A stretch of DNA of 64,000 nt, taken from Deltaproteobacteria bacterium. GTDB taxonomy: Bacteria; Desulfobacterota; Syntrophia; Syntrophales; UBA2192. Position numbers and translations under genes: made by a program. Positions 1 through 64,000 of the stretch are shown one piece after another; within the stretch, counting starts at the first letter, position 1, and each line of letters opens with the position of its first letter. Where the stretch lies: the NCBI GenBank assembly GCA_012728915.1, contig JAAYEC010000034.1, forward strand, positions 5,895-69,894, given 5' to 3'. The notes beneath the pieces are model-generated. The model ran no database searches. It saw only the letters and a program-made list of their open reading frames with translations, and had not been told where the DNA came from.

Positions 1-81
1 TCCATTGTCTGGAGGTCATTCGTTTTGGGCCTGTCTGACCGGTTCGAATCGAAAGGCTCGCATCCCGTTCCCGTGCGCCGG

Positions 82-1263
82 TCACCGGTACGGCGCCATG
101 ACCTCGCCGAAGCCCGCGAGGGAGTTGGCGATGGTCTCGTCCGCGACGCAATAGGCGATCCGGAAGTGACCGGGCGCGCCGAAGCCGCTGCCGGGCACGG
201 TGAGAATATTCTTCTTCTGCAGCGCCCGCACGAACTCCACGTCGTCCCCGATCGGCGATTTCGGGAAGAGGTAGAAGGCGCCCTCGGGCCTGGTGAACTC
301 GTAGCCGAGGGCGGCCAGGCCGTTACACAGGAGGTCCCGCTTGCGCCGGTACTCCGCCACGTTGACCTCCACGTCCAGGACCTTCGGCAGGACCCGCTGG
401 ATGAAGGCTGGCGCGTTGACGAACCCCAGCGTGCGGTTGCACAGGACAAGGCCCCCCAGGAGCAGGTCGAGGCCGTCGTTCGCGGGGTTCACGGCGATAA
501 AACCGATCCGCTCGCCGGGGATGGAGAGCGTCTTGGAGAAGGAGTTCGCGATCAGGCTGTGCCGGTACGCCTTCAGCAGGCTCGGGACTTTCACGCCGTC
601 GTAGACGATCCTGTCGTAGGGCTCGTCGGAGATGAGATGGATCGCCCGGCCGAACTTCTTCCCCTTGTCTTCCAGCAGCGATGCCAGGGCCCGGATCGAG
701 GCCTCGTCGTAAACGCGTCCTGTGGGGTTGTTCGGCGTATTGATGAGAACGGCCCGGGTCTTCTCCGTGACGGCCTCCTCGACGGCCCAGAGGTCCAGCG
801 AGAAGTCTCCCCTCGACTTGACCAGCTTGACGACCCCCCCGTGGTTGTCCACGTAGGACTGGTACTCGACGAAGTACGGGACGGGGATGATGACCTCGTC
901 GGCGGGATCAAGCAGGGTCTTCAGGATCACGTTGAGGGCCCCGGCGGCCCCGCAGGTCATGATGACGTGATCGGCGCCGATTTCCACGCCGTGGTCACGG
1001 CTCAGCTTCGCCGCCACGGCGGCGCGGGTCTCCGGAAGCCCTGCATTGGGCATGTAGCCGTGCACGCCGGGCCGGTCGTCCTTTGCCGCCTCCAGGAGGG
1101 CCCTCTTCAGCTCGGGCGGAGGGTGCACGTTCGGGTTGCCGAGACTGAAGTCGAACACGTTTTCCGCCCCATACTGCTGCTTGAGCCGGATCCCGTCCTC
1201 GAACATCCTTCGGATCCACGAGGATTTCGTTATCGCCCCTTCGATCTTCTTCGATACCGCCAC
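82..1263 (-). CDS. PLP-dependent aminotransferase, class I/II (aspartate/alanine aminotransferase-like)
   Basis: 393-aa ORF with the class-I fold motifs NTPNNPTG and the Schiff-base lysine context NSFSKTLSIPGERIG. The antisense ORF 25..1314 is a GC shadow. Confidence 0.85.
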   Translation of the reverse strand: MAVSKKIEGAITKSSWIRRMFEDGIRLKQQYGAENVFDFSLGNPNVHPPPELKRALLEAAKDDRPGVHGYMPNAGLPETRAAVAAKLSRDHGVEIGADHVIMTCGAAGALNVILKTLLDPADEVIIPVPYFVEYQSYVDNHGGVVKLVKSRGDFSLDLWAVEEAVTEKTRAVLINTPNNPTGRVYDEASIRALASLLEDKGKKFGRAIHLISDEPYDRIVYDGVKVPSLLKAYRHSLIANSFSKTLSIPGERIGFIAVNPANDGLDLLLGGLVLCNRTLGFVNAPAFIQRVLPKVLDVEVNVAEYRRKRDLLCNGLAALGYEFTRPEGAFYLFPKSPIGDDVEFVRALQKKNILTVPGSGFGAPGHFRIAYCVADETIANSLAGFGEVMAPYR

Positions 1264-1413
1264 GGTTCGCTCCTTTCAACAAAACAGGCACAAGGCAATA
1301 GGCAACAGGCATGAGGAATTGCAGGAGTCGCTTTTCCGATGCCCGGTGCCTGATGCCTTTGTTTGACTAACACATCCGCCTTGCGCCCGTCAACAGCAGA
1401 GTCCCGAAACTGC

Positions 1414-1442
1414 TTGACATTTCGCGGCCCTTCTTCTAACAT
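1414..1442 (+). promoter_or_regulatory. candidate sigma-70 promoter (TTGACA-17 nt-TAACAT) upstream of the MBL hydrolase gene
   Basis: TTGACA at 1414..1419, a 17-nt spacer, TAACAT at 1437..1442, about 30 nt before the ATG at 1475. Confidence 0.35.
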
Positions 1443-1474
1443 GCCGACCGGTTCGTAGGGGGTACCCGGAGGCC

Positions 1475-2368
1475 ATGATCATCCAGAAGCCCGGAAGAAT
1501 CGTCGAGGGGCTCTACGCGCTTGCAGACATCGACCTGCCCGCGTGGCTCGTGTCGGCCGAAACCCCGTCGCTTTTCGACGCCGGCATCACCTTCATGGGC
1601 CCCTCCTACATCCGCGAGATCCGCCGGTACCTCGGCGACGAGAAACGCCTGCGCTGGATCTTCATCACGCACGCCCACTTCGATCACGCCGGGACGGCCC
1701 CCTATCTCAAGCGCCGCATCCCCGGCCTCAAGGTGGCCGCAAGCCGCATGGCCGCCGATATCGTCAAGAAACCCAACGCCGTCAACCTGATCCGCAGCCT
1801 CAGCCGCGACTACGAGGAGCAGCACAAGGCGCTTTTCGGGGACGAGGACATCGGCTTCGACGCCCTCGAGGTGGACCGCGTCCTCGAGGACGGCGAGACG
1901 GTCGACCTGGGCGGCGGATGGGCCTTCCGCGTCATCGCCACGCCGGGACACACCCGTGACGGCCTCTCCTTCTACTTCCCGAGCATCAAGGCCCTCATCT
2001 GCGGCGAGGCCGCGGGCGTGCCCGACCGCAACATCCGGATTCACCCGGAATTTCTCGCGAGCTACAGTGACTACGTGGCCTCGCTCGAGAAACTGGCGGA
2101 CCTGGACGTGGAGATCATCCTGCTCAGCCATTTCTATATTCTCACTGGTCCAGATGCGCGGGGATATATGAAGAAATCCCTCGAAAGCACCGTCGCCTTT
2201 TCGAATCGGATTCGGAGATACCTCGACGAGGCCGGCGGAAGCCAGGAGACCGTTGTCCGGCGCATCTTCGAAGAGGACCACCAGGGCACGGGCGCCATCC
2301 AGCAGGCCGAGAGGCCCTACCTGATCAACCTCGCGGCCAAGGTGAAGGCCGTGGCCGAGAATAAGTGA
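1475..2368 (+). CDS. MBL-fold metallo-hydrolase
   Basis: 297-aa ORF with the HxHxDH zinc motif (THAHFDHAG) and a later TPGHT motif. Confidence 0.8.
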   Translation: MIIQKPGRIVEGLYALADIDLPAWLVSAETPSLFDAGITFMGPSYIREIRRYLGDEKRLRWIFITHAHFDHAGTAPYLKRRIPGLKVAASRMAADIVKKPNAVNLIRSLSRDYEEQHKALFGDEDIGFDALEVDRVLEDGETVDLGGGWAFRVIATPGHTRDGLSFYFPSIKALICGEAAGVPDRNIRIHPEFLASYSDYVASLEKLADLDVEIILLSHFYILTGPDARGYMKKSLESTVAFSNRIRRYLDEAGGSQETVVRRIFEEDHQGTGAIQQAERPYLINLAAKVKAVAENK

Positions 2369-2490
2369 CCGGGTGGTTTCTTCGGTAACCGTGGCAAGTG
2401 GATGCCCTTCGGCATTGGACACTTCGCCCGGGGAACCAGGAAGAGCAGAAGTTAGGAAGCTACGAAAATAATGTTTCATCCACTCTGCGC

Positions 2491-2509
2491 TTCCGCTCTT
2501 CGTCACTTC
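2491..2509 (-). repeat. 19-nt copy of an intergenic purine-rich element (GAAGTGACGAAGAGCGGAA on the minus strand)
   Basis: 18/19 identical to 5420..5438 in inverted orientation. It sits inside an imperfect palindrome with 8-nt periodic GGAAG-like units (about 2440..2512). Confidence 0.5.
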
Positions 2510-2630
2510 TTCATCTCGAATCCAATTGCCGTGGCCCGGCGCCAAGGCATTTATTCGTCGCCCCGTGCGGGCGCGATGGAGAAAACACGGGAGAGAGACG
2601 CATGATCATCACGAAAGGAGCGAGAGGTAC

Positions 2631-3305
2631 ATGAACATCCTGATCTTCGGACCCAACGGCAGCGGCAAGGGAACCCAGGGCGCTATCGTCCAGAAGAAGT
2701 ACGGCGTTCCCCACATCGAGACGGGGGTGATCTTCCGCGAGAACATCGCGAAGGGAACAGAACTCGGCAGGAAGGCAAAGGCATTCATCGACCGGGGCGA
2801 CCTGGTGCCCGACGACATCACGATCCCCATGATCCTGGACCGGCTCCAGGAGCCTGACTGCGCGAAAGGCTGGCTCCTCGACGGGTTCCCCCGCAACCTC
2901 GCCCAGGCCGAGGCCATGTGGAAGGCCCTGCAGGAGCGCAACATGAAGCTCGACTTCGTCGTCGAGATCCTGCTTGCCCGCGACATCGCGAAGAAGCGCA
3001 TCATGGGGCGGAGGCTCTGCCCGAAGGACAACAACCACCCGAACAACATCTACATCGAGGCCATCAAGCCCGCCGAGAAGGACGGCAAGATGGTCTGCAG
3101 GGTCTGCGGCGCCGACAATCTCAAGACCCGGGCCGACGACCAGGACGAGGCCGCCATCGACAAGCGCCACGGCATCTACTACGACACGAAGACGGGGTCG
3201 CTTGCGGCCGTGAATTTCTTCAAGCAGCGCGTCAGGGTCATCGAGGTGGACGGCACGCCCGGCGTGAAGGAGGTCTCCGAGGACCTCTTGAAAAAACTGG
3301 GTTGA
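2631..3305 (+). CDS. adk: adenylate kinase (paralogue 1, long LID)
   Basis: P-loop GPNGSGKGTQ and LLDGFPRN. LID has CPKD...CRVCG. AAAGGAG Shine-Dalgarno precedes the ATG at 2631. The ORF-track start at 2526 is an upstream TTG. Confidence 0.9.
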   Translation: MNILIFGPNGSGKGTQGAIVQKKYGVPHIETGVIFRENIAKGTELGRKAKAFIDRGDLVPDDITIPMILDRLQEPDCAKGWLLDGFPRNLAQAEAMWKALQERNMKLDFVVEILLARDIAKKRIMGRRLCPKDNNHPNNIYIEAIKPAEKDGKMVCRVCGADNLKTRADDQDEAAIDKRHGIYYDTKTGSLAAVNFFKQRVRVIEVDGTPGVKEVSEDLLKKLG

Positions 3306-3334
3306 TTTTTCAGTCCTTTCAATGTAAAGCATGG

Positions 3335-3373
3335 TCCTCCCGTCGGGATGGGTCTCGGCGGGAGGATTTTTTT
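3335..3373 (+). terminator. rho-independent terminator after adk
   Basis: Stem TCCTCCCG (3335..3342) pairs with CGGGAGGA (3359..3366), followed by T7 (3367..3373). Confidence 0.7.
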
Positions 3374-3597
3374 AATCCATGATCATCAGATGAGTGCCAC
3401 GAAACAATTTTGCCGGCTCAAAAGCGCTTTGCGACGGTTCTAAGCTTCCTTCACTGCTCCGCCACAAACTCGCCCTGCGGTCTCAGACATGTGGCCTCGC
3501 GGCCGTTCCGGTTCGCTAAGAACCGTTCGCGCAAAGACGCTTTGAACGAGCCTTGCAAAACCTTTTCGCGGCCCTCTTGAGGCAAATTATCATCGCC

Positions 3598-5394
3598 ATG
3601 GAAAACATCCGCAACTTCAGCATTATCGCCCACATCGACCACGGCAAATCGACGCTGGCCGACCGGCTCATCCAGCACACGGGAATGATCGAAGACCGCA
3701 ACTTCCACGACCAGCTGCTCGACAACATGGACATCGAGCGTGAGCGCGGGATCACGATCAAGAGCCAGGCCGTCGCCCTTCCCTACCGCGCAAAGGACGG
3801 GCGGGACTACATTCTCAACCTGATCGACACGCCGGGCCATGTGGATTTCACGTACGAGGTGTCGCGGTCTCTGGCCTCCTGCGAGGGGGTGCTCCTGCTG
3901 ATCGACGCCTCCCAGGGCGTACAGGCCCAGACGATCGCCAACCTCTACCTGGCCATGGAGCATAACCTGGCCGTCATCCCCGTCATCAACAAGATCGACC
4001 TCCTGACGGCGGACGTGGACCGTGTCCTGGAGCAGATCGATGCCGAACTGGGCCTCGACCCCTTCAGCCACATCAGGTGCTCCGCCAAGCAGGGCATCGG
4101 GATCGAAGAGGTCCTCGAGGCGATTGTCGAGCGCATCCCGCCCCCAAAAGGCGACCCGTCGAAGCCCCTCTCGGCGCTCATCTTCGACGCCCAGTACGAC
4201 TCGTTCCGGGGCACTGTCATTCACTGCAGGGTCTTCGACGGCGCAGTCCGGCCCGGCGACGTCATCCGGTTCATGTCCAGCGGCACCACATACAGGGTGG
4301 AGGAGGTCGGGCGCTTCGCCCTTGCTCGCCTGAAAAAGGACGCCCTCTGTGCCGGAGAGGTGGGCTACCTGATTGCCGGAGTCAAGACGGTGGCAGACGT
4401 CCGGATCGGCGACACGATCACGCACGACGACCGGCCCGCCGGGAATGCGCTTCCCGGCTTCAAGGAGATCAAGCCCGTCGTCTTCTCCTCCATCTACCCC
4501 ATCTCCTCGGAGGACTACGGGGACCTGGCGACGGCGCTGGAAAAGTACAAGCTCAACGACGCCTCCCTGGTGTACACGAAGGACTCCTCCGTGGCCCTCG
4601 GCCTGGGGTTCCGCTGCGGGTTCCTGGGGCTTCTTCACCTCGAGATCGTCCAGGAGCGTCTCGAGCGGGAGTTCGATCAGGCGATCATCCTCTCCGTCCC
4701 GAGCGTGCGATACCGTTTCACCCTCAAGGACGGCAGCGTCGTTCACGTGGACAACCCGGCCAACTACCCCGACCCGGCCACCATCGAGAAGGCCGAGGAG
4801 CCTTTCATCCGCGCCACCATGATCATGCCGGAAAAGTACCTCGGGGCCGTCATGAAGCTCTGCACGGAGAAGCGCGGCGTCAGCTCCACGATGAACTACC
4901 TCGGACCCGGCCGGGTGGAGCTCACCTACGAGATGCCGCTGGCCGAGGTGCTCTTCGACTTTTACGACCGGTTCAAGACGGTAACCCAGGGCTATGGCTC
5001 TTTCGACTACGACCTGATCGACTACCGGGAGGGCAGGCTCGTCCTCCTGGACATCCTCGTCAACGGCGAGAAAGTGGACGCCCTCTCCCAGATCGTCCAC
5101 CGCGACAATGCCCGCCAGCGGGGTGTCCACGCCTGCGAAAAGCTCAAGGACGAGATCCCTCGGCAGCAGTTCAAGATAGCCATCCAGGGCGCCATCGGCG
5201 GCGAGATCATCTCCCGCTCCACGATCAGCCCTTTTCGCAAGGACGTGACGGCCAAGTGCTACGGCGGCGACATCACGCGGAAGCGAAAGCTCCTGGAAAA
5301 ACAGAAGAAGGGCAAGAAACGCATGAAGATGGTGGGAACCGTGAGTATCCCCCAGAGCGCCTTTCTGGCGGTCCTGCAGTCCGACAACGACTGA
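3598..5394 (+). CDS. lepA: elongation factor 4 (translational GTPase LepA)
   Basis: MENIRNFSIIAHIDHGKSTLADRL, DTPGHVDF and NKIDL G-motifs, plus the LepA-specific C-terminus (KRKLLEKQKKGKKRMK). Start taken at the internal ATG 3598. Confidence 0.95.
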   Translation: MENIRNFSIIAHIDHGKSTLADRLIQHTGMIEDRNFHDQLLDNMDIERERGITIKSQAVALPYRAKDGRDYILNLIDTPGHVDFTYEVSRSLASCEGVLLLIDASQGVQAQTIANLYLAMEHNLAVIPVINKIDLLTADVDRVLEQIDAELGLDPFSHIRCSAKQGIGIEEVLEAIVERIPPPKGDPSKPLSALIFDAQYDSFRGTVIHCRVFDGAVRPGDVIRFMSSGTTYRVEEVGRFALARLKKDALCAGEVGYLIAGVKTVADVRIGDTITHDDRPAGNALPGFKEIKPVVFSSIYPISSEDYGDLATALEKYKLNDASLVYTKDSSVALGLGFRCGFLGLLHLEIVQERLEREFDQAIILSVPSVRYRFTLKDGSVVHVDNPANYPDPATIEKAEEPFIRATMIMPEKYLGAVMKLCTEKRGVSSTMNYLGPGRVELTYEMPLAEVLFDFYDRFKTVTQGYGSFDYDLIDYREGRLVLLDILVNGEKVDALSQIVHRDNARQRGVHACEKLKDEIPRQQFKIAIQGAIGGEIISRSTISPFRKDVTAKCYGGDITRKRKLLEKQKKGKKRMKMVGTVSIPQSAFLAVLQSDND

Positions 5395-5419
5395 AAAAGG
5401 ACGGAAGTCAGGAAGTTCG

Positions 5420-5438
5420 GAAGTGAAGAAGAGCGGAA
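5420..5438 (+). repeat. 19-nt copy of an intergenic purine-rich element (GAAGTGAAGAAGAGCGGAA)
   Basis: Lies in the lepA-hemW spacer. Left arm has GGAAG units every 8 nt (5403..5440). Right arm has three CCGCTCTTC copies (5461..5495), forming an imperfect long inverted repeat. Confidence 0.5.
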
Positions 5439-5521
5439 AAGAGAATGGATTCCTTCCACGCCGCTCTTCCGCTCTTCCGATGCTCCGCTCTTCCCCCCAA
5501 GTCCCCGGCACCGAGATAGCG

Positions 5522-6661
5522 ATGGACGACAACAGGATCAGCACGGCCGCAGGGCTGTACATACACGTCCCCTTCTGCCGCTCGAAGTGCGCCTACTGCG
5601 ATTTCTATTCGGTCACGGATGTCGGCCGCATCGACGGCTACCTCGAGGCTCTGTCCCTCGAGATGGAGCTCTACCGCGGTTTTGCCCCGGTTTTCGACAC
5701 GGTCTACATGGGGGGCGGAACGCCGTCCTGCCTGCCGGCTGATCGTCTGGCGGACGTCCTGGCGCGCCTCCGATCGGCGTTTCCGGTCTCTCCCGGATCC
5801 GAGATCACCGTGGAGGTCAACCCCGGCGACGTCGACACGGCGTGCTTGGAGCGCCTTCGAGAGGCCGGCTTCAACCGCGTGAGCGTCGGGGTGCAATCCT
5901 TCGACGACGCGATCCTGACGACCCTCGGGAGGCGCCACGGCGGTCGCGAGGGACGCGAGGCCGTCGATGCGGCACGCAGGGCCGGGTTCGACAACCTCTC
6001 CATCGATCTCATCTACGGGGTGCCTGGGCAGTCCCCCGAAGGCTGGCGGGAGACGATGGAAAGCGCCCTGGCCGTCAACCCCGAGCATTTGTCGTGCTAT
6101 GAGTTGACCCTCGAGCGGGGCACTCCCCTGCACCGCCGGGTCGAAGCGGGGCAGCTGACCCTGGCGGATGAAGACGAGGCTTACGGCTTTTTCTCGGCGA
6201 CATCGGAATTTCTCGAGGGCCGCGGGTACATCCATTACGAGGTCTCCAATTTCGCCCGCACGGGGGCCCTGATCTCCCGCCACAACCACAAGTACTGGGA
6301 TCACACCCCCTACCTGGGCCTAGGGCCGTCGGCCCATTCCTTCCGGGGATGCCGGCGGTGGTGGAATCGGCGCGACCTGCCCCGCTATATCAGCGATCTC
6401 CGGGCAGGGCGTGCGCCGGTTGACGGGCAGGAGGAGCTCTCGCAGGAGCAGCTCCGGATGGAGGCCCTCTATTTCGGCTTCAGGACGAAGCGGGGGATTC
6501 ACGGTCCCGCGTTCCGGGAGCGCTTCGGGATGGACCTGCTGCGGGAAGAGGGCGCTGCCCTGCGTGGCCTGCGCGACGAGGGATTGATTCGTCTCGACGG
6601 GGAGGTTCTCACGCCCACCCGGCGAGGGCTGGCGCTGGCGGACCGGCTCTGCCTGCTGTAA
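5522..6661 (+). CDS. hemW: radical SAM family heme chaperone HemW / oxygen-independent coproporphyrinogen-III oxidase-like protein
   Basis: CxxxCxxC radical-SAM motif (HVPFCRSKCAYCDF) and HemN_C-like tail. Conserved lepA-hemW adjacency. Start taken at ATG 5522. Confidence 0.85.
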   Translation: MDDNRISTAAGLYIHVPFCRSKCAYCDFYSVTDVGRIDGYLEALSLEMELYRGFAPVFDTVYMGGGTPSCLPADRLADVLARLRSAFPVSPGSEITVEVNPGDVDTACLERLREAGFNRVSVGVQSFDDAILTTLGRRHGGREGREAVDAARRAGFDNLSIDLIYGVPGQSPEGWRETMESALAVNPEHLSCYELTLERGTPLHRRVEAGQLTLADEDEAYGFFSATSEFLEGRGYIHYEVSNFARTGALISRHNHKYWDHTPYLGLGPSAHSFRGCRRWWNRRDLPRYISDLRAGRAPVDGQEELSQEQLRMEALYFGFRTKRGIHGPAFRERFGMDLLREEGAALRGLRDEGLIRLDGEVLTPTRRGLALADRLCLL

Positions 6662-6750
6662 AAAATTCAAGGAAATGCTTGATTCCTGCAGAAGAATGTG
6701 AGAGTAAATAACGCTTCGGATTCGGCAGGATAACCCGCACGAGGTGAACT

Positions 6751-6840
6751 ATGGGGAGTGTCGTCAAAAAAAGAAGGAAGAAGATCAGCAAGCACAAGTA
6801 CCGCAAGCGCCTGAAGGCCAACCGCCACAAGAAGCGTTAA
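6751..6840 (+). CDS. 29-aa lysine/arginine-rich micro-protein resembling ribosomal protein bS22 (AURKAIP1/COX24-like)
   Basis: ATG 6751 preceded by GAGGTG. Translation MGSVVKKRRKKISKHKYRKRLKANRHKKR, stop TAA at 6838..6840. Resembles mycobacterial bS22 ([21 protein letters not shown]...). Too short for the ORF track. Confidence 0.7.
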   Translation: MGSVVKKRRKKISKHKYRKRLKANRHKKR

Positions 6841-7049
6841 CGCCATCGGGGAAACCCCGCGGCACGTCCGCGGGGCCCCCGATGTCCCATCCCGCCTTCA
6901 CGAAGGGCCCGGCAAATCCGAAGACACCGGCGTGTCAGACCGCAAGCGAGGCAAGGGCCGCAACAGCCATGCCCCGCCAGACGGGGAACCGGAACGCCGA
7001 AAGACCTTTGGACGAGACGATTCTTCCCGGACCGATCGGGATTGGATCC

Positions 7050-8621
7050 ATGGTGATCGCCCCCCGAGACAAACAGATTCTGTCCACCGTCGCCGCCCTG
7101 TTTGCATTCCGGCTTCTCACGATCAACGAGATCCAGTTGGCCCCCGACGAGGCCTACTACTGGTACTGGGGGCAGCACCTCTCGCTGTCGTACGCCGACC
7201 ACCCGCCCATGGTCGCCTGGGTGATGTCGTTTTTCACGTCTCTGTTCGGCAACGGGGAACTTTTCGTCCGTCTCGGCGGATTTCTCCTCGCTGCCGCCGC
7301 CCTGTTCTTTCTGTGGGGCTCCGCGAGGGCTCTCTTCCCTACCCTTCGCGAGCTTCCCGGCGATCTCGTTCTCGCCCTCAACCTGACCCTGCTCTTCCCG
7401 ACAGGCTGCATCGTCCAGACGCCGGACACGCCCATGCTCTTCTTCTGGGCCGCCGCCGTCTGGTGCGGGAGCCGGATCGTTGCGGGCGGGCCCGGATGGT
7501 GGTGGTATGCCTGGGGAACGGCGCTCGGCCTGGGGCTTCTGAGCAAGTACACCATGATCCTGCTCGTCCCCTGCACGTTCGGATTTCTCCTGCTCTGCCC
7601 GTCCGCCAGGCGCTGGCTTCTCCGCAAGGAGCCCTGGCTTGGCCTTTTCATCGCGTTCGTTCTATTCTCGCCCGTGCTCTACTGGAACGCTCAGCATGAC
7701 TGGCTCTCCTTCACCTACCAGCTCCGGCAGGGGTTCACGCCGAGACAGAAGGCCGTCCCCCTAAAGCTTCTCGAATACCTCGGCGGCCAGGCCGGCGTCG
7801 TCACCCCGATCCTGTTCCTCGCCTTCGTTGGCTACAGCGTCAGGGCCCTGCGGGTCTGCATGGAGAGGGAACAGCCGCCCTATCTCTACCTCCTCATGCT
7901 CTCATGGCCCGTGCTCCTCTTCTTCGGCATCTCCACGGCCCTGGGCAAGGTCGCCGAGGCCAACTGGCCGGCACCGGCCTATATCGCCGGGTTCATCCTT
8001 GCCGGCGCCGTTTATCGAAACGTCTACGCGTCAAGGCCCTTCCACCGCCGCCTGCTGGCCTCCGGCCTCGCTCTGGGCCTTGCGGCCGGTCTGGTGGTGC
8101 AGGCCCATCTCACCCGGCCCTTCCTTCCCATCCCCCCCCAGAAGGACCAGGTCCGGCAGTTTCACGGCTGGCGCGATCTGGGCGCGCAGGTCCGCCGCAT
8201 CATCGAAGAGCATCCATCCGAACGCGGCTACATCCTTGTTTCCGACAAAGGGACCACGGCGGCCGAGGCCGTCTTCTACAGCGGGGCGCGCATGACGGGG
8301 CTGGATCTCTTCCAACCGGAACGGTACGTCTTCCTGGGAGATCTGTCGGCACTGCGAGGGAAGGACGCCGTCCTGGTGCTCCACGGGTCCAGCGAGGCCG
8401 GCCTGAAACGATACGAAGGGTACTTCGACTCCATCGAACCCGCGGGGGCCCACGACTGCCTGTTCCGCGGGGAGAAGATCGACGGGCTCAGCGTGAAGCT
8501 CTTCGTCGGCAGAGGCTTTACGGGAAGCTGGCGCCGTTTCCTCTTACCCTCTTACCCTCACACCTTCTTGCCATCCTTCCCGGAGCGCACCCGGAACGTC
8601 CAGACGTGGTTGATCACGTAG
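7050..8621 (+). CDS. glycosyltransferase family 39 (ArnT/PMT_2-like polyprenyl-phosphate-sugar-dependent GT-C)
   Basis: N-terminus LAPDEAYYWYWGQHLSLSYADHPPMVAW, followed by many transmembrane segments. The ORF-track start at 6744 overlaps the bS22-like gene in another frame, so ATG 7050 is preferred. ATGs at about 6886 and 6969 remain possible. Confidence 0.8.
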   Translation: MVIAPRDKQILSTVAALFAFRLLTINEIQLAPDEAYYWYWGQHLSLSYADHPPMVAWVMSFFTSLFGNGELFVRLGGFLLAAAALFFLWGSARALFPTLRELPGDLVLALNLTLLFPTGCIVQTPDTPMLFFWAAAVWCGSRIVAGGPGWWWYAWGTALGLGLLSKYTMILLVPCTFGFLLLCPSARRWLLRKEPWLGLFIAFVLFSPVLYWNAQHDWLSFTYQLRQGFTPRQKAVPLKLLEYLGGQAGVVTPILFLAFVGYSVRALRVCMEREQPPYLYLLMLSWPVLLFFGISTALGKVAEANWPAPAYIAGFILAGAVYRNVYASRPFHRRLLASGLALGLAAGLVVQAHLTRPFLPIPPQKDQVRQFHGWRDLGAQVRRIIEEHPSERGYILVSDKGTTAAEAVFYSGARMTGLDLFQPERYVFLGDLSALRGKDAVLVLHGSSEAGLKRYEGYFDSIEPAGAHDCLFRGEKIDGLSVKLFVGRGFTGSWRRFLLPSYPHTFLPSFPERTRNVQTWLIT

Positions 8622-9058
8622 TTCAGGACCGCCGAGATTCCGATGGCCAAGAAGTTGGCCAGCTCCAGGAACATGAATCGCCTGAGAACATTCGTGAACA
8701 GGATCTGCAGGGCGATGGCAAGCGAGCAGGACGTGCAATACTGCAGGAATTGGACGATGATCGAAGCCCGGCCGCGGATCCTCCGGTCGCCCCACGTCCA
8801 TGCCCGGTTCCACAGAAAGTTGTGCACCGTGGCAATGAAGATGCCCGTCACGAGGGCCAGGTTCGCTCGGATGTCCGCGGACTCGATTCCACGATACACG
8901 AACTTGTCGGTGACGTAGAGCACGCTGACGTTGACAATCGTGCCCGCAAACCCGACAGCTCCGAATTTTGCGAAGCGCTGCCTGACCAGCCACTCCCCTC
9001 CGGGCAGCCGTGAAACGGCGTTCTTGACGGCCTGCTTGAAACGCAGCAATCCGCTCAC
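8558..9058 (-). CDS. GtrA family membrane protein
   Basis: Four-TM GtrA-like sequence (RFAKFGAVGFAGTIVNVSVLY ... AVLNYVINHVWTF). The GTG start forms a GTGA overlap with the stop of the upstream GT9 gene. The 3' end overlaps the convergent GT39 gene by 64 nt. Confidence 0.72.
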   Translation of the reverse strand: MSGLLRFKQAVKNAVSRLPGGEWLVRQRFAKFGAVGFAGTIVNVSVLYVTDKFVYRGIESADIRANLALVTGIFIATVHNFLWNRAWTWGDRRIRGRASIIVQFLQYCTSCSLAIALQILFTNVLRRFMFLELANFLAIGISAVLNYVINHVWTFRVRSGKDGKKV

Positions 9059-10260
9059 TGAGCCGGACCCTCCCCCAGCATCTCCAGTGCGCAGGCCAGA
9101 ACGGTCCTGGGCTCGATGACCTTGAGGCACCGGTTGTCGCCGTCGCAGGGCGAATTGCGGTGGTTGTACGCCGTCAGGCAGGGCGAACAGGCAAGCCCGC
9201 TGAAGAGCACCTTCGCACGGGGACTGTTGGGACCGTACAGCACAGGGGTCTCCGGTCCGAAGAGGAGGATCGAGCGGATGGGCGTCATGGCCGCGAACTG
9301 GCCAGGGCCGCCATCGTTGGTCACCAGCAGAGAAGCAAAGTGAAAGATGACCAGGAGCTCCCGGATGGACTTCGTGTAGCCCGTGAGGTCGACACACAGC
9401 GGTGATTGGCAGTGCTCCAAAATGGATCTCGCCAGGGGCTTGTCTTCGGGCATCCCGATGACGGCCACGGCGTATCCCCTATCCACGAGCGCCTGCGCCG
9501 TCTCGGCGAAGGACTCGAGGGGCCAGGCCCGGATGGGCAGGATTCCCCCGCTGGGGTACAGCAGCACCAGCTTCTTGCCTTCCACGGCGGGGAAGTCGCC
9601 GTACAGTCTTTTCTGCATCGCCTGCTGTTCGCCTTCCCGCAGGCGCATGGCGGGGGCTGCCTTCGGGACGCCGTCGTAGGTCTCGAACTTGTTCTTCGGC
9701 ACCGCGCGAGAGTCGATGGCATCGACGAGGGCCAGGAACTGGTCGCTGATGTGGCGGTAGGGGTTGTACAGGACGGGCCGGTTGATGAAGTCTCCCCTGT
9801 ATAGACCCTCCATGGTGTGGCGGTGAAACCCCGCGCGGACGGGCGCACCGCTGAGCAGGGCGAAAATGCTGCTCACGCGCGCGAAGAGCTCGCAGTCGAT
9901 GACGACGTCGAATCGCAGCTCCCGCATCTTCCGGACGGCCGCCAGGCTGTCCCCGGCAAGCCTCCGCAGGGAGCGATCGCCGAGCGTCATGACGTTTTCC
10001 GGGGGGATCACCTCCAGGAGGTCCAGGATCTCCCGGTTCTTTTCGAAGACGAGGGCGTGAATCGAGGCCTTCGGGTATTTCTCTCGGATCCGGCGGAACA
10101 TGGAGCTTCCCAGCACGAGGCTGCCCATCTCCGAGAGCAGGATGATCAGGATCCGCCCCGGCGGCAAGGTCACGTCCCGTCCGCCTCTGAAGAGGGACAA
10201 CGCCCTGCAGATCAGCGGTCCGACGGCCTGATCGATTTTTCTCTGTGTCCCGACATCCAT
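9055..10260 (-). CDS. glycosyltransferase family 9 (heptosyltransferase-like)
   Basis: 401-aa ORF with a GT9-like C-terminal motif (LLVTNDGGPGQFAA) and LPS-core heptosyltransferase-like layout. Confidence 0.78.
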   Translation of the reverse strand: MDVGTQRKIDQAVGPLICRALSLFRGGRDVTLPPGRILIILLSEMGSLVLGSSMFRRIREKYPKASIHALVFEKNREILDLLEVIPPENVMTLGDRSLRRLAGDSLAAVRKMRELRFDVVIDCELFARVSSIFALLSGAPVRAGFHRHTMEGLYRGDFINRPVLYNPYRHISDQFLALVDAIDSRAVPKNKFETYDGVPKAAPAMRLREGEQQAMQKRLYGDFPAVEGKKLVLLYPSGGILPIRAWPLESFAETAQALVDRGYAVAVIGMPEDKPLARSILEHCQSPLCVDLTGYTKSIRELLVIFHFASLLVTNDGGPGQFAAMTPIRSILLFGPETPVLYGPNSPRAKVLFSGLACSPCLTAYNHRNSPCDGDNRCLKVIEPRTVLACALEMLGEGPAQ

Positions 10261-10342
10261 GTCCGCTTGCGGACTCCCGCCGCTTCCGTTGTCCGGCGGC
10301 CGGCTCGACGCTCGGCCCCCTCCTCGTCCCCTGGGTCACGAA

Positions 10343-11038
10343 TCAGTCTTCCGGGCGGCTCGACGGCAGCCCCTCCCGATCGAGCCGGAACAGGTAATAG
10401 AGGGAAAGCCCGGTGAGGTAGACCAGGATGCCCGACCAGATCACGTCGGTCAGGAAATGGCCTCCCTGGATCATCCTGGCCAGCCCCATCAGCGCGCCGT
10501 AGAGGAGCCCGGCCGCCAAGGCCCTTCTGGCCCGTCCCGGGGATGTCTTCCTGAACACGAAGAACGGAGCCAGGACGAAAAATCCGATGGCTGCGTGCCC
10601 GGACGGAAACGAGCGCCCCTGTCCCTGCCCCCCCGGGCTCCAGAAAGGGCGGAAAACCTCCGTTCCGCCGAACTGCACGATGTCCGCCGGCCTCGGCCTG
10701 CCCCAGTGGTCCTTGAAGACGGTGTTTACGATCAGGCCGGGACCCAGGGCCAGAAATGCAACGACGAAAAGAGCGGCCGCCCTGTAGTGCCGCAGCCGCT
10801 CGACGAAAAAACCGAGCACGAAAGCGGTCACGCCCAGCGTGCCGAGGGCCAAGGCGGGGATGTTGCCGTAGCGGTAGAGGAATTCCCAGGGCTCGCGGCC
10901 TCCCTGGGGCCAGCCCGCGCCGGGCACGTAGAACAGGGCCGCGACGGCCAGATCGGCGCCCGCCGCCTGCAGAACAACCGTAGTGGCCGCAACGGACAGC
11001 AGGGGGATGAGGAATTCGAGGAGCAGGCCTCTGTTCAT
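10343..11038 (-). CDS. PAP2 superfamily lipid phosphatase (LpxE/LpxF-like candidate)
   Basis: Acid phosphatase motifs KDHWGRPRP, SFPSGHAA and GGHFLTDV in a multi-TM protein. Confidence 0.8.
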   Translation of the reverse strand: MNRGLLLEFLIPLLSVAATTVVLQAAGADLAVAALFYVPGAGWPQGGREPWEFLYRYGNIPALALGTLGVTAFVLGFFVERLRHYRAAALFVVAFLALGPGLIVNTVFKDHWGRPRPADIVQFGGTEVFRPFWSPGGQGQGRSFPSGHAAIGFFVLAPFFVFRKTSPGRARRALAAGLLYGALMGLARMIQGGHFLTDVIWSGILVYLTGLSLYYLFRLDREGLPSSRPED

Positions 11039-11274
11039 CTCTCTTCATGAAAAAAGGGCCTCCTGCGAGGCGCCTTGTCGTCGCGGTCAATAAACCACAC
11101 CTGCGTCGCCCAGTCAACTGTTTTGCCGTGGGATTCCGGCACATTACGGCCGCTGCGCCCGGCATGTTGCCGCTTGACAGGGAAACGGATTTTCATCACA
11201 GTATCTCCTCCGGGACAGATCCTGCCGAAATCTCGTCCCCCGCCGCGTTGCAAACGCGCGAAAGGAGCGCTGCC

Positions 11275-12360
11275 ATGGAAACTCCTCCGCCCCCCCGGGA
11301 CCTCACCCGCACGACACTGGCGGTGCTTTTTATCGGGGTCCTGATCGCGGCCAATCTCTGGATCCTGAAACCCTTCCTGGCGCCGCTCGTCTGGGCCGTC
11401 ATCATCGTCGTGGCCTCCTGGCCGATTCTCATCGGGCTTGAGTGTCGGCTTGGCGGCAAAAGGGGACCAGCCGTGGCGATCATGACGCTGGGACTGCTTG
11501 CCCTTCTGATTGTGCCGATCCTGCTGGCCGTCTCGACCCTTATCGACAATGTCGATCGCGTGACGGCCCTCGCGCAGACCCTCGAGAGGGAGGGGCTCCC
11601 CCCGATGCCCGCATGGGTTTCGGGAATACCGCTGATCGGTCACCGGACTGCCGAGGCATGGAACGAACTGGCCTCCGCTGGGTCCGAGGGCCTCGTCTCT
11701 AGGCTGACCCCCCATTTCAAGGACATTGTGAGCTGGTTCGCCGGTCAGGCGGGAGGAATCGGGATGATGATCGTCCAGTTCCTGCTCACCGTCGTCATCG
11801 CCGCAATCCTCTACTCCCGCGGCGAAACTGCGGCGGATACCGTGAGACGCTTTGTCCGCCGCCTTGCCGGCCAGCGAGGGGACGATGTGACGGTCCTCGC
11901 CGGAAGGGCCATCCGCGGCGTCGCGCTCGGCGTCGGGTTGACCGCTCTCGCACAGTCTGTTCTCGGTGGCATCGGTCTTGCCGTGGCGGGAGTCCCCGCC
12001 GCGACGGTGCTGACGGCCGTCATGCTGCTGCTCTGCATCGCACAGCTGGGGCCCGGGCTTGTCCTGGTCCCGGCTGTCATCTGGCTTTTCTGGAGCGGTG
12101 AGACCCTCTGGGGCACCCTCCTCCTGGTCTGGACGGTGATCGTGGGAACCATGGACAACTTCCTGCGCCCCCTGCTCATCAGGAAGGGCGCCGACCTGCC
12201 CCTTCTGCTGATCTTTGCCGGGGTGATCGGGGGTCTTCTGGCCTTCGGCATCATCGGCCTGTTCATCGGCCCCGTCGTGCTCGCCGTGACGTATACCCTG
12301 CTGGGAGCCTGGATTGCCGACACGATCGCCGGGACCGGGGGCACTCCCCCTCCTGCATAG
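11275..12360 (+). CDS. AI-2E family transporter (PerM-like permease)
   Basis: Multi-TM protein with typical AI-2E sequence (LAPLVWAVIIVVASWP ... NFLRPLLIRKGADLP). Start taken at ATG 11275. Confidence 0.8.
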   Translation: METPPPPRDLTRTTLAVLFIGVLIAANLWILKPFLAPLVWAVIIVVASWPILIGLECRLGGKRGPAVAIMTLGLLALLIVPILLAVSTLIDNVDRVTALAQTLEREGLPPMPAWVSGIPLIGHRTAEAWNELASAGSEGLVSRLTPHFKDIVSWFAGQAGGIGMMIVQFLLTVVIAAILYSRGETAADTVRRFVRRLAGQRGDDVTVLAGRAIRGVALGVGLTALAQSVLGGIGLAVAGVPAATVLTAVMLLLCIAQLGPGLVLVPAVIWLFWSGETLWGTLLLVWTVIVGTMDNFLRPLLIRKGADLPLLLIFAGVIGGLLAFGIIGLFIGPVVLAVTYTLLGAWIADTIAGTGGTPPPA

Positions 12361-12424
12361 CCCCGGCAGGACTCCCCGGCCGCGCGCGTCGGCTCGTCAG
12401 CCGGCCACCGCCCGGGGCTCTCGC

Positions 12425-13099
12425 TCAGCGGCCCCGTTCGAAGCCGTTGCCCGACAGGAAATGCTTCACGTCCCTGAAGCTGCGGTACTTGCGGACGCCC
12501 TTCCGCGCCTTCGCCGACAGGCGCGTCCAGAGGATCCCCTTGGCGAACACGAGATCCGCCTTTCCGGCCGGACACAGGTCGGAGTACCCGTCACCCACAT
12601 AGAGGATCGTTCCGTAGTCCGCCCGGCAGGACTCGAGAATGCCGCTCTTGCAGGTCCCGCACCGGCTGCATGCCTCGTTGGCATAGGGAAACTCGATGGC
12701 CCGCGGCTTGCCCGACTCGAAGGTCATGACGTTCGAGTAGAAGGGGATCTCCGCGAGCCCGTGCCTCCTGAGGACGAAATCGATGTAGAAGTCCAGTCCG
12801 TCGGAAACGACCTTGACGTCGACCCCCCGCTCCCGGCAGAAGGCGTAGAACTCCCCGAAGTGAGGATCGACAACGGTGTTTTCCGCCACAAACCGCAGCA
12901 TGTCCTCCCGGTTGCCGTCCAGGATCGCGCAGATGCGTCCGTAGGCCTCGAGGGACCCGATCCTGCCCTCGCAGTAATCGCGGTCGATGTCATCCCAGCC
13001 TTTTCCGCTGAACTTCAGCAGCACTTCGTATCCGACGTCGGTGAGGCTCAGCGTCCCGTCAAAGTCGGTCAGGACGAGGAGCGGTTTTTTCGATGACAT
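12425..13099 (-). CDS. HAD-IB family phosphatase (MtnX-like)
   Basis: DFDGT nucleophile motif at the N-terminus, internal CSRCGTCK, and GDGYSD motif IV. Confidence 0.72.
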   Translation of the reverse strand: MSSKKPLLVLTDFDGTLSLTDVGYEVLLKFSGKGWDDIDRDYCEGRIGSLEAYGRICAILDGNREDMLRFVAENTVVDPHFGEFYAFCRERGVDVKVVSDGLDFYIDFVLRRHGLAEIPFYSNVMTFESGKPRAIEFPYANEACSRCGTCKSGILESCRADYGTILYVGDGYSDLCPAGKADLVFAKGILWTRLSAKARKGVRKYRSFRDVKHFLSGNGFERGR

Positions 13100-13117
13100 C
13101 GCGGCGGACCGCCTCCT

Positions 13118-13441
13118 TCAGGACTCTTTTTTTCTCAGGTACTTGAAGTAGACGAACACGAGCGCAATCAAAACGACCGACCGGATCACGTTCAGCGTCA
13201 CGTCGCCCACGTGGCCGAACCAGTTCTCGAAGAAGAGGAACAGCAGCCCCGCTGCCCCGATGATCCAGCCCCCCGCGTCCCTCGGGCTCTGGACGAGCGT
13301 AAACAGGGCAAATACGAGGATCAGGATGGGCCAGCTCTTGTCCAGGCTGTAGACGCCCAGTGCACTCAGCAGCGCCAGCACCCCCAGAGTCAGCAGGATC
13401 ACCGCTCCCGACGCGATTTTCATCTTCTCCTTCGCTTCCAC
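13118..13441 (-). CDS. small hydrophobic membrane protein, function unknown
   Basis: 107-aa ORF with 3-4 hydrophobic helices, co-directional and tightly spaced after the SPFH gene. Confidence 0.5.
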   Translation of the reverse strand: MEAKEKMKIASGAVILLTLGVLALLSALGVYSLDKSWPILILVFALFTLVQSPRDAGGWIIGAAGLLFLFFENWFGHVGDVTLNVIRSVVLIALVFVYFKYLRKKES

Positions 13442-13477
13442 GCTCGATCCTCCTTTCCGCGGGCTCGACTCGTCCGC

Positions 13478-14233
13478 TTATGCCGTGCCCTTGTCTTCTT
13501 TCTTGAACATGAGGTTCAGCATGTCGATGGGGATCGGGAACACGGTTGTCGTGTTGTTCTCCGTCCCGATCTGCACCAGCGTCTGCAGGTACCGGAGCTG
13601 CAGGGCCATGGGCTGCTGCTGCATCACGGCGGCGGCCTCGGAGAGTTTCTGGGCGGCCTGGTACTCGCCCTCGGCGGCGATGACCTTGGCCCGGCGCTCG
13701 CGCTCCGCCTCGGCCTGCTTCGCCATGGCCCGCTGCATGTCGGGCGGCAGGTCGATATACTTCACCTCGACATGGGTCACCTTGATCCCCCAGGGATCGG
13801 TGCTTCGGTCCAGGATTTCCTGGATGTGCAGGTTGAGCTTCTCCCGCGAGGCCAGGATCTCGTCGAGCTCCACCTGGCCGCAGACGCTTCGAAGCGTCGT
13901 CTGCGCGAGCTGCGAGGTGGCATAGAGAAAGTTCTCCACCTCGATGATCGCCTTCATGGCCTCGACGACGCGGAAATAGACGACGGCGTTGACCTTGATG
14001 GAAACGTTGTCCCGCGTGATGACGTCCTGCGAGGGGACATCCATGGTGATCGTCCGCATGTCCACGCGGACCATGCGGTCCACGACGGGAATGAGGATGA
14101 TGAGGCCGGGCCCCTTGACGGGAATGATCCGGCCCAGCCGGAAAATGACGGCCCTTTCATATTCGTTGAGGATCCGGATCGCAGCGGCCAGAAACATGAC
14201 TGCCAGGACAACGAGGACGAGTATGGTGTACAT
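13478..14233 (-). CDS. SPFH/Band 7 (stomatin-like) protein
   Basis: N-terminal TM followed by the stomatin core ([12 protein letters not shown] ... [16 protein letters not shown] ... [10 protein letters not shown]). Confidence 0.9.
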
Positions 14234-14244
14234 GGAAACCCCCT

Positions 14245-15561
14245 TTACGAGCGTTCTTCAACTTCGATGTTCAACCCCTTGACGTCGACGACTTGGACTT
14301 TTTTCCCTTTTTCAATGGGCGCCTTGCTGAATGCGTTCCAGTATTCGCCGCGGATGAGCACCTTCCCTTTTTCGTGAACCGCCGAGGCCGCCTCCCCGAG
14401 AACGCCGATCATCCCTTCGCTGCCGGTGGCGACCCTGCGCATCTGGGCCCGGACGGCAATCGAGATGACCCCGGCGAAGAACAGGGAGACGATCGCCACC
14501 GTCGGGACCAGCACGCTCCAGGACACGCGCAGGGCCGGGTCCGGCGACTCGAAGAGCATGATGGAGCCGAGGGCAAGCGAGACGACGCCGCCCATGGTGA
14601 GGACCCCGTGGCTGACCACCTTGATCTCGGCGATGAACAGGGCCACGGCCAGGAGGATCAGCAGGATACCGGCATAATTCACGGGAAGGGTCTGGAAAGC
14701 GAAAAACGCCAGGATCAGGGAGATGGCGCCGATGATCCCCGGCAGGACGACCCCCGGGGAGGAAAACTCGAAATACAGCCCCGCGAGGCCAAGCAGGAAC
14801 AGGATGAAGGCGATGTTCGGGTTCGAGATGGTGATGAGCACCTTCTCGCGGAATCCCATCTCCTTGCGGTTGAGTTCGGCACCTTTCGTTTTCAGGGTCT
14901 TGCTCCCGGCGGCGAGCTTCACCTCGCGCCCGTCGATTTTGACGAGCAGGTCGGCCATGTCGGCGGCGACGAGGTCGATGACCTTCAGTTTCAGGGCCTC
15001 CTCGGCCGTCACGGACACGCTCTTGCGGATGGCCTCCTCGATCCAGTCGGCATTGCGCCCCTTCTGCTCGGCAATCCCCCGACCGTAGGCCACCGCGTCG
15101 TTTTCGACCTTTTCCATCATGGTCTCGTCCGCCTTCCCGATGCCCATGGCCACGGGGTGCGCCGCCCCGATGTTCGTCCCGGGGGCCATGGCCGCAACGT
15201 GGGCCGAAATCGTGATGAGCACACCCGCCGAGGCCGCCCTGGCCCCGGAGGGCGACACGTAGACGACGACGGGGACGGTTGCGTTGAGGCACTCTTTAAT
15301 GATGTCACGCATCGACAGATCGAGCCCCCCGGGCGTGTCGAGCTGGATGACGATGGCCTCCGTCCCGCTCTCGGCGGCCTGCCGGATGCTCTTCACGATG
15401 TATTCCCCGATGGGCGGCGTGATGACCTCGCTGACGGTGATGACATCGACGACCCGCTTTTCCCCGGCCGCCTGAAGAACGACACCGGGCGACAGCGCGG
15501 AAAGGAGCAATGCGGCGGCGGCAAGCAGAACCGTCGTTTTTACGGGCAAGATTATTTTCAT
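14245..15561 (-). CDS. NfeD family membrane-bound ClpP-class serine protease
   Basis: Signal peptide, ClpP-like domain (LDTPGG ... ARAASAG), TM bundle and C-terminal OB-like NfeD domain. Classic nfeD-stomatin pairing. Confidence 0.9.
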
Positions 15562-15564
15562 TCT

Positions 15565-16344
15565 TCACCCTCTCAGGACCTTCATGATTTTCTGCACGTC
15601 TTCCCAGACCATCTTCTTCGCGCCGGGGTTGCGCAGGAGGTAGGCCGGGTGATAGGTCGGCATGAGTCTGCGCCCGTGGTAATCGTGGAACCTTCCCCGG
15701 ATCGCCGAGATCGGCGACTCGGTCCGCAGCAGCGTCTTGGCGGCAAACGTCCCGAGCGCGCAGATGATTTCCGGGTCTATGGCGTCCAGCTGCTTCAGCA
15801 GGAACGGTTCGCACGCGGCGATCTCGTCTTCCCCGGGGTTGCGGTTCCCGGGCGGCCGGCATTTCAGGATGTTGCAGATGTAGACGTCCCGGCGCTCGAG
15901 CCCCATGGCGGCGATAATCTTCGTGAGAAGCTGCCCCGCCCGGCCCACGAAGGGTCGGCCCTGACTGTCTTCCTCCTCCCCCGGGGCCTCGCCTACGAAA
16001 ACGAGCCGCGCTTTTGCGCTGCCTTCGCCGAAGACGAGATTCTTCCGGGTGCGATGGAGCGGGCACCGGGCGCATTCACCCAGTTCCGCGCGAACCCCTA
16101 GGAGGTCGGGGGGCCCTTTCGTCAAGACCGTTCTTTCCGCGCTGTCCGCAGGAGCCGCCGTCGCAGACCTCTCGGCCCGCATGCACCCCGGCCTCCTGAT
16201 CCTGAGGCGTGACACCGGGAGGTAGGCATCCTGTTCGCCGGCGACATGGCGCCTCAGGGCACTCACGAGAAGGCGCAACTCGCCCCGCAGGTCATCCTCT
16301 CCGCGCACGCGCCGCCCCTTTTCGTGTCCCGATGAGTTCCGCAA
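15565..16344 (-). CDS. uracil-DNA glycosylase, family 4
   Basis: CARCPLH cluster motif, GEAPGEEEDSQGRPFVGRAGQLL and HPAYLLRNP. Start uncertain: 16344 overlaps coaBC by 53 nt, and internal starts at 16308 or 16182 are possible. Confidence 0.82.
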   Translation of the reverse strand: MRNSSGHEKGRRVRGEDDLRGELRLLVSALRRHVAGEQDAYLPVSRLRIRRPGCMRAERSATAAPADSAERTVLTKGPPDLLGVRAELGECARCPLHRTRKNLVFGEGSAKARLVFVGEAPGEEEDSQGRPFVGRAGQLLTKIIAAMGLERRDVYICNILKCRPPGNRNPGEDEIAACEPFLLKQLDAIDPEIICALGTFAAKTLLRTESPISAIRGRFHDYHGRRLMPTYHPAYLLRNPGAKKMVWEDVQKIMKVLRG

Positions 16345-17512
16345 CGCGGTCCAGGATGCGGTGCGCTACATCCATCTTGTCCATCCGGGGAAGGTCCTCC
16401 GAGCCCCCCTCCCGGTCGAGGATCTTGACGATGTTCGTCTCTGCCGCAAACCCCGCGCCGGGCTGGGTGATGTCATTGGCCACGATGAGGTCCATGTTCT
16501 TTTCCCTGAGCTTCTTCGCGGCGTACTCGACGAGATGGTCCGTCTCGACGGCAAACCCCACGAGGACCCGGTCCCCCTTGACCTTCCCCACCTCTCTGAT
16601 GATGTCCGGGTTTTTCTCCAGCCGGAACTCGAGGGGCCGGTCCGTTTTCTTGATCTTGGAGTCGGAAAAATCCGCGGGCCTGTAATCCGCCACGGCGGCG
16701 GACTTGATGACGACCGTCGCGTCTTTGAGGTTCTGCATGACCGCGTCGCGCATCTCGCGGGCCGAAACGACGGGCACGAACCGGACCCCCCGGGGCTCCG
16801 GCAGGCTCGTGGGCCCGCTGACGAGCGTCACCGCCGCCCCGCGTCTCTTCGCCGCCAGGGCCAAGGCATAGCCCATTTTCCCGGTGGAGTAATTCGTGAT
16901 GAACCGCACGGGGTCGAAAGCCTCCCGGGTGGGCCCCGCGGTGACGAGGATGTGCTGCCCGCCGAGGTCCTTGGCCGTCAGGAGATCCTCCGCGTCCTCC
17001 GCGATGTCCTCGAGGCACGCGAGCCGGCCGTACCCCTCGGTCTTGCAGGCCAGCTCCCCGTAGCCCGCCTCGACGAACCGGTACCCCTTCGCGGCGAGTT
17101 TCTCCATGTTTTCGCGGACAATGGGGTTCGAATACATGTTCACGTTCATGGCGGGGCAGATGAGCACCGGCGCCCGCGTGGCCATGACGGTCGTGGTCAG
17201 CAGATCGTCGGCGATGCCGCCCGCGATCTTGCCGATCACGTTGGCCGTTGCCGGCGCCAACAGGACGAGGCTGGCGCTCTCGGCCAGGGAAATGTGCCCG
17301 ATCTCCCACTCCCCCGTCAGCTGAAACGTGTCGACGGAGACGGGATTGCCCGTCAGCGTCTGGAAGGTGAGCGGGGTGATGAACTCCGTGGCGTTCCGCG
17401 TCATGATGACGTGGACGGCCGCCCCTCGCCTGATGAATTCCCGGGCCAGTTCGGCGGCCTTGTACGCCGCGATGCCGCCCGTCACCCCGAGGACGATTTT
17501 CTTTCCCTTCAT
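16292..17512 (-). CDS. coaBC: bifunctional phosphopantothenoylcysteine decarboxylase / phosphopantothenate-cysteine ligase
   Basis: MKGKKIVLGVTGGIAAYKA flavoprotein N-domain and PAMNxxM motif, followed by a CoaB domain. GGGAGAG Shine-Dalgarno precedes ATG 17512. The ORF-track extension to 18112 is not supported. Confidence 0.92.
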   Translation of the reverse strand: MKGKKIVLGVTGGIAAYKAAELAREFIRRGAAVHVIMTRNATEFITPLTFQTLTGNPVSVDTFQLTGEWEIGHISLAESASLVLLAPATANVIGKIAGGIADDLLTTTVMATRAPVLICPAMNVNMYSNPIVRENMEKLAAKGYRFVEAGYGELACKTEGYGRLACLEDIAEDAEDLLTAKDLGGQHILVTAGPTREAFDPVRFITNYSTGKMGYALALAAKRRGAAVTLVSGPTSLPEPRGVRFVPVVSAREMRDAVMQNLKDATVVIKSAAVADYRPADFSDSKIKKTDRPLEFRLEKNPDIIREVGKVKGDRVLVGFAVETDHLVEYAAKKLREKNMDLIVANDITQPGAGFAAETNIVKILDREGGSEDLPRMDKMDVAHRILDRVAELIGTRKGAARARRG

Positions 17513-17786
17513 CCGATTCTCTCCCGAAATGCCGACATCCTCCCGTGCAGTGGGCTGCCCCGCGCCGCCCCGGTGCCTGGACCCGGGGGCATGGCCTCTT
17601 TCCCATGCTCCTTGGGCCCTCTGCCCCGGGTCGTCTAACAAATATACCAATTCGCCCGTAACGTCAAGAAATGAAGGGATTTCCGGGTCGTCATGGGGCT
17701 TGAAATATTTTCGTTTCCGGGTATGATGGGCGGCGTTTCGGGTGCGTTGGACACCCACAAACCGTCTCCCGGGGGAACCAGTAGCC

Positions 17787-19184
17787 ATGAACCGGATGTA
17801 TTTGATCGCCGTTGCCGCTGTGATCGCGCTGGCAGGAGCCGCCTTCTGGGCCTTCAACACCGTGCTCGAATTCGAAAAACCCTCCGTCGTCTTGAAAGAG
17901 GAAGTCTCGACGATCGGGCAGTCAAGCGCCCTCGGACTGACCGTTGCGGACCGAAAGAGCGGGATCCGGAGCGTCACGATCACCGTCGGCCAGGACGGCA
18001 AGGAGACGGTTCTGCTCTCCGGCACATACCCCCGGGGCACGGTGGAGGAAACCCTGGTCATCGAGGTCGACCCGCGCGGCAGGGGCCTGAAGGACGGACC
18101 GGCGACCATCACGATCTCCGTCGAGGATCACTCCTGGCTCAGGAACCGCGGGACGCTCACCCTCGAGACATCGATCGACACCGTGCCCCCGCAGATCGGG
18201 CTGATCAGCACGGCCCACAACGTCAACGCCGGTGGAGCCGGCGTCGCGGTCTACCGGGTCTCCGAAGAGGTGACGATCACGGGCGTGAGGATGGGGGATC
18301 GTTTCTTCCGGGGCTATCCCTTCTCGATGCAGGGAAAGCCCTGCCATGTCGTTTATTTCGCGGTGCCGACTTCGGCGGGCAAGAGAGACAGCCGGATCCT
18401 GGTCACGGCGCGGGACAGGGCGGGGAACGAATCTTCCACGGTTCTGCCCCACCTCGTCCGGGAAAAGAAGTTCAAGTCGGACAGGATCACGGTCAGCAGG
18501 GCGTTCATCGAAAACCTCTCCCCGCCGTTCCGACGGCAGGATCCCCGCGTGCCGGCGACCCCGCTGGAAGCCTTCCTCTTTATCAACGAGAAGCTGCGGG
18601 ATGAAAATGACAAGACCATCCGGGAGGCCTGCGCGAAGACGCAGCCCAGGGCCCTCTGGGACGGCGTGTTCCTGCGCATGAAGAACGCGGCCCCCATGGC
18701 CGGATTCGGCGAGGAGCGGACCTACTGGTTCGAGGGGATGGCCGTGAGCAAGAGCGCCCACCTGGGCGTCGACCTTGCCTCGACGGAGCACGCCCCCATC
18801 GAGGCCGCAAACAGCGGCGTCGTCGTGTTCGCGGGTCCCCTCGGGATCTACGGCAACGCCGTGATCGTAGACCACGGCCTGGGCCTCTGCAGCCTTTACG
18901 CGCACCTCTCCGAGATCACCGCGAAGGTCGGCCAGGCGGTGTCGAAGGGGGAAGCAATGGGAGCCAGCGGCAGCACGGGCCTCGCGAGCGGAGACCACCT
19001 TCACTTTTCCATGCTTGTCGGCGGCGAGTTCGTGAACCCGACCGAATGGTGGGACGCGCACTGGATCCGCGACAACGTGACGGGCAAGCTCACCGAGTCG
19101 GCCGCGCCGGCAGACGCTCCAACCGTGAAGGCCCAGCCCGTGAAGGCCAAGGCGAAACCCAAGAAGAAAAGGGCAACGCGATAG
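17787..19184 (+). CDS. M23 family metallopeptidase
   Basis: N-terminal TM, HLGVDLAS and GDHLHFSMLVGG zinc-ligand motifs, Lys-rich tail. Confidence 0.85.
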   Translation: MNRMYLIAVAAVIALAGAAFWAFNTVLEFEKPSVVLKEEVSTIGQSSALGLTVADRKSGIRSVTITVGQDGKETVLLSGTYPRGTVEETLVIEVDPRGRGLKDGPATITISVEDHSWLRNRGTLTLETSIDTVPPQIGLISTAHNVNAGGAGVAVYRVSEEVTITGVRMGDRFFRGYPFSMQGKPCHVVYFAVPTSAGKRDSRILVTARDRAGNESSTVLPHLVREKKFKSDRITVSRAFIENLSPPFRRQDPRVPATPLEAFLFINEKLRDENDKTIREACAKTQPRALWDGVFLRMKNAAPMAGFGEERTYWFEGMAVSKSAHLGVDLASTEHAPIEAANSGVVVFAGPLGIYGNAVIVDHGLGLCSLYAHLSEITAKVGQAVSKGEAMGASGSTGLASGDHLHFSMLVGGEFVNPTEWWDAHWIRDNVTGKLTESAAPADAPTVKAQPVKAKAKPKKKRATR

Positions 19185-19229
19185 GCTCGGCGTACGGGGA
19201 ACCGGGAAAGATCGGCCGCAGGAGAAACG

Positions 19230-19264
19230 AAAAGGATCAGGGAAAGTCCCCGATCCTTTTTTTT
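19230..19264. terminator. bidirectional rho-independent terminator between the convergent M23 and rapZ genes
   Basis: A-run, then GGATCAGGG-loop-CCCCGATCC hairpin, then T8. Confidence 0.6.
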
Positions 19265-19303
19265 CGTTTAGAATTGCCTGCCCCCGGTCCCCGCGGCCTG
19301 TTC

Positions 19304-20170
19304 TTATGCCCGGTAGATGTCCCGGTGGGAGACGTTGATGAGATAATTTTTCACCGCGAAAAAGCGGGCCAGCTGCTTCGCCATGACGACCGAGCGGTGC
19401 TTGCCGCCCGTGCAGCCCAGCGCTACGTTGAGGCTCGATTTCCCTTCTTTCTCGTAGAGGGGGATCAGGAACTCCATCATGCCGAGCAGCTGCTGCAGGA
19501 AAGTCTGGCTTTCCTGCCACCCCATGACGTAGTCCTGAATCTTCTGATCCTCCCCGGTGAGGTGCTTCAGCTCCTCGATGAAATAGGGATTGGGCAGGAA
19601 GCGCACGTCCAGCACGAGATCCGCCTCGGCGGGAAGCCCGTACCGGTAGCCGAAGGACATGAGATTGATCACGAGCCTCTTCTCCGACGGGGAGGCCATG
19701 ACGTGCCGCTGGACGACCTTCTTGAGCTGATGGACGTTGAACGACGAGGTGTCGACGACCTTGTCGGCCATCTCCCGCAGAGCCGAGAGCTTTTCCCGTT
19801 CCAGGGCGATCCCTTCCATGACGGTCCCGCGTTCGCACAGGGGGTGCGCGCGCCTGGTTTCCTGAAAACGCCTCAGGAGCGAGTCGTCACCGGCATCGAG
19901 AAAGAGAATCTCGATCCGGTGCCCCTGCTGTTTGAGCGCGGAGAAGATCTCCGGGTATTTTTCCAGGAAATAGCGCTCCCGCAGGTCCATCACCAGCGCG
20001 ACCTTGCTGATCTCGCTGGCCGTGTCGGCCTGCATCTCGAGGAATTTGGGCAGGAGCGCCACGGGAAGGTTGTCCACGCAGAAGAAGCCCACATCCTCCA
20101 GGGCGCGAAGGGCCGTGCTCTTGCCGGAGCCGGACATGCCGGTGACGATCACGATTCTCAGGTTCTGCAT
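19304..20170 (-). CDS. rapZ: RNase adapter protein RapZ
   Basis: [29 protein letters not shown]-terminal [10 protein letters not shown], and conserved position after ptsN. Confidence 0.92.
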
Positions 20171-20353
20171 GCGTCACCCCCGGGCGCGGGCTCGCGCCGG
20201 CGCAGGCCGGTCTCAGCAGGCTCGGGAAGGGAGAGGATACGAGGCGGCGCGGGAAGGGATCGGTACGGGGCCTTTCGGGGGATTCGCTCCATCGCTTAAC
20301 GCCCTGTGAACGGCTCGGCAGCGGTTTGCAGGACGGCGCGCCGGCGTCCCGCG

Positions 20354-20815
20354 TCAATAGGATTCGTCCTTTTCGGCGATTTTCCGGTAGATCTCCTCCG
20401 CGTTTTCTGCAGCCATGAGATCGCTGCGGAATCCCGGATCCTTCAGCATGCGGGAGATCTTCGCCAGGGCCTTGAGGTGCTGGCCCGTCGAACTCTCCGG
20501 CGCCATGAGCAGGAAGAAGATATGAACGGGCTTGCCGTCGATGGCATCGAAATCGACCCCCTGACGGCTGCGGCCGAAGGAGATCACCAAGCGCTCCAGG
20601 CCTTTGAGCTTCCCGTGGGGAATGGCGATCCCGTCTCCGATGCCGGTGCTCCCCAGCTTTTCCCGCTCGAGCAGGACGTTGACCATGGCCCCGGGCGCGA
20701 GGCCCCTGTGATCGCGGCTCAAGACCTCCGACAGCTCCGCCAGGACCGCTCGCTTGGAGACCGAATTCAATTCCTCGATGATGTAGTCCCTGTTGAACAG
20801 GTCGGTGATCTGCAT
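20354..20815 (-). CDS. ptsN: PTS IIA-like nitrogen regulatory protein PtsN
   Basis: EIIA-Ntr fold with the phosphorylatable His context (GIAIPHGK). Position rpoN-hpf-ptsN. Confidence 0.88.
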   Translation of the reverse strand: MQITDLFNRDYIIEELNSVSKRAVLAELSEVLSRDHRGLAPGAMVNVLLEREKLGSTGIGDGIAIPHGKLKGLERLVISFGRSRQGVDFDAIDGKPVHIFFLLMAPESSTGQHLKALAKISRMLKDPGFRSDLMAAENAEEIYRKIAEKDESY

Positions 20816-20832
20816 GGAAAAGTCTCGCCGAT

Positions 20833-21372
20833 TCAGCTGTTGGCCTCCAGCAGCGCGAAATTGCCGTCTTCCCGGCGGTAGATGACGCTGATATTTTCCG
20901 ACAGGGCATCCCGGTAGATGACGAAACGGTTCCTGGAGCCCTCCATCTCGATCATGGCCTCCTCCAGGGACATGGGCTTGAGCACGACCTTGCGCGTCTC
21001 GACAACCCTCGAGCGCGGCTCGTCCTCGATACCGGCAGACGCCTCCCGCAACCCGCCCCTCTCCTCGGCACGGCTCGTGCCTGCCTTGCGGTCACGGCTC
21101 TTCTCCTTGTGCTTCTTGATCTGGCGTTCGATCTTGTCGATCACGTTGTCGATCGCCAGCTGCATGTCCTTGGCCTCTTCCTTGCCGACGAGGTTGATGC
21201 CCTTGGCCATGATGTTGACTTCCGCCACATTCCGGAACTTCTCCACGGAAAGGACGACATGGGCCTCGACAGGTTTGTCGATGTATTTCTGGATCTTGCT
21301 CAACCGTTCCGTCGCATAGTCCTTGAACCAACTTTCCGACCCCGTATTCCGAAAGGTCACGGAAACCTGCAT
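20833..21372 (-). CDS. hpf: ribosome hibernation promoting factor (long form)
   Basis: MQVSVTFRN..., YfiA/HPF N-domain plus a C-terminal dimerisation domain. Start taken at ATG 21372. Confidence 0.9.
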   Translation of the reverse strand: MQVSVTFRNTGSESWFKDYATERLSKIQKYIDKPVEAHVVLSVEKFRNVAEVNIMAKGINLVGKEEAKDMQLAIDNVIDKIERQIKKHKEKSRDRKAGTSRAEERGGLREASAGIEDEPRSRVVETRKVVLKPMSLEEAMIEMEGSRNRFVIYRDALSENISVIYRREDGNFALLEANS

Positions 21373-21564
21373 GTGCCGACGCCTCCTCATCCTGAGTTCT
21401 CGAATTGTCCCGGTGCCTTCCCCCGGATTCCTTGCAAGAAGGACGCCCTGCGCAGGGGGGCGAGACGGCAGGCGGTTGCTGTCCGGGACGGATCCCGGGG
21501 CGGCCCTTCACCGTGCCCGGAGGCCGCCGGACAGAACAGCGTCCCTTCCGAAAACAAGCCTTGC

Positions 21565-21593
21565 CTTATAGGACAGAGCCCTTGAAATGTCAA
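21565..21593 (-). promoter_or_regulatory. candidate sigma-70 promoter for hpf (TTGACA-17 nt-TATAAG) directly after the rpoN stop
   Basis: Minus-strand TTGACA at 21593..21588, a 17-nt spacer, TATAAG at 21570..21565. Confidence 0.35.
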
Positions 21594-23054
21594 TCAGTTT
21601 TTGGGCTTGATGAGAAATTTCTTCCGCTTGGACGAAGGGAGAATCCCCATCATTTCTCTGTACTTGGCGACGGTGCGCCGCGCGATCGAGATGCCCTGCG
21701 CGCTGAGGATGTCGACGATTTCACTGTCGCTCAGGGGCTTGCGGGCGTCCTCGCCGCTGATGATCTTCCGAATCTCCTCCTGGACGCTCTTCGACGCGAT
21801 GGTGTCACCGCTCGTCCTGCTGATGCTGCTGTTGAAGAAATACTTCAGCTCGAAGATCCCGCGCGGCGTGTGCATGTACTTGTTGGTCGTAACGCGGCTG
21901 ATCGTGGACTCGTGCATCTCCACATCGTCTGCGACGTCCCGGAGCACCAGCGGCTTCAGGAAGTGAATCCCGTTGTCGAAAAATTCGCGCTGGAACTTGA
22001 CGATGCTCTCGGTGACCCGGAAAATCGTCCTCTGGCGCTGCTGGATGCTCTTGATGAGCCATGTAGCCGACTGGAGCCTCTCCTTGATGTACTTCTTGCA
22101 CTCGTCGCCGCTCTGCACCCCATCCGAGGCACCCCCCAGGATCCCGCGGTAGAAGTTGCTGATCCGAAGCCGGGGAAGTCCCTCATCGTTCAGGACGATC
22201 TTGTACTCGTCTCCCACCTTGAAGACGAACACGTCGGGGATGATGTACTGGGGGCCCTCGTCGCTGTATACGAGCCCCGGCTTGGGATCCATCCGGCTGA
22301 TGAGGTAGATGGCGTCCAGGACGTCAGCCAGGGGGATTTTGAGCTTCTTCGCGATGTTGTTGTAGTTCTTCGTTTCCAGGTCGTGGAGATAATCGCGGAT
22401 GATCGTCTCGATCAGCGCATGGGAGGCGCCCGCGTACCGGGCCTGCAGCAGCAGGCACTCCCGGAGGTTCCGCGCCGCGATCCCCGGGGGGTCAAATTCC
22501 TGGATCCGGGTGAGCACCTTCTCGACTGCCTCGACGTCGACCTTCTCCTGCTCAGCGATTTCCTCGACGGTCGCCGCGAGGTATCCGCTCGCGTCCAGGT
22601 TGCCGACGATCTGCTCCCCGATCCGGCGCTCCGCCTCCGAGAGCCGGGAGAGCCTCAGCTGCCACATCAGGTGGTCCGTCAGGGTCGTCTTCCGGGACAG
22701 CATGTTCTCCCAGGATGGCCCCTCGTCCTCCTCGCGGTCGTAGGTCACCCGCATGGGTCCGTAGTCCTCGAGGTAGCTGTCCCAGTCGAAATCCTCCTTG
22801 CCGTCCCCCTCGCCCGTGACCTCGCCGGTGCGCTCCGCGGTCTTGACCTCTTCGACCTCCGGGGCCGGCGCCCCTTCCTCGCCGAATTCCTCTCCGGCCG
22901 GCTCTTCGAGCAGGGGGTTTTCCTCCATCTCCTGCTGGATCATGTCGACGAGCTCGATTCGCGAAAGCTGCAGCAGCTTGATCGCCTGCTGGAGCTGGGG
23001 CGTCATGATCAGCTGCTGGCTGAGCTTGAGGCTCTGCTTGAGTTCGAACGTCAT
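21594..23054 (-). CDS. rpoN: RNA polymerase sigma-54 factor
   Basis: N-terminal Gln/Leu-rich region I (LKQSLKLSQQLIMTPQLQQAIKLLQL) and the C-terminal RpoN box (ARRTVAKYR). Confidence 0.95.
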   Translation of the reverse strand: MTFELKQSLKLSQQLIMTPQLQQAIKLLQLSRIELVDMIQQEMEENPLLEEPAGEEFGEEGAPAPEVEEVKTAERTGEVTGEGDGKEDFDWDSYLEDYGPMRVTYDREEDEGPSWENMLSRKTTLTDHLMWQLRLSRLSEAERRIGEQIVGNLDASGYLAATVEEIAEQEKVDVEAVEKVLTRIQEFDPPGIAARNLRECLLLQARYAGASHALIETIIRDYLHDLETKNYNNIAKKLKIPLADVLDAIYLISRMDPKPGLVYSDEGPQYIIPDVFVFKVGDEYKIVLNDEGLPRLRISNFYRGILGGASDGVQSGDECKKYIKERLQSATWLIKSIQQRQRTIFRVTESIVKFQREFFDNGIHFLKPLVLRDVADDVEMHESTISRVTTNKYMHTPRGIFELKYFFNSSISRTSGDTIASKSVQEEIRKIISGEDARKPLSDSEIVDILSAQGISIARRTVAKYREMMGILPSSKRKKFLIKPKN

Positions 23055-23075
23055 GCGTTACCGCCTGCTGAGGTC

Positions 23076-23798
23076 CTAAAACCTGAAGTCGTCGCCCAGG
23101 TAGAATTTCCGGGCGATCTTGCTCTCCGCAATCATCTCCGGCAGCCCCTCGATCAGCACCGCCCCCTCGTTGAGGATATAGGCCCTGTCGCAGACCGAGA
23201 GGGTCTCCCGCACGTTGTGGTCCGAAATGACCACCCCGATGCCCTTGGACTTGAGCTTCTGGATGATCTTCTGGATGTCCGCCACGGCCAGGGGATCGAT
23301 CCCGGCGAACGGCTCGTCGAGCAGGATATACCGCGGCGAGGTCACCAGCGCCCGGGTGATTTCCACCCGTCGTCTCTCGCCCCCCGAAAGGGAGTAGGCT
23401 TTGCTCGATGCCAGGCCGGTAAGATCCAGTTCCCCCAGCAATTGTTCGAGCCTATTCTTCCTCTCCTCGCCGGCGATGTCAAGCGTTTCGAGGATCGCCA
23501 GGATATTTTCCTTGACAGTCAGCTTCCGGAAGACGGAGGGCTCCTGGGGCAGATAGTTGATGCCCTTGCGGGCCCTCACGTACATGGGGTCCCGGGTGAT
23601 CTCTTCTGCGTCGAGGAAGATCCGTCCGTCGTCGGGTCTGATGAGTCCGACGATCATGTAGAAGGTCGTCGTCTTGCCTGCGCCGTTGGGGCCCAGCAGT
23701 CCCACGACCTCGCCCGGGCGGATCTCCAGGTCGACGCCGTTGACGACCTTCCGCCCCCCGTACACCTTTGTCAGTGCCCTGGCTTCGAGCTTGCTCAT
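23076..23798 (-). CDS. lptB: LPS export ABC transporter ATP-binding protein LptB
   Basis: Walker A GPNGAGKTT, signature LSGGERRR, Walker B ILLDEP. Start at ATG 23798, with an alternative ATG at 23810. Confidence 0.92.
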   Translation of the reverse strand: MSKLEARALTKVYGGRKVVNGVDLEIRPGEVVGLLGPNGAGKTTTFYMIVGLIRPDDGRIFLDAEEITRDPMYVRARKGINYLPQEPSVFRKLTVKENILAILETLDIAGEERKNRLEQLLGELDLTGLASSKAYSLSGGERRRVEITRALVTSPRYILLDEPFAGIDPLAVADIQKIIQKLKSKGIGVVISDHNVRETLSVCDRAYILNEGAVLIEGLPEMIAESKIARKFYLGDDFRF

Positions 23799-23835
23799 GC
23801 CTGCCTTCATTCGGCCGCCCGGGCACGCCCCGCGG

Positions 23836-24432
23836 CTACTCCTTCTTCTTTTTTCCCCTTGACTCGTCGGGGTAGATGGTCGCCGTGACCCGTTTGCCCT
23901 TGGAGCCTTCGACAACGCCCCGGTTCTCGTCGAGGAGCACGACGACGCGTTCGCCCGTGACCACGTTGCTTCCTTCGCGCATGACAGGGTTTCCGGTTAC
24001 CACGATCTTCTGTTCGTCGCTGTAGAATACGGCCTGGTCGCCCGTGACGACGCGGTCCTTCTCGGTGATCCGCACGTTGCCCTTCGATACGATCCGCTCG
24101 ATATCCCCGGCAGCGGCCGCAGGTTCCCGGGCTGCCCCCTGCCCTTCCGCTTTCTTCTTGAAGTACAGCATCAGGGAGTCGCTCTGGATGGTGCGATCCC
24201 CCTGGGTGGCCACGACGTGGCCCGAAAACTCGACGAGATCCCTCTCTCGGTACGCATCGAGCCGGTCCGACACGATCTCGATCGGCTTGTTCCCTCCCTC
24301 CTTGAGCCACTGCGACCGCTTGTCCTGCCCCTGGAGGGATCCGGGGTCTGCGAAAGCGCTCAGCGCGACAACCGCAAGGATCGCGGCGATGGTTCGTTTC
24401 ACGGCGCCTCCCTCGCTCGATCGCGCCTTCAC
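23836..24432 (-). CDS. lptA: LPS transport periplasmic protein LptA (OstA-like)
   Basis: Signal peptide plus OstA_N beta-jellyroll repeats. 4-nt overlap with the lptC stop. Conserved lptC-lptA-lptB order. Confidence 0.8.
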   Translation of the reverse strand: MKARSSEGGAVKRTIAAILAVVALSAFADPGSLQGQDKRSQWLKEGGNKPIEIVSDRLDAYRERDLVEFSGHVVATQGDRTIQSDSLMLYFKKKAEGQGAAREPAAAAGDIERIVSKGNVRITEKDRVVTGDQAVFYSDEQKIVVTGNPVMREGSNVVTGERVVVLLDENRGVVEGSKGKRVTATIYPDESRGKKKKE

Positions 24433-25016
24433 GGCACCCGGGCCCTTACGGGTCCGGAGAGCGTGACGTGTTCCGACTTCAGCAGCAGGCTCATGCCCCT
24501 GCCCCTCACCTGGAACCGCGGGTTTGTCAACTGGACGGCCTCCGGCGTAAAGACCTTCTTTTCGCCGTCGGAATAGAACAGGCGTTCGGTGGTGAATCGA
24601 TCGCCCCGGTTGGACAGGATCACAACGTTGCCCTCGATCTCGATGTCTTTTCGGTCCGTCTTGAGCCGTCCCCTGTCGGCCGACAGTTCGTAGGTCTTGC
24701 CGTCCGGGAGAATGAGTTTCATGCGGACCCGGTCGAACCGGGCCTGGTTCTCCTTTTTCAGAAATGCCGCCGAGTCAGCATTGATTTCGAGCCGGTTCCC
24801 CGAATCGCCCACCTCCGTGTAATGCACGTCCTTGATATAGAGATCGGCCTGATCGTCGATGACCTTCAGCGCCGGCGTCCTCTCTTCCCCGGTCTGCGTG
24901 CCCCGGTACCAACCCGCGGCAATCAGGGCCGACACGAGGACGACGGCGGCGGCAAGGCCGAATTTCCCCGCCCGGTTCCCTGCGAGTTTCCGAAAAAATT
25001 CAAGCAACTTAGGCAT
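24429..25016 (-). CDS. lptC: LPS export system protein LptC
   Basis: Single N-terminal TM plus a beta-rich domain, positioned between kdsC and lptA. The call rests largely on synteny. Confidence 0.65.
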   Translation of the reverse strand: MPKLLEFFRKLAGNRAGKFGLAAAVVLVSALIAAGWYRGTQTGEERTPALKVIDDQADLYIKDVHYTEVGDSGNRLEINADSAAFLKKENQARFDRVRMKLILPDGKTYELSADRGRLKTDRKDIEIEGNVVILSNRGDRFTTERLFYSDGEKKVFTPEAVQLTNPRFQVRGRGMSLLLKSEHVTLSGPVRARVP

Positions 25017-25077
25017 GGTCCAATCGCAGGCCGAACGATACCACCCGCCATCCCGGATGTAAAGCCCAAAAGGGGCC

Positions 25078-25623
25078 TCAGGCCCGGTAGCGCTCCATCA
25101 GGCCCTCCCATTTCCCCTGCGCCTTGAGGAGGATCTCGCAGACTTCCCGGACGGCCCCCCGCCCCCCGGCGTTCCGTGTCACCAGGTCCGCCACGCCGAG
25201 GACGTCCTGATGGGCGTCACAGACGGTCACAGAGACCCCCGCGCGCCGCAACACCGGCAGGTCCACGATGTCGTCGCCCATGTAGGCCACCTGGCCGGGG
25301 GCGAGCCCCGTCGCCTCCAGGATTTCTTCAAAAACGGCCAGCTTGTCCGAAACGCCCTGATACACCCTCTCCACGCCCAGTTCGCGGGCCCTGTGCTCCA
25401 CCACGCGCGATTTGCGCCCCGTGAGGAACATCACCTCGATGCCGGCCCTCCGGATCATCTTCAGACCGTGACCGTCCCGAACGTTGAAGCACTTCGTTTC
25501 CTGTCCGTCGTCGCTGATGACGATACGGCCGTCGGTGAGCACCCCGTCCACATCGAGAATGAGCGCTTTCACATCCCGCATCCGGTCGGCCAGGTTCGAC
25601 TTCCGTTGCGTCTCGAGATTCAT
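25078..25623 (-). CDS. kdsC: 3-deoxy-D-manno-octulosonate 8-phosphate phosphatase
   Basis: HAD-IIIA motifs LILDVDGVLTDG and GDDIVDLP. ATGA overlap with the kdsA stop. Confidence 0.88.
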   Translation of the reverse strand: MNLETQRKSNLADRMRDVKALILDVDGVLTDGRIVISDDGQETKCFNVRDGHGLKMIRRAGIEVMFLTGRKSRVVEHRARELGVERVYQGVSDKLAVFEEILEATGLAPGQVAYMGDDIVDLPVLRRAGVSVTVCDAHQDVLGVADLVTRNAGGRGAVREVCEILLKAQGKWEGLMERYRA

Positions 25624-26459
25624 CTCCGTCCCTTCTTCATGTCCTCTTTCACGATCCCATCGATCCCCTGGAGCATGCGGAGGAGGTCTCGCAGGGAGTC
25701 CAGCGCTAGCGAGTTCGGCCCGTCGCAGCGGGCCCTGTCCGGCTCCGGGTGGACTTCGAGAAACAGGGCGTCCACGCCGACGGCTGCGGCCGCACGGGCC
25801 AGATAGACGGCCATGGCGCGCTCCCCGCCAGAGGCCTCACCGGCCCCGCCGGGCAACTGCACGCTATGGGTCGCGTCGAAGACGACGGGATAGCCGATGC
25901 CCCTCAGGATCGGGATCGACCGCATGTCGGAGACGAGATTGTTGTATCCGAAGCTCGCGCCACGCTCCGTGATGAGAATGTTGCGGTTACCCGCCGCTTC
26001 GACCTTCCGCACGACGTTGGCCATGTCCCAGGGGGCGAGGAACTGCCCTTTCTTGATGTTGACGACCTTCGCGTTCCGGGCGAGCTCCATGACGAAATCG
26101 GTCTGTCGGCACAGAAACGCCGGAACCTGGGCCACATCGAGAACCTCCGCGGCCCTCTCGATCTCCTCGAACCGGTGGACGTCGGACAGGACGGGAACGC
26201 CCAGTTCCTCGCGGATCGCCTTCAGGATCTTCAGCCCCTTGTCGAGCCCCGGGCCTCGGAACGATCGGACGGAGGTCCGGTTGGCCTTGTCATAGGAGGA
26301 TTTGAAGATGAAGGGGATCCCCAGCTCCGCCGTCACGTCCCTGAGGCTTGCGGCCACCCTGCGTGTGAGCTTCTCGCCCTCGATGACGCAGGGCCCGGCG
26401 ATGAGCGCGAAGGGCTCGCCGCCCCCGACCCTGATGCCTCCAACATTCACTTTGCGCAT
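25620..26459 (-). CDS. kdsA: 3-deoxy-8-phosphooctulonate synthase
   Basis: 279 aa with strong KdsA-type sequence (FALIAGPCVIE ... FKSSYDKANRTS ... DATHSVQLPGG). Confidence 0.95.
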   Translation of the reverse strand: MRKVNVGGIRVGGGEPFALIAGPCVIEGEKLTRRVAASLRDVTAELGIPFIFKSSYDKANRTSVRSFRGPGLDKGLKILKAIREELGVPVLSDVHRFEEIERAAEVLDVAQVPAFLCRQTDFVMELARNAKVVNIKKGQFLAPWDMANVVRKVEAAGNRNILITERGASFGYNNLVSDMRSIPILRGIGYPVVFDATHSVQLPGGAGEASGGERAMAVYLARAAAAVGVDALFLEVHPEPDRARCDGPNSLALDSLRDLLRMLQGIDGIVKEDMKKGRR

Positions 26460-26496
26460 GCCACCACGTTCCCTTTCTTCCCCTCTTGCCTTCTGC

Positions 26497-28509
26497 CTAT
26501 TCCCGGTGCTTGTCCTCGAGCATCCGGATCCTCAGCTGCGGAATCCTTTCCGCCGCGCGGGATTCCGGATTGATCTGGTAGGCTGCCTTGTACGCTTCGA
26601 GGGCCTCCTTGTACATCTTTTTCTTCTCGTATGCTTCCCCCAGGGCGAACCAGGAACCCTCGTCCTCCTTGTCGTACCGGACGGCGAGCTTGAGGTTTTC
26701 GATGGCCTTCTCGGTCTGCCCCTTGATGCCGTAAATGGTTCCCATGTTGGCGTAGGCCAGCCCCCGCCTGGATTCGACGGCCGCCAGCTGCCGGTACGTT
26801 TTCAGCGCCGCGTCGTACTGCTTCGCCTTCATCTGCTGGGCACCCATGCGCTCGAGGGCTTCCGTGGTGGCCTTCCCCGACTTGCTCCCTTTCTCGACGG
26901 CCTTTGCGGCCTCCTTCGTCCTGCCCTGCTTCTCGTAGATGGCGGCCAGGTTGAGATGGATGTTCGGATCGCTGGAGCCCAGCTGGAGAGCCTTCTTGTA
27001 ATTCTCCTCCGCATCCCTGTACTGCTTCAGTTCCCCGTAGGCGAACCCGAGATCGGCGTACACCCGCGGGTTCTTCGGGGCCGTTTTCCGGATCCGGTTC
27101 AGGGCCTCGACGGCTTCCCTGTAGCGCCTGCCCCGGAAGTAATGCTCCGAGATCCGGGCTGCCGCGTCCGTGTCGTCGGGCTTCAGTTGAAGCGCCTTCT
27201 CGTATTCCGCCAGCGCCTCCTTGTGCCGCTTGGCCTTGTCGTAAGCCACCCCGAGGTTGTATCGGAGGATGGGATCCCGGGGCTGGGCTGCGATGGCCTT
27301 CCTGTAGTTCTCGATTTCCTCTTTCACCTGGCCCTTCCTGCCATGGGCCTGGGCGAGAGCGGCGTAGGCGTTGGGATCCTTCGTGTTCTTCCGGGCCAGC
27401 GTGGCGTAGAGCTTCGCCGCGTCCTGCTCCCTGCCGGCCTTTCGGTAGGCATCGGCAAGGGCCTGGGTGACCCGCTGATCGTCGGGCATCCGCTTGTGCG
27501 CGGTCTCATACTCCCGGATGGCCGGGGCGAGTTTTCCCGTTTTCTCGTAGGCCCCGCCCAGGCTGAAGCGGACCATGGCATCGTCCGGCTTGAGCTTCAG
27601 CGAGGTCCCGTAGTGCGTGACGGCGTCGTTCCACTTGCCCATCTTGCCGTAGAGGAACCCCGCGATGGCGTGGGCCCCCGCATCCTTCGGGTTGAGCTCG
27701 GTGATCCGCCGCGTCAGGGGAAGCGCCCTGGCGTAATCCTTCCTCTCGACGTAGCATCTCGAAAGCCCCGCCAGGGCCGTCATGTCGTCGGCCTTGCGGG
27801 AAAGAACCGCGCGGTACTGGGCAATGGCCTGGTCGATCTTTCCGGTCTCGAGATGCTGCTCGGCCAGGGTCTTCCGCAGGGCCGTGTCGTCCGGGTTCAT
27901 GGCAAGGGCTTTCTCGAGGGCCTGCGCCTGCCATTTCGCATTGGCCGGGTTCCTGGCGAAACGGAGCCAGTCCTGCGGCGTCAGCTCGATGCGCACGGGC
28001 ACTACGCCGATCTCCTGCTGGTTGTATCGGACCCGGATAGCGGACTGCGGCAGCGGCCTGCCCCTCAGAGCCTCTTTCACGGACGCGGTCATCGTCGCGT
28101 CCACCAGCTCGACGGCCTTGAGCAGGACCTTGAGGTCATTCGCTCCGCCCAGCCCGTCCACGTCCACGGTGATGTTCTTCTCGAAAAGGGAGTCCGTGGA
28201 GACGCTCTTGACGATGAACTCGTCCCGGTAGGTGATCGTGAACGTCTCTGCCGCCGTGACGCGTTCCTCCTTGCCGTTTCGCTCGATGTCCATGTAATGA
28301 AAGGCGGGCGTCTTTCCCAGCAGGTTCACGCGCACGAACCCCCTGATCCCCTTGACGGTGAAGATCTCGCCGTAGACGGCGATCAGGACAACCGCCCCCA
28401 CGAGGATCAGGACGCCGATCAGCGCGGCCCCGACGAGGATCATCGGACGGCCCGTCTTTTCTCTGCGCTGCCTGCGCTCCCTCCGCTCTTCCTTCTTGTA
28501 ATAGTCCAT
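26497..28509 (-). CDS. membrane-anchored tetratricopeptide-repeat protein
   Basis: Basic N-terminus plus one TM, a roughly 150-aa beta-rich domain, then more than 10 TPR units. It ends 37 nt upstream of kdsA. Confidence 0.8.
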   Translation of the reverse strand: MDYYKKEERRERRQRREKTGRPMILVGAALIGVLILVGAVVLIAVYGEIFTVKGIRGFVRVNLLGKTPAFHYMDIERNGKEERVTAAETFTITYRDEFIVKSVSTDSLFEKNITVDVDGLGGANDLKVLLKAVELVDATMTASVKEALRGRPLPQSAIRVRYNQQEIGVVPVRIELTPQDWLRFARNPANAKWQAQALEKALAMNPDDTALRKTLAEQHLETGKIDQAIAQYRAVLSRKADDMTALAGLSRCYVERKDYARALPLTRRITELNPKDAGAHAIAGFLYGKMGKWNDAVTHYGTSLKLKPDDAMVRFSLGGAYEKTGKLAPAIREYETAHKRMPDDQRVTQALADAYRKAGREQDAAKLYATLARKNTKDPNAYAALAQAHGRKGQVKEEIENYRKAIAAQPRDPILRYNLGVAYDKAKRHKEALAEYEKALQLKPDDTDAAARISEHYFRGRRYREAVEALNRIRKTAPKNPRVYADLGFAYGELKQYRDAEENYKKALQLGSSDPNIHLNLAAIYEKQGRTKEAAKAVEKGSKSGKATTEALERMGAQQMKAKQYDAALKTYRQLAAVESRRGLAYANMGTIYGIKGQTEKAIENLKLAVRYDKEDEGSWFALGEAYEKKKMYKEALEAYKAAYQINPESRAAERIPQLRIRMLEDKHRE

Positions 28510-28700
28510 GGGTGCCTGTTTGACTGTTTGCCAGTTTGCCGCGTCAGCGTGACCGGATTGCTCTCATCGGCTTCGTGTCAACGGCGTAAGGCAAAGGGCT
28601 TACGGTGAAGAAACTCCAAACCCTTCCCTCCTTGAAGCCCATAGCCCTACGCCTTTCGCCGGTTTCATCCGCGCGATTGATCGTTCTTCTCTTATCCTTT

Positions 28701-28721
28701 GCCCTTCGCCCTTCGCCCTTC
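28701..28721. repeat. tandem heptamer (GCCCTTC)x3
   Basis: Three perfect 7-nt units in the spacer downstream of xerD. Confidence 0.8.
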
Positions 28722-28724
28722 GCC

Positions 28725-28748
28725 GGTTTCATCCGCGCGGATGAAACC
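28725..28748. repeat. 24-nt perfect palindrome GGTTTCATCCGC/GCGGATGAAACC spanning the xerD stop codon
   Basis: Self-complementary 12+12 nt. Its left half is part of a 21-nt direct repeat (28655..28675 = 28719..28739). Confidence 0.8.
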
Positions 28749-29637
28749 TCTTGTGTACCTCCTTCAGCCTCTCCCGGCTCACGTGGGTGTAGATCTGCGT
28801 CGTCGAGATGTCCGCATGCCCGAGCATGACCTGGACCGACCGAAGGTCCGCGCCCCCCTCGAGCAGGTGTGTCGCAAAGGAGTGCCTGAACGTGTGGGGG
28901 TGAACCTTCCGCTCCAGGCCGGCCATCTTCGCATATTTCTTGATCAGTTTCCATAACCCCTGTCGGGTGAATCCCTCTCCGGAGCGGTTGAGAAAAAGCG
29001 TGTTTGACGTCTTCTTCTTCAGGAAGACGGGCCTCGCCTGTTCGATGTATCGACCCAGCCATCCCAGGGCCGATTGCCCGACCGGGACGATCCTCTCCTT
29101 GCGTCCCTTGCCGACCGCGACCAGAAAGCCCATCTGCCGGTTCAGCCGGTTGAGCGTCAGGGTGGCGAGTTCGGAGACCCGGATTCCCGTCGCGTAGAGA
29201 AGCTCCAGGATCGCCCGGTCGCGGATGCCCGACGGACTTGCCTCCGCTGGCTGCGCGAGAAGCGACTCCATTTCGTCGCGGCTCAGCGCCCCGGGGAGGC
29301 GCATCCAGGTCCGCGCCGTTTCGACCCGGGCGAGCGGATTCTCCTCCACCCGCGCTTCACGGAGGAGGTACCGGTAGAATCCCCGGATCGCCGCGAGCTT
29401 CCGGTTCACGGACGCCGGGGAAAGACCCTGGCCCCGCAGCGCCCCGAGATAGGCGGTCACGTGCTCGGGGTTCACGGCAAGGGGGGACGGCACGCCGCTC
29501 GCCCCGGCAAACTCGAGAAACCGCCCGATGTCGCGGCTGTAGGCCTCAAGGGTGTTGAGCGAGGCTCCCCGCTCGACGGCAAGAAAGTGAAGGTACTCCT
29601 CGACGAGCGCCGCGTCGTCCGGAATCGCTGCAGGCAT
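28729..29637 (-). CDS. xerD: site-specific tyrosine recombinase, XerC/XerD family
   Basis: N-terminal SAM-like domain (YLHFLAVERGASLNTLEAYSRDI) and catalytic region HTFRHSFATHLLEGGADLRSVQVMLGHADISTTQIYTHV. Start taken at ATG 29637. Confidence 0.85.
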   Translation of the reverse strand: MPAAIPDDAALVEEYLHFLAVERGASLNTLEAYSRDIGRFLEFAGASGVPSPLAVNPEHVTAYLGALRGQGLSPASVNRKLAAIRGFYRYLLREARVEENPLARVETARTWMRLPGALSRDEMESLLAQPAEASPSGIRDRAILELLYATGIRVSELATLTLNRLNRQMGFLVAVGKGRKERIVPVGQSALGWLGRYIEQARPVFLKKKTSNTLFLNRSGEGFTRQGLWKLIKKYAKMAGLERKVHPHTFRHSFATHLLEGGADLRSVQVMLGHADISTTQIYTHVSRERLKEVHKRFHPRG

Positions 29638-29735
29638 CCGTTCCCCCTGAGCAGCAGCGGCCTTTGCGGCCGCCGCCCTGGGGTCCGTCTTATCGCAAAG
29701 ACGGGGGCCAGGCAACGGCTTTTTTGCCCGGCCAG

Positions 29736-30536
29736 TCAGTTGCCTTGCGCCTTCCGTTTTTCAGCCACGATCAGGAGCACCGAGGCAAGGCGGGCAGGCC
29801 AGACTCGCGCATCGACGCGAGCAAGACCGGCATAGAGACGGTTGAGCAGACAAAAGACTTTCACGAGCGCTTCCGGGGGACTCGTCCGGCTGCGGGGGGA
29901 CACGCCGCGAAAGGCCGCGGAGGAGAGCCTCGCGAGAAGCGCCGCGGTTGCCCCCATGGTGAGCTTTTCAAGCGGGCCCAGGACCTTTGCGACGGCAAGC
30001 GGCCGGAAACCCGATTCCCGGAGCATGGTTGCCATGTCCGCAAGGTCGTAGCGGCGGTGATGACCGACGAACCGGTCATCGACGGCATAGAAGTCCTGCC
30101 GGTGCGGAAAGGTCACGGCAAGGCGCCCCCCCGGCTCCAGGGAGGACGTCATCTCGCGCACCGCCGCGCGGTCGTCCTCGATGTGCTCCAGGACCTCGGA
30201 GCATACGGCCCGTCGAAACACCCCGGGCTTAAAGGGCAGCCGGGTCGCGTCGGCCACCACGTAGTGCCCCGTACCCTGGGCGTCCCGGAGAACGCGCAGT
30301 GCAGAAAAGGAAAGCTCGGTAAAAACGGTGCGGTCCGTGGCGCGGCAGATCGGCGAGATGCCGCTGCCGATCTCCAGGGTCATGCCGTCGGACTGCCCCG
30401 AGAGGCTCTCCCGGATTGCGCGCCTGCGGACCCGATAGTTGTACAGGCTGTTTTTCAGCGCCAGATAGGCCGGGTCCTCGAAAAAGTCATCGAACCGGTT
30501 TGCGGCATCCCTTGTCATCGGCTGCCCCTCCGTCAT
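29736..30536 (-). CDS. class I SAM-dependent methyltransferase
   Basis: Motif I LEIGSGISP and a Methyltransf_11-like core. ATG 30536 forms an ATGA overlap with the GT2 stop. Confidence 0.8.
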   Translation of the reverse strand: MTEGQPMTRDAANRFDDFFEDPAYLALKNSLYNYRVRRRAIRESLSGQSDGMTLEIGSGISPICRATDRTVFTELSFSALRVLRDAQGTGHYVVADATRLPFKPGVFRRAVCSEVLEHIEDDRAAVREMTSSLEPGGRLAVTFPHRQDFYAVDDRFVGHHRRYDLADMATMLRESGFRPLAVAKVLGPLEKLTMGATAALLARLSSAAFRGVSPRSRTSPPEALVKVFCLLNRLYAGLARVDARVWPARLASVLLIVAEKRKAQGN

Positions 30537-31297
30537 CCTTCGCCGGCCCGGTTGGCCGGGAACAGGGGGGATCGAGCCACACCGAGACGGGACATCCGGA
30601 AAATCAGCGCCGTCCAGAGGCATCCGAACCCGTAGCGGACGCTCCGGCTGAAGTTGATGGAGGAGGAATCCGCGTAGTATCGGGTGGGGCAGCTGATCTC
30701 GGCGATCGGGTGGTCGTACCAGAGAACCTGGAGAAGCATCTGGTTGTCGAAGATAAAGTCGTCCGAGTTCCCCTCCAGCGGAAGCTCTTCCAGGACTCTG
30801 CGCGAGAAGGCCCGGTAGCCCGTGTGATATTCGGAAAGCTTACCCCCCGTCAGGACGTTCTCGAAAAGGGTCAGGAAGCGGTTGGCCACATACCGCCACA
30901 GCGGCATGCCGCCGCGCAGAGCGTGACCTCCGAGGATGCGGGAGCCGAGAACGCATTCGTACAGGCCGTTGCCGATGAGCGACGCCATGGCCGGGATCAG
31001 TTTCGGGGTGTACTGGTAATCGGGGTGGACCATGATGACAATGTCGGCCCCCTCCTCCAACGCCATCCGGTAGCAGGTTTTCTGGTTTGCCCCGTAACCC
31101 CGGTTCTCGGGGTGCCGGTGGACGGTGACGTCGGGAAGGGTCCGCGCAAGCGCAACGGTCTCGTCATGGCTCGCATCGTCGACGACGATGACCCTGTCGA
31201 CGACACCCTGGGCCATGACCTCGTCGAAGGTCTTCCGGAGGGTCTGCGCCGCGTTGTACGCCGGCATGACGACGATGACTTTTTTCTCTGCAAACAT
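30533..31297 (-). CDS. family 2 glycosyltransferase, Dpm1/ArnC/GtrB-like (polyprenyl-phosphate monosaccharide synthase candidate)
   Basis: VVMPAYNAAQTL ... VIVVDDASHDET ... ENRGYGANQ ... MVHPDYQY. About 250 aa and lacks a large membrane domain. Confidence 0.82.
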   Translation of the reverse strand: MFAEKKVIVVMPAYNAAQTLRKTFDEVMAQGVVDRVIVVDDASHDETVALARTLPDVTVHRHPENRGYGANQKTCYRMALEEGADIVIMVHPDYQYTPKLIPAMASLIGNGLYECVLGSRILGGHALRGGMPLWRYVANRFLTLFENVLTGGKLSEYHTGYRAFSRRVLEELPLEGNSDDFIFDNQMLLQVLWYDHPIAEISCPTRYYADSSSINFSRSVRYGFGCLWTALIFRMSRLGVARSPLFPANRAGEG

Positions 31298-31337
31298 CTG
31301 TCTGCCTCAATGGTTTCGGCGTCTGGCTCCGATCCGC

Positions 31338-33077
31338 TCATCGAATCCGGTAGACGGCATGACCGTTCGACTCATGGAGTTTGTCCAGGCACTGGGCAAG
31401 CGTCCCCACCACCCGGCCGACCTCTTCCCGGGGGATGTTGTCCTCGAGCGCCTTGAGGAGCAGGTCCTTCTGGACCAGCAGGTGGGTCCCCCCCAGGGAC
31501 TTCAGGTATGCCGAGAGCGTTTCTGTATCGGAGGACGCTCTCCTGATGCCCCGCACGATTCCGGGTTCCCGCCAGGCATGGTGGAGATACTCCCTGTCGA
31601 GATAATACCCGCGGCCGCCCATATAGAGGAGGTAAACGACTGCATCCTGCGGCAGGTGCCGGTTGATGTACGCCACAGCCTGGTAGCTTCCGACCTGCCG
31701 GGACAAAAACCCGTCTCTCGATTCTTCGCCGAGTATATACGGCATGGGACGCACCTCTGCAACCAGATTCCCTAGATAGAGAAGATTCATGGCAAGCAGC
31801 AGGGCAACGCCGGTGAAAACGGCACCGGTCGCCACGCGACGCGCTAGGTTCAATCGAAGACCCATCCACTCCAGGGCGTTCCGAATCCCCAGCACGGCGA
31901 GGATCGCCGCGAAGGGGAGGATCGGGAGGATGTAGCGGATGCGCAGATCCGCGGTCAGTGTGGATACGGTGAAAACGAACGCGATCAGGTAAAGAAAAAA
32001 GAGGCGGTGGCCCTTCCGGTGTCCCGTGAAGGCAAAGGGGATCGCGACGGCGTACAGCGGGTTCAAAATCCCGTCGAAGTGCTGCGACGAATGGTCCCAG
32101 CCCTCGTAAAAAATGCGCAGAGGCAACAGCAGAATCTGCCATGCGTTTTCCCCGTAGAGCAACATCCGGTTGCGGATGAAGCTGAAGCCGCCGCTCGGTG
32201 CATCGCCCGCAACCAGGAACGCGGCCGGCTCGCGGCCGCCGTGGATGAACGTAAACAGGCCGTCCATCAGGGGATAGACGGGATTCCCTTTCAGGATCAG
32301 GTTCTTCACGAGCCAGGGAGAAACAACGGCCAGGGTAACCAGAAAGAACAGCGTGCCCCACCGCAGGGCCTGCAGCTGCCTGCCCGTGTCGCGCGCGTAG
32401 AGAAAGACGATCGCCCCGTTGAGGAAGGCCCACGAGATAAAGGCATTGTACTTGGTGCCTGCCGCAAGCCCCATGAAAACCGCCGAAGCCGAGATCCACC
32501 TGGCCTCCTTGTAGCCGCCGTCACGCCAGCGGAGATAAGCCAGGACGGAGGCCGTCGTGAAAAAGATCATCCCGAGGTCGACATAGGCGGTAATGGACAG
32601 CCGCACAATCATCGGCGTGCTTGCGAACACCAGGAGCCCGAGCAGCGCCCAGGTTCGCCCGGCCTGCTCCCTCAGGTACCGATACACGAGATACCCCGTT
32701 GCCCATCCAAAGAGCATGTGGATGAAGGCCGGCAGCACGTCGTTGCCGAAGGCGAGCGGCACGAGGTACAGAAGATCGACGTTCATGGGGAAGTAGCTGA
32801 ACTCGGCCCAGGGGGTCTCGAACCATCCGCCGTGACGGATCCAGAGCTTCGGGATGGCCAGGTGGTGGATGAGAGCATCGCGGGATACCGGCGGCATCAG
32901 GCACAGAAGTGCCTCTGCGGCAAACACGAGGGCAAGCGTTCCCGCAATCAGCATGCGGACAGGCCGAGGTAGTTCAGCTGTGTCATTAGAACGGCTCCGC
33001 GTATCGTCGCAGAATGCTGATGCCCTGCGGGAATTCTTCCCGGGCGCAGCCGGTGTCCTATCCTTCAGGGCTCGCAC
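31338..33077 (-). CDS. ArnT/PMT_2-like GT-C membrane glycosyltransferase with a C-terminal soluble domain
   Basis: About 11 predicted TM helices in the first 400 aa or so, with an early acidic loop (PPVSRDALIHH). The roughly 150-aa tail is non-TM. Alternative start ATG 32954. Confidence 0.68.
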   Translation of the reverse strand: MRALKDRTPAAPGKNSRRASAFCDDTRSRSNDTAELPRPVRMLIAGTLALVFAAEALLCLMPPVSRDALIHHLAIPKLWIRHGGWFETPWAEFSYFPMNVDLLYLVPLAFGNDVLPAFIHMLFGWATGYLVYRYLREQAGRTWALLGLLVFASTPMIVRLSITAYVDLGMIFFTTASVLAYLRWRDGGYKEARWISASAVFMGLAAGTKYNAFISWAFLNGAIVFLYARDTGRQLQALRWGTLFFLVTLAVVSPWLVKNLILKGNPVYPLMDGLFTFIHGGREPAAFLVAGDAPSGGFSFIRNRMLLYGENAWQILLLPLRIFYEGWDHSSQHFDGILNPLYAVAIPFAFTGHRKGHRLFFLYLIAFVFTVSTLTADLRIRYILPILPFAAILAVLGIRNALEWMGLRLNLARRVATGAVFTGVALLLAMNLLYLGNLVAEVRPMPYILGEESRDGFLSRQVGSYQAVAYINRHLPQDAVVYLLYMGGRGYYLDREYLHHAWREPGIVRGIRRASSDTETLSAYLKSLGGTHLLVQKDLLLKALEDNIPREEVGRVVGTLAQCLDKLHESNGHAVYRIR

Positions 33078-34951
33078 GGGGGCCGTTCCTTTTCCTTCGT
33101 CAAAAGCGATTTGCGCAAATTGTCTTCCATTGTCACATTGCCGGGCGCCAGTTCGACAGCACGTTTGAAATGCGCGATCGCGCCGTCCGACCTGCCGTCG
33201 GCCAGGAGCAGAAGGCCGATATTGTTGTGCGCGGCGGCATGATTCGGATTGATGCGCAGAACCTCTTTGAACTGCTCCTCGGCATCCCCCTTACGTCCCT
33301 GACTCAGACGGGCCATCCCCAGGTAGAAGCGAGCCTCATCATTATCGGATTGTCGCTCAACCACTTGCTGCAGTTCTCGTGCGGATTCGTCCATCGCGCC
33401 GGTATGCATGAGCGAAAAACCAAGAAGGAAACGATTCGTCAGCGTCACAGGGTCGATTTCGATCGCCTTGCGGAAACAGGCCACCGCATCCGAGTACTGC
33501 TGAAGTGCGACATGGCAGCGGCCCAGGTTCAACCAGGCATCCCGGTAATCCGGCTTGAACTCCACGGCCTGCTTGAAGTAGCTGACGGCATCGCCGATGC
33601 GATCTTCGCGGTGGGCAACTACCCCAAGATTATTGCAGGCTATGTGATTTCGCTCGGTGACCCTGTTAGCGTGCTCGAACAGGGTCCTGTAATCCGTCCA
33701 ATACGTCAATTGCATCGACGCCAAGATCATGGAACCTAACACCATGACACACCCCGCAGCTGCGATAGCCGGTCGAAGCGAGCGCCTCCGCTGTGCTGCA
33801 TCCTGCAGCACCCAGGCGATCATGATGAAAATGCCGATGAGGGGAATATACGTGTACCGGTCTGCCATGGAATGGGAGCCCACCTGGATGATCCCGAGAA
33901 CCGGCAGCAGCGAAATCAGATACCAGAACCATCCCACGGCCAAGTGAGGCGCTGTGCGGACTTGTCGAATGACCCAGGCGGTTACCCCAACGAGGATTAG
34001 AAAAGACCCGACGACTTTCCAGATAGGTTGCATTCCCGGGTGAGGATAAAAAACAGCAAGTTCGATGGGACGGACCATCTTCCAAAGGTAGGCGATGCAG
34101 GCCACGGGGGCGTTTGCAAGTCTTAATTCAAGTGGTAACGCCTCCAGTGACGCAAGTGCCCCGTGACTCTCCTGCGCAAGAATAGCAAGAACCCCGGAGG
34201 CTGCCGAGAGTGTCAGGAACGGCATTTTCTCCATGATCAACCGGAACACGCGAACGGCCTGCGTGTCTTTCTTGAATGCGAGTAATCGATCGATACATGT
34301 GGCTGGACTCTCGAGGCGCTGCAGGGGCCAAGCATCGAGAAGAAGGAGCACGACGGGAAGAGTCACGAGCATGGGCTTTGACAGCATCCCTAAAGAGAAT
34401 GCCGCGAAGACGGATAGGTATCTCGCAACAGTCGGCTTCCTCACATAGATGAAATAGAGACCAACTGTTAGGATCCAGAAAAACCCGCTCAGGACATCCT
34501 TTCTTTCCGAAATCCATGTGACCGATTCCACGTGCAGAGGATGAACGGCAAAGAGTGCGGCCGTCAGCCCACTCGCCCATGGAAGGCCGGTCATGGCCGA
34601 CAGGACGATAAAAAGGAGAATCGCACTTACAAGATGGATCTGGACGTTAGTCCAGTGGTGACCGCCGGCATGGTAGCGATAGACCTCGAAATCTAGCAGG
34701 TGCGAGAGCCATGTCAACGGATGCCAGAATCCGACATCGAGATTCCTGAATGCCCAAGCCGCGCTCTCCACAGTAATCCCCCGGGTCACCCAGGGGTTCT
34801 TCTCTACGTAGACATCATCGTCGAACTCGACGAATCCGTAATGCTGCACGGGCCAGTATAGTATCAGCGTCAACGCCCCCAAGAGGAGGCCGATGCCCAG
34901 GATCTGCCGCAGTCGTTTGTTTTCCATGATGTTACGATCCCAACCCGGCAA
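33065..34951 (-). CDS. multi-pass membrane (GT-C/DUF1736-like) + TPR protein, paralogue 1 (TMTC-like architecture)
   Basis: FDDDVYV loop-1 motif, WHPLTWLSH, AGGHHWTN, HPLHVESVTWISERKDVLSGFFW, MADRYTYIPLIG, then about 6 TPRs. Confidence 0.8.
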   Translation of the reverse strand: MPGWDRNIMENKRLRQILGIGLLLGALTLILYWPVQHYGFVEFDDDVYVEKNPWVTRGITVESAAWAFRNLDVGFWHPLTWLSHLLDFEVYRYHAGGHHWTNVQIHLVSAILLFIVLSAMTGLPWASGLTAALFAVHPLHVESVTWISERKDVLSGFFWILTVGLYFIYVRKPTVARYLSVFAAFSLGMLSKPMLVTLPVVLLLLDAWPLQRLESPATCIDRLLAFKKDTQAVRVFRLIMEKMPFLTLSAASGVLAILAQESHGALASLEALPLELRLANAPVACIAYLWKMVRPIELAVFYPHPGMQPIWKVVGSFLILVGVTAWVIRQVRTAPHLAVGWFWYLISLLPVLGIIQVGSHSMADRYTYIPLIGIFIMIAWVLQDAAQRRRSLRPAIAAAGCVMVLGSMILASMQLTYWTDYRTLFEHANRVTERNHIACNNLGVVAHREDRIGDAVSYFKQAVEFKPDYRDAWLNLGRCHVALQQYSDAVACFRKAIEIDPVTLTNRFLLGFSLMHTGAMDESARELQQVVERQSDNDEARFYLGMARLSQGRKGDAEEQFKEVLRINPNHAAAHNNIGLLLLADGRSDGAIAHFKRAVELAPGNVTMEDNLRKSLLTKEKERPPCEP

Positions 34952-34986
34952 TCCGTCTCTTGCGAGACCTGAGAACCGCCACTCTT

Positions 34987-36657
34987 CTACCCTCTCCCCG
35001 ATTCGAGCCGACCTTCGGTCTGCTCCAAATTTCGCCGGACTTCGTCATCGGATGGTGCCATCTGCAGGGCACGCCTGAAAAGGAAGATGGCTTCTTCTGT
35101 ACGTCCCTGCAGCCCAGCTGCGACCCCCCGATTATTCCAATACTTCGCAACAGCAGGATTCAGCGTCGCCGCTCTCCTGAATTGTTCTTCAGCATCGGCA
35201 AACCGGCCCTGGCCCATATGGATGATTCCCAGATCATTTCGCGCCCGGTCGTCATCTCGCAGTCCCAGGGATTGACGGAGATGAGCTTCGGCTTCGCTCA
35301 AACGGCCCTGCTGCAGCAGTGCCATTCCCAGGCCGTGATGGGCTTTGTAGTTGTCTTTCGTCACTGCCAGGGTCCGCTGGAACAGCGTTTCCGTGTCTCT
35401 CCAGTATCGGACCTGCTGCCAGGACAGGATCGACAATACAATCAACACAAGAGCCCCTGCCATCGAGGCCCAGCGTCGGCCCCGTTCGCGGCCTACCCGT
35501 TCGGACCCTTCTGGTATATTCCATGCGAGCATGAGAGCTGGGCCCACGAGGGGTATATAGCTGTAGCGATCCGCCATCGCGATGTTTCCGATCTGAACGA
35601 TGCCGATGACGGGAACGAGGGTTCCCAGATACCACAACCACCCCACGGCAAGGAAAGGTCGTTGCCTTGCAAATCGAAGCACCGCGCAGCTGATCCCCGC
35701 CAATACGAGACCGGAAACGAAAACGCGGCGGTCGGGCCAGGCGCCGGGATGAGGATAGAAGGCGGCAAGATCGGCGGGCCACGCCATTTTTTCCAGATAG
35801 GTCGTGTAACTGACAATCACATTGGCCATGCGGGCTTCCAGGGGATAGGAGGCTCCAGCGGCTAGAGCTCCTGCCTGGTCTTCTGCCCAGTACGTCAGAA
35901 TGGAAAACGCCGCTGAAAGGACCAGGAGTGGGATCTTCTCGAGCATCAGCCACCTCCAGGAATCCGTCTGGAATCTCCCCTTGGGCCGGTTGTCCGCTCT
36001 GCCCTCGACGCGTGCAAGGGGCCAGACATCAAACAACAGGAGAACAAACGGCAACGTGACGAGCATCGGCTTGGCCATCAGGCCGAGAGTAAACAGGATC
36101 GCGAGCAAACCGTACCGGCACGGGCCGGGGCGTACTGCATACCATGCATAGCAGGCCAGCACCGCCATCCAAAGGAACCCGCTGAGCACATCCTTCCGCT
36201 CCGCGATCCAAGCAACAGACTCCGCGTGGAGCGGATGGATTGCGAACATGCCGGCGACGAAAGCGCTCCGTCGGGGACTACCTGTGATTCGGCTGAGAGT
36301 GAAAAAAAGGAGCAAAGTCGCCCACCCATGGAGCAGGACGTTGGTGAGATGGAACCCGCCTGCCCAAGACCCGTAAAGCTGTGCATCCATCATCAGGGAG
36401 ATCCACGTCAGCGGGTGCCAAAAACCGGCCTCCAGGGTGCTGAAGGCCCACCGGAGGGACGAACCCGTCAAGCCGGAACGGACCTGGGCATTGTCGGTGA
36501 CGTAGACGTTGTCATCAAAATGAAGGAAGCCGAATCCGACTGCCTGACCGTAAACGGCCAGCGTCAGGAATATCAAGAGAAGCGCCAGGACGGTCTCGCT
36601 TCGCCAATTTCCTTGTCGGCAGTCTCCGCCCCCATGAATCATATGCTCAGCTGACAT
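34987..36657 (-). CDS. multi-pass membrane (GT-C/DUF1736-like) + TPR protein, paralogue 2
   Basis: FDDNVYV, WHPLTWISL, HPLHAESVAWIAERKDVLSGFLW, MADRYSYIPLVG. Shorter TPR tail of about 4 units. Separated from paralogue 1 by 35 nt. Confidence 0.8.
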   Translation of the reverse strand: MSAEHMIHGGGDCRQGNWRSETVLALLLIFLTLAVYGQAVGFGFLHFDDNVYVTDNAQVRSGLTGSSLRWAFSTLEAGFWHPLTWISLMMDAQLYGSWAGGFHLTNVLLHGWATLLLFFTLSRITGSPRRSAFVAGMFAIHPLHAESVAWIAERKDVLSGFLWMAVLACYAWYAVRPGPCRYGLLAILFTLGLMAKPMLVTLPFVLLLFDVWPLARVEGRADNRPKGRFQTDSWRWLMLEKIPLLVLSAAFSILTYWAEDQAGALAAGASYPLEARMANVIVSYTTYLEKMAWPADLAAFYPHPGAWPDRRVFVSGLVLAGISCAVLRFARQRPFLAVGWLWYLGTLVPVIGIVQIGNIAMADRYSYIPLVGPALMLAWNIPEGSERVGRERGRRWASMAGALVLIVLSILSWQQVRYWRDTETLFQRTLAVTKDNYKAHHGLGMALLQQGRLSEAEAHLRQSLGLRDDDRARNDLGIIHMGQGRFADAEEQFRRAATLNPAVAKYWNNRGVAAGLQGRTEEAIFLFRRALQMAPSDDEVRRNLEQTEGRLESGRG

Positions 36658-36913
36658 CTCTTCCTTGCCAAACGATCCAGCGATCGGAACACTTCCATTC
36701 CTGGTTTTGGGTCAGGAACACTGTGCAAAACATAACCATTTGTTTTATCTGCAATTCTTCTGCCACCGAGGCTGCATATCCCTAGGTCTACGGCATACTT
36801 CCCAATCCTAGCCTTGGCATTCAGGAGGAGAGTCTTTTCTCCAGGAGTCTGGAGCCGACGTACCGGGAAACCGCGCCCATATCGCAATGGAAACGGAAAG
36901 AGAGACTCGCGTC

Positions 36914-38776
36914 TCAGCGTCCTCCATGGGCGAGAGCGTGTCGCAGATTCGCTTCGAAGACCTTTTCTCGCGGGGAAAGCGCCAGAGCCCGCTGAAAACA
37001 CTCGACGGCCTCCTCCCTTCGATCCTGACCGAAGCGAATCAGCCCCAGATTGTTGAGCGCTTCTGCACTCCGGGGATTGACGCGAAGCGCCTCTATCAGA
37101 TGCGCCTCGGCGTCTGCCAGCTTGCCCGACTCGGTAAAGATCAGACCCAGGTTGACATGAGCTGCTTCGTGGGAAGGATCGATTTGAAGAAGCCGGCGAA
37201 AATCCTGCTCAGCCTCGGCATACCTCCCGAGACGGATCAGCAATATCCCTCGGCTGACAAGGGTTCGGGCCAGTTGAGGATCGAACAGCAGCGCCTGTCG
37301 GAAAAAATAAAAAGCCCCGGAGGACGGCGTCTGTCGTGAAGCGCACACCCCCAGCCCGTGATAGGCACAGGGAAAGTTATCTTTCATCTCGATGGCTTTC
37401 AAAAAATGCGGAACGGCTCTGCCGCAATCGTTTCGATCCATGTAAAACTCGCCGAGTTTGTGATGCGCCAGGGGATTGAGCGGCGTCGCGGCGAGGCATT
37501 GCTCGAACAGCGTCACGCTGTTTTTCCAGGTGCCAATCTGTGATCTCGCGGAAACCAGCAGGCCCGAAAGGATGAAAAGGGAGAGGATCACGGCCGGCCG
37601 CTTTGCCCCGGGACATCGGAAAACCATTCGTTCGGCGCCCCACGCAAGAATGATGAATAGCCCAACCAGGGGAATGTACGTATATCGGTCCGCCATGGAC
37701 TGCGAGCCCACCTGGACGATCCCGATGACCGGCACAAGCGTTCCCAAGTACCACAGCCAGCCGACAAGCAGAAACGGCATGGCCCGCATTTTCCGGACGG
37801 TCAGGACGGAAACTGAACCGAGAAACACCGCTGAGACCGCTATCTTCCACGCATCCGGCATTCCCGCATGCGGGTACAGGACGGCTAGGTCGACGGGCCA
37901 CACCGTCTTCCGGAGGTATTCCACATAGGAGACGAGAGCATTGGCGAGCCTGACGTCAATTGGCATCTTGTCTATGGACCAGACGGCGCCGACTTCTTTT
38001 TGTGCGACGAAGGTCAGAAGGCTGAACCCTGCGGATAAAAGAAAAAGCGGCATCTTCTCGAGGACAAGTCTGGCCCAAACGCGTCGGCTTACCGTTTCAT
38101 AGAACGTCCATCCATCGAAAGCAGTCCTCGCTCCCAAAGTACGCTGCAGGGGCCAGAAATCGAGAAGTATCAGAACAAAGGGCAGCGTAACCACCATGGG
38201 CTTTGATAGCAGGCCCATGATGAAAGAAAGAACAACCAGCAGATAGCGTCGGACCGTGGGATGTCTCGCATACCAGGCATAGGCGCCCATCGTGAGAATC
38301 CAGAAGAAACCGCTGAGGACGTCCTTGCGTTCCGCGATCCAGGCGACCGATTCGACGTGAAGGGGATGGATCGCAAAAAGAGCGGCAACAAGGACGCTCA
38401 AGCTGATCGAATTCGTCATTCCCGCCAAAACAAGGAAAAGAAGTAGCGCGCCCACCGTGTGGATGAGTGCGTTCGTCCTGTGATGGCCACCGGCATCCAG
38501 CCCGTAGACTTCTACATCGGCCATGTGTGAAAGCCAGGTCAAAGGATGCCAGTTTCCGCCGTGAAATGTCGTAAAGGCCCACACGAGTCCATCTCCCGAC
38601 AGGCCGTCCCGGATATGGCGATTGTCTTTCACGAAAACGTCGTCGTCGTAGTTGACGAAATCGAAGGACTGGGCGGGCCAATAGAGGGCAATTGTCACCA
38701 CTGCGAGGAGGCCACTCAGCAGGACCAGGCGCAGAGACTGATTCCTCATTTCTGTGAAACGGCCCCGAGCCGGCAT
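36914..38776 (-). CDS. multi-pass membrane (GT-C/DUF1736-like) + TPR protein, paralogue 3
   Basis: YDDDVFV, WHPLTWLSH, AGGHHRTN, HPLHVESVAWIAERKDVLSGFFW, MADRYTYIPLVG, then about 6 TPRs. A 256-nt lower-GC spacer precedes paralogue 2. Confidence 0.8.
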   Translation of the reverse strand: MPARGRFTEMRNQSLRLVLLSGLLAVVTIALYWPAQSFDFVNYDDDVFVKDNRHIRDGLSGDGLVWAFTTFHGGNWHPLTWLSHMADVEVYGLDAGGHHRTNALIHTVGALLLFLVLAGMTNSISLSVLVAALFAIHPLHVESVAWIAERKDVLSGFFWILTMGAYAWYARHPTVRRYLLVVLSFIMGLLSKPMVVTLPFVLILLDFWPLQRTLGARTAFDGWTFYETVSRRVWARLVLEKMPLFLLSAGFSLLTFVAQKEVGAVWSIDKMPIDVRLANALVSYVEYLRKTVWPVDLAVLYPHAGMPDAWKIAVSAVFLGSVSVLTVRKMRAMPFLLVGWLWYLGTLVPVIGIVQVGSQSMADRYTYIPLVGLFIILAWGAERMVFRCPGAKRPAVILSLFILSGLLVSARSQIGTWKNSVTLFEQCLAATPLNPLAHHKLGEFYMDRNDCGRAVPHFLKAIEMKDNFPCAYHGLGVCASRQTPSSGAFYFFRQALLFDPQLARTLVSRGILLIRLGRYAEAEQDFRRLLQIDPSHEAAHVNLGLIFTESGKLADAEAHLIEALRVNPRSAEALNNLGLIRFGQDRREEAVECFQRALALSPREKVFEANLRHALAHGGR

Positions 38777-38905
38777 CCTGTTTCTCCGGTGAAAGATTGT
38801 GCTTTCTGAGGATAATATTCCTTATCCCTTGTGATTAAAGCAAAAAACGCGCCGGGGCGTATCTTGGGGACTTTGATTTTTCCAGTGACGAACTGGTGTG
38901 GAGAC

Positions 38906-38939
38906 AAAAAACCGGGTGAAAGGAACCCTTTCACCCGGT
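38906..38939 (-). terminator. rho-independent terminator after pilA
   Basis: Perfect 13-bp stem ACCGGGTGAAAGG/CCTTTCACCCGGT with a 3-nt loop, followed on the minus strand by TTTTTG. Confidence 0.75.
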
Positions 38940-38967
38940 CCTGCGAGACTGAGAATTCTATACTCGG

Positions 38968-49112: not shown

Positions 49113-51002
49113 ATGGCCAGGTGGAACAAGGAAAAGAGGGTCCTCGATCACGAACACACCAAATTCTGGCGCTACGAGATGAAGGACGTCGATCAGCCGA
49201 ATCTCCAGAAGGACGTCTTCCCCTACGACGAGGTCTGCCGGATCGTGTTCGACCACAAGATCGTCTCGATGAGTCCCGCCGAGGACATTTTCATCACCGA
49301 CACGACCTTCCGGGACGGCCAGCAGGCCCGCCCGCCCTACACGGTCAAGCAGATCGCCGATCTGTACAGCATGATGAGCCGCCTGGGCGGCGAAAGGGGC
49401 GTCATCCGCCAGACGGAGTTTTTCCTCTACAGCCAGCGCGACCGCGAGGCGCTGGAGGCCTGCCGCGGCATGAACCTCCGCTACCCGGAGATCACGGGCT
49501 GGATCCGGGCCGTGAAGGAGGACGTGCCGCTGGTCAGGGAAGCGGGCCTCAGGGAGACGGGCGTCCTCACCTCCGTGTCGGACTACCACATCTTCCTCAA
49601 GCTCGGCGTGACGAGAAAGCAGGCCATGGAGATGTACCTCGACGTGGTGCGATCCCTCCTGGAGGCGGGGGTTGTCGCCCGCTGCCACTTCGAGGATCTC
49701 ACGCGCTCGGACATCTACGGGTTCGTGGTTCCCTTCGCCATCGAGCTGATGAAGCTGCGCGAGCAGAGCGGCGTCGATGTCAAGATCCGGCTCTGCGATA
49801 CCATGGGCTACGGGGTGACCTACCCCGGCGCGGCCCTGCCCCGAAGCGTGGACAAGATCGTGCGGGCCTTCATCGAGGACGCCGGCGTCCCCGGGCACCT
49901 GCTCGAGTGGCATGGACACAACGACTTCCACAAGGCCCTGATCAACGCCACGACGGCCTGGCTGTACGGCTGCAGCGGCGCCAACGGCACCCTGATGGGC
50001 ATCGGAGAGCGCACGGGCAACCCGCCCGTCGAGGCCCTTATCTTCGAGTACATCCAGTTGCACGGCGAAAACCGCGGGATCGACACCACGGTGATCACGG
50101 AGATCGCCGACTATGTCCGACGGGAGATGAACTTCAAGATCGCGCCCAACTACCCCTTCGTGGGCTCCGAGTTCAACGTCACCCGGGCGGGCGTCCACCT
50201 CGACGGCCTCGTGAAAAATGAGGAGATCTACAACATCTTCGACACGGCGAGGATCCTCAAGCGTCCCATCATGCTCGAGATCACCGACAAGTCGGGCAAG
50301 GCAGGGATCGTCCACTGGATCAACTCGCGGCTCGACCTCAAGAACGGCGAGGCGATCGACAAGCGCCACCCGGGCATCTCCGCGATCCACAAGTGGGTCA
50401 TGAAGCAGTACGAGGGCGGGCGCATGACGAGCATCTCCAACGACGAGATGGAGAAGGTCGTGCGGAAGTTCCTCCCCGAGCAGTTCATGTCCGATCTCGA
50501 GAAGATCAAGTACCGCGCCGCCCAGGCGGCCGTGGCGGTCGTCCGACAGGTGATCGAGCACCCCGTCATGAAGGCGATGAACCCCGAGATGCAGGAGCCG
50601 ATCATGCAGCAGTTCATCGACGAGAACCCCTCGATCCAGTTCGCCTACGTGGTCGACACGCACGGCAGGAAGATCACGCGCAATATCACGCACATCACGG
50701 ACCGGGCCAAGTACGAGAATTTCGGCGTCGGAACCGACTACTCGAACCGCGAGTGGTTCATCCGGCCCATGGAAACCGGCAAGATCCACGTGACGGATTT
50801 CTACATCTCCAAGATGACGGGCGCGCTCTGCATCACCGTTTCCGCGCCCATCGTCGACGAGCACGACGAGATCCGCGGCGTCTTCGGCGTCGACATCCGG
50901 TTCGAGGAGTGGACCAAGAGCGTGGACCTGATCTCCGAGGCCACCGAGCGGGCCCTGAAGGCAGAGTACGAGGCCAAAAAGAAGTCGGACCACTGGTTCT
51001 GA
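49113..51002 (+). CDS. HMGL-family synthase (Re-citrate synthase / homocitrate synthase / isopropylmalate synthase-like) with a C-terminal Cache/PAS-like domain
   Basis: DTTFRDGQQ and HGHNDFHKALINA ... GIGERTGN catalytic TIM-barrel motifs. The last 180 aa or so show a Cache-like signature (SNREWFIRPMETGKIHVTDFYISKMTGALCITVSAPIVDEHDEIRGVFGVDI). Confidence 0.8.
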   Translation: MARWNKEKRVLDHEHTKFWRYEMKDVDQPNLQKDVFPYDEVCRIVFDHKIVSMSPAEDIFITDTTFRDGQQARPPYTVKQIADLYSMMSRLGGERGVIRQTEFFLYSQRDREALEACRGMNLRYPEITGWIRAVKEDVPLVREAGLRETGVLTSVSDYHIFLKLGVTRKQAMEMYLDVVRSLLEAGVVARCHFEDLTRSDIYGFVVPFAIELMKLREQSGVDVKIRLCDTMGYGVTYPGAALPRSVDKIVRAFIEDAGVPGHLLEWHGHNDFHKALINATTAWLYGCSGANGTLMGIGERTGNPPVEALIFEYIQLHGENRGIDTTVITEIADYVRREMNFKIAPNYPFVGSEFNVTRAGVHLDGLVKNEEIYNIFDTARILKRPIMLEITDKSGKAGIVHWINSRLDLKNGEAIDKRHPGISAIHKWVMKQYEGGRMTSISNDEMEKVVRKFLPEQFMSDLEKIKYRAAQAAVAVVRQVIEHPVMKAMNPEMQEPIMQQFIDENPSIQFAYVVDTHGRKITRNITHITDRAKYENFGVGTDYSNREWFIRPMETGKIHVTDFYISKMTGALCITVSAPIVDEHDEIRGVFGVDIRFEEWTKSVDLISEATERALKAEYEAKKKSDHWF

Positions 51003-51052
51003 GCAGCCGTAAACGCCGGCAGCCTTCAGGAATCGGGGAAAGGATTGAGAAA

Positions 51053-51078
51053 AGGGCGGCTGAACAGCCAGCCGCCCT
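51053..51078 (-). terminator. hairpin downstream of uvrD (possible terminator)
   Basis: Perfect 10-bp stem AGGGCGGCTG/CAGCCGCCCT with a 6-nt loop. The minus strand continues TTTTCTC. Confidence 0.4.
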
Positions 51079-51224
51079 CCCTCATTGTCCGGTTCGTGAT
51101 TGTCACACAATATGGATATTCAACGAATTTGCAACAGCCACAGTTCGCCCCTGCGCGGTATCAGGAAGCGATGAAGTCCAGAAGCAGCGTCGCGGTCTGA
51201 ACGGATGCCCCCGCAGTCTCAAAA

Positions 51225-53261
51225 TCAGTCTTCATCGATGATCCACTGCTCGTAGGGCAGCTCCGTCGGGTGAAGGGCGTCCTCTTCGAGCTCCTCGATG
51301 AAACGGGACGGGCGGAGCGGGACCATCCCCGTCCCCCGGGAATAATCGATCAGCGGGTGGCACAGGTACAGCTGATCCCTGGCGCGGGTCGTTGCGACAT
51401 AGAAAAGCCTTCTCTCTTCCTCTTCGCCCCCCTCTTCGCCCAGGGCCCGGGCCAGCGGGATCATCCCCTCGGCGCACCAGATGATGAACACGACAGTCCA
51501 TTCCAGCCCCTTGGCCTGGTGAATGGAACTCAGGATGACCCGGTCCTTCTCCTCTGCCGCATGGGAGGCCTCGCTCTCGGCCGTGTTTGTCAGCAGGGAC
51601 AGTTCGGCGAGAAAATCCGTCAGGCTCGAAAAGCGGCTGGAGAAATCGGCCAGTTGCGCCAGATCCTCTTCCCGGGAAAAGCTGTCGGTGTAGCGGTCCT
51701 GCAGGTCTTCGCGGTATCCCCGGTCGAGAAGCAGGTGAATGAGGTCAGCTGGCGCCTGCTCGACGGCTTTCTCGAGCAGCAGCGCCAGGGTCTGGCCCAG
51801 CCGGAGAAGCCCCGGCGCGGCCGACTTGCAGATGCGCTTCACCCAGGCCGGGTCCCGGATCGCGGCCAGGGGGTCCCTCTCCGAGGACAGTGCCTTCCAG
51901 ACCCGGTCGACGGTGACCCTGCCCACCTTTTCATAGAGCCCGAGAACTCGCTTCCAGGCGGCCTCGTCCAGCGGGTTCACGAGCACCCGCAGGTAGGACG
52001 TAATGTCCTTCACATGGGCCATCTCGAAAAAGCGGATCCCCGAGCGGATCTCGAAGGGGATTCCCCGCCGGGTGAGTTCCATCTGAAGCTCCATGGAGTG
52101 GTAGTGGGCGCGGTACAGGACGGAGATCTCCCGGACCGGGACCCCTTCCATGATGAGATCCATGATTCGCCGCGCCACGAAGGCGGCCTGCAGGGTGGCG
52201 TTCCGCACCGGGATGTAAACGGGCTTGAATCCTCCCTTGCGCACCGCCCTCAGTTCTTTCGGGAACTGGTCCCGGTTCCGGATGATGCTCCGGTTGGCCA
52301 GGTCGAGGATCTGGGGGGTGCTACGGTAGTTCGTTTCGAGCTTGAAGAGCCTGACGTCGGGATACCGATCCGGGAAGCGAAGGATGTTCTCGAAGTTCGC
52401 GCCGCGGAACGAGTAGATGCTCTGGTGGTCGTCCCCTACCACCATGAGATTGCGGTGCCTGGAGCCCAGAAGATCGAGGATGGCGGCCTGGAGGCTGTTG
52501 GTGTCCTGGTACTCGTCGACGAGCACGTGCAGAAACCGCTCCGCGTATTCGCGCAATGCGTCGGGCTCGTTCCGCAGCAGCGCCAGCCAGTTCGCGAGCA
52601 GGTCGTCGAAATCCATCAGGTTGAGGGCCCGTTTCCGTTCTCCGTAGGCCCGGGCGATGTCGCGGATGTCCTCGGCCAGGGGGCAGAAGTGAGGAAACTT
52701 CCTCCCGATGACCTCTTCGAGGGGAGTCAGGGTGTTGACGGAGAACCCGATGATGGCTCCGAGGACGTCCCCTTTGGGAAATCGGCCCCCTTTCGTCTCG
52801 ATGCCGGCATCTGCGATGCACGCGTTCAGCAGCGACTTTGTGTCGTCGGCGTCCATGATGGAATAGTTGCGCCCATATCCCAGCCGGTCGCCGTGGCGTC
52901 TGAGCACCCGGTTCGCGATGTGGTGGAAGGTGCCCCCCCAGAGCCTGCGGATGTCCACGCCCGACAGAAGCTCCACACGGCCCAGCATCTCCCGGGCGGC
53001 CTTGTTCGTGAAGGTGGCCAGGAGAATCCGTTCCGGCGGCGTTCCCGTCTCGATGAGGCGGGCCACGCGGTAGGTAAGCGTCCTCGTCTTGCCGCTGCCG
53101 GCACCCGCGATGACCAGCACAGGTCCGCCTTCGGCCGTGACGACCCGGTACTGCTCGGGGTTGAGATCTCTCCTGTAATCGATCGGCAACGTCTTCCTCC
53201 TGCGGGACCGGTATTCTATGCCCTCTTCACCCGTTTCGCCAATAAGAAAATCCCCCTTCAT
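51225..53261 (-). CDS. uvrD: ATP-dependent DNA helicase, UvrD/PcrA/Rep family
   Basis: AGAGSGKT Walker A, VDEYQDTN, and helicase motifs through the C-terminus. The true start may be TTG 53189, which follows AGGAGG (see finding). Confidence 0.9.
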   Translation of the reverse strand: MKGDFLIGETGEEGIEYRSRRRKTLPIDYRRDLNPEQYRVVTAEGGPVLVIAGAGSGKTRTLTYRVARLIETGTPPERILLATFTNKAAREMLGRVELLSGVDIRRLWGGTFHHIANRVLRRHGDRLGYGRNYSIMDADDTKSLLNACIADAGIETKGGRFPKGDVLGAIIGFSVNTLTPLEEVIGRKFPHFCPLAEDIRDIARAYGERKRALNLMDFDDLLANWLALLRNEPDALREYAERFLHVLVDEYQDTNSLQAAILDLLGSRHRNLMVVGDDHQSIYSFRGANFENILRFPDRYPDVRLFKLETNYRSTPQILDLANRSIIRNRDQFPKELRAVRKGGFKPVYIPVRNATLQAAFVARRIMDLIMEGVPVREISVLYRAHYHSMELQMELTRRGIPFEIRSGIRFFEMAHVKDITSYLRVLVNPLDEAAWKRVLGLYEKVGRVTVDRVWKALSSERDPLAAIRDPAWVKRICKSAAPGLLRLGQTLALLLEKAVEQAPADLIHLLLDRGYREDLQDRYTDSFSREEDLAQLADFSSRFSSLTDFLAELSLLTNTAESEASHAAEEKDRVILSSIHQAKGLEWTVVFIIWCAEGMIPLARALGEEGGEEEERRLFYVATTRARDQLYLCHPLIDYSRGTGMVPLRPSRFIEELEEDALHPTELPYEQWIIDED

Positions 53262-53292
53262 CCCCCTTTTTCAAAGGGGGATGAAGGGGGAT
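53250..53292 (-). terminator. 43-nt perfect palindrome (20-bp stem, 3-nt loop) after adk paralogue 2, overlapping the ATG of the uvrD ORF
   Basis: ATCCCCCTTCATCCCCCTTT-TTC-AAAGGGGGATGAAGGGGGAT. On the minus strand it is followed by TTTCTTATT. Confidence 0.6.
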
Positions 53293-53313
53293 CTCGCCTT
53301 TCACCTTTCGCCT

Positions 53314-53964
53314 TCAGCCTTCTTTCAACGCCTTCTTCACCGCCTCCACCGTGTCGGCGCTCGAAAGCGAGGTGAAGTTTTTCAGCAACCCCTCTTTCTC
53401 GTAAAACCCGATAAGGGGCGCCGTCTTCGCGTTGTACGTCTCGAGCCTAAACAGGATGGCCGTCTCCGTCTCGTCGTCGCGCTGGACGACCTTGCTGCCG
53501 CACTTCTTGCACGTCCCGTCCGGATTCGGGGGCATGCTCTTGATGTTATAGATCTCCTGGCATGAGGGGTTGGAGCAGGTCCTGCGTGTCGTGAGGCGGT
53601 CGAGGATCACCTCGCGAGGCACCTCCAGGTTGACCACCATGTCGAGTTTCCGGTCGAGTTTCTTGAGCAGCGACCCGAGCGCCTCGGCCTGGGCGATGGT
53701 GCGGGGGAACCCGTCCAGGATGAACCCCCTCGCGCAGTCCGGCTCCTGCAGCCTCACCTCCATGATCTTCATGATCAGGGAGTCAGGCACGAGATCACCG
53801 CGGTCCATGTAGGCCTTGGCCTCCTTCCCCAACTCGGTCCCCTCGCGGACGGCGGCCCTCAGGATGTCCCCCGTCGAGATCTGGACGGACCCGTCGAAAT
53901 CGGTGAGCAGCTTGGCCACAGTCCCCTTCCCGGCACCGGGCGCACCCAAAAGAATGATCTTCAT
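53314..53964 (-). CDS. adk: adenylate kinase (paralogue 2)
   Basis: MKIILLGAPGAGKGT P-loop and ILDGFPRT. LID has CSNPSC...CKKCG. GGGAG Shine-Dalgarno precedes ATG 53964. Confidence 0.9.
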   Translation of the reverse strand: MKIILLGAPGAGKGTVAKLLTDFDGSVQISTGDILRAAVREGTELGKEAKAYMDRGDLVPDSLIMKIMEVRLQEPDCARGFILDGFPRTIAQAEALGSLLKKLDRKLDMVVNLEVPREVILDRLTTRRTCSNPSCQEIYNIKSMPPNPDGTCKKCGSKVVQRDDETETAILFRLETYNAKTAPLIGFYEKEGLLKNFTSLSSADTVEAVKKALKEG

Positions 53965-54129
53965 ATCGTTCTCCCTTCGTATGTCGCGATTCTTCCACCC
54001 GCAGGAGTGGGGGATCTTAGGGGAAATCGGATATCCGGTCAAGGAAAACCTGGCAGCGGGGACGGGTTGTGCGGTTTGCGCGTTTTCCTATCTGAGAATT
54101 CCAGGCTCTCAACGAATTCGGTATTCATG

Positions 54130-54161
54130 AAAAAGCCCCGCCGGCCGGCGGGGCTTTTTTT
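54130..54161. terminator. bidirectional rho-independent terminator
   Basis: A5, then GCCCCGCCGG/CCGGCGGGGC, then T7, between the cytidylate-kinase-like gene and adk paralogue 2. Confidence 0.75.
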
Positions 54162-54242
54162 CAGCCGGCATTCTCCGGCTTCGAATCCTTGAGTCCTTCC
54201 GGATGCCCTGACCCCGAACCCCGGTGCCTGAACCCGGTCCTA

Positions 54243-54956
54243 TTACTTGATGACCTTCTTCGCCGAGAAATCCTGCCAGTCTTTCGAATTGTAGGCTTCG
54301 ACGATGACTTTCGAGGCCTGATCGAGGTTGAAGTACTGGGTGTTGATGATCAGGTCGTAGTGGTTCGGGTTCATCGGGTCGACGTTGAAGTACTTCCGCG
54401 CGAAAGCGACCCGCTCCGACTCGACCGACAGGATGCGCTGCTTGGCTTCCTCCTTGGTCAGCTTGAAGAACGTCGCCACGTTGTTCACACGCACTTCCAG
54501 CGGGGCGATGGCGAAGACCCGGAGGCATGCCTCGGGGGGCAGAATAAAGCTCGCCCCGCGGCCCACGATGACGGCATTTCCATGCGCGCCGATCGTGCCG
54601 ATCACCCGGGTGAGATGCTCCATGAACTCATAGGGCCACAGGTGCCTCTCGCCGAGGGATTCGATCCAGTCGTCGAGCATGCTCTTGTCCTGCTCGTCCA
54701 GGGACTTGATCAGCCGCTTGCTGACCTTGGCGCTCTTGGCCACCTCGTCGATGATCTGGCGGTCCCAGTAATCCATCCTGAGGTCCTTGGCCACCCTCTG
54801 GGCAAGGAACCAGCCGCCGCTGCCGGGCAGTCGCGAAATGGCGATAACGGGCCGGATGGTCTGTTTGAATTTCTTTTTTTCGTTCAGTTCCCATCTCTTG
54901 GCCTGATCCTCTATGATCGCGGTCAGGGAACGCTTTGCGCGCGGCTTGAATTCCAT
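54243..54956 (-). CDS. cytidylate kinase-like family protein (Cytidylate_kin2-type, function unknown)
   Basis: Degenerate P-loop context AISRLPGSGG, followed by a CMP-kinase-like fold. GAGGAGG Shine-Dalgarno precedes ATG 54956. Confidence 0.72.
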   Translation of the reverse strand: MEFKPRAKRSLTAIIEDQAKRWELNEKKKFKQTIRPVIAISRLPGSGGWFLAQRVAKDLRMDYWDRQIIDEVAKSAKVSKRLIKSLDEQDKSMLDDWIESLGERHLWPYEFMEHLTRVIGTIGAHGNAVIVGRGASFILPPEACLRVFAIAPLEVRVNNVATFFKLTKEEAKQRILSVESERVAFARKYFNVDPMNPNHYDLIINTQYFNLDQASKVIVEAYNSKDWQDFSAKKVIK

Positions 54957-55181
54957 GACTCCTCCTCTCTCACCGCTGATAAGATCGGTATAATCAGTGC
55001 TCTCTCCGGCATGAATTCTCCCGCAGGGTTCACAAAACGCATGCTTTATACCTGTTACCCCGCAAGGAATCAAGGCAAAAAAGGCGGCTCGCGGTCTCTC
55101 CCGATTTCCATTCTTGACAGCCGTTCCGCCTGCGTCTAGGCTACGCTATCAATAACGGAAAGCGGAAAGAGAAACCCGGCC

Positions 55182-57071
55182 ATGACGGACACCACGCAGC
55201 TCCTCGACCTCTGGAAGCAGCGGCATCCCCGGAAATTCGCGGCGGAGAAGGAGATCTTCAGGCACATCAACCGGGGCGACACGATCTTCATCTCGTCGGC
55301 CTGCGCCGAGCCCCAGCACCTCGTCCACGCGCTGATCCGATACGTCAAGGAAAACCCCAAGGCCTTCTTCGACGCCGAGGTGCTTCACATTCGCACCCTC
55401 GGCGTGGCCCCCTATGCCGACGAGAAGTTCAAGTCCAATTTCCGGCACAACTCCTTCTTCATCGGCGACAGCACCCGCGGGGCGGTCAACAGGGGGATGG
55501 CCGACTATACGCCGGTCAACCTCTCCCAGGTGCCCGGCTTGTTCCGCCGGGGCCTCGAGCACGTCGACGTGGCGCTTCTCCAGGCCTCCCCGCCCGACGA
55601 GCACGGCTACCTGAGCGTGGGCGTCAGCGTCGACATCGTGAAGGCCGCCGCCGAAACGGCCCGTGTGGTCGTCACGCAGGTCAACCGCTGCATGCCGCGG
55701 GTCCACGGAGACACCTTTCTCCACATCGACGACATCGACTTCCTCGTCCCCTACGACGAGCCGCTCCTCGAGTATTTCCCGGCGGCCGACACGGAAATCG
55801 CCCAGCGGATCGGCAACTACGTGGCCCGGCTGATCGAGGACGGCGACACGATCCAGGTCGGCTACGGTACGATTCCCAACGCCGTCCTCTCGAACCTACA
55901 GGGCAAGAAACACCTGGGCATCCACACGGAGCTCATCAGCGACGGCATCGTTGAGCTGATGAAACGGGGAGTCGTCGACAACTCCCGCAAAACCGTCAAC
56001 CGGGGAAAGACCGTGGCCACGTTCTGCATGGGCAGGCGGTCGACCTACGAATTTCTCCACGACAACCCCTCCATCGACTTCCGGTCCATCGACTACACGA
56101 ACAACCCCCTGCTCATCGCCCGGCAGGACAACATGGTCGCCATCAACAGCGCGCTGGAGATCGACCTCACGGGACAGGCGACGGCCGAATCGATCGGAAA
56201 GACCTTCTACAGCGGCGTGGGCGGACAGGCGGATTTCATGCGGGGGGCGGCCCTGGCCCGCAACGGCAAGACGATCCTCGCGATCCAGTCCACGGCGGCA
56301 TGCGACGTGGTCTCGCGCATCGTCCCGTTCCTCAAGGAGGGGTCCGGGGCGACGTTACTGAGGGGGGATGTCCAGTATGTCGTCACCGAGTGGGGGATCG
56401 CCTACCTGCCGGGCAAGAACGTCCGCGAGCGGGCCATGGAACTGATCGCCATCGCCCACCCGAAGTTCAGGCCCTGGCTCATCGAGGAGGCCCGTAAGAA
56501 CGGGCTCATCTACCGGGACCAGGCCTTCATCCCCGGCGAGCGCGGCATCTACCCCGAGGAGCTCGAGACCTACCGCACCACGAGAGCCGGCATCAACCTC
56601 CTCTTCCGGCCCGTGAAGATCAGCGACGAGCACCGGCTCCAGGACTTTTTCTATTCCCTTTCGGACAGCAGCCTGTACCGGCGGTTCATCTCCTATCGCA
56701 AGGACATGCCCCACGAGCGGCTCCAGGATTTTGTCGTCATCGACTACACGAAGAAGATGGAGATCCTGGCCGTCCTCGGCGAGGAGGACAACGAGGAGAT
56801 CGTCGGCCTCGGCCAGTACGAGATCGAAGAGGACACCCACATGGCCGAGGTCGCCTTCGCCGTCAGCGATGCGCACCAGAGCAAAGGGATTGGTCAGGAA
56901 CTCCTCGGATATCTCACCTACCTGGCGAGACGGCAGGGGTTGCTCGGCTTCACCGCGGAGGTCCTGCTCGAGAATCGGCCCATGCTGCACGTATTCGAAA
57001 AGATGGGATTCGACATGGAAAAGCGGGTCGGGGCCGGGGTGTACGAGCTGAAGATGATGTTCCGGGAGTAG
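55182..57071 (+). CDS. acetyl-CoA hydrolase/CoA-transferase family domain fused to a Pat-type GNAT acetyltransferase domain
   Basis: N-terminal 430 aa or so carry SALEIDLTGQ and GVGGQADFMRGA (4-hydroxybutyrate CoA-transferase family). The C-terminal 190 aa or so carry GNAT motif A (QSKGIGQELL) in a Pat-like context (LYRRFISYRKDMPHERLQDF). Confidence 0.85.
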   Translation: MTDTTQLLDLWKQRHPRKFAAEKEIFRHINRGDTIFISSACAEPQHLVHALIRYVKENPKAFFDAEVLHIRTLGVAPYADEKFKSNFRHNSFFIGDSTRGAVNRGMADYTPVNLSQVPGLFRRGLEHVDVALLQASPPDEHGYLSVGVSVDIVKAAAETARVVVTQVNRCMPRVHGDTFLHIDDIDFLVPYDEPLLEYFPAADTEIAQRIGNYVARLIEDGDTIQVGYGTIPNAVLSNLQGKKHLGIHTELISDGIVELMKRGVVDNSRKTVNRGKTVATFCMGRRSTYEFLHDNPSIDFRSIDYTNNPLLIARQDNMVAINSALEIDLTGQATAESIGKTFYSGVGGQADFMRGAALARNGKTILAIQSTAACDVVSRIVPFLKEGSGATLLRGDVQYVVTEWGIAYLPGKNVRERAMELIAIAHPKFRPWLIEEARKNGLIYRDQAFIPGERGIYPEELETYRTTRAGINLLFRPVKISDEHRLQDFFYSLSDSSLYRRFISYRKDMPHERLQDFVVIDYTKKMEILAVLGEEDNEEIVGLGQYEIEEDTHMAEVAFAVSDAHQSKGIGQELLGYLTYLARRQGLLGFTAEVLLENRPMLHVFEKMGFDMEKRVGAGVYELKMMFRE

Positions 57072-57199
57072 CGGGCAGGCTGTCGGCCCGGGGCCATTCT
57101 TCGGCAAGAGGGCGGCAACGCCGGGCCGGACGGCGGCCGGCCTCATGCTCTCCGCTTTCCCGGCCTTCCCCCTTCTGACCCTATTGCCCTCCAAACACC

Positions 57200-58240
57200 T
57201 CATCCCCCCGGAGGGCGTTCGGCTTTCGCCGAGGGCGAACCGGCGGGCGTGGAACCGTCGGGAGACAACCCCGGCGCGGAGGAGGGTTCGCTTTTTGCCG
57301 GGCGCACGGCCTCGATCAGCCGGACGCCGCCGATGAAGCGGGAGCTGAAATACGCCGAATCGATGTGGTCGACCTTCCCCGCACGGTTTCTGGAGGAAAG
57401 GTGGAAGAATTCGCTGCCGCCGAGGAAAATCCCGACGTGGAGACGGTATTTCCTGGTCTGGAAGAACACGAGGTCGCCCGTGTCCAGGTTGTCCCGCCCG
57501 ACGCGGGCGCCGCACTTGAGTTGATCCCTCGCCGTCCGGGGCAGGTCGATGCTGAAGATCCCGTAGACTTTCCTCGTAAAGGCCGAGCAGTCGATGCCCC
57601 GCATCGTATTGCCGCCGAGCTTGTAGGGCACGCCCTCGTAGGACTTCACGAGATTGACGAAGAGTCTCCGTTCCGCCGGGTCGCTCCAGCGCGAGAGCGC
57701 CACGGGGGCCTTGGGCCCCGCGCTCTCCCGCTCCTCCCCCTGCAGGACGAGTTCATCCGTCTCGATGGAGCCGGCTTCCTCGAGATCCTCGTCGTCCTGC
57801 GCGTCCCCCGCGGCTCGCTTCGCCAGGACGAGGCGCTGCCCCGCCCTGAGCTTCGACGTCTTCAGGCCGTTGAGTTTCCTGATCTCGGAAACGGACAGGC
57901 CTGCCGCTTCCGCCACTCCGGCCAGCGTCTCGCCTTTCCTCACGATGTGAACCGTTTCGTCGCGGCCGGGTTGCTTCTTCGCGGCAGCCTGTTCGGCGCT
58001 CTTCCCCTGCGCACGGCCCGCGGGGATGACGAGCGCCTGGTTGGGCTTCAGGGCGTCCCCGGCCAGGCCGTTGGCCGTTCGAATAGTGTCGGCGCTGACC
58101 TGGAATTTCTTTGCAATCCTGTAAAGGCTGTCGCCGGCCTTCACCCGGTAGCGCACCTCGGCGGCCGATGCGCCTGCCGCCAGAAGCGTCACGCAGAAAA
58201 AGAGCATGCCTGCCCCGAGGTAGAACCATCGCTTTCTCAT
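57200..58240 (-). CDS. LysM-domain NlpC/P60 peptidoglycan hydrolase
   Basis: Signal peptide, two LysM repeats (YRVKAGDSLYRIAKKF and HIVRKGETLAGVAEAA), and NlpC/P60 catalytic Cys (GIDCSAFTRKVY) and His (HVGIFLG). GGAGG Shine-Dalgarno precedes ATG 58240. Confidence 0.85.
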   Translation of the reverse strand: MRKRWFYLGAGMLFFCVTLLAAGASAAEVRYRVKAGDSLYRIAKKFQVSADTIRTANGLAGDALKPNQALVIPAGRAQGKSAEQAAAKKQPGRDETVHIVRKGETLAGVAEAAGLSVSEIRKLNGLKTSKLRAGQRLVLAKRAAGDAQDDEDLEEAGSIETDELVLQGEERESAGPKAPVALSRWSDPAERRLFVNLVKSYEGVPYKLGGNTMRGIDCSAFTRKVYGIFSIDLPRTARDQLKCGARVGRDNLDTGDLVFFQTRKYRLHVGIFLGGSEFFHLSSRNRAGKVDHIDSAYFSSRFIGGVRLIEAVRPAKSEPSSAPGLSPDGSTPAGSPSAKAERPPGG

Positions 58241-58631
58241 CCCGGTCCCTTTCCTCCTTCCCTGCAGGGGCCTCTCAGGGGCCATCGCGTCTTGAGCGAG
58301 TCTCGGCTGCCGGCGCGTTCCCTCCCCGGACATCGGAACGTGCGAGCAGCCGAAACGCTACACGAGCTTCAGGAGGCTTGTCAATTCTTTCTTGCGCGGC
58401 GCCGCCGTCACCCCGGCACCGCGCATCGTCGCGCACGGGAGGGACTGTCGCCCGCCCCGCCGGGACGCCCCGCACCGCATTCGATTCCGGCCGCTTCTTC
58501 GCGCATCGAAGTTCGTCTTGCCATCCCCGGCGTTTTCCATTACGGTAGGAAGCGGAACGCACCCCGCAGGAGCCCTTTTCCCCTTTCACGATGACGCCCG
58601 AAGCAGGCACGATCCAGGAAGGAGGCAGCCG

Positions 58632-59960
58632 ATGTTGAATTTCTCCCTGACCCCCGAACAGATCGCGTTGAGAGACAAGGCCCGCCGGTTCGCCCTGGAC
58701 GAGGTGCTCCCCGTCGCATGGCACTACGACGAGAAGGACGATCTACCCCTGTACATCCTCAGGAAGGCATGGGACGAGGGGATCATGAATCTCACCATCC
58801 CCGTGAAATACGGGGGACAGGGGCGGGGCCTTCTGGAAAGCGCCCTGGTGGTCGAGGAAATCTCGGCCGCCTGCGCGGGGCTGGCCACCTCGATCTTCGA
58901 CAACTCCCTGGGCACGGAGCCGCTGATCCTGTCGAGAAACGAAAGGCTCCGGGACAAGTACCTTCCCGTTCTGGCGAAGGATTTCAAGCTCATCTGCTTC
59001 GCCACGTCGGAGCCGCTTGCCGGTTCGGATGTTGCGGGCATGCGCTGCAAGGCCGAGAAATCCGGCGGGGACTACATCCTCAACGGAACCAAGTACTGGA
59101 TCACCAACGCCGGGGTGGCCGACTACTTCTCCATTTTCGCCACCGTCGATGCGTCCCTCGGGCACAAGGGCATCGCGGCGTTTCTCGTCGAGAAGGGCCA
59201 GGACGGGGTCACGACGGGCCGGCCTATCCCGAAGATGGGTCAGCGCAGCTCGAACACCGCGGGCATTCATCTCACGAACGTGCGGGTTCCTGCGGAAAAC
59301 GTGCTGGCGCAGCCCGGCGAAGGCTTCTTGATGGCCATGACCACCTTCGCCCACACGAGGCCCATCATCGGCTCCTTCGGCGTCGGCGCCGCCCGGTCGG
59401 CCATGGAGATGGCCATCGATTACGCGAAAAAACGACGGGCCTTCGGAGCCCGCCTGGCGGACTTCCAGGCCATCGACTTCAAGATCGCCGAGATGTACCA
59501 GAAGGTGGAAACGGCGAGACTGCTCACCTGGAAAGCCGCCTGGGAGAACGATTCCGGGATGGACCCGACCATTACGGCCTCCATCGCGAAGTTCTACGCC
59601 ACCGAGGCGGCCTTCGAGGTCGTGAGCGAGGCCCTGCAGATCCTGGGCGGCTACGGCTACACCCGCCTGTTTCCCGTGGAAAAGCTCCTGCGCGACATGC
59701 GCCTGCCGATGATCTACGAGGGGACAAGCGAGATCCAGCGGATCGTCGTCTCCCGGTACCTGCTTGAAGGCTACCGTTCCGTCATGCCGGCCCTCGAGGA
59801 TTTCCCGCTTCTTGCGGCGCACGACGTCCATCTCGAAAAGGAAACCGTCGCGTGGCGCTGCCGGATCTGCGGGCACACGCACTACGGACCGGAACCTCCC
59901 GAGCAATGCCCGCACTGTTTCTTCCCGAAGGCGGCCTTCAGGAAGGTCTGGCCGAAGTGA
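58632..59960 (+). CDS. acyl-CoA dehydrogenase with a C-terminal rubrerythrin-type Cys4 (rubredoxin-like) domain
   Basis: ACAD N/M/C domains with the catalytic Glu context IYEGTSEIQR. Tail WRCRICGHTHYGPEPPEQCPHCFFPKAAF (CxxC-12-CxxC). GGAAGGAGG precedes ATG 58632. Confidence 0.86.
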   Translation: MLNFSLTPEQIALRDKARRFALDEVLPVAWHYDEKDDLPLYILRKAWDEGIMNLTIPVKYGGQGRGLLESALVVEEISAACAGLATSIFDNSLGTEPLILSRNERLRDKYLPVLAKDFKLICFATSEPLAGSDVAGMRCKAEKSGGDYILNGTKYWITNAGVADYFSIFATVDASLGHKGIAAFLVEKGQDGVTTGRPIPKMGQRSSNTAGIHLTNVRVPAENVLAQPGEGFLMAMTTFAHTRPIIGSFGVGAARSAMEMAIDYAKKRRAFGARLADFQAIDFKIAEMYQKVETARLLTWKAAWENDSGMDPTITASIAKFYATEAAFEVVSEALQILGGYGYTRLFPVEKLLRDMRLPMIYEGTSEIQRIVVSRYLLEGYRSVMPALEDFPLLAAHDVHLEKETVAWRCRICGHTHYGPEPPEQCPHCFFPKAAFRKVWPK

Positions 59961-60056
59961 GCGGTCGCCGGACGGGCCCGACGGCCGTTCGTGAGGCGAC
60001 CCGTTGAGTCACGTCTCTCATGTCATGGATAAAATCGGGATAAGGAGGGATTGGAC

Positions 60057-60221
60057 GTGCCGACCTACGAATTTCGATGTGAGGACTGCAGGAAGAATTT
60101 CTCGGTCGTCATGAGCATGGCGGAGCGGGACAAGGGAAACGTCCGCTGTCCCGTCTGCAGGAAAAAAAATGTGAAGCAGCAGCTTTCCACGTTCCTGACG
60201 AAAACGAGCCGGAAAAGCTGA
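60057..60221 (+). CDS. FmdB-family zinc-ribbon protein (54 aa)
   Basis: AAGGAGG 6 nt before GTG 60057. Translation (M)PTYEFRCEDCRKNFSVVMSMAERDKGNVRCPVCRKKNVKQQLSTFL... carries the PxYEYxCxxC ... CPxC signature. Too short for the ORF track. Confidence 0.75.
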   Translation: MPTYEFRCEDCRKNFSVVMSMAERDKGNVRCPVCRKKNVKQQLSTFLTKTSRKS

Positions 60222-60255
60222 CCCCGACTGCCGCGCGAACCGGGACAGCAGGCCG

Positions 60256-60810
60256 TCAACGTCCTTCCTCCCTGCGCAGGGCGTCCGCGACCAGCAGGAG
60301 GGCGAGGGCTGTCTTGCCATCGGTGATCCTGCCGTCGCGGATCATGGCCAAGGCGTCCTGAAGACGGCAGGTCATGATCTCGATGTCTTCGTCTTCATCG
60401 GGCTCCAGTGGAGCCTCGACGAGGTCGAAGGCCGCGTAGAAATGCATGAACTCGTCCGCGTATCCGGGCACGAGATAGCCACCGAAGAGTTTCACCAGCC
60501 GGCCCGCCCGATACCCCGTCTCCTCGGCCAGCTCGCGTTGCACGCAATCCTCGGGAGACCGGTCTCCGGGGTCCATGGTACCGGCCGGGATTTCGATCAG
60601 CGAGCCGCCGACCGCATGCCGGTGCTGCCGGATCAGCAGGATGTCGCCGTTGCCCAGCACAGGCACGATCCCGACGGTGGGGCGGTGCTCGATCCTGCTT
60701 CGCCGGACGGACCTCCCGTTCGGCAGTTTGATCTCGTCTTCGTAAAGCGTAAAGATGGCCCCCCTGTACACCGGGGTCGACCGGCCGCCGTCCGCGCTCC
60801 GTCCGCCCAT
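60256..60810 (-). CDS. NUDIX hydrolase (ADP-ribose pyrophosphatase-like)
   Basis: Nudix box context GTMDPGDRSPEDCVQRELAEETGY. Start taken at ATG 60810. Confidence 0.85.
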   Translation of the reverse strand: MGGRSADGGRSTPVYRGAIFTLYEDEIKLPNGRSVRRSRIEHRPTVGIVPVLGNGDILLIRQHRHAVGGSLIEIPAGTMDPGDRSPEDCVQRELAEETGYRAGRLVKLFGGYLVPGYADEFMHFYAAFDLVEAPLEPDEDEDIEIMTCRLQDALAMIRDGRITDGKTALALLLVADALRREEGR

Positions 60811-60818
60811 CACCGGCC

Positions 60819-61265
60819 TCACTTCCTGACGACGAGGATGGACACCCGGGATTCGCTCTGGAGGATCCCGTAGGCGATGCTCCCCATCCCCGACCCGATC
60901 CCGCTCCTGCCGTGGGATCCCATGACCAGCAAGTCGGCCTTCGTGCGCCGCGCCTCCTTGAGGATCTCCTCGACGGGATGACCCATGCGGATGACCATGT
61001 CCGGCTTGACGCCCCGCTGTTTGCACCACCCGGCATCCGCGGCGAGATAGGCCCCGGCAACCTGCATGAGGTAGTCCTCGACAGGCTCAGCGATGCGGGC
61101 GGGCGAGACCTCGGCGGGCATCGTCCGGCCCACGTACAATCGGTTGTCGACCACCCCGACAAGGGTCAGCGCAGCCCGCCACCTCTTCGCCATCTCGACG
61201 GCCGCCTTGAGCGCGCGCCGGGATGTCTTCGACCCGTCCGATGCCATCAGGATCTTCTTGATCAT
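60819..61265 (-). CDS. universal stress protein (UspA family)
   Basis: MIKKILMASDGS ... ADLLVMGSHGRSGIGSGMGS, an ATP-binding USP motif. Confidence 0.88.
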   Translation of the reverse strand: MIKKILMASDGSKTSRRALKAAVEMAKRWRAALTLVGVVDNRLYVGRTMPAEVSPARIAEPVEDYLMQVAGAYLAADAGWCKQRGVKPDMVIRMGHPVEEILKEARRTKADLLVMGSHGRSGIGSGMGSIAYGILQSESRVSILVVRK

Positions 61266-61362
61266 TGCACTGCCTCCCTGCTGTGATCGGCCTCCAAGCC
61301 GGCTCGTTCCCGCCGTCGAACATCCGGACCGCGGGCAAATCGCGGGGACGGCGGAATCTCCG

Positions 61363-62109
61363 TCACCTGCCGCCTGCTGCCGTCAGTTCCGCGTACAGCC
61401 TCCTTCCGATCTTCATGCCCCGGTCGATGAAATCGGGACCGTACCTGCGGCCCGTTTCACTGCGGAAGGTCTCCCGGATTCTGCCGACCCCTTCCAGTCC
61501 CTTCATAAAACGGCCGAGCACCGCGGACAGGGGGACATCCCGTCGCGCGACCATGTCCCACAGCATCTCCGAAAAGTTGTCGGGCCCCCAGCGGAATTTG
61601 TCTGCATCGTAGAGCGCATCGGAGAGGAGTTGTCCGTCCGCATCGCCCATGGGCCGTGACGGACGGAAGGCCTCGTGGTTCGCGACGGCCCTCGCGATGG
61701 TGTCCCGTTCATCCTCCCGGAGAGCGAAAGCCCTCAGGAGGCGTCGCGCCTCCTCGGCTCCCCTGAGGGCGTGTTCTTTTTCCTCCCGGCGGATGTCGTG
61801 AAGGACGCCGGCCACGTGGGCCAGCGTGACAAGCCTTCGAACCCCGCCCGCCGGATCCGCAGGTCCCCGCTCAACCAGGATGATGGCACCCGCATCCACG
61901 GCGACCTTGGTCGCGTGCCCCAGCCCATGACCGGCGGGGTCCGGCCTTGCGCCCAACTCGTCGACGGCCCTCCGGACCAGGGGATCCTCCCTGAACAGGG
62001 CGGCGGAGGTCTCGACATGAATCCTCTCGCGTCCGTAAAAGAGGGGCTCGCCGACCTCGCGGACGAGCCGCCGTGCGATTTCCTGCGCGTCTCGGTACTC
62101 CTGTCTCAC
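61363..62109 (-). CDS. HD-domain protein
   Basis: HGLGHATKV ... LHDI (H...HD signature) in a 248-aa soluble protein. Confidence 0.68.
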   Translation of the reverse strand: MRQEYRDAQEIARRLVREVGEPLFYGRERIHVETSAALFREDPLVRRAVDELGARPDPAGHGLGHATKVAVDAGAIILVERGPADPAGGVRRLVTLAHVAGVLHDIRREEKEHALRGAEEARRLLRAFALREDERDTIARAVANHEAFRPSRPMGDADGQLLSDALYDADKFRWGPDNFSEMLWDMVARRDVPLSAVLGRFMKGLEGVGRIRETFRSETGRRYGPDFIDRGMKIGRRLYAELTAAGGR

Positions 62110-62214
62110 ATCCCCCCCGCCCGGACCTGCGTTGCCGCCTTCGGCATATCGTTCCGGCGTCAGCTTAGCACGGAACAGGCGGGAACGGTAGGGGGTCCAT
62201 GCGGCGATTCCCGT

Positions 62215-63558
62215 TCAGGGGATCCGGACCAGGACGCGAACGAGCTGCTCCAGGTGGCGCAGCGTGCTGCACTCCATGACCAGGTCGCAGAGGCGCGCGT
62301 ACCGCCGCATCTCCGAGTCGCCCGTTCCCCACATGGGGGGCGTTTCAGGGTTGAGCCAGATAAGACGCCGGCAGCGGTCGGCGATTTGTTTCAGGAGTCC
62401 CTCGGCCGGATCGCCGTAGTTGCTCCGGGCGTCGCCCAGGATGATCACCGTGGTCTTACCCGTGACCGCATCGAGATGGCGGTTCGTAAAATCCCAGAAG
62501 GCACTCCCGTAGTCGGTGCGCCCCATGTGAATGTCGAGACCCTCGCCCGTCCGGAGACGTTCGACGGCCTCCGCGAGGGGACAACGCTCGAAGATGTCAC
62601 TGACCTCGAGCAGGCTGGAGCAGAACACGAAGGAGCGGACCCGCGCCACGACCTCGTTGAGACCGTAGAGCATGAGCAGGCAGAACCGCACAACGGTGGA
62701 CATGGAGCGGCTCACATCGCAGAGGATGACCACGTCGGGCCGGTTGACCTTTTTCTGTTTCCAGCTGATGTCGAACAGGAGCCCCCCGTGATGCATGTTG
62801 GCCCTCAGCGTCCGTTTGAAATCGAGAGCCCCGCGCTTCGAGCGCCGGCGTCGGCGGGAGTAGCGGTCGTTCATCCGCTTGACCAGTTTCCGAATGAGGA
62901 AATGCATGCGCTCGTAATGCCGCTCCTCGAGTTCCGTAAGCCTCACGTCCCAGAGATAGCGCTCGATGACACGCTCGGTGCTCTCCCGGGCATAGATCTC
63001 ATACTGTTCCTCGACATACCGCCGGACCATGTCTACGACGGCATCCCGGCCCTGCTCGATCCGGCGCGCCGTGCCCCCGGCCCCCGCGCTTCCGTCCGGG
63101 GAGAGATCCGCCACGAACCGGTCGAGCTGGTCGAGGTTCAGGGCCTGGAGGATCCGGGCCGTGAACATCCCGCGCTGCGTGAAGAAGCGGATGGACTGCA
63201 GATCGGCCGACCGCGCCGCATCCCTCACGGCCAGCGCGATACCCCCGAGATCGCCCTCCAGGATCATGCCCCCGATCGGCGGCAGTACGGCGGAAGGCTC
63301 CCCGGCGGCCGGCTCCGCAGCCGGCGCCAGCTCGGAAGGGAGCGGGTGGAAGGAAAAGAACCGCTCGAAGCAGTCATCGAAGATTTCCTTTTCGGCAACG
63401 GATTTTGCGAGGGTGGCCCCCAGGCTGCTCTTGACGACCGGGCGGTCGCCGTAGCCGGAGATCGCGAGGGCCTGCGCGGCGTCGATGCTCTCCGACACCG
63501 ACACGGGAACGCCGGCCCCCCGCAGGGCGACGATGAAGCGGTTCAGAACGCGGTCCAT
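62215..63558 (-). CDS. VWA-domain protein (CoxE-like), partner of a MoxR ATPase
   Basis: Starts MDRVLNRFIVALRGAGVPVS. C-terminal VWA with a MIDAS-like DVSRSM motif. ATG 63558 shares one nucleotide with the moxR stop codon (TGATG). Confidence 0.78.
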   Translation of the reverse strand: MDRVLNRFIVALRGAGVPVSVSESIDAAQALAISGYGDRPVVKSSLGATLAKSVAEKEIFDDCFERFFSFHPLPSELAPAAEPAAGEPSAVLPPIGGMILEGDLGGIALAVRDAARSADLQSIRFFTQRGMFTARILQALNLDQLDRFVADLSPDGSAGAGGTARRIEQGRDAVVDMVRRYVEEQYEIYARESTERVIERYLWDVRLTELEERHYERMHFLIRKLVKRMNDRYSRRRRRSKRGALDFKRTLRANMHHGGLLFDISWKQKKVNRPDVVILCDVSRSMSTVVRFCLLMLYGLNEVVARVRSFVFCSSLLEVSDIFERCPLAEAVERLRTGEGLDIHMGRTDYGSAFWDFTNRHLDAVTGKTTVIILGDARSNYGDPAEGLLKQIADRCRRLIWLNPETPPMWGTGDSEMRRYARLCDLVMECSTLRHLEQLVRVLVRIP

Positions 63559-64000
63559 CAGGCCGTTTCCCTGATCGCCTTGTCGACGAGCAGAAAGATC
63601 TTCTCGTCGACGGCCCGGATGTCCTCTTCGAACTTCAGGAAGGTGTTGAGGGTCTTGCGGGTCAGGTCCCGGTCCAGCCCCTCCGCGTGCAGCAGGATGA
63701 GGGCTCGCGCCCAGTCGATCGTCTCGCTGATCGAGGGGGCCTTTTTCAGCTCCATCCTTCTGACCTCGTGGATGAACAGGACGAGCTGTTTTTCCAGCCG
63801 CTCGGGGATGCCGGGCACATGGTGCCGGACGATCTGCCGTTCGAGATCGGGGTCCGGGAACGGAATGAAGAGATGGAGGCACCGTCTCTTCAGCGCCTCG
63901 CTGAGCTCTCGGGTGCTGTTGCTCGTGAGAAAGACGAAGGGCTTCGTGCGCGAGCGCACGGTCCCGATCTCGGGGATCGACACCTGGAAGTCCGACAGGA
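63558..64000 (-). CDS. MoxR-like AAA+ ATPase (CoxD-like), 5' end outside the window
   Basis: C-terminal AAA lid region (FVFLTSNSTRELSEALKRRCLHLFIPFPD). The frame stays open to the window edge. Confidence 0.85.
   Translation of the reverse strand, partial: LSDFQVSIPEIGTVRSRTKPFVFLTSNSTRELSEALKRRCLHLFIPFPDPDLERQIVRHHVPGIPERLEKQLVLFIHEVRRMELKKAPSISETIDWARALILLHAEGLDRDLTRKTLNTFLKFEEDIRAVDEKIFLLVDKAIRETA

What the first reader, a model, noticed from the sequence alone, without database searches (positions are those of the whole stretch)
49113..51002. HMGL-family (Re-citrate/homocitrate synthase-like) catalytic domain fused to a cytoplasmic Cache/PAS-like domain
The first 440 aa or so carry the aldolase-type TIM-barrel motifs of the isopropylmalate/homocitrate/Re-citrate synthase family (DTTFRDGQQ; HGHNDFH...GIGERTGN). 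Members of this family that are feedback-regulated usually end in a LeuA-dimer-type regulatory domain. Here the C-terminal 180 aa or so instead look like a single Cache/PDC module: FAYVVDTHGRKITRN ... SNREWFIRPMETGKIHVTDFYISKMTGALCITVSAPIVDEHDEIRGVFGVDIRF. That module is normally an extracytoplasmic ligand sensor of chemoreceptors and kinases. There is no TM segment, so this would be an intracellular small-molecule sensor attached directly to a central-carbon condensing enzyme. It suggests allosteric control by an unknown ligand.
Basis: partly seen in the sequence, partly recalled or inferred. Interest (0 to 1): 0.6.

Follow-up and report, generated by a model that had tools for sequence, protein, structure and literature searches.

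The report
Re-citrate synthase with cytoplasmic Cache tail
This gene encodes the anaerobe-type (Re-face) citrate synthase, 71% identical to the enzyme already characterised in Syntrophus aciditrophicus, and like that enzyme it ends in a soluble chemoreceptor-type Cache domain whose role is untested.

Summary
Window 49113-51002 (+) encodes a 629-aa soluble protein. It has an HMGL/DRE-TIM condensing domain (residues 60-335), a helical subdomain, and a single Cache/PDC module (about 456-600). No LeuA_dimer domain and no membrane segment were found.

It is not a new enzyme. It aligns over all 629 residues, with no gaps and 71% identity, to the S. aciditrophicus Re-citrate synthase SYN_02536, which has the same tail. 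At least 593 species genomes hold relatives of this enzyme, and the best 80 loci all carry the tail. The genome has no Si-citrate synthase but has an aconitase/isocitrate dehydrogenase pair, so this is probably its only citrate synthase.

Clostridial Re-citrate synthases, including the characterised C. kluyveri enzyme, end just before the tail. The tail is therefore an accessory module, not needed for catalysis.

Its ligand-contact positions (R546, W548, F549, S566, D594) are invariant or nearly so. Its nearest relatives outside this enzyme family are cytoplasmic Cache domains that follow the signalling domain of chemoreceptors and carry the same residues. An allosteric metabolite sensor is the best reading, but it is inferred, and the ligand is unknown.

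This scan has flagged the same architecture on other genomes, and one earlier follow-up reached the same verdict.

The parts
49113..51002 (+). Re-citrate synthase gene (629 codons plus stop)
   Evidence: Open frame. It is 71% identical with no gaps over 629 aa to the S. aciditrophicus SYN_02536 ortholog. The 120 best database homologues listed are 627-651 aa, almost all 629, and have the same Pfam combination.
49113..49289 (+). N-terminal extension (residues 1-59) typical of this Re-citrate synthase clade
   Evidence: Conserved between the window protein and SYN_02536. A 50-aa N-terminal query finds it in 150 of 201 genomes sampled from the order.
49290..50117 (+). HMGL / DRE-TIM catalytic barrel (residues 60-335)
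   Evidence: Pfam PF00682, E 1e-28. Foldseek of the full model matches homocitrate, isopropylmalate and citramalate synthase catalytic domains, E down to 2e-24. Residues R67, D68, H267, H269 and N303 are invariant in 42 homologues.
50118..50477 (+). Post-barrel helical subdomain (residues 336-455); clostridial Re-citrate synthases end near its C-terminal edge
   Evidence: Helices in the AF2 model. A weak HCS_D2 match at 358-381. The C. kluyveri, C. acetobutylicum and C. thermocellum sequences in Table S1 of PMC12016533 stop at the equivalent point.
50478..50912 (+). Cytoplasmic single Cache/PDC module (residues 456-600): N-terminal helices 461-504 and a beta core 508-596
   Evidence: PF22673 above its cut-off. 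Tail model pLDDT 86.5. Foldseek matches KinD, Tlp3, YkuI_C, Mlp24/37 and DcuS. A profile of the tail hits Tlp3, KinD and PctA chains in the PDB.
50748..50759 (+). R546-E-W548-F549, aligned with the carboxylate-binding R126-x-W128-Y129 of PctA
   Evidence: HMM alignment to PctA chains. The motif definition is from PMC8915833. W548 and F549 are invariant and R546 is present in 38 of 42 homologues.
50808..50810 (+). S566, invariant; it aligns with D146 of PctA and with a Ser of KinD
50892..50894 (+). D594, invariant; it aligns with D173 of PctA, the amino-group contact of the amino-acid motif
   Evidence: KinD, which binds pyruvate, has Ala at this position.
50913..50999 (+). C-terminal charged helix (residues 601-629), low model confidence, present only in the closer (Syntrophales-type) relatives
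   Evidence: pLDDT under 50 for residues 608-629. Most more distant homologues end soon after the Cache core, many in short acidic tails.

Best explanation
Shown: the gene encodes the Re-face citrate synthase (EC 2.3.3.3, KEGG K05942) of a Syntrophales bacterium. It is an ortholog of the characterised S. aciditrophicus enzyme. No Si-citrate synthase was found in this genome, so it is probably the only citrate synthase. Inferred from gene content: it condenses acetyl-CoA with oxaloacetate in a DRE-TIM barrel and feeds an aconitase/isocitrate dehydrogenase pair that leads to 2-oxoglutarate and glutamate. Shown: the last 175 residues or so form a soluble, single-module Cache/PDC domain. Inferred: this tail is an accessory regulatory module that binds a small cytoplasmic metabolite in the canonical Cache pocket and changes enzyme activity allosterically. 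That would play the role that the LeuA_dimer domain plays in isopropylmalate and citramalate synthases and the C-terminal RAM domain may play in Sulfolobus homocitrate synthase. The pocket keeps the Arg/Trp pair that holds a carboxylate and the Asp that holds an amino group in amino-acid-sensing Cache domains. The most likely ligand class is therefore an amino acid or a related carboxylate. L-glutamate or another product of the pathway is the most economical guess, but nothing tested here supports it specifically.
For: Enzyme identity: 71% identity over 629 aa with no gaps to the gene in a single-contig genome of 3,179,300 bp. That gene matches the SYN_02536 sequence printed in Table S1 of PMC12016533. 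JGI names homologues 'citrate (Re)-synthase'. All LeuA, NifV and CimA NCBIfam models score far below their cut-offs, for example 127 bits against 463.

Pathway context: Pfam Citrate_synt finds nothing in the window's own genome, which is scored 100% complete. That genome has a separate leuA-leuC-leuB cluster, and an aconitase next to an isocitrate dehydrogenase. In a 201-genome sample of the order, the two enzymes are largely complementary by family. Family f1 has Re-CS in 18/19 and Si-CS in 0/19; f21 has 7/7 and 0/7; f5 has 0/8 and 8/8; f6 has 1/10 and 9/10.

Tail fold.

Tail is accessory: the C. kluyveri enzyme, treated as a known, isolated Re-citrate synthase in PMC12016533, and two putative clostridial ones end before the tail.

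Tail as sensor: W548, F549, S566, L572 and D594 are invariant, and R546, T569 and T575 nearly so, across 42 homologues down to 50% identity, while the tail as a whole averages 45% column identity. These positions align with ligand contacts of PctA, Tlp3 and KinD. The closest relatives outside this enzyme family are Cache domains placed after the MCPsignal domain of chemoreceptors, with no membrane segment between the two, so they are cytoplasmic. They carry the same signature, [WFY]-S-x-R-x-W-F ... Y-x-S ... T ... D.

Spread: at least 593 species genomes hold relatives of the enzyme, and the best 80 loci all carry the tail.
Against: No ligand, kinetic or mutational data exist for the tail. I found no paper in the searchable library that mentions it. 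The original enzymology papers could not be read, so any reported effectors are unknown to me. The amino-acid motif is incomplete. PctA Y121 aligns with a variable residue (T541). Y129 is Phe. Y144 is only mostly aromatic (Y in 31 and F in 6 of 42). D146 is an invariant Ser. Some of the conserved residues belong to the general Cache consensus and could be kept for folding alone. Tail-less clostridial enzymes work, so regulation through the tail cannot be essential to the enzyme class. I had no model coordinates, so pocket geometry and the contact between the two domains were not inspected.
Confidence: 0.55

Rival explanations
1. The Cache tail is a structural or oligomerisation module, for example a brace for the dimer, and binds no ligand. 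Its conserved residues are kept for folding.
For: Tail-less clostridial Re-citrate synthases are active. Several conserved positions are part of the general dCache_1/PDC consensus. I know of no reported effector of these enzymes. Cache sensor domains of receptors commonly dimerise through their long N-terminal helix (general knowledge), and this tail has such helices at 461-504.
Against: The invariant residues cluster at positions that contact ligand in solved Cache domains, not across the whole core. The same signature is kept in C-terminal cytoplasmic Cache domains of chemoreceptors, where sensing is the only obvious role. KinD, which binds a ligand without an amino group, has lost the Asp that is invariant here.
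Confidence: 0.25
2. The tail is a sensor, but its ligand is a plain carboxylate without an amino group, such as pyruvate, acetate, oxaloacetate, citrate or 2-oxoglutarate, or some unrelated metabolite.
For: The best structural match is the pyruvate-binding KinD sensor. KinD shares the Y-x-S-[KR]-x-T-G stretch and the Arg with the tail. The first Tyr of the amino-acid motif is missing, and D146 is replaced by an invariant Ser.
Against: D594 is invariant. Its counterpart in PctA (D173) is the amino-group contact whose D173A change abolished binding and whose D173N change gave a loss of function. KinD has Ala there. The Arg/Trp pair matches the amino-acid motif.
Confidence: 0.15
3. The enzyme is not a citrate synthase but another 2-oxoacid condensing enzyme (homocitrate, citramalate or isopropylmalate synthase) with an unusual tail.
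For: The best NCBIfam and PDB sequence matches are to NifV, LeuA, CimA and homocitrate synthases.
Against: Those matches are far below the family cut-offs. The protein is 71% identical over its full length to the enzyme treated as a known, isolated Re-citrate synthase. A separate leuA lies in a leu cluster. No Si-citrate synthase was found in the genome.
Confidence: 0.05

Closest known systems
Re-citrate synthase SYN_02536 of Syntrophus aciditrophicus (Kim et al. 2013, J Bacteriol 195:1689, as cited and printed in PMC12016533)
   Same: 629 aa, 71% identity with no gaps. It has the same N-terminal extension, HMGL barrel, helical subdomain, Cache tail and charged C-terminal helix.
   Different: Only the species and ordinary sequence divergence. 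In the papers I could search, the tail of SYN_02536 is not discussed either.
Re-citrate synthase CKL_0973 of Clostridium kluyveri (Li et al. 2007) and the putative clostridial enzymes CAC0970 and the C. thermocellum protein
   Same: Same catalytic clade. They are 49-60% identical to SYN_02536 according to Fig. S1 of PMC12016533, with the same N-terminal extension and motifs.
   Different: They end at about 450-460 aa, just where the Cache tail begins here. They are natural tail-less forms.
LeuA/CimA with the LeuA_dimer regulatory domain, and Sulfolobus acidocaldarius homocitrate synthase, which has a C-terminal RAM domain
   Same: A DRE-TIM Claisen-condensing enzyme with a C-terminal add-on domain. 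That domain is the feedback sensor in LeuA and CimA (general knowledge). The existence of a RAM domain in the Sulfolobus enzyme is read from the title of PDB entry 6ktq, and its regulatory role is my recollection. The catalytic folds match.
   Different: The add-on here has a different fold (Cache/PDC). There is no LeuA_dimer match.
Amino-acid-sensing dCache_1AA domains (PctA, Tlp3, Mlp24/37; Gumerov et al. 2022, PMC8915833)
   Same: Same fold family. R126, W128 and D173 equivalents are conserved as R546, W548 and D594.
   Different: This tail is a single module, cytoplasmic, and attached to an enzyme rather than a transducer. Y121 is not conserved, Y129 is Phe, and D146 is Ser.
KinD sensor domain of Bacillus subtilis (4jgo/4jgp, pyruvate-bound)
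   Same: Best structural match (E 8e-9). It shares the Arg and the Y-x-S-[KR]-x-T-G stretch.
   Different: It is an extracytoplasmic double module of a histidine kinase. It has Phe for W548 and Ala for D594.
Uncharacterised C-terminal Cache domains of chemoreceptors (after MCPsignal), and YkuI_C
   Same: The chemoreceptor domains are the nearest sequence relatives of the tail outside the enzyme family, at roughly 28-38% identity with the same pocket signature, and they are cytoplasmic. YkuI_C is one of two Cache families described as principally intracellular (PMC4822843).
   Different: They are attached to signalling outputs (MCP or EAL), not to a metabolic enzyme.

Membership tests
Re-citrate synthase, C. 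kluyveri / S. aciditrophicus type (EC 2.3.3.3, K05942) | DRE-TIM/HMGL catalytic domain with the metal and substrate motifs (RDGxQ; HxH; GERxGN) | tested here: met
   Pfam HMGL-like, E 1e-28. The motifs are invariant in 42 homologues. The fold matches homocitrate and isopropylmalate synthases.
Re-citrate synthase, C. kluyveri / S. aciditrophicus type (EC 2.3.3.3, K05942) | Close full-length similarity to a biochemically characterised member | tested here: met
   71% identity with no gaps over 629 aa to the SYN_02536 ortholog.
Re-citrate synthase, C. kluyveri / S. aciditrophicus type (EC 2.3.3.3, K05942) | Fills the citrate synthase role: no Si-citrate synthase, downstream aconitase and isocitrate dehydrogenase present | tested here: met
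   PF00285 finds nothing in the window's own genome, scored 100% complete. An aconitase and isocitrate dehydrogenase pair lies on contig 14. Distribution across the order is largely complementary.
Re-citrate synthase, C. kluyveri / S. aciditrophicus type (EC 2.3.3.3, K05942) | Re-face stereospecificity, dependence on Mn2+/Co2+, oxygen sensitivity | not testable with these tools
   Needs an enzyme assay with labelled substrates.
Cache superfamily (PDC fold) | A profile match and a PAS-like beta core preceded by a long N-terminal helix | tested here: met
   PF22673 at 57 bits against a cut-off of 27. Helices 461-504 and strands 508-596. Foldseek matches KinD, Tlp3, DcuS and YkuI_C.
Cache superfamily (PDC fold) | Extracytoplasmic location between two membrane helices, the usual though not universal arrangement | tested here: not met
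   No membrane-like segment in the protein. PMC4822843 reports 78% of Cache domains as confidently extracellular, with two small families principally intracellular.
dCache_1AA amino-acid sensor (AA_motif: Y121, R126, W128, Y129, Y144, D173 in PctA numbering) | All motif positions present in a double-module dCache_1 | tested here: inconclusive
   R546, W548 and D594 are conserved. Y129 is an invariant Phe. Y144 is Tyr in 31 and Phe in 6 of 42. Y121 aligns with a variable residue, although an aromatic two residues later is common. The domain is a single module.
LeuA_dimer (PF08502) regulatory domain of LeuA/CimA | Profile or fold match of the C-terminal region | tested here: not met
   No Pfam match at E<=1. 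The tail's fold matches are all Cache/PDC.

The most novel reading that the evidence does not exclude
The Cache tail is a true allosteric metabolite sensor, for example for glutamate or another amino acid or carboxylate made from citrate. That would make it a further type of feedback domain recruited by DRE-TIM condensing enzymes, and a case of a Cache domain regulating a metabolic enzyme directly rather than a signalling output. The same pocket signature sits in cytoplasmic C-terminal Cache domains of chemoreceptors, so the same intracellular metabolite might also steer chemotaxis.
Probability: 0.4. Interest if true: 0.65.

Novelty: new member of a known kind. Interest (0 to 1): 0.4.

Why it matters
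Re-citrate synthase is the entry point of the oxidative TCA branch in many strict anaerobes, including syntrophs, sulfate reducers, gut Desulfovibrio and Bilophila, and Nitrospirota. How it is regulated is, as far as I could find, unknown. A large share of these enzymes carry a conserved cytoplasmic Cache domain that the clostridial enzymes lack. If that domain binds a metabolite, it would explain how carbon flow to glutamate is controlled in these organisms. It would also extend Cache domains, usually described as extracellular sensors feeding signalling outputs, to direct allosteric control of an enzyme. The S. aciditrophicus enzyme was cloned and expressed in E. coli by Kim et al. 2013 (my recollection of the abstract; the paper could not be read here), so the question can be tested directly. 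The locus itself is an ordinary ortholog.

Tried and rejected
Literature:
- The original papers (Kim 2013, Li 2007, Marco-Urrea 2011) are not held in the library.
- Searches for SYN_02536, CKL_0973 and DVU0398 found nothing.
- So did searches pairing Re-citrate synthase or HMGL with Cache, and searches for cytoplasmic, intracellular or C-terminal Cache domains.
- The search pairing Re-citrate synthase with 'C-terminal domain' returned two unrelated papers.

Finding the characterised enzyme:
- SYN_02536 was not among the 120 listed homologues.
- I found it instead by a 50-aa N-terminal query across the order.

Domain contact:
- Complex prediction with the catalytic part (residues 20-454) against the tail gave no verdict. 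The score was 0.00 against a mark of 0.32, and the controls were not run. This counts neither for nor against contact between the domains.

Rejected readings:
- A LeuA-type regulatory domain in the tail.
- A paralogue of the gene at 55182-57071, which is also 629 aa. It reads as an acetyl-CoA hydrolase/transferase with an acetyltransferase-like C-terminus, judged by eye from the translation and not checked against Pfam.

Leader region:
- An Rfam scan of the leader found nothing.
- The simple promoter scan found no site, and the terminator scan did not report the leader hairpin. RNAfold gives that hairpin -19 kcal/mol.

Not done:
- I did not confirm the tail-less clostridial clade with a database search. 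That point rests on three sequences printed in Table S1 of PMC12016533.
Full report
**Observation.** Window 49113-51002 (+) is an open frame of 629 codons. Pfam finds HMGL-like at residues 60-335 (E 1e-28). It also finds MCP-like_PDC_1, the first PDC module of chemoreceptor sensors, at 496-599 (E 2.6e-15, above its cut-off), and dCache_1 just below its cut-off. No LeuA_dimer match appears even at E<=1. All curated LeuA, NifV and CimA models of NCBIfam score far below their cut-offs. The protein has no membrane-like segment.

**Structure.** An AlphaFold2 model built from a 42-sequence alignment (50-74% identity to the query) has mean pLDDT 87. Its N-terminal two thirds match the catalytic domains of homocitrate, isopropylmalate, methylthioalkylmalate and citramalate synthases. 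The tail modelled alone (pLDDT 86.5) matches Cache/PDC sensor domains. The best is B. subtilis KinD (E 8e-9), followed by C. jejuni Tlp3, the C-terminal domain of YkuI, Mlp24/37, PctB and DcuS.

**What the enzyme is.** The best 120 database homologues are 627-651 aa, almost all 629, and have the same Pfam combination. JGI calls some of them 'citrate (Re)-synthase', while NCBI calls many of them 'histone-lysine N-methyltransferase', which is a misnomer. Table S1 of PMC12016533 prints the sequence of SYN_02536. This is the S. aciditrophicus enzyme that the paper treats as a known, isolated Re-citrate synthase (Kim et al. 2013), and the printed sequence includes the same Cache tail.

A 50-residue N-terminal query found the gene in a single-contig genome of 3,179,300 bp. 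Its 629-aa product is 71% identical to the window protein, with no gaps. The window protein is therefore an ortholog of a characterised Re-citrate synthase.

**Pathway context.**
- The window's own genome (2.79 Mb, scored 100% complete) has no match to the Si-citrate synthase family.
- It has a separate leuA in a leu cluster, and an aconitase next to an isocitrate dehydrogenase.
- In a 201-genome sample of the order, the Re-type N-terminus and the Si-type family are largely complementary by family. Family f1 has 18/19 against 0/19, f21 has 7/7 against 0/7, f5 has 0/8 against 8/8, and f6 has 1/10 against 9/10. Some families hold both. Related genomes are not independent, so this is context and not a statistical test.
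- The neighbours are housekeeping genes: comEC, hisS and aspS upstream on the same strand, and uvrD and adk downstream on the other strand.

**The tail is accessory.** In the same Table S1, the C. kluyveri enzyme (Li et al. 2007) and the putative C. acetobutylicum and C. thermocellum enzymes all end at about 450-460 aa. That point corresponds to residue 455-465 here, where the tail begins. These enzymes are 49-60% identical to SYN_02536. Catalysis of the Re-face condensation therefore does not need the tail.

The tail-bearing form is widespread. At least 593 species genomes hold relatives, and the best 80 loci all carry the tail. They include Syntrophales, other Thermodesulfobacteriota, Desulfovibrio, Bilophila, Mailhella, Nitrospirota, Lentisphaerota, Spirochaetales, Elusimicrobia, Omnitrophota and one Odoribacter assembly.

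**What the tail probably does.** Across the 42 homologues the tail averages 45% column identity, against 61% for the whole protein. W548, F549, S566, L572 and D594 are invariant. R546, Q509, G518, T569, T575 and V576 are nearly so.

A profile of the tail aligns with PctA, Tlp3 and KinD chains. I compared that alignment with the amino-acid motif defined for dCache_1 domains in PMC8915833:

| PctA position | Role in PctA | Here |
|---|---|---|
| R126 | carboxylate contact | R546, 38 of 42 |
| W128 | carboxylate contact | W548, invariant |
| Y129 | proposed determinant of amino-acid binding | F549, invariant |
| D173 | amino-group contact; D173A abolishes binding | D594, invariant |
| Y144 | amino-group contact | Y564; Tyr in 31 and Phe in 6 of 42 |
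| Y121 | carboxylate contact | T541, variable |
| D146 | not part of the motif | S566, invariant |

KinD binds pyruvate. It shares the Arg and the Y-x-S-[KR]-x-T-G stretch with the tail, but has Ala where D594 sits. The pocket is thus conserved and carries part of the amino-acid signature, though not all of it.

A search of 1.8 billion representative proteins with the tail alone gave 454 hits. Apart from fragments and full-length Re-citrate synthases, the nearest relatives are Cache domains at the extreme C-terminus of chemoreceptors. They lie after the MCPsignal domain with no membrane segment in between, so they are cytoplasmic. Fifty-four of them carry the same signature, [W]-S-x-R-x-W-F ... 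Y-x-S ... T ... D. In a chemoreceptor such a domain has no obvious role except sensing. This is the best indirect argument that the enzyme's tail is also a ligand sensor.

Precedent exists for C-terminal feedback domains on this enzyme class. LeuA and CimA have the LeuA_dimer domain. Sulfolobus homocitrate synthase has a RAM domain, whose existence I read from the title of PDB entry 6ktq and whose regulatory role I recall from memory. By pathway logic a product such as glutamate or 2-oxoglutarate is the simplest candidate ligand. That is inference only.

**Limits.** I could not read the original enzymology papers, so I do not know whether effectors were tested. I had no model coordinates. The one complex prediction gave no verdict. 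No paper in the searchable library links Re-citrate synthase or HMGL domains with Cache. Upadhyay et al. (PMC4822843) describe Cache families as principally extracellular, with two small intracellular families, and as attached to signalling outputs.

**Novelty and score.** The gene is a new member of a known kind, an ortholog of a characterised enzyme with the same architecture. That architecture is already visible in precomputed Pfam annotations of the listed database homologues, and the search scored 8000 candidates, all with E <= 0.001. What is open is the function of the tail. This scan has flagged the same fusion on at least six other genomes. One earlier follow-up (e1-5242215) reached the same verdict, and I reproduced its main points independently on this DNA. 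Interest is moderate at 0.4. If the tail proves to be an allosteric metabolite sensor, the finding would deserve about 0.65.

Noticed in passing
window 48735-49112: The 378-nt spacer between the aspS stop codon and the synthase ATG looks like a transcription attenuator. It holds a promoter-like TTGACA-17-TATTGC (48809-48837) and a 39-codon small ORF (48861-48980). A segment GTCCCTCCAGGACAGG (from 48958) repeats the 3' arm of a strong terminator hairpin (49005-49039, followed by T6, -19 kcal/mol) and could pair with its 5' arm. These blocks, including the position of the small ORF's stop codon, are conserved in L006, whose synthase is 93% identical. A similar hairpin plus T-run lies 26-79 nt before the synthase start in L006, L007, L008, L009 and L039, but not in S. 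aciditrophicus (L092) or L010-L014. No Rfam family matches. This belongs to another first-reader finding (e1-4744342).
   Followed up: partly
window 49113-51002 and its homologues: NCBI annotation names many members of this family 'histone-lysine N-methyltransferase', and one 'triose-phosphate isomerase'. Both names are wrong for an HMGL plus Cache Re-citrate synthase.
   Followed up: no
proteins P0159, P0166, P0174, P0178, P0213, P0224 and P0238: A family of chemoreceptors carries a cytoplasmic Cache domain after the MCPsignal domain. Some have only N-terminal membrane helices and some have none. The pocket signature W-S-x-R-x-W-F ... Y-x-S ... D is conserved. I found no description of these domains in the searchable literature.
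   Followed up: partly
window 55182-57071 (+): A second 629-aa ORF, unrelated to the synthase. By eye the translation looks like an acetyl-CoA hydrolase/transferase with an acetyltransferase-like C-terminus. This was not checked against Pfam.
   Followed up: no
window 46833-48734 and loci L007, L009, L039: aspS lies directly upstream of the Re-citrate synthase in the window and in at least three relatives, where the upstream ORFs end in the same AspS C-terminal motif. The adjacency is conserved; its meaning is unknown.
   Followed up: partly
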